The notes beneath the pieces are model-generated. The model was given only the letters and a program-made list of their open reading frames with translations. It was not told the DNA's origin and did no database searches. DNA of 20,000 nucleotides from an uncultured virus (IMG/VR IMGVR_UViG_3300044491_001791) (Duplodnaviria > Heunggongvirae > Uroviricota > Caudoviricetes), in IMG/VR virus record IMGVR_UViG_3300044491_001791. One strand, written 5' to 3'. Positions 1 through 20,000 of the stretch are shown piece by piece (within the stretch, counting starts at the first letter, position 1; the number at the start of each line of letters is the position of its first letter). The position numbers and the translations under genes are program-made.

Positions 1-280
1 GTTTACCGTCTGGAGTTGGTTCTATTGTAATATCACACCAAGCAGGAATAACATATCCCATACTCATGTAATCTGTAATACCGGGACAGGCTCTTACTGT
101 TTTATGACTATCAATGTTATGCTGTTCTTTTTTAAAGTATGGACTCATATCTTTAAACTTGTCAGGAAAAAATTTGCCTGCAGGTTCAATAGGTGCATAT
201 TTCCTCACGCCCCAACTTGAACAAGCAAAATTAATTACTGGCTCTTCTTTTCCAAAAAGTTTTTTTAAAAAGTTCTTCAT
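1..280 (-). CDS. Conserved phage hypothetical protein, partial (runs off the left edge); DUF6065-like motif
   Basis: Not in the ORF track. The ATG at 280 overlaps the dCMP deaminase stop (ATGA). The frame is open to the edge: MKNFLKKLFGKEEPVINFAC...KTVRACPGITDYMSMGYVIPAWCDITIEPTPDGK. The TxxxCPgxxDxxxxGYvIPxWxD pattern resembles DUF6065-type proteins (family call from memory). Confidence 0.75.
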   Translation of the reverse strand, partial: MKNFLKKLFGKEEPVINFACSSWGVRKYAPIEPAGKFFPDKFKDMSPYFKKEQHNIDSHKTVRACPGITDYMSMGYVIPAWCDITIEPTPDGK

Positions 281-708
281 ACTTTGGTAACATTAATATT
301 TGATTTCTTAAGAAATCTAATACCATCCTCGCTACGATAGTTATCTTTGTAGTATAGGTCTTTAATACCACTCTGGTATATTAGTTTTGCACAGTCTAAA
401 CAAGGTGAATGTGTAATAAAAATACTTGCACCGTCACCGCTTTCATTAGAACGTGCTAACTTAGCAATAGCATTTGATTCTGCGTGTAATACTTCGGGTT
501 TTGATTTGGTAATTAATGCACCTACTTCATCTTGTCCAATTATTTCTTCACACTCATTAACCCAACCACTGGGCATACCATTATAGCCAATTGAAATAAT
601 ACGATCATCCTTTACAACAATCGCACCTACATTCAAACGCTTTGCTGAACTTAGTTTTGCGAAACGTTCAGCAACATCCATGTATGCTTCAATAAACTTA
701 GTTTTCAC
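277..708 (-). CDS. dCMP deaminase (ComEB/T4 Cd family)
   Basis: Zn-deaminase motifs HAESNAI and SPCLDC, plus VGAIVV...ISIGYNG. Adjacent to thyX. Confidence 0.95.
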   Translation of the reverse strand: MKTKFIEAYMDVAERFAKLSSAKRLNVGAIVVKDDRIISIGYNGMPSGWVNECEEIIGQDEVGALITKSKPEVLHAESNAIAKLARSNESGDGASIFITHSPCLDCAKLIYQSGIKDLYYKDNYRSEDGIRFLKKSNINVTKV

Positions 709-1375
709 TTACAAGTTCCTCTGCTAAAGGAAATATCTCTGCAATTACTTTTGCACAAGCATGAGCAATATCCATATGTTCTTTTTGTGTGCCGTTAGCA
801 CCACGTAACTCAATGTAATGAATCCAACTACGTAGAGTACCGTTCATATACAATCGTGTTTTAGTACAACCTTCGGGCAATACTGCACGAGCCTGTTCTT
901 TAGCAATACCGTGTTCGATTGCCCACTCGTATGCTTCTTTAGCCGCCGCAATAACTTTTTCTTGTTGCGATTCCCAATCATTAATTAGATTCATATCTTG
1001 TTGTGTTGTACCTAATTCAATTGAGTTCTGTCTGTTCTTAGTATCTTGTAATCGTGCTTCGCGTAGCACAAACTGATCGCCAAACTCTGCTGGATCAGCA
1101 TATCGTTGTGAAAACTCTTGGAAACTAAAACTACGATGACGCACAATTTGATGTGCAATATCACGTGTAGTATTAATTTCTAAACAAGCACTAACCATTT
1201 CAAGTGGTGACCAATGAGCGTGTTTAATCAAATACTTGATTAGTTTCTCACTTGTTTCTGAATTCATTTGATTACTTGGGTTTGATACTCTTGCACAATA
1301 GGCAATAAGTTCTTGACAGTCGCCGAGGTCTGAACCTTCTGGTGCTGTTGAATATGAAATTAATTTTACGCTCAT
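698..1375 (-). CDS. thyX: Flavin-dependent thymidylate synthase ThyX
   Basis: ThyX signature RHRSFSFQEFSQRY, plus HWSPLE, AKEQARAVLP and RSWIHYIELR...TQKEH. Confidence 0.97.
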   Translation of the reverse strand: MSVKLISYSTAPEGSDLGDCQELIAYCARVSNPSNQMNSETSEKLIKYLIKHAHWSPLEMVSACLEINTTRDIAHQIVRHRSFSFQEFSQRYADPAEFGDQFVLREARLQDTKNRQNSIELGTTQQDMNLINDWESQQEKVIAAAKEAYEWAIEHGIAKEQARAVLPEGCTKTRLYMNGTLRSWIHYIELRGANGTQKEHMDIAHACAKVIAEIFPLAEELVSEN

Positions 1376-1941
1376 TCTGTTTCTCCTGGTTTTCTAACAG
1401 TAACACTAATGTTACCTGATATAGCGACTCTGTCGTGGGTACAATTTTGTACGCCTACTTTATGACTAACATTGCCTGGAAAGATTACCATTAATCCGGT
1501 AAACGGTTTTACAGTATAATTTGCTGTTGGAAATTCTAATGCGGCACAGTGTTCACAAGCATTCACATAGTAAACAAAACTATATGTTGCAGGCCAGTGT
1601 GCGTGTTCAATTGTATGATGTCCTTTATCATTTTTATAAACCATCCCCCAACAGTCTACAATATTAAATCGTAGCATTTCTGCACCACGTTGGCTTAATC
1701 CTTCGATGCTATTAATACATTGCATAATTGCAAAATCACAAATACGTTTGAAGTCTGGATCTTCATACATTGTAAATTCAGTCATATCTGCTTTTACATT
1801 ACTTCTATGTCCTACTACATCTCCGTAACTTCTAATCTTTTCTTCAAGTATAGGATTCAAGGTTTCACTGTTAGTGTATTTTACCATAGTAATATCACAC
1901 GGTTCATTCGCTTGTGTCTGATGTACTTTAAAGTAATCCAT
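1372..1941 (-). CDS. 2OG-Fe(II) oxygenase superfamily protein (TIGR02466-like, HxH type)
   Basis: WGMVY...HAH...SFVYYV...GLMVIFPGNVSHKV...RVAISGNI gives a double-stranded beta-helix with HxH...H iron ligands and a terminal Rxx(I)S. Confidence 0.85.
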   Translation of the reverse strand: MDYFKVHQTQANEPCDITMVKYTNSETLNPILEEKIRSYGDVVGHRSNVKADMTEFTMYEDPDFKRICDFAIMQCINSIEGLSQRGAEMLRFNIVDCWGMVYKNDKGHHTIEHAHWPATYSFVYYVNACEHCAALEFPTANYTVKPFTGLMVIFPGNVSHKVGVQNCTHDRVAISGNISVTVRKPGETE

Positions 1942-2276
1942 TAACCTGTCCTTAGTAATATATGATATCCGTATTCTGTTTTAATTGGAAAAGTAAGCAT
2001 TTCGTCTTTGTTAATTTGACTAATAGGTTTTGCTATTTCGTATTCCATTTCTCCTGGATAATCAAACCAACCTAAGTCTCCACCGTTCTTTGCAGATATT
2101 CTACAAGCACTGTGTTCTTTAGCGGCTTGTTCAAATGTAAGAAGTCCTTCTATAATGTCTTGAATAATAAAACCTGCTTCTTGTTCTGCCGCAGGGGCTG
2201 GACGATTGCTTGATTGTGCAGTAGCACCTTCGTGACTGATTAGAATATGACTTGCTCTAAGTTTCTGAATTTTCAT
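1941..2276 (-). CDS. Parvulin-type peptidyl-prolyl cis-trans isomerase (PpiC family)
   Basis: [30 protein letters not shown] and [10 protein letters not shown] motifs. Start moved to ATG 2276 (MKIQKL), which has a GGAG Shine-Dalgarno (SD) upstream. The track's extension to 2435 lies inside the ferredoxin gene. Confidence 0.92.
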
Positions 2277-2619
2277 CTGTTCTCCCGCCCGGCTTTTCAG
2301 AAAAGAATCTTTCAAACTTGTTAGGTTCGTTTGCCATTGCTTCAGCATCGGAAGGAACATCTTCTTCACGTTTTTCAGTAATATTTGGCCACTTGGCTGA
2401 ATACTCTTCGTTAATATACAACCACTTGTCTGCACCTTCTACGTTGTCTGGAATAATAGCATCTACAGGACATTCTGGCTCACAAACACCGCAGTCAATA
2501 CACTCGTTGGGGTTAATAACAAGCATATTTTCACCTTCATAAAAACAGTCTACTGGACAAACATCAACGCAGTCCATGTGTTTACATTTAATACAGTTTT
2601 CGTTTACAAGATATGTCAT
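2257..2619 (-). CDS. fdxA: 7Fe ([3Fe-4S]+[4Fe-4S]) ferredoxin, FdxA type
   Basis: [47 protein letters not shown] has the Cys spacing of Azotobacter FdI / alphaproteobacterial FdxA, with a WPNIT C-terminal extension. Strong SD AAGGAGG upstream (about 2633-2639). Confidence 0.93.
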
Positions 2620-2637
2620 ACTATTAGTTATTCCTCC

Positions 2638-3558
2638 TTAGTATGGCCGCTTCCAAGACTTGGCAAATTCATATAACATTTGATCGTATTTTTCTTCTTT
2701 TATAATTTCTTCATAATCAGGTTGACCGAGTACATCTTGCAAATTCCAATACTGTGGATAACTTACACCTGCTTTATTTCTATCTTCAGTATCTGCAACA
2801 TATTCGTGGTCGATATGTTTACACAAATCTTCTGTGTCTTTGTTTAAATTTTCAGTTGTACCTAAGTACCACATATTAACTTTTAATACTTCTATAAGCA
2901 TATCAAATAGATTATCGTCCATTTGAATGTTATAAAACCAATCTGGCCAAGTTTGCGGAATAAATTGTCCTTGGTGTGTAGCAAATGTATCGCCACCTTC
3001 AAATTTACTGTACTGCTTAAACATTGCTCGTGTATCATCAAACGCATAAAAACATTTAAGTAACCATTTACATTGTAAGTTTCGTTCAGCACTGTTGTCA
3101 AGTCTCCATGTATACAAACTATTGTAGTCTGTTGCTTGTCTATTATAGTAACGTGCATATGTGTCACTTACAGGACTTGAACTACTAAACATATGAGTAT
3201 CTTGATTTAATTGTGCAAGACCGAATCGATAGTTAAAACTACTTAACAGTCTTGGAACAGGTTCCCTAACATGAGCCATATAATAAGGAACACGTGGTTC
3301 CTTTAACCAAAAATGTGTATGACTATATGTACTGTGCCCTGAAATAATTTTTAGTTGTTCGTGTTGTTCTTTTGTTCTATTTTGTAGTAAAGGAATATTA
3401 TGTTCTACAAAAGAACCACCGAATCCATCTACCCAATTAAAATGTTTTAACCAACGATCGTTTTCTCTATGTAAATGGTATCCTACCTTCCAGTTGAAAC
3501 TTGTTCCACCAGTTTTAGGAATATGAAAGTATATGTAAATAGGTTTAGGATTGGTCAT
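2638..3558 (-). CDS. PAPS-dependent sulfotransferase family protein
   Basis: 5'-PSB loop YFHIPKTGGTSF, an ISGH motif, 3'-PB motif VREPVPRLLSSFNY and a C-terminal D..LYEFA. Confidence 0.85.
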   Translation of the reverse strand: MTNPKPIYIYFHIPKTGGTSFNWKVGYHLHRENDRWLKHFNWVDGFGGSFVEHNIPLLQNRTKEQHEQLKIISGHSTYSHTHFWLKEPRVPYYMAHVREPVPRLLSSFNYRFGLAQLNQDTHMFSSSSPVSDTYARYYNRQATDYNSLYTWRLDNSAERNLQCKWLLKCFYAFDDTRAMFKQYSKFEGGDTFATHQGQFIPQTWPDWFYNIQMDDNLFDMLIEVLKVNMWYLGTTENLNKDTEDLCKHIDHEYVADTEDRNKAGVSYPQYWNLQDVLGQPDYEEIIKEEKYDQMLYEFAKSWKRPY

Positions 3559-3955
3559 TTCTCATCTTCTCTCTAATTTTTGTAGCAGAAATAGAATGTA
3601 TTTCTTCTCCTAAATCATGTTGAGTAAACGTATAACCTACTCCGCGGCCATAACTAATATCAACAATATTAGGAACAAGCATAATAATATAATCTTTGTT
3701 GTAAACAAATCCTGCGTCACTTAGGCCGTTAATAATATTAGTTTTAACAGTTTCAAAGTTAAATGGATTATCGTTTTGCACTAATGCAGTTCTGCCAGCG
3801 CCTGCATCTTCGCCAACAATACCACCTACATCTCGAACCATAATACATACTTGACCAGTTTCAGCAAGTGCTTTTTTAAACAATGCTGTATGTCCGTCAT
3901 GCCAAGGTTGCCAACGTCCTAACATTTCTGTAGTTGGCTTTTTGTAATCAAACAT
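3545..3955 (-). CDS. Small HxGH-superfamily nucleotidyltransferase (NMNAT/cytidylyltransferase-like)
   Basis: GRWQPWHDGH signature, DNPF motif and C-terminal ISATKIR. Overlaps both neighbours. Confidence 0.88.
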   Translation of the reverse strand: MFDYKKPTTEMLGRWQPWHDGHTALFKKALAETGQVCIMVRDVGGIVGEDAGAGRTALVQNDNPFNFETVKTNIINGLSDAGFVYNKDYIIMLVPNIVDISYGRGVGYTFTQHDLGEEIHSISATKIREKMRNDQS

Positions 3956-4400
3956 TTTCTGTACCTTTGTTGTGTGCTGTTAAGTTTCCGAACTTTGCTA
4001 CAAGTTCTTGTTTAACTATAAAGACCCAAGTATCGGCATCCATATGTGTTACCTTAACGTCATATTCTTCAAGGGGTTCAAATATTTTATTTGTATCCTC
4101 AAATCTTCCTTCTTTAATAGTATCCATCCACACAGTAAAGTCTGCATTGTATTCTTTTCTTGCATACTTTGTTGGACAAATAAAATCTGCAATAACTATT
4201 CTATTTTCTAATACTGCTTGTGCAGATAGTAATCTCATTCTTTCTGCTTGACGCATTCTACCTGCTTCAGAAAAATCCCAATCATTTGCTTCTTCTCTAA
4301 CTTTATCTGCATTCAAATGAACAGCATTAATCATCGGAGCAAGTTTTTCTGCTAATGTAGTTTTGCCTGAGCCGGGTAATCCGCAAATTAGTATTTTCAT
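3948..4400 (-). CDS. cysC: Adenylylsulfate (APS) kinase-like P-loop kinase, short and divergent
   Basis: GLPGSGKTT P-loop. LNADKVR, DFSEAGRMRQAERM and DFICP align with CysC LDGDxVR, GFSxxDRxENxRR and SFISP. Only 150 aa, with a shortened lid region. Confidence 0.75.
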   Translation of the reverse strand: MKILICGLPGSGKTTLAEKLAPMINAVHLNADKVREEANDWDFSEAGRMRQAERMRLLSAQAVLENRIVIADFICPTKYARKEYNADFTVWMDTIKEGRFEDTNKIFEPLEEYDVKVTHMDADTWVFIVKQELVAKFGNLTAHNKGTENV

Positions 4401-5305
4401 AGTCTTGCTAATCTAATCATAGTTGCCGCAAGATTAATTTCTGGATCAGCAACAAGTGTATGATCTACAAGTCCTTGTTTAATAATTAGAATTGCATCAT
4501 CTTCTTTGTCACCAAACAATGTAACATTATCATACAGCCATTTAAAAATATCTTCAACTTCATCAGGTCGCACTTGACTACATACAAGTTTTCTTGCTTG
4601 ATTAATTTTACCTGCCTTGAATAGTTCTACCATTTCAAGTTTATAGTCTGCTTCACCTGTGTCAGCATCTTGGGGTTTTTGTAATACACCATCAACACTG
4701 TTCATTTGTACCATATTGATACATTTACGCAAGTCAGGATATGTTGCTTTTACATAAGTGTCAAGTGTGTCTAAATCAGGTTGTATACCTTCTGTAATTA
4801 AGATTTCAGCAACACGAGCAGTAAATTCTGTTTGATCAATTCGTTCAATATGGAATCCTTGACATCTACTGTGTAGTGCAGGAATAATTCTGTTAGGATA
4901 GTTACAAGTAAGTATAAAGCGAGAAGTAGTATGATACTCTTCCATAACACCACGTAGTGCCGCCTGTGCATTGGGTGAAAGATAGTCTGCCTCATCAAGT
5001 AATACAACTTTAAAATCTCCAAATGGAATCATTTGTACAAAGTTTACAATCTTATCACGTACATCTTCTACGGAGTTTGTACGACTTGCGTTAATTTCTA
5101 ATACGTCAAGATCATTAAGTTCAAGTTCATTAAATAAAATTTTAGCAAGTGTTGTTTTACCAATACCTGCATTACCTGAAAATAATAAGTGTGGAATAGT
5201 GCGTTCTTTGATCCATTGTTGCACTTGTTTACGTTGATGTTCATCTCTGAACACATAACCGTCTACTGTTTTAGGACGATATTTTTCTACCCAAAGTTCT
5301 TTCAT
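4397..5305 (-). CDS. Sliding-clamp loader AAA+ subunit (RFC small subunit / T4 gp44-like)
   Basis: LWVEKYRP, Walker A GNAGIGKTT, EINAS, Walker B LLDEAD, AQAALR, SRC and DLRKCIN motifs. Confidence 0.96.
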   Translation of the reverse strand: MKELWVEKYRPKTVDGYVFRDEHQRKQVQQWIKERTIPHLLFSGNAGIGKTTLAKILFNELELNDLDVLEINASRTNSVEDVRDKIVNFVQMIPFGDFKVVLLDEADYLSPNAQAALRGVMEEYHTTSRFILTCNYPNRIIPALHSRCQGFHIERIDQTEFTARVAEILITEGIQPDLDTLDTYVKATYPDLRKCINMVQMNSVDGVLQKPQDADTGEADYKLEMVELFKAGKINQARKLVCSQVRPDEVEDIFKWLYDNVTLFGDKEDDAILIIKQGLVDHTLVADPEINLAATMIRLARL

Positions 5306-5715
5306 TTACCTGCCTCTACTATTCGTTGCCTCAAATTAGTACTACTAAATGAGTGTTGCCTTTTATTATAATATATTTCTATACCTTTGTCAACACAAAT
5401 CTGCTTACCAGTGAAGTCTTTTGATTTATATTCTTCACCAATAAATCTTTTATGAATTGTGTATGTAAGAAGTATGTCTTCCAAATCTTTTTCAGTCGAA
5501 TAAGGAATGATTTCGTTAACATACTTACAACCTGCCAATTGAACATAACGTTCAAATACAGATTGGATTGGTTTATTCTTATCTGGTCTATCAACAGTTG
5601 GATCTGTTTGTAGTCCAACTATTAAATGATTACAGTTGTCTGATGCTTCTTTAAGCATAGCAACGTGTCCAGTATGGAATAAATCAAATGTGCTAAATGT
5701 AATACCGACTGTCAT
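5302..5715 (-). CDS. Glycerol-3-phosphate cytidylyltransferase-like protein (TagD family)
   Basis: STFDLFHTGH, LIVGLQTD, KPIQSVFER and RQHSFSST motifs. ATG 5715 is preferred over GTG 5730 because the GTG sits inside the promoter. Confidence 0.88.
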   Translation of the reverse strand: MTVGITFSTFDLFHTGHVAMLKEASDNCNHLIVGLQTDPTVDRPDKNKPIQSVFERYVQLAGCKYVNEIIPYSTEKDLEDILLTYTIHKRFIGEEYKSKDFTGKQICVDKGIEIYYNKRQHSFSSTNLRQRIVEAGK

Positions 5716-5721
5716 AGTGTT

Positions 5722-5749
5722 ATTATACACTAATTGCTATAAAAGTCAA
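5722..5749 (-). promoter_or_regulatory. sigma70-type promoter, probably leaderless
   Basis: Minus strand reads TTGACT-N16-TATAAT, then 6 nt, then ATG 5715. No SD is present. Confidence 0.7.
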
Positions 5750-5760
5750 GACTTTTATAG
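5737..5760. repeat. Perfect 11-bp inverted repeat overlapping the -35 box (possible operator or hairpin)
   Basis: CTATAAAAGTC-AA-GACTTTTATAG. The repeat is certain; its function is not. Confidence 0.75.
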
Positions 5761-6168
5761 ATCGCCGGCTTTTCGATTTTCTGAGTAATGTGCATCAAAC
5801 TCTCCGCCTGGATAACGGCTTTTTAGTTTGTTTACATTTTCCTCAATAACTTCGTTTGGATCTAAACCCAGAGAACGGCAAGTATTAACCCAATACCACA
5901 TAATATCGCCAAGTTCTCTTTTAAGATGGAACTTGGTGTCATCGTCCCAAGGTTTTCCCTGAAAAAGAACTTTCTTAATGATTTCATTAAGTTCTCCAGT
6001 TTCAGACGAAAGTCCGATACCACCTGTGACAAGTAGTGCAATATTAACCGGGCATCCATGTGCATCTCCATTTAAGTAACCCATACGTCCGTATAGGCGA
6101 TTATTGTCGTTTGATTCTTCTGACGTAACTTTTTCTACAAAGTCTTTGTATTTGTTTAGATCTATCAA
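5755..6168 (-). CDS. mazG: MazG-like nucleoside triphosphate pyrophosphohydrolase
   Basis: GLSSETGELNEIIKK...LKRELGDIMWY...NVNKLKSRYP (ExxE...ExxD motif). TTG start with AGAGG SD. Confidence 0.92.
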   Translation of the reverse strand: MIDLNKYKDFVEKVTSEESNDNNRLYGRMGYLNGDAHGCPVNIALLVTGGIGLSSETGELNEIIKKVLFQGKPWDDDTKFHLKRELGDIMWYWVNTCRSLGLDPNEVIEENVNKLKSRYPGGEFDAHYSENRKAGDL

Positions 6169-6178
6169 TGTAACCTCT

Positions 6179-6583
6179 TTAGTTTATAAAGTCTTCGGGA
6201 CGGTGACTATCTCCACTAAGGTCAATAGCATCACCATAGTATGCAAGATCGCTTGGTGCTTCATCGCTTACGCCTAATACACCAGTTGGATCTACTGTAC
6301 GGAGAACTTTTGTATCACCGTTTTCATCTTCAACTGTAAAACCTCTTGACCATCTACCATGTTCAATTAGTACCCAGTCTCCGACATTGTAGTCGTCTGT
6401 GTTTTCGTGTCCTTTTGACACAACCTTTGCCCAACGCGGTTTGATACCATGTTGTTGGCCATCATCACTTGGAAGAATGATTCCACCTTTAGTAGTAATA
6501 CTACCAAACTCCATATCTGAAACCATAATCCTGTCATGCAAAGGTCTTACTTCACCTTTAATGTTGTGTAAACTCAAAGCCAT
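6179..6583 (-). CDS. groES: Co-chaperonin GroES/Cpn10
   Basis: VRPLHDRIMV, mobile loop TKGGIILP, AKVVSKG and VGDWVL, followed by an acidic C-terminal extension. Confidence 0.92.
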   Translation of the reverse strand: MALSLHNIKGEVRPLHDRIMVSDMEFGSITTKGGIILPSDDGQQHGIKPRWAKVVSKGHENTDDYNVGDWVLIEHGRWSRGFTVEDENGDTKVLRTVDPTGVLGVSDEAPSDLAYYGDAIDLSGDSHRPEDFIN

Positions 6584-6955
6584 TTACTCACCCTTTTTTA
6601 CAAAATTACCTTCGTCGTCTTCAACCCACTCTTCGTCTTCTGCTACTTCTTCAATCTTTTGTTTCGCAGTTTTCTTTGGTGCAGGTGTTTCTTCAACAAC
6701 TGCCGCCGGAGCAGAGTTTTCCGCTTTTGGAAGTTCGTCTTCAACTACTGCTGGATTATCACGATAATAATCTGCAAGTACATCTTCACGTTTACGAACA
6801 ATTTTACCACCTGGGCCTAATTCATCGCCACGTGCATTTACACGAGCATTTCCAACCGCAGGAGTAAGTTCGTTCTTTTGGCGTAATAAGTCCATATCAA
6901 TTGCTTTACCTTGCATTGACTTATAAACTTTACGACCTGTTTGTTTTACTGCCAT
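6584..6955 (-). CDS. Hypothetical phage protein (basic N-terminal domain, acidic low-complexity tail)
   Basis: ATG 6955 (MAVKQ) has an AGGAG SD. Contains AVGNARVNARGDELGPGGKI. Its stop abuts the groES start. Confidence 0.8.
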   Translation of the reverse strand: MAVKQTGRKVYKSMQGKAIDMDLLRQKNELTPAVGNARVNARGDELGPGGKIVRKREDVLADYYRDNPAVVEDELPKAENSAPAAVVEETPAPKKTAKQKIEEVAEDEEWVEDDEGNFVKKGE

Positions 6956-6977
6956 AGTATATCTCCTATTATGTGAG

Positions 6978-6985
6978 TATTTATC
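6978..6985 (-). promoter_or_regulatory. Putative late-promoter motif GATAAATA
   Basis: Motif recurs at gene boundaries and resembles the T4 late promoter TATAAATA. This copy overlaps the DnaE-like stop codon. Confidence 0.6.
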
Positions 6986-7502
6986 TAAGGAACTCACGCC
7001 AATCCAGGTCAAACTGAATTGGGTTTATTCTATGTACACCAATTAAGTAAAGTACAAAACTTGATACACTTGATCCTCTACCTACTCCCCATAGAATGTT
7101 ATTGTTACGCATATAGTCAACCAAATACACCATGTATCTTAATAAGTTGATCATATCTCTTTTTTCAAACTCTTTATATTCGTCGTCTAATCTTTTAACT
7201 TCAACTTCGTTATTACACTTCTGTTCCAAAAAACTATAAACATCTAAGTTCTTAAATTCGTCTGGCATAAACCATTCGCTTTGACATACATTGTCAAATT
7301 GTTTTTGATCTACATCTATTGGAATATATGTTTGAAGTCCTTTAGTTCCAAATTCTTTAGCATGGACATTAAACTTTCCAATTTCATCATTTGCATCACA
7401 AAGAACAACATGACATTTGTCAACGTGACCTGTATAGATCATATCGATCAAATTCTTATTAGAAAAGATGGGTATACCGTTAGAATCTGTTTTTAAAAGC
7501 AT
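6981..7502 (-). CDS. DNA polymerase III alpha (DnaE)-like fragment lacking the catalytic PDxD motif
   Basis: RLDDEY...WGVGRGSSVSSFVLYLIGVHRINPIQFDLDWREFLR* aligns with DnaE GxGRGSxAGSLVAYxLGITxxDPxxxDLLFERFLN. Confidence 0.85.
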   Translation of the reverse strand: MLLKTDSNGIPIFSNKNLIDMIYTGHVDKCHVVLCDANDEIGKFNVHAKEFGTKGLQTYIPIDVDQKQFDNVCQSEWFMPDEFKNLDVYSFLEQKCNNEVEVKRLDDEYKEFEKRDMINLLRYMVYLVDYMRNNNILWGVGRGSSVSSFVLYLIGVHRINPIQFDLDWREFLR

Positions 7503-7508
7503 ATATGT

Positions 7509-7537
7509 ATATTAACTGATATTAATCAGATTGTCAA
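7509..7537 (-). promoter_or_regulatory. sigma70-type promoter, probably leaderless
   Basis: Minus strand reads TTGACA-N17-TAATAT, then 6 nt, then ATG 7502. No SD is present. Confidence 0.65.
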
Positions 7538-7736
7538 GATCTTTATCTTGATTTTTTGCCATTTCTTTGGCATAGCGACTTCTGAGTTCCAAACGATACA
7601 TTTCAATTAATGTAGCCATTTGGTTTTTGATATCTGGGTTTCGGGTCATGTAAAACTTTTTGGAAAGAGATGAAATCTTTTCCTCAAGTTGTGGTGTAGT
7701 GTATTGTTCTAAATTATCTTCAATAGGGTGTAACAT
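7512..7736 (-). CDS. Small helical hypothetical protein
   Basis: 74-aa ORF coupled to the upstream gene by TAATG. It fills the gap on the coding strand. Confidence 0.75.
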   Translation of the reverse strand: MLHPIEDNLEQYTTPQLEEKISSLSKKFYMTRNPDIKNQMATLIEMYRLELRSRYAKEMAKNQDKDLDNLINIS

Positions 7737-8338
7737 TAGTAAAACTTGCCAATATAATCTACAAAAATGGAAGAACCTTGATTGTAAGTCATAAAGTCAA
7801 TAATTACTGGGTATTGAGCACTGTCAATGGTAAGATTGTTTGTAAACACATAAGGATCAACAAGTGTTCCTGAGCCTGTTTTGTTTGGCCAACGTGCATT
7901 AAACTTAAGAGAACTACCTGCTTCTGTACCAATAGTCAAGATTCTATCTGTGCCGTCATTGATTAAAATTAATCTAATTTTTCCAACTTTACCTGATACT
8001 GGCCAATCTGTTGTAGTTAAAGTAATATCACCTCCTACAGTAAATGTTTGTACAGGGCCGAGTGTAAAGTTTACGTCCTGAGAGGAACTTAAAGTACCAC
8101 CTGCGTTTAGTTCTTCAGAAACATTTACAAGGTTAGCATTTGTAATGTTATTTCCTAAGAAGTTATTTGCAGTGTTTTTCTTAGCAGTATTATCCTGTAG
8201 ATCCTCAATTTCTGCCTTAGCGGCTACAAAGTTGTTTTTGATAATTCCAAAATTATCTCTAAATCCTTGTGAATCGTTATCCTGTCCTGCAATAGGATAT
8301 TCCGAATTAATACTTACTTCATCAATGTTACTTGCCAT
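7736..8338 (-). CDS. Putative virion structural protein
   Basis: N-terminal YPIAGQDNDSQGFRDNF plus a coiled coil, then a beta-rich C-terminus. GAGG SD and late motif upstream. Last recognisable gene of the structural block. Confidence 0.7.
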   Translation of the reverse strand: MASNIDEVSINSEYPIAGQDNDSQGFRDNFGIIKNNFVAAKAEIEDLQDNTAKKNTANNFLGNNITNANLVNVSEELNAGGTLSSSQDVNFTLGPVQTFTVGGDITLTTTDWPVSGKVGKIRLILINDGTDRILTIGTEAGSSLKFNARWPNKTGSGTLVDPYVFTNNLTIDSAQYPVIIDFMTYNQGSSIFVDYIGKFY

Positions 8339-8357
8339 TTTATGTCCTCTCTACTTT

Positions 8358-8365
8358 TATTTATC
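8358..8365 (-). promoter_or_regulatory. Putative late-promoter motif GATAAATA
   Basis: Intergenic, upstream of the SD and ATG 8338. Confidence 0.6.
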
Positions 8366-8369
8366 TGCT

Positions 8370-10916
8370 TTATATGTTGTATTCGTAATTTGCGAACAGA
8401 ATATACTGTTCCTCACTTTTACCTGTTGTACTGTCAATTATGTATCTATCAATATCAAAATCAATGGTATTGAAGTCAAATGCTTGGTTCTTAATATTCA
8501 AAAGGATTTGATCAGCATTACCTGATTTGCAATACGCAATAGGAATGGCTGTTACATAGCCTAATTCCTGGATAGTGTTCACTTGAGCAGTACGCATCCA
8601 AAGAGGTAAAAAGTCTCTTTCTGTAACACCAGTGTCGCTAATACGATCACGCATATTTTGGATATTTGAGATATATTTCTTATTGTGTGTATTTTGGCTA
8701 ATCTTAACAGCATCACTATCAACTTTTAGTGTATTAGTTGATGGTCTAAATCTAAATGGTTCTGCCCTGTTAATTACAAACTCTTGGACTGATACTACTT
8801 GACTACCATTACGCAAAATGATTCTAATGTTTCCAACAGTTGGAAATACAACACGACCACTTCTGGTAATAATTTCTAAATCGTTTCCTATACTACGAAC
8901 TGTAACAGTAGGATTCGCAACTCCGCGGACACTTAATTCAAATGAACTTTGTCCGCTACCTAATGATGAGTTATCATCTAAAGATTCAAACTGTACACTG
9001 TCTACAGTAATCGGTTTACTTTTATTTGAAACCTTAATACTTTGTGCTACTTTGCCTTTCGTTGGCATATAAGGATCTATAACTTCAACATAGATAACTT
9101 CATATACTATGTCGTTAGATCCTGGATTTTTTGCAACTGCTTTTTTAACTTCGCCAATCTTATATTTTCTTCTTTTGTGATTCTTTGCCGCGGCCGCTAC
9201 ATAGTTTTTAATATTCTGTGTAAGGATACCAGCATAGGCTAACATCTTAATATCTTTTTGTACACCAAATTCTGGATCACCACTTCTGTAAATTAAGTCT
9301 GGTGGAAAGATGTTTGGGTCTGAAATAAATGCAGTGTATTCATCACGTTTAGTTTTTGACATAAACGGACGCATAAACAAATTACTATATAAATTATCAT
9401 CAGGATCTAATACGTCAATAGTAAATTCTTGTTCAACAGCACTGAATCCAAAACGATCTTCTGCCTTAACAGTAAATTTAAACTCTCTATCAATAATAGT
9501 TTTAGCACCATCAAACGTCATAGTACCATTATCAAAAACAGTAAGTCCAGGTTTAGAAGAAGTACCAAACTGATTAACCTTACCAATAATTTCACCACTG
9601 ATATCTAATTGTAGTCCTGGAGGTAATCTTCCACTTACTATACTGTAAATTAATCTTGAATCCGGAACTGATGTTTGTGCTTTTACTGATAGTGTTGAAA
9701 TAAAGTTTGCACTAATATTTCCTAAGTTACTTGGAGTAAGGAATTTAATAGTAGAATCAACTTCACCAAGTATCTTAACTCTAAATGTTTTTGTTTTACT
9801 TGCTAAAATTGTTTCAGGCACACCGCCAAAACGTGTTGCTTTTACTGTGAATTTATATTCTTTTGTTACAGCAGGTTGGTAAGGAACACGACCTGCTATT
9901 TCACCTGTTGTACTATCTAAACTCATACCAGGCGGTAGTTCACTTGCTGTGCTATCGTCATTTAGTGCTTCAAGTGTATAAACAAGTCTACCTGCAATAG
10001 TCTCTGTATCTAATACATCAAGGAAGAAAGTTAGATAATTGTTGGCTCTTCTAAAGCCAAGATTCTCTGGAGTTAACCATAGTGGAGTTCTTAAGTATGT
10101 ATTATCAGCAGTAAACAAACCATTTGAAATTTGTAGTTTAGTATTATCTGCTCTTAAGAAATCATCACCTACAAGATAGATTTTAAACTTACGTGTTTTA
10201 ACAGTATCGCCATCTGAAACACTAACAATAAATTCATAAAAGCGATTTAATTTTCTTGGTTGTTTAGTTGGAATTCTATCATCATAGATTCGTGTATCAT
10301 AAAAGAAACTGTCATAACCGTTTGCACTTCTTTCGCCAAAGTCAAAAGGAAATGTACCATATATGTTTGCATCATAGTGTCCGCTTCCTGCTCTTGTATC
10401 TAAGGCTAATACAGGTTCAACAACACCAACAAGTCTACCGTCAGTAGTTAAACGTATACCTGGAGGTAATTCTCCAGAGTCATCTGCAATAAAGTATTCA
10501 AGTGCGTCACCTGCTGGCAGGTCTGGATCAATTGCTTGTAATGGAAAATCTACCAATGTATTATCAAGTACAAAATACTTGTCATTAGGATCAACGGGTA
10601 GTAATCCTTCTTTGGTTACCCAAGTTGGTTCGTCAGCACCGTCAATTAATAAACTAAATGTTCTATCTTCAACTGCACCCGAACTATCTGTTGCCCTTAA
10701 TACAAATTTAGATTCTGTAAGTCTTTGGACTTCAAATGGCGTTCCTACAATGAATAGGCCTTCTAAACGTAACCCTCCTGGTAAACTACCAGTAATGAGT
10801 TTGACGTTAGTAATAGTATTACTTGTTGTGTTTAACGGTAAAGCAAATCTAACAGTTGCATTTTCAGCAAATACACCGAGATTACTTCCTGTTTTTCTTG
10901 TCCAGATTGTAGCCAT
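8370..10916 (-). CDS. Large virion structural protein with putative Ig-like (He_PIG-type) repeats; possible baseplate component
   Basis: Four LP(P/G)G(L/I/M)xL...GxIxG repeats (near 10780, 10465, 9935 and 9620) with FTVKA-like strands. Lies in the structural block. Confidence 0.75.
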   Translation of the reverse strand: MATIWTRKTGSNLGVFAENATVRFALPLNTTSNTITNVKLITGSLPGGLRLEGLFIVGTPFEVQRLTESKFVLRATDSSGAVEDRTFSLLIDGADEPTWVTKEGLLPVDPNDKYFVLDNTLVDFPLQAIDPDLPAGDALEYFIADDSGELPPGIRLTTDGRLVGVVEPVLALDTRAGSGHYDANIYGTFPFDFGERSANGYDSFFYDTRIYDDRIPTKQPRKLNRFYEFIVSVSDGDTVKTRKFKIYLVGDDFLRADNTKLQISNGLFTADNTYLRTPLWLTPENLGFRRANNYLTFFLDVLDTETIAGRLVYTLEALNDDSTASELPPGMSLDSTTGEIAGRVPYQPAVTKEYKFTVKATRFGGVPETILASKTKTFRVKILGEVDSTIKFLTPSNLGNISANFISTLSVKAQTSVPDSRLIYSIVSGRLPPGLQLDISGEIIGKVNQFGTSSKPGLTVFDNGTMTFDGAKTIIDREFKFTVKAEDRFGFSAVEQEFTIDVLDPDDNLYSNLFMRPFMSKTKRDEYTAFISDPNIFPPDLIYRSGDPEFGVQKDIKMLAYAGILTQNIKNYVAAAAKNHKRRKYKIGEVKKAVAKNPGSNDIVYEVIYVEVIDPYMPTKGKVAQSIKVSNKSKPITVDSVQFESLDDNSSLGSGQSSFELSVRGVANPTVTVRSIGNDLEIITRSGRVVFPTVGNIRIILRNGSQVVSVQEFVINRAEPFRFRPSTNTLKVDSDAVKISQNTHNKKYISNIQNMRDRISDTGVTERDFLPLWMRTAQVNTIQELGYVTAIPIAYCKSGNADQILLNIKNQAFDFNTIDFDIDRYIIDSTTGKSEEQYILFANYEYNI

Positions 10917-10936
10917 TTTAATTCCTTATTCAGTAG

Positions 10937-10944
10937 TATTTATC
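10937..10944 (-). promoter_or_regulatory. Putative late-promoter motif GATAAATA
   Basis: Intergenic, upstream of the AAGGA SD and ATG 10916. Confidence 0.6.
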
Positions 10945-10961
10945 GGAATCTTTGACTATGC

Positions 10962-11627
10962 TTATATTGGATTTGTGATTGTTCCTACGTCAATTGATAC
11001 AGCAGATGGTGTAACAATAGATCCTAAATCAACATCTGTTGCAGAACCTAAGAATTCGATAATGCTTGATACTGTTCCTGAAATAGTACCAAAGTTAAAG
11101 CCATAGATATCTCTTACATCTACATTATAAACTAAACTTTGAAGGTTTCTAACATTAATAATATCGTTGCCTTGACCGTCTAATTTTCCACCTAATTGTG
11201 GTGTAGCATCTGTAGATAATTCAGTAACTGAATTTATTGTAATTCCACTTGCTCCACTTGATTGTGTAGTTACATTTGTACCGCCGTTGATAGTAAATGT
11301 GTCACCTTCTGCAAGGGTAATGTTTCCACTATCAGTTGCAACAGTTAATGACTGTAAGCCGCCAACACTTGCAATAGTAATATTTGTACTATCAGAAGTA
11401 ACAGTGACATTACCGCCTGCTTTGATCTTTTTAAATTGTAGATCAAACCCAGTTTTTTGTGCAAATACGCCTTGACCTTCTGTACCTAAGTTAGATGCAG
11501 TCGTTTGTTCAGGGTTACGATTGTCAAGTTCTATAAAGTTATTATTAACTTTTACAAACGCTTCACGTAAATCGTCACCTGTTCCGTCATTTGCTACGCC
11601 GCCGATGTTAACTGTTTGTATTGCCAT
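10962..11627 (-). CDS. Baseplate/tail-fibre-like structural protein with T4 gp9/gp10-type N-terminus
   Basis: N-terminus MAIQTVNIGGVANDGTGDDLREAFVKVNNNF, a Gly/Thr-rich body and the DATPQLGGKLD fibre motif. Confidence 0.8.
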   Translation of the reverse strand: MAIQTVNIGGVANDGTGDDLREAFVKVNNNFIELDNRNPEQTTASNLGTEGQGVFAQKTGFDLQFKKIKAGGNVTVTSDSTNITIASVGGLQSLTVATDSGNITLAEGDTFTINGGTNVTTQSSGASGITINSVTELSTDATPQLGGKLDGQGNDIINVRNLQSLVYNVDVRDIYGFNFGTISGTVSSIIEFLGSATDVDLGSIVTPSAVSIDVGTITNPI

Positions 11628-11632
11628 ACTAA

Positions 11633-11640
11633 TATTTATC
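11633..11640 (-). promoter_or_regulatory. Putative late-promoter motif GATAAATA
   Basis: Sits in a 14-bp intergenic gap, only 5 nt before ATG 11627, with no SD. Confidence 0.6.
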
Positions 11641-11641
11641 C

Positions 11642-14233
11642 TTAATTATATCCAAACTTCTTTTGCCCATTTATTGGAAAGTAAGCCACTCTGTTTGGAC
11701 CACCATGTATTGTAGTATTTGTTGTGTAATCATTAGTGTTACCTGTATCATTTAGATTGGCAACAGCATTTGATTCAAAATATTTTTTAACCTGTGCTGG
11801 AGTCCAGTCTGGATGTGCCTGTGTTAAGAGCCCAATCATACCACACATCTGTGGAGCCGCCATTGAAGTGCCTGAGTATTTGGCTTGTCTATAACTTGCA
11901 TTAGCAAAATATGTTGAACCTTGATTATTAGGTTGAGCACTTATGATATATCTTCCAGCAGTGTAGATGTTTACACCTGGACCTGATTGACTGAATGTAG
12001 TTTTCTTATCACGATATATCACACCATCTAACACATCACTGTTTTCTAATGCTCCAACCATGAATCCTTCATTTAAATCTCCCACAGGATTATCCTGAGT
12101 TGCTGTTGATGTAAATGTGTCACCACCTTCATTCACTGAAGGAGTACCACCTCTGTGATAGTACATATAATAAGTGATACCTGAGAAAGTAAATGTCAAA
12201 TAGTTGTCATAATCTACACCACCCGGTACATCAATTTTCATTGAATCATTGCCAGCGGCACAACACACATGAATTCCGTTATTGATTAATGTTTCCACAT
12301 CAGCATCTTCAGAAGCAAATTTTCTTGGAAACCCATACACACCTCCACCTTGTGCTTCTCCAATTAATCCTCTGTTTTGTAGGTTGGCATATGCGGTATC
12401 TGTGTGTGTAACACCTCGGTATCTGCCACCTGTGATGTCATAATAAGTTGCGCCATCAAATGATATTGCATTTGGAGTGGTTGTTGTTCTTATGTACCAC
12501 ACATAACCAAAACTCATATTGACCACAGTGGGTTTTTTAGCACCAGTGTCTGGCAAGGTTGGTTTAGCGTTGTGCCAATCTATTAAAGAATCTACAGTTT
12601 GTGGCCAGGTAATATTGTTACCTGAATTTGAATATAGTGTTATATTGTATATGTCAGAATTTTTACACCAACCAAATGTTTTGCCTGCCATGGTTCCAAT
12701 ACAGTGTGAACCGTGACCACTTACGTCTGTGTAAAAGTTTGCTGGCTGTGTGCCACCATTATTTGATTCTGTAAACCAATTGATCTGTTTTAATCTTATT
12801 TCTGAATCAGCAATGTAACCTGATCTGCCTGCGGCATAAGGATTACCAGTGTCGCCGTTACGGAATAAACTTTGTATGGTTTCTAAAGGAATTTTTGAAA
12901 TACACGGTTGTATCCATGTATAAAAAAATTCAGCACCTAACGGGTTATTTGCTTGAATGCCTGCTGGAGTACGCATATCGTCTGTCCACTCTGGAGCAAG
13001 ACTTCCGCCTTGCCATAAACTTGTATAATCAAACATACCGAAGTTTAGCAAGTACAAATATTCTTTTGCCGCTACTTCAAAAGCATCGCCGATAGTTTTC
13101 CAATCATCTGGATTTACTTGATAACCTGATGGATCCCATTTACCTGCATCGTATGCCTCTACCATTGCATTATACAAATCTCCAGTGTTCCAATCGGAAC
13201 TTATATATGGATATAATTTTATATCCTCTGCAGGTAACCCGTGCATATGTAACGTATGAAAAACGTGTTCGATTGCCTCTTGAGCATCTTCGTTACCATT
13301 GCCTGCAGGACCACCTGTTGAATTCAAATACCACACCATGTCATTTTGTACATGAGTGTCAAACAGGTTAGTTAGGTTCCAAAATATAATGCCTGCATCA
13401 GTTAAGAAGTTTGTGGAGTAATCGTCACCAGCACCTTTGGCTACTCTTTGTATTGTTGGAAATCCAGCGTGATAAGTTCCAGCATCTCCTTTTAATGTTT
13501 TAATAAACAGTTCTTGAAATTGTGGATTAGTTTGAGATGTTGGTCTGGTGAACCATTTAAATAATTGTGCTACTTTTCTAATCCATTCGTCTGGCACTGC
13601 TGTTTGTCCACCCACAGCACCTGCCGCCATTATTCTAACGCCGTTTACTGTGAGTTCTCTCTTAAAGAAATCGCTACCGTCTCCGGTTACGTTTTGTACA
13701 TCACCACTGGTGTATACAGTTGGTGCTACATAATTTGTTTTATTCCATTCAGGGTGTCCTACTTGAATTCCTGTGTCCACAATAACCATGTCAACGTCTG
13801 TACCATCTAAAACATACTCGTAATTTCCACCTGGATCTGATTGGCTGTTGTTAAATGTGTTGGTTTGATTGGTGTGTCTTAATAATCCCCAATTGTCATT
13901 TTGTCCAGTTGCAGTGCTCAATCTGTTAAAATTTCCATCTTGGAATGCTCTTGGTTTAGGTTCTGGAATGTCTTCAACTGCCTGTACAGCCAGTATTCTT
14001 GAATCTTGTCTTAATTTGATTGCTTCTGCTTCTGAAAGATTGTAATGTGTGTTTCTTGGATTGTTTGGACGTTCTTTACAGCACTCGCACACTCTGTCAG
14101 GAACAATGTTTGAATCTACAGAATCATCTGCTGAAGTGTCTCGACACAATTCATCATGTATAATGTGCCAGTCCACATCTTTTCGGACTGTGACAATGTA
14201 TTCTCTAATTTGATTTATATCTGATACAATCAT
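11642..14233 (-). CDS. Subtilisin-family (S8) serine protease with N-terminal prodomain-like region and a large internal insert
   Basis: Catalytic Asp (VIVDTG), His (GHGSHCIG), oxyanion Asn (AAGND) and Ser (SGTSMAAP), plus C-terminal HPDWTPAQVK. A ~316-aa insert lies between the Asp and His motifs. Confidence 0.93.
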   Translation of the reverse strand: MIVSDINQIREYIVTVRKDVDWHIIHDELCRDTSADDSVDSNIVPDRVCECCKERPNNPRNTHYNLSEAEAIKLRQDSRILAVQAVEDIPEPKPRAFQDGNFNRLSTATGQNDNWGLLRHTNQTNTFNNSQSDPGGNYEYVLDGTDVDMVIVDTGIQVGHPEWNKTNYVAPTVYTSGDVQNVTGDGSDFFKRELTVNGVRIMAAGAVGGQTAVPDEWIRKVAQLFKWFTRPTSQTNPQFQELFIKTLKGDAGTYHAGFPTIQRVAKGAGDDYSTNFLTDAGIIFWNLTNLFDTHVQNDMVWYLNSTGGPAGNGNEDAQEAIEHVFHTLHMHGLPAEDIKLYPYISSDWNTGDLYNAMVEAYDAGKWDPSGYQVNPDDWKTIGDAFEVAAKEYLYLLNFGMFDYTSLWQGGSLAPEWTDDMRTPAGIQANNPLGAEFFYTWIQPCISKIPLETIQSLFRNGDTGNPYAAGRSGYIADSEIRLKQINWFTESNNGGTQPANFYTDVSGHGSHCIGTMAGKTFGWCKNSDIYNITLYSNSGNNITWPQTVDSLIDWHNAKPTLPDTGAKKPTVVNMSFGYVWYIRTTTTPNAISFDGATYYDITGGRYRGVTHTDTAYANLQNRGLIGEAQGGGVYGFPRKFASEDADVETLINNGIHVCCAAGNDSMKIDVPGGVDYDNYLTFTFSGITYYMYYHRGGTPSVNEGGDTFTSTATQDNPVGDLNEGFMVGALENSDVLDGVIYRDKKTTFSQSGPGVNIYTAGRYIISAQPNNQGSTYFANASYRQAKYSGTSMAAPQMCGMIGLLTQAHPDWTPAQVKKYFESNAVANLNDTGNTNDYTTNTTIHGGPNRVAYFPINGQKKFGYN

Positions 14234-14240
14234 TTATACA

Positions 14241-16112
14241 TTACGAGACAATGGCTCTATCACTGACTCTTCTCCAATTTGTTCCATCGTAGAAAGCAGG
14301 AATTGATCCACCTGTTTCATCTGTACAAAATACCATAGCACCTACTGATGATACTAATGTGCTTAACTGTGTTACTGTTTTATTAACCAACTTCATAGGA
14401 GCATCGTTAATAATTTCGTCTACAGGATCAAGCGTAATAGTTGTTGGTGATGATATAGTGTAAGTGCCTGTTAATGTGTTTGGTGCATTAATAGACTCTG
14501 TAATAATGTTTGTAATTGTTAGTGTGTCAGATACTGCGTTATATGTGAAGCCTGCATCACCAGCAAATGCTCCATTATCGTTATACTGTACTTGTGTATC
14601 TGTTCCACCCGGAGTACCACCACCACCACCACCAGTTGCTGTAAATGTAATTGTTCTGTTGGTAGCCGATGTTGTAATTGCCATACCTGTGCCAGCAATA
14701 AGTTCAATACTGTCTAATGTGCTTTCAGCACCAATTGGATTTTGTCCTGCAACAGTAAATTCTGCAAAAATATTTTGATCTTCGTTAGGTGAAGTATTTG
14801 TAATTGTAAGTGTGTCAGCAACAATAGATGTACTAATTCCTGTTGAACCTTCAACAACAAGTGTGTCAGTTGAGGTGTTTGCTGTTGTAGTACCTGTGTC
14901 TGCATTGACAGTTGCCCAAAGATTTTGCGGAGTACTTGCTGTATCTACATAAGCCTTGATTGCACTTTGCGTAACAAGTCTTGTTCCACTATTTGCAGTG
15001 AATGTAGAATCGTTATCAATAGTGCTTACTGTTACTGCACTACCTGCAAAATTTAAACTTGTTGTTGCACTAAGAGTTTTACCAGGTAATGAATCTGTAA
15101 ATGTAAATGACCCTGAACCATTTGTAGTAAGTACTTGCCCTGTGGTTCCATCAGTGATACCAATATCAGTTAATGCTGTCGGTGAGTCTGTAATTCCATA
15201 ACCTGCAAGTGTAGTTGGCTTACTTTGAATGTTGCTAAACAACGGTTGGTTAACTGTATTAGTCCAAGTAATGCCGTCATATGCTAATACCTCAGCACTT
15301 GTTAATGATGTTAATGAAACGTCATTTAAATCCGTAAGTGCATATGTTGGTTTATTAGTTACATTCGTCCAATCCAAATAATGAGAACCATCAAACCCAT
15401 CAAGTGTATCTGCATCTAATCCTGCACCGCCTGAAGCAATATCATTTGCAGGAACCCAATTAAGTCCGTTCCATTTTAAAACTTGTCCTGTTGCTGGTGG
15501 AGTAGTTTGTGTATCAACATCAACCATATCGCTGATGTCGTTTGGTATAGTAGGCTTGTTAGCCAAATCATTGTAACTTCCTGAAGTTGCTACAGAAGCC
15601 AAACTTGGTCTACTTGTAATTTCTGAATATGCTATTGCTGAGTTTATCCAAGCAGTTCCGTTGTATTTTAAATATTGTGAGTTTGCTGGAGCAGTAAGTG
15701 TTACGTCTGTTAATCCGGCAAGTGCAGTTACGCCACCGCCACCACCACCTGAACCAACACCAGTTGCTTCAACCGTAAGTGTTCCTGCAGAATCATTATA
15801 AGTTAAGGTAATACCTGTACCTGCAACAAGAAGATTTGCAATTCTATCGTCTACACGTTCGTCAGTAAGATACTTTTTAGTACCTTCTACGATATCATCT
15901 GTAGTTACAGGGATAGTAGGCGTACCTATCAAGTCACTGTATTGTCCGCTGAATGGATTATAAAGTACTCCTGCAATAGTTAAACTTGTTGCAGAAATAT
16001 TTCCGGCACCGACAATACCTGAGCCAGTTAAGTTAAGGTTATCACCGATGGGCAATTCTTTTAACTTATTACCGTCATCTACGTCTACTATAAGTGGTAT
16101 TCTATTTGCCAT
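14241..16112 (-). CDS. Tail-fibre-like structural protein
   Basis: Gly/Thr/Ser-rich, with repeated LxDV...(Q/E)VLxYxGxxW, YNDLANKP, DADTLDG and KPTTLAGYGITD motifs. C-terminal cap AFYDGTNWRRVSD. Confidence 0.8.
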   Translation of the reverse strand: MANRIPLIVDVDDGNKLKELPIGDNLNLTGSGIVGAGNISATSLTIAGVLYNPFSGQYSDLIGTPTIPVTTDDIVEGTKKYLTDERVDDRIANLLVAGTGITLTYNDSAGTLTVEATGVGSGGGGGGVTALAGLTDVTLTAPANSQYLKYNGTAWINSAIAYSEITSRPSLASVATSGSYNDLANKPTIPNDISDMVDVDTQTTPPATGQVLKWNGLNWVPANDIASGGAGLDADTLDGFDGSHYLDWTNVTNKPTYALTDLNDVSLTSLTSAEVLAYDGITWTNTVNQPLFSNIQSKPTTLAGYGITDSPTALTDIGITDGTTGQVLTTNGSGSFTFTDSLPGKTLSATTSLNFAGSAVTVSTIDNDSTFTANSGTRLVTQSAIKAYVDTASTPQNLWATVNADTGTTTANTSTDTLVVEGSTGISTSIVADTLTITNTSPNEDQNIFAEFTVAGQNPIGAESTLDSIELIAGTGMAITTSATNRTITFTATGGGGGGTPGGTDTQVQYNDNGAFAGDAGFTYNAVSDTLTITNIITESINAPNTLTGTYTISSPTTITLDPVDEIINDAPMKLVNKTVTQLSTLVSSVGAMVFCTDETGGSIPAFYDGTNWRRVSDRAIVS

Positions 16113-16130
16113 TTTGTTTTCCTATACTCA

Positions 16131-16138
16131 TATTTATT
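16131..16138 (-). promoter_or_regulatory. Putative late-promoter motif AATAAATA
   Basis: Intergenic, upstream of the AGGA SD and ATG 16112. Confidence 0.5.
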
Positions 16139-17632
16139 TTATATCACAAACGATATTCCAGGCCACCATTGACCATTGTAATAAATTGTTAATCCTGGTG
16201 TGGTACCACCAAGCGGACTCCAATTAGTGCCATCTGCTATCGCCATCATACCGTCTGTTGGACTTGACGGCGGACTGTGTAACACGGGTAAACTCATTGT
16301 TGCTCTTGGAGCAACCACTGCCGTTCCACCTGACACATACGCTGTGAATGCCGAACTGTTTAGTGGTGTTGTCAGTGCCGCATCAGTGTACAAATTACCT
16401 GAACCGTTTATGTAATATGTTTGATTGTTTAATTCTGTTGTTCCCACAACACCTGTAATGGTTACCGTTGAGTTGGGATTAAAGTAATATGGATCGCTAA
16501 AACTTAAACTTGTTGTCGCACCCAGCGTAACACCTGAAATTGTTTTGGTTGCTTCGCCACCAATCTGTAGGTTTGCCTTATCCTTGTCCAATTGATAAGT
16601 TGGACCGTTGGTAGAATAGTTGCCACCATACCAAACCATTTCACCGTTTCCGTTGAACCCGCTATGACCATTGGCGCCGCCAGATGGTTCTTCCCCCCAG
16701 AAAATTAATCCACCAAACCCGGCAGTTATTGACAGATATGAACTTGATGTTAGACCAAATGTGCTAATGGTCGAACTGGATACTAAATGTCCATCACTAT
16801 TACGACTAAGTGTAGCGGCACTAAATTGATCATCACCAATCACCACGCTGGTTCCGAAATAACCTGTTCTTAGGAAATTGCCTGCCGCAATACCTAAATC
16901 GTATGCGTTATCAGTATCTGGCGTATAATTTTGATTAACTGCTGATAAATCAGCCCCGCCACCACCCGATATAGTAACATCACCCGAACCAAGCAATGAA
17001 GTTCCGTTAATGGTCTTGATGCTGGTTCCTGATACCAGTGTTGATTGAGCATCAGTAATTCCATACCCTGATATTGTAGTAGGTTTACCTGTTAGTGAAC
17101 TGTATGCACCATCGAACAATATATTAGTTAAATCTGCCAGTTGACTGACATCTGTTGGAAGTGTTGGTTTGTTGGATAAACTGTTGTAGTCGCCATCAAA
17201 TGCATCAGTAATTCCATATCCTGCTACTGTGGTTGGCTTACCTGTTAGTGAAGCAAACGATTGTGCTGGGAAAGTTAGGTTAGTTAGATTACTTCCATCT
17301 ATTGCTGGTAAAGCACCTGTAAGTGCAGTTGCATTAAGTTTTCCTGCAACACTGTCAACTAATATAGTTGAATCATCAGCGGCAATAGTACCTTTTAGAT
17401 CACCAACAAACTTTCCGTAAAATGTTCCAGTTGCTGAATCGTATGCTTTAGAACTATCACTACTAAACACATCGCCTTTAACATCTTGTACAAGAACAAT
17501 TTGTCCTTCTAATACAGTTACTTTTCCGTATAGTTCTGTAAAGTTATCATTGACTTTGCCAAATGCTGTACGGATTGGATCTCCGTCTCCTTTGTTTGCA
17601 CTTGAACCTACATTTATAATTCTTTGTGCCAT
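16139..17632 (-). CDS. Tail-fibre-like structural protein with gp9/gp10-type N-terminus
   Basis: N-terminus MAQRIINVGSSANKGDGDPIRTAFGKVNDNF and two LTGKPTTxxGYGITDA repeats. A distal beta module (VTITGVVGTTELN...SSAFTAYVSGG) resembles E1-FCCH-like domains seen in phage structural proteins. Confidence 0.8.
   Translation of the reverse strand: MAQRIINVGSSANKGDGDPIRTAFGKVNDNFTELYGKVTVLEGQIVLVQDVKGDVFSSDSSKAYDSATGTFYGKFVGDLKGTIAADDSTILVDSVAGKLNATALTGALPAIDGSNLTNLTFPAQSFASLTGKPTTVAGYGITDAFDGDYNSLSNKPTLPTDVSQLADLTNILFDGAYSSLTGKPTTISGYGITDAQSTLVSGTSIKTINGTSLLGSGDVTISGGGGADLSAVNQNYTPDTDNAYDLGIAAGNFLRTGYFGTSVVIGDDQFSAATLSRNSDGHLVSSSTISTFGLTSSSYLSITAGFGGLIFWGEEPSGGANGHSGFNGNGEMVWYGGNYSTNGPTYQLDKDKANLQIGGEATKTISGVTLGATTSLSFSDPYYFNPNSTVTITGVVGTTELNNQTYYINGSGNLYTDAALTTPLNSSAFTAYVSGGTAVVAPRATMSLPVLHSPPSSPTDGMMAIADGTNWSPLGGTTPGLTIYYNGQWWPGISFVI
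17048..17251 (-). repeat. Intragenic direct repeat, 2 copies of ~50 bp spaced 153 bp apart
   Basis: gcatcagtaattccata...tacctgttagtgaa at about 17049-17099 and 17202-17252, encoding SLTGKPTT(I/V)(S/A)GYGITDA. Confidence 0.85.
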
Positions 17633-20000
17633 TACACTCTCCCTACCACTGCTTCAATTGTGCCGTATCCAGGATCGTCTTTGGCCTGTAATGCTTTACC
17701 AATTACAGTTCCTACTTTTGGATCTGAACTTGCTATTGCATAACCTTCAATACTTGCTGTTACAAGCATATCACCTTTGCGTACCACACCAACAACATTT
17801 ACAGGAACTCTACCCTGTAATGCAATGGCTGTAACGTGTTCGCCCTCTGCACCTGCGTTCATTAAGTAACCTGGTTTTTCTGAAACAACTCCTGCTACTC
17901 TTGTGTCGCCTTTTAATTTTGTAACTGTTACTTCTGCATCGCCACCGAAGATTAATACACTTCCAGTTTCATATGTAGCGTCTGCAAGATAATTCTCAGC
18001 CAAGTCAGCGTATAATGCTGTGTTTGCTTGAGCACTTGTTGATATTGCGTAAACGTTTTGATAACGTTTTGTTGCACTACCTAAATCAAATACATCTGTT
18101 GTTCCTGGTAACATTGCTCCGGCAGTTACTACAAGTTGTTGTGAACCAGCAGTAACAAAACTAATTTGATCTGCATTTGAGAAACCAGTGTTTGCACCAA
18201 TACCAATACCTGTTGAATTATTATCACCTTCACCTGGTGCTTCGATAAATGATGTGTAAGTCCAATCAGCGGCCATATAGTTTTCGCCTGCCAATGCACT
18301 GTTTGTCTGGAATGTACTTTCAACGGCTTTCGCATTACCGATGTTTAAGTTACCAATCATTTTATTGTTGGTGGTTCCACTGCCAGTTGTTTGTGAACTT
18401 AAGAATAATGTTGTACTTGGGTTTGTAAAGTTTACAGTTGTTCCTGAAGTATCAATAATTCTTGCACTGTCAACTTCTAATGCTTGAACATTAATTGAAC
18501 CGTCTGTATGTGTTTTAACAATAGCATCTGGAGCACCAGCCGTAGTAAACACACCACCTGTGTTAACAATAGTTGAGAACGGAATAGCACTTACATCGCC
18601 TGATGCACTATCACCTTGTGCTCTACCAATTACAGTATCATCTGGAATATTTGCAATTTTACTAATAGGTAGTTGTCCATCATCGATACTAATAAATCCA
18701 TTAGTACTGCTGAACACTATACTATCAAAAACAGCAAGACCTAAGTTACCCTGTGTAATACCTGCGGCAGTTGCTCTTGTAGTTGCCGCCTGCATATTTA
18801 ATTTGCTTTGTGCAATTTGTGCCGCGGCGTTTACATCTGCGTTTACAATACTACCATCAGCAATACCTGTTGCTACAGTTTTGTCTCCAGCATTGTAAGT
18901 AAATTCAAAGTAACCTGTTGGTGTAGCAGTATCCCATTCTGTACCAGTCCAAATAATAATATCATTTGCCGCTCTTGCTCCATTAGCACCTGTTCCGTAC
19001 ATTAATGAATTACCAAACGGTGTTCGTCCATCTACATAACGTTTGTTTGTAGCATCAAATGGATCACCCGGATCACCTAATGCTGTAATGTTATAATTTG
19101 CCCAACTAATATTTGAACTTGGAGAAGTAGCACCGTCAAGTGCTAAGAAACCTGATCCAATTGGATTAGTTACTGCTTGTGAATTTTGATCAATGTGCAT
19201 ACGTCTGTTAACGTATCCACGCACTGCTGATTCAGTTGGTACTGAGTCAACAGCATTATCTGTCATTGCATCATCACTTGAGAATTCAGTAATAACAACA
19301 CCACGTTTAAATCCAATACCATCTAAGTTACTCAATGCAATTGAAGCCGCAAATGTAACTCGACCTGTACCTTGGTCAACTGTAAAGAATCTACCTACAC
19401 GGAAGAAACCGTCTTGGTCAGTTGATACGTAGAACACTCTACCTTTATCACGCTCTTGTACTTCGTGTGCTTGTATAGGATCTTGTGGAGCACCAAAGAT
19501 TTTACTTGGATAGTTAGAAGTATTAAATCCACCTGATCCAATATCGTTAAAGTCGTGTCCAGTTGCTCTACATACTGAGATGTTAACTGTTAAGCCTGCG
19601 TTTTCATTTGAGTTCAACCCAACACGTAAAGTAATTGCATCTGAATTTTGTACTGAACTTTGTAAACCTACGGCAACAACAGCATCGCCTAATGCCGCAT
19701 CGTTGATGTTAGTAACATCTTCAATTTCAATAGTACCGTATGTTCCTCTATCTGCATAACTTAGAATTCTGTGAGTTTTACCATCCCAACCAAAAATCAT
19801 ATCACCATTGTTAAGTCTATTAATTTCTGATTGTTCAGTTAATTTTGTAACAGCAATAACAGTATCACCTGCCGTAGCACCCATAGTAGTGCCTGAACCA
19901 GCGTGTGTATTATTAGCAACTTCATCTTGATTTACAATCACTCTAATGTAATCGTAGTTTGAGTCAAATGTAATTAACTGTTGGTTAGCACCTGGAAGAG
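17632..20000 (-). CDS. Very large tail-fibre/virion structural protein, C-terminal part (starts beyond the window)
   Basis: The frame stays open from the track's GTG 19941 to the edge (LPGANQQLITFDSNYDYIRV...). Contains the ITALGDP...DATNKRYVD fibre motif and a C-terminal ADLAENY...ALQGRVPV...KGDMLV...VIGKAL domain. Confidence 0.85.
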   Translation of the reverse strand, partial: LPGANQQLITFDSNYDYIRVIVNQDEVANNTHAGSGTTMGATAGDTVIAVTKLTEQSEINRLNNGDMIFGWDGKTHRILSYADRGTYGTIEIEDVTNINDAALGDAVVAVGLQSSVQNSDAITLRVGLNSNENAGLTVNISVCRATGHDFNDIGSGGFNTSNYPSKIFGAPQDPIQAHEVQERDKGRVFYVSTDQDGFFRVGRFFTVDQGTGRVTFAASIALSNLDGIGFKRGVVITEFSSDDAMTDNAVDSVPTESAVRGYVNRRMHIDQNSQAVTNPIGSGFLALDGATSPSSNISWANYNITALGDPGDPFDATNKRYVDGRTPFGNSLMYGTGANGARAANDIIIWTGTEWDTATPTGYFEFTYNAGDKTVATGIADGSIVNADVNAAAQIAQSKLNMQAATTRATAAGITQGNLGLAVFDSIVFSSTNGFISIDDGQLPISKIANIPDDTVIGRAQGDSASGDVSAIPFSTIVNTGGVFTTAGAPDAIVKTHTDGSINVQALEVDSARIIDTSGTTVNFTNPSTTLFLSSQTTGSGTTNNKMIGNLNIGNAKAVESTFQTNSALAGENYMAADWTYTSFIEAPGEGDNNSTGIGIGANTGFSNADQISFVTAGSQQLVVTAGAMLPGTTDVFDLGSATKRYQNVYAISTSAQANTALYADLAENYLADATYETGSVLIFGGDAEVTVTKLKGDTRVAGVVSEKPGYLMNAGAEGEHVTAIALQGRVPVNVVGVVRKGDMLVTASIEGYAIASSDPKVGTVIGKALQAKDDPGYGTIEAVVGRV

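Follow-up and report, generated by a model that had tools for sequence, protein, structure and literature searches.

A kinase and a nucleotidyltransferase encoded by overlapping genes of a large, uncultured, aquatic phage were found to form one conserved unit. We put the probability at roughly 60% that this unit is a mini PAPS synthase, in which the nucleotidyltransferase would act as a non-canonical ATP sulfurylase and which would supply a phage sulfotransferase. The three proteins, referred to below as KIN, NT and ST, respectively, are encoded next to one another in the window, that is, the whole 20,000-nucleotide stretch of DNA that was analysed. In the proposed pathway NT, which derives from NMN adenylyltransferases (NMNATs), would form APS by moving the AMP of ATP onto sulfate, a step that could also run in the reverse direction. 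KIN would then phosphorylate the 3'-OH of APS to yield PAPS, as its fold, motifs and context suggest, and ST, which is of the carbohydrate type, would use PAPS to sulfate an acceptor, probably a glycan. The likely purpose for the phage would be to secure a supply of PAPS while infecting hosts with minimal capacity for sulfate activation.

We infer the ATP sulfurylase activity of NT from its context and from the lack of any other candidate. Comparisons across many phages and ocean bacteria point to NT as an undescribed way of activating sulfate. The initial annotation had placed NT at the missing sulfate-activating step. The KIN-NT unit, the APS kinase fold of KIN, the sulfur-gene neighbours and the near absence of Sat and CysD speak for this proposal; against it, NT is not derived from Sat by sequence. 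Neither the KIN-NT unit nor a small ATP sulfurylase was described in any paper found in the literature searched. If NT activates sulfate, a basic step of the sulfur cycle would depend, in some of the ocean's most abundant bacteria and in their viruses, on a class of enzymes that has gone unrecognised. The hypothesis is directly testable using two small soluble proteins.

Gene organisation in the phage window

All three genes lie on the minus strand. KIN is a trimmed, APS-kinase-like P-loop kinase of 150 aa (3948..4400), NT a 136-aa HxGH nucleotidyltransferase and candidate non-canonical ATP sulfurylase (3545..3955), and ST a 306-aa sulfotransferase of the Sulfotransfer_2 type (2638..3558). The three consecutive overlapping genes had been described in the initial annotation and agree exactly with the ORF list, as do both overlaps: 8 nt between the KIN stop and the NT start (3948..3955, minus strand) and 14 nt between the NT end and the ST start (3545..3558, minus strand). 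Besides the ORF list, the assignments draw on Pfam, phrog_10255 and the modelled fold for KIN, on phrog_10255 and the modelled fold for NT, and on PF03567 and the PAPS-binding motifs for ST. The upstream clamp-loader gene (4397-5305) overlaps the KIN ORF by 4 nt.

As each of KIN, NT and ST has several to many homologues, they are genes and not chance frames. The 8-nt overlap of KIN and NT was identical in 13 of 14 loci checked, phage and cellular, and was crossed without indel by exact-match contigs from RNA libraries. Such contigs, present in 4 RNA libraries, covered NT in part, the junction between KIN and NT, and the 3' part of ST, with much of ST left uncovered; being contigs, they are no proof of transcription and may stem from DNA carry-over. 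A nucleotide search against cultured phages returned only remote clamp-loader, ferredoxin and cytidylyltransferase matches.

KIN and NT form one conserved unit

The two proteins are one conserved unit that is either fused or overlapping. A single PHROG, phrog_10255, spans both of them, with KIN matching positions 2-115 (E 1e-35) and NT positions 124-228 (E 1e-22), and in the cultured phages Sano and DLP_6 the two occur as one fused protein. Fusion is common: when longer proteins were sought, 462 matches were obtained, and among the 120 listed most were 247-292 aa long and carried PF01583. KIN was found just upstream of NT in 69 of 80 IMG/VR phage loci, NT being without detectable KIN in 11, and for cellular loci the count was 74 of 80; the members behind these and all other locus and genome counts are not phylogenetically independent. 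Other NT fusion partners, namely helicase, PLP-enzyme and ClpX-like fragments in 4 longer matches, look like assembly or gene-calling chimeras, and these 4 apparent chimeras were left out of two alignments.

This arrangement resembles the bifunctional PAPS synthases (human PAPSS1, 1x6v) and Sat-APS kinase fusions (Aquifex, 2gks), where a kinase matching APS kinase is also joined to a nucleotidyltransferase of the HxxH/HxGH fold. In PAPSS1, as in the fused KIN-NT relatives, the kinase is N-terminal, and KIN could be aligned to residues 53-229 (Z 17.1) and NT to residues 406-599 (Z 5.9) of the human enzyme. Unlike in these fusions, KIN and NT are separate genes in the window, and NT, roughly one third as large as the Sat domain, has no detectable likeness to it in sequence.

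KIN has the fold of a trimmed APS kinase

Judged by its modelled fold, the PDB matches of the family profile and its aligned positions, KIN is an APS kinase, and phosphorylation of APS is predicted. Its score against Pfam APS_kinase (PF01583) was 36.5 bits at a cut-off of 21.1 and covered profile positions 5-92 of 152 only, or approximately the first 60%. Against NCBIfam apsK (TIGR00455) it scored 28.8 bits, far under the equivalog cut-off of 138.7. The structure model (pLDDT 92.4) was compared using VIA-align and ranks 1-5 were all taken by APS kinases (Z 16.7-18.4, rmsd 1.7-2.4 Å, 124-142 residues aligned), which bears out the earlier assignment as a CysC-like kinase. Gluconate kinase was the next family at Z 15.9; human nicotinamide riboside kinase reached 10.9 and dephospho-CoA kinases 10.9-11.3. 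The best PDB matches of the KIN-NT family profile were also APS kinases, with 2yvu on top (E 1e-10).

KIN shares its fold with the CysC APS kinases of Aeropyrum (2yvu, Z 18.4) and M. tuberculosis (4rfv, Z 18.3), along with the P-loop and the conserved D..R / F / R positions. The P-loop, D32, R35, F43 and R48 show no or almost no variation across relatives, and the D..R, F and R positions align (HMMER) to the DGDNIR / GFS / DR block of the Penicillium enzyme. In APS kinases the residues of the substrate-side D..R / F / R / N block have roles in APS binding. Unlike CysC, the short KIN is mostly missing the lid region, has an invariant glutamine (Gln51) where the HMMER alignment places the Asn of ENIRR in APS kinases, and stays below the equivalog cut-off. 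Viromics papers reportedly list many viral auxiliary genes as 'cysC', and if the mini PAPS synthase reading is true these would have to be re-read as half of a two-enzyme unit.

The unit in SAR11, SAR86 and Bacteroidota

The KIN-NT pair is no phage invention and is not phage-specific. Beyond phages it is carried by SAR11, SAR86 and some Bacteroidota. Nearly all of the SAR11-order genomes searched contain it, strong matches being present in 99 of 121, a point on which the initial annotation, with its phage sulfation pathway, needs correction. AprB was also found in 99 of these 121 genomes and Sat in 5. The unit and AprB occurred together in 95 genomes, the unit only in 4, AprB only in 4 and neither in 18 (Fisher p = 3.6e-14, not corrected for phylogeny). 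In an NT tree built by a quick method, a SAR11 clade (support 99) and a SAR86 clade (97) stood apart from a paraphyletic phage grade, and the direction of transfer is not given by the tree.

A link of the unit to sulfur-nucleotide genes was observed directly. Within 5 kb of the pair in the 80 cellular loci were AprA (17), AprB (17), CysQ (13; TIGR01331, 285.9 bits at a cut-off of 228.8), Xsc (7) and a YeiH-type putative sulfate exporter (5), and in 10 a Sulfotransfer_3 gene (ST3) was located directly upstream of the unit on the same strand. Of the 80 loci, 42 had one or more of AprA/B, CysQ, ST3 and YeiH, and the apr block was found on either side of the pair, depending on the genome. In 40 cellular genomes with the unit, Sat was found in 2 (G045 and G080) and CysD in 0, absences that are weak evidence since most of the cellular genomes are SAGs or MAGs and most viral contigs are fragments. 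Among these 40, aprB was within approximately 2.5 kb of the unit in 8 of the 9 AprB-positive genomes. A complete SAR86 chromosome contained two Sulfotransfer_3 genes (160.8 and 148.6 bits) and KIN as its sole APS_kinase match, and searches of it for Sat, CysD and AprB found none. Four Bacteroidota genomes had NT without KIN; canonical CysC was present in 3 of the 4, in one case in a cysC-cysQ operon, and neither Sat nor CysD was found in any of the 4. The unit does not exclude Sat, since both occur in 4 of the 5 Sat-positive SAR11-order genomes as well as in G045 and G080.

In one study most SAR11 are stated to lack ATP sulfurylase, and the supply of APS by AprBA without a sulfurylase is presented as established biochemistry (PMC10356861). 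NT is possibly the step thus reported missing in SAR11 bacteria. If true, this would explain how SAR11, most of which lack Sat according to the same study, complete AprBA-driven sulfite oxidation, and it would also explain the source of PAPS in SAR86 genomes that have sulfotransferases and in which no Sat, CysD or AprB was found. Against the main reading, the kinase by itself would be enough for PAPS in genomes where AprBA makes APS from sulfite.

A reading in which KIN is an APS kinase and NT has some other job in APS/PAPS metabolism we consider unlikely. NT might serve only to break down APS, perhaps finishing AprBA-driven sulfite oxidation in the manner of an APS:phosphate or pyrophosphate adenylyltransferase; it might have a different sulfonucleotide as its substrate, or be a partner with no catalytic role. 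APS for PAPS would then come from AprBA or the host. The tracking of AprB by the unit (95 of 99 unit-carrying SAR11-order genomes), its proximity to aprB, the supply of APS by AprBA and the presence of Sat alongside the unit in some genomes would all fit. Against this reading, none of the SAR86 and Bacteroidota genomes among the 40 showed AprB, Sat or CysD, yet they have kept NT together with KIN or CysC, plus sulfotransferases, and a search made for canonical Sat found it in 0 of 40 long unit-carrying phage contigs. The version in which APS and PPi are converted to ATP and sulfate is no true rival, because it is the same enzyme run backwards.

Taking phages and bacteria jointly, we regard it as an even bet that NT is the founding member of a third class of ATP sulfurylase, NMNAT-derived and approximately 130 residues long. 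Together with the trimmed APS kinase it would constitute the sulfate activation of SAR11, SAR86 and some marine Bacteroidota and fill the reported 'missing ATP sulfurylase' after AprBA in SAR11, and diverse large aquatic phages would carry the unit to make PAPS for their own glycan sulfotransferases.

NT is a small, NMNAT-like nucleotidyltransferase

By its sequence NT descends from NadM-type NMNAT and not from Sat. The motifs GRWQPWHDGH (HxGH at residues 19-22) and ISATKIR (122-128), together with an NMNAT-type fold, confirmed the earlier description of the 136-aa protein as an HxGH nucleotidyltransferase. Family scores were low: 17.8 bits against Pfam CTP_transf_like (below the cut-off of 21), 23.2 bits against NMNAT PRK01153 (cut-off 127; E 4e-5, residues 11-40 only) and 16.8 bits against TIGR01527 (cut-off 181.2). 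A profile of NT only gave sequence matches to NMNATs alone (best E 3e-5), confined to residues 11-83 in the ATP-binding half. The second half scored around 0 bits or below against NMNAT (HMMER); the substrate half is unaligned and approximately 30 residues shorter. No Sat chain was matched by the NT-only profile at E <= 10, Pfam gave no PF01747 match in NT, and the Sat part of 2gks scored 0.4 bits against the family profile.

Foldseek with the NT model (pLDDT 86.8) returned nothing at E <= 0.001, the best match being an archaeal NMNAT at 1.8e-3, and VIA-align was used for the structure comparison after this null result. The nearest folds were NadM NMNAT 2qjt (Z 10.4), PPAT (9.8, second) and, at 9.1, MJ0541 (1f9a). 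Thermus Sat with APS (1v47) ranked 7 with Z 8.2 over 117 residues (rmsd 3.3 Å) and other Sats reached 5.5-6.0. In the comparison with Sat, NMNAT and PPAT called for at the outset, Sat was matched at the level of the superfamily fold, with NMNAT and PPAT scoring higher. With Sat-type ATP sulfurylases (PF01747; Thermus thermophilus 1v47) NT shares the nucleotidyltransferase superfamily fold and would share the chemistry; it differs in size, the matched Sat chains having 343-512 residues, and in bearing the NMNAT signature GRxQPxHxGH. The archaeal and NadM-type NMN adenylyltransferases (MJ0541 1f9a; Francisella 2qjt) are the closest to NT both in sequence (E 3e-5 and 1.7e-4) and in structure and have GRxQPxHxGH, NPF and SxTxxR in common with it. 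Unlike them, NT scores far under the NCBIfam cut-offs, contains an invariant family-specific YGRxVGY block in its unaligned, shorter C-terminal half and an invariant N-terminal FDxxKPT, and has a gene context of sulfur, not NAD. Other invariant residues of NT are R41-D42, Y102-G-R104 and Y108. A search of the ESM Atlas with NT retrieved viral 'cytidyltransferase-like' clusters only.

It is doubtful that the product of the pair is a different small molecule, 3'-phospho-adenylylated or nucleotide-activated, with NT adenylylating a phosphate ester and KIN phosphorylating the product or precursor, in parallel to PPAT and dephospho-CoA kinase or to HldE. The second rank of PPAT is consistent with such a role, the shortened lid of KIN and its Gln at the position of the Asn could point to a substrate that is not APS, and the public annotations of NT conflict (FAD synthase, cytidyltransferase, phosphopantetheine adenylyltransferase). 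KIN is, however, much further from dephospho-CoA kinases than from APS kinases in structure, and instead of genes for CoA, flavin or heptose the neighbours are aprBA, cysQ, sulfotransferases and xsc. It is very improbable that the two are a split NadR-like pair for NAD salvage, with NT as NMN adenylyltransferase and KIN as a ribosylnicotinamide-type kinase: the only significant sequence matches and the best fold of NT are of the NadM/archaeal NMNAT kind and the family profile touches the NadR kinase domain (E 7.9e-5), but the NMNAT likeness stops short of the substrate half, human nicotinamide riboside kinase falls far under the APS kinases, the fused order of kinase then transferase is opposite to that of the NadR structure (transferase part 64-233, kinase part 170-250), and no NAD-pathway gene turned up among the labelled clusters of neighbours at the 80 cellular loci; the gene neighbourhoods lend this alternative, raised in the initial annotation, no support.

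Sulfotransferases in phages carrying the unit

ST passed PF03567 Sulfotransfer_2 marginally, at 22.1 bits with a cut-off of 22. Its motifs were nonetheless invariant in 10 of 10 aligned sequences, namely the HIPKTGGT loop (5'-PSB), G74-H75 and the R98..R103..S106-S107 block (3'-PB), in accordance with the earlier claim of a sulfotransferase with both PAPS-binding motifs. Nine homologues were found, with precomputed PF03567 domains in 4 and PF00685 in 1, and none of them was found among cultured phages. ST resembles the heparan sulfate 2-O- and 6-O-sulfotransferases (4ndz, 5t03) in Pfam family and in the aligned 5'-PSB loop and 3'-PB block, although the matches of the profile of ST relatives were weak (HS6ST3, 6-O, E 1.3e-4; HS2ST, 2-O, E 6.7e-4) and the ST subfamily is small.

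The three genes had been proposed as a self-contained pathway, but as a cassette they are not conserved: the 306-aa ST followed the pair in 1 of 80 NT loci from IMG/VR, in a 96% identical relative, and in a second relative ST was 2 kb from the pair. ST is an accessory neighbour of the KIN-NT unit. At the level of whole contigs, Sulfotransfer_2 was present in 19 of the 40 long unit-carrying phage contigs, above the cut-off in 17, and PAPS_reduct/CysD-type matches above the cut-off in 0 of 40. A complete 201-kb unit-carrying phage has a Sulfotransfer_3 gene, and in phage DLP_6 the unit is likewise accompanied by a sulfotransferase. No sulfotransferase of the three families tested was found in a unit-carrying phage of 342 kb that is 92% complete (G033), and none above the cut-off in phage Sano, where a weak Sulfotransfer_4 match scored 20.7 against 22.8.

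In the reverse search the unit was found in 15 of 29 long sulfotransferase-selected contigs and 14 showed none; sulfotransferases also occur in cyanophages that lack the unit. In the sulfotransferase-selected records that are at least 90% complete, it was present in 3 of 3, one of which (G217) matches in the kinase part only. The proposed association of kinase and nucleotidyltransferase with sulfotransferases was seen as co-occurrence, with enrichment argued only from these two reciprocal searches (40 unit-carrying and 29 sulfotransferase-selected contigs), and rarely as adjacency. If the mini PAPS synthase reading is true, large phages would be shown to sulfate something, probably glycans. 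The unit was directly before a sulfotransferase in 2 of the 15 unit-positive sulfotransferase-selected contigs, and in a contig designated L228 only 1 nt separates a fused KIN-NT from the gene of a 213-aa sulfotransferase downstream.

KIN and NT as a coupled unit

The simplest account of all results is that the trimmed APS-kinase-like kinase (KIN) and the small HxGH nucleotidyltransferase (NT) form a miniature PAPS synthase, a reading to which we give a probability of roughly 0.6, its enzyme activities being predicted. NT would produce, or else consume, APS, and PAPS would come from KIN as the donor for sulfotransferases, with CysQ removing the remaining PAP. The three overlapping genes described in the initial annotation were recovered by ORF listing, on the minus strand, at 3948–4400 (KIN, 150 aa), 3545–3955 (NT, 136 aa) and 2638–3558 (ST, a Sulfotransfer_2-type sulfotransferase of 306 aa), with overlaps of 8 nt between KIN and NT (3948–3955) and 14 nt between NT and ST (3545–3558). 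The clamp-loader gene upstream (4397–5305) overlaps KIN by 4 nt.

Of the 80 top-scoring NT loci in IMG/VR, 69 have KIN immediately before NT, and the 8-nt overlap was present in 13 of 14 loci checked. PHROG 10255 covers both proteins, and a single KIN-NT protein of ~245 aa is encoded by cultured Xylella, Stenotrophomonas, Xanthomonas and Clavibacter phages. Among longer proteins, 462 matches were found; of the 120 listed, the majority measure 247–292 aa and carry PF01583. The 11 KIN-less phage loci include T4-like ones in which a DUF2061 membrane ORF is followed by a lone NT, with no kinase detected nearby; in one locus (L074) this 75-aa ORF (5781–6008, plus strand, E 2.5e-23) overlaps the start of NT. 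Four metagenomic proteins (P0003, P0010, P0025, P0047) join NT to UvrD-like helicase, Cys/Met PLP enzyme, PLP decarboxylase or ClpX fragments, which most probably reflects chimeric assembly or gene calling. In Bacteroidota loci (L147), however, a lone NT likewise has a PLP decarboxylase as its neighbour. No description of the KIN-NT unit was found in the literature searched; viral cysC genes are reported in viromics papers.

Fold and family of the two proteins

KIN matched Pfam APS_kinase at 36.5 bits (cut-off 21.1), confined to profile positions 5–92 of 152, and NCBIfam apsK at 28.8 bits, under the cut-off of 138.7. Upon comparison of its structure model (67 sequences, pLDDT 92.4) against 48,161 chains, the first five ranks were all APS kinases (2yvu Z 18.4, 4rfv 18.3, 2gks 17.2, 1x6v 17.1, 3cr8 16.7), followed lower down by gluconate kinase (15.9), shikimate kinase (14.4), dephospho-CoA kinase (~11) and nicotinamide riboside kinase (10.9). 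In HMMER alignments with solved APS kinases, D32, R35, F43 and R48 fall on the DGDNIR / GFS / DR block, whose residues we take to be APS-binding, whereas Gln51 stands in place of the Asn in ENIRR. All five positions are invariant or nearly so across the family. The Gln substitution together with the short lid is a weak point of the PAPS synthase reading. SAR11-type KINs carry an insertion of ~27 residues where the lid is shortened (L124, L104 KIN 7514–8008), which is absent from the window KIN and from SAR86 KINs.

NT, with the motifs GRWQPWHDGH and ISATKIR, scored below all curated family cut-offs in Pfam and NCBIfam. Public annotations name it FAD synthase, cytidyltransferase or phosphopantetheine adenylyltransferase, and KIN adenylyl-sulfate kinase. 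A profile built from 17 NT sequences only matched solely NadM/archaeal NMNATs (1f9a 3e-5, 2qjt 1.7e-4), restricted to residues 11–83, and retrieved no Sat chain at E ≤ 10. The structures closest to the NT model (pLDDT 86.8) were NadM (Z 10.4), PPAT (9.8) and the MJ0541 NMNAT (9.1), with Thermus ATP sulfurylase at 8.2 and other Sats at 5.5–6.0. NT thus has the fold of the expected superfamily, which by itself is not specific for one substrate. Invariant blocks peculiar to the NT family are an N-terminal FDxxKPT, RD after strand 2, NPF, VPNI and YGRxVGY. The NMNAT ancestry of NT, with no likeness to Sat, is a further weak point of the mini PAPS synthase.

Neighbours of the unit and an apparent gap in sulfate activation in cellular genomes

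At least 542 NT relatives were found in bacterial genome contigs, of which 80 loci were retained. These belong chiefly to Pelagibacteraceae and other SAR11-type alphaproteobacteria (63–71% identity) and SAR86 (52–61%, one on a complete chromosome), with a few from Marinoscillum-like Bacteroidota and other bacteria. KIN precedes NT in 74 of the 80. Genes within 5 kb were clustered and then labelled, giving AprA and AprB (17 loci each), CysQ (13; TIGR01331, 285.9 bits, over cut-off), Sulfotransfer_3 directly upstream on the same strand (10), Xsc (7), a YeiH-type putative sulfate exporter (5) and the polysaccharide genes Wzz and UDP-glucose dehydrogenase (5–6). At least one of AprA/B, CysQ, Sulfotransfer_3 and YeiH was present in 42 of the 80 loci. 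Since the apr block can stand on either side of the pair, downstream or upstream depending on the genome, the linkage has outlived rearrangement. A conserved 116-aa ORF without family matches neighbours the pair in 18 loci (L124 8393–8743, minus strand, and 17 other SAR11-type loci), always adjacent to aprA and separating the apr block from KIN-NT. In SAR11-type apr loci, aprB is followed by a 265-aa membrane ORF that is weakly QmoC-like.

Among 40 unit-carrying cellular genomes, Sat was found in 2, CysD in none and AprB in 9, with aprB within ~2.5 kb of the unit in 8 of the 9. The complete SAR86 chromosome carries two strong Sulfotransfer_3 genes and KIN as its sole APS_kinase match; searches of it for Sat, CysD and AprB found none. 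NT occurs without KIN in four Bacteroidota genomes. A canonical CysC is present in three of these, once within a cysC-cysQ operon, and neither Sat nor CysD was found in any of the four.

In 121 SAR11-order genomes, each at least 80% complete and including one unpublished genome (G159), the unit was strong in 99, matched weakly by the kinase only in 7 and without match in 15. Sat was present in 5 and AprB in 99. Unit and AprB occurred together in 95 genomes, the unit only in 4, AprB only in 4 and neither in 18 (Fisher p = 3.6e-14, uncorrected for phylogeny). ATP sulfurylase is described as missing from most SAR11 in PMC10356861. Sat and the unit do occur together in a few genomes, which is another weak point of the PAPS synthase reading, and their co-presence in four of the five Sat-positive SAR11-order genomes counts against strict replacement of Sat.

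Sulfotransferases in unit-carrying phages

Judged by two reciprocal searches, the unit is strongly associated with sulfotransferases at the level of phage genomes. Sulfotransfer_2 was found in 19 of 40 long unit-carrying phage contigs (17 over cut-off), mostly 8–16 kb away; this and the other counts include many incomplete genomes and contigs and are not phylogenetically independent. In reverse, the unit was found in 15 of 29 long contigs picked solely by a Sulfotransfer_2-like gene (13 of the 27 that were new) and in all three such records of 90% completeness or more, with G217 matching in the kinase part only. A complete 201-kb phage carries a Sulfotransfer_3 gene, and DLP_6 has unit and sulfotransferase together. 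In one locus (L228), a gap of 1 nt separates a KIN-NT fusion of 289 aa from a downstream sulfotransferase of 213 aa. This layout is repeated in a second contig, and in three more the genes lie 0.6–1.6 kb apart. As counter-examples, no member of three sulfotransferase families was found in a 92% complete genome with the unit (G033), and cyanophages carry sulfotransferases without the unit. In Xylella phage Sano the signal is limited to a sub-threshold Sulfotransfer_4 match in the second gene before the fused KIN-NT. The genes directly preceding that unit, gp33 and gp34 (L001 4960–5999), encode a 195-aa protein (Sulfotransfer_4 20.7 bits, cut-off 22.8) and a NADAR-domain protein (E 6e-26). Sat and CysD/CysH-type genes over cut-off were absent from the 40 long unit-carrying contigs.

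ST itself matched Sulfotransfer_2 at 22.1 bits (cut-off 22). All ten relatives examined share its invariant 5'-PSB loop, Gly-His and 3'-PB block, and its PAPS-binding motifs align with those of heparan sulfate 2-O- and 6-O-sulfotransferases. The 306-aa type is rare, with two IMG/VR contigs and nine homologues by protein search, and follows NT directly in a 96% identical relative only. In L085, ST lies between clamp loader and ferredoxin, 2 kb from KIN-NT. Four syntenic relatives (L011, L022, L035, L070) run NT directly into ferredoxin, so ST is an accessory insertion. Of the KIN-NT-ST trio described initially, the coupling of KIN and NT held while ST as a fixed member did not. In another phage locus (L086 654–3589), a sulfotransferase is flanked by a GT8 glycosyltransferase and a cytidylyltransferase-like/mannose-6-phosphate-isomerase-type cupin fusion. 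The cluster looks like phage glycan-tailoring genes, and these flanking genes hint at a glycan acceptor.

Genomic setting and distribution

The window, which is phage DNA, codes for a gp44-type clamp loader, MazG, a GroES-like protein, ferredoxin, a parvulin-type PPIase, a 2OG-Fe(II) oxygenase, and baseplate and tail-fibre proteins; the translations of further ORFs suggest ThyX and dCMP deaminase. An IMG/VR contig of 43.9 kb with 96% identity has an estimated completeness of 12%, suggesting a genome of roughly 360 kb. Directly upstream of the clamp loader lies another HxGH nucleotidyltransferase (142 aa; 5302–5730, minus strand), a cytidylyltransferase-like protein resembling RfaE domain II / TagD (CTP_transf_like 7e-13, phrog_7878 2.5e-33), so that two small genes of the cytidylyltransferase fold lie less than 2 kb apart in the window. 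The ferredoxin ORF (2257–2619, minus strand; Fer4 + DUF3470) overlaps the PPIase ORF (1941–2435) in the latter's long N-terminal extension; the true PPIase start is probably further downstream, since the rotamase domain begins only at residue 54.

In four RNA libraries, exact-match contigs span sections of NT, the junction of KIN with NT and the 3' part of ST, which does not in itself prove transcription. DNA near-identical to window 2400–4600 was found in 14 runs labelled as estuary, marine, lagoon, freshwater or aquatic metagenomes, with three runs unlabelled, and comes from at least nine studies. The phage lineage thus appears to be widespread across salinities.
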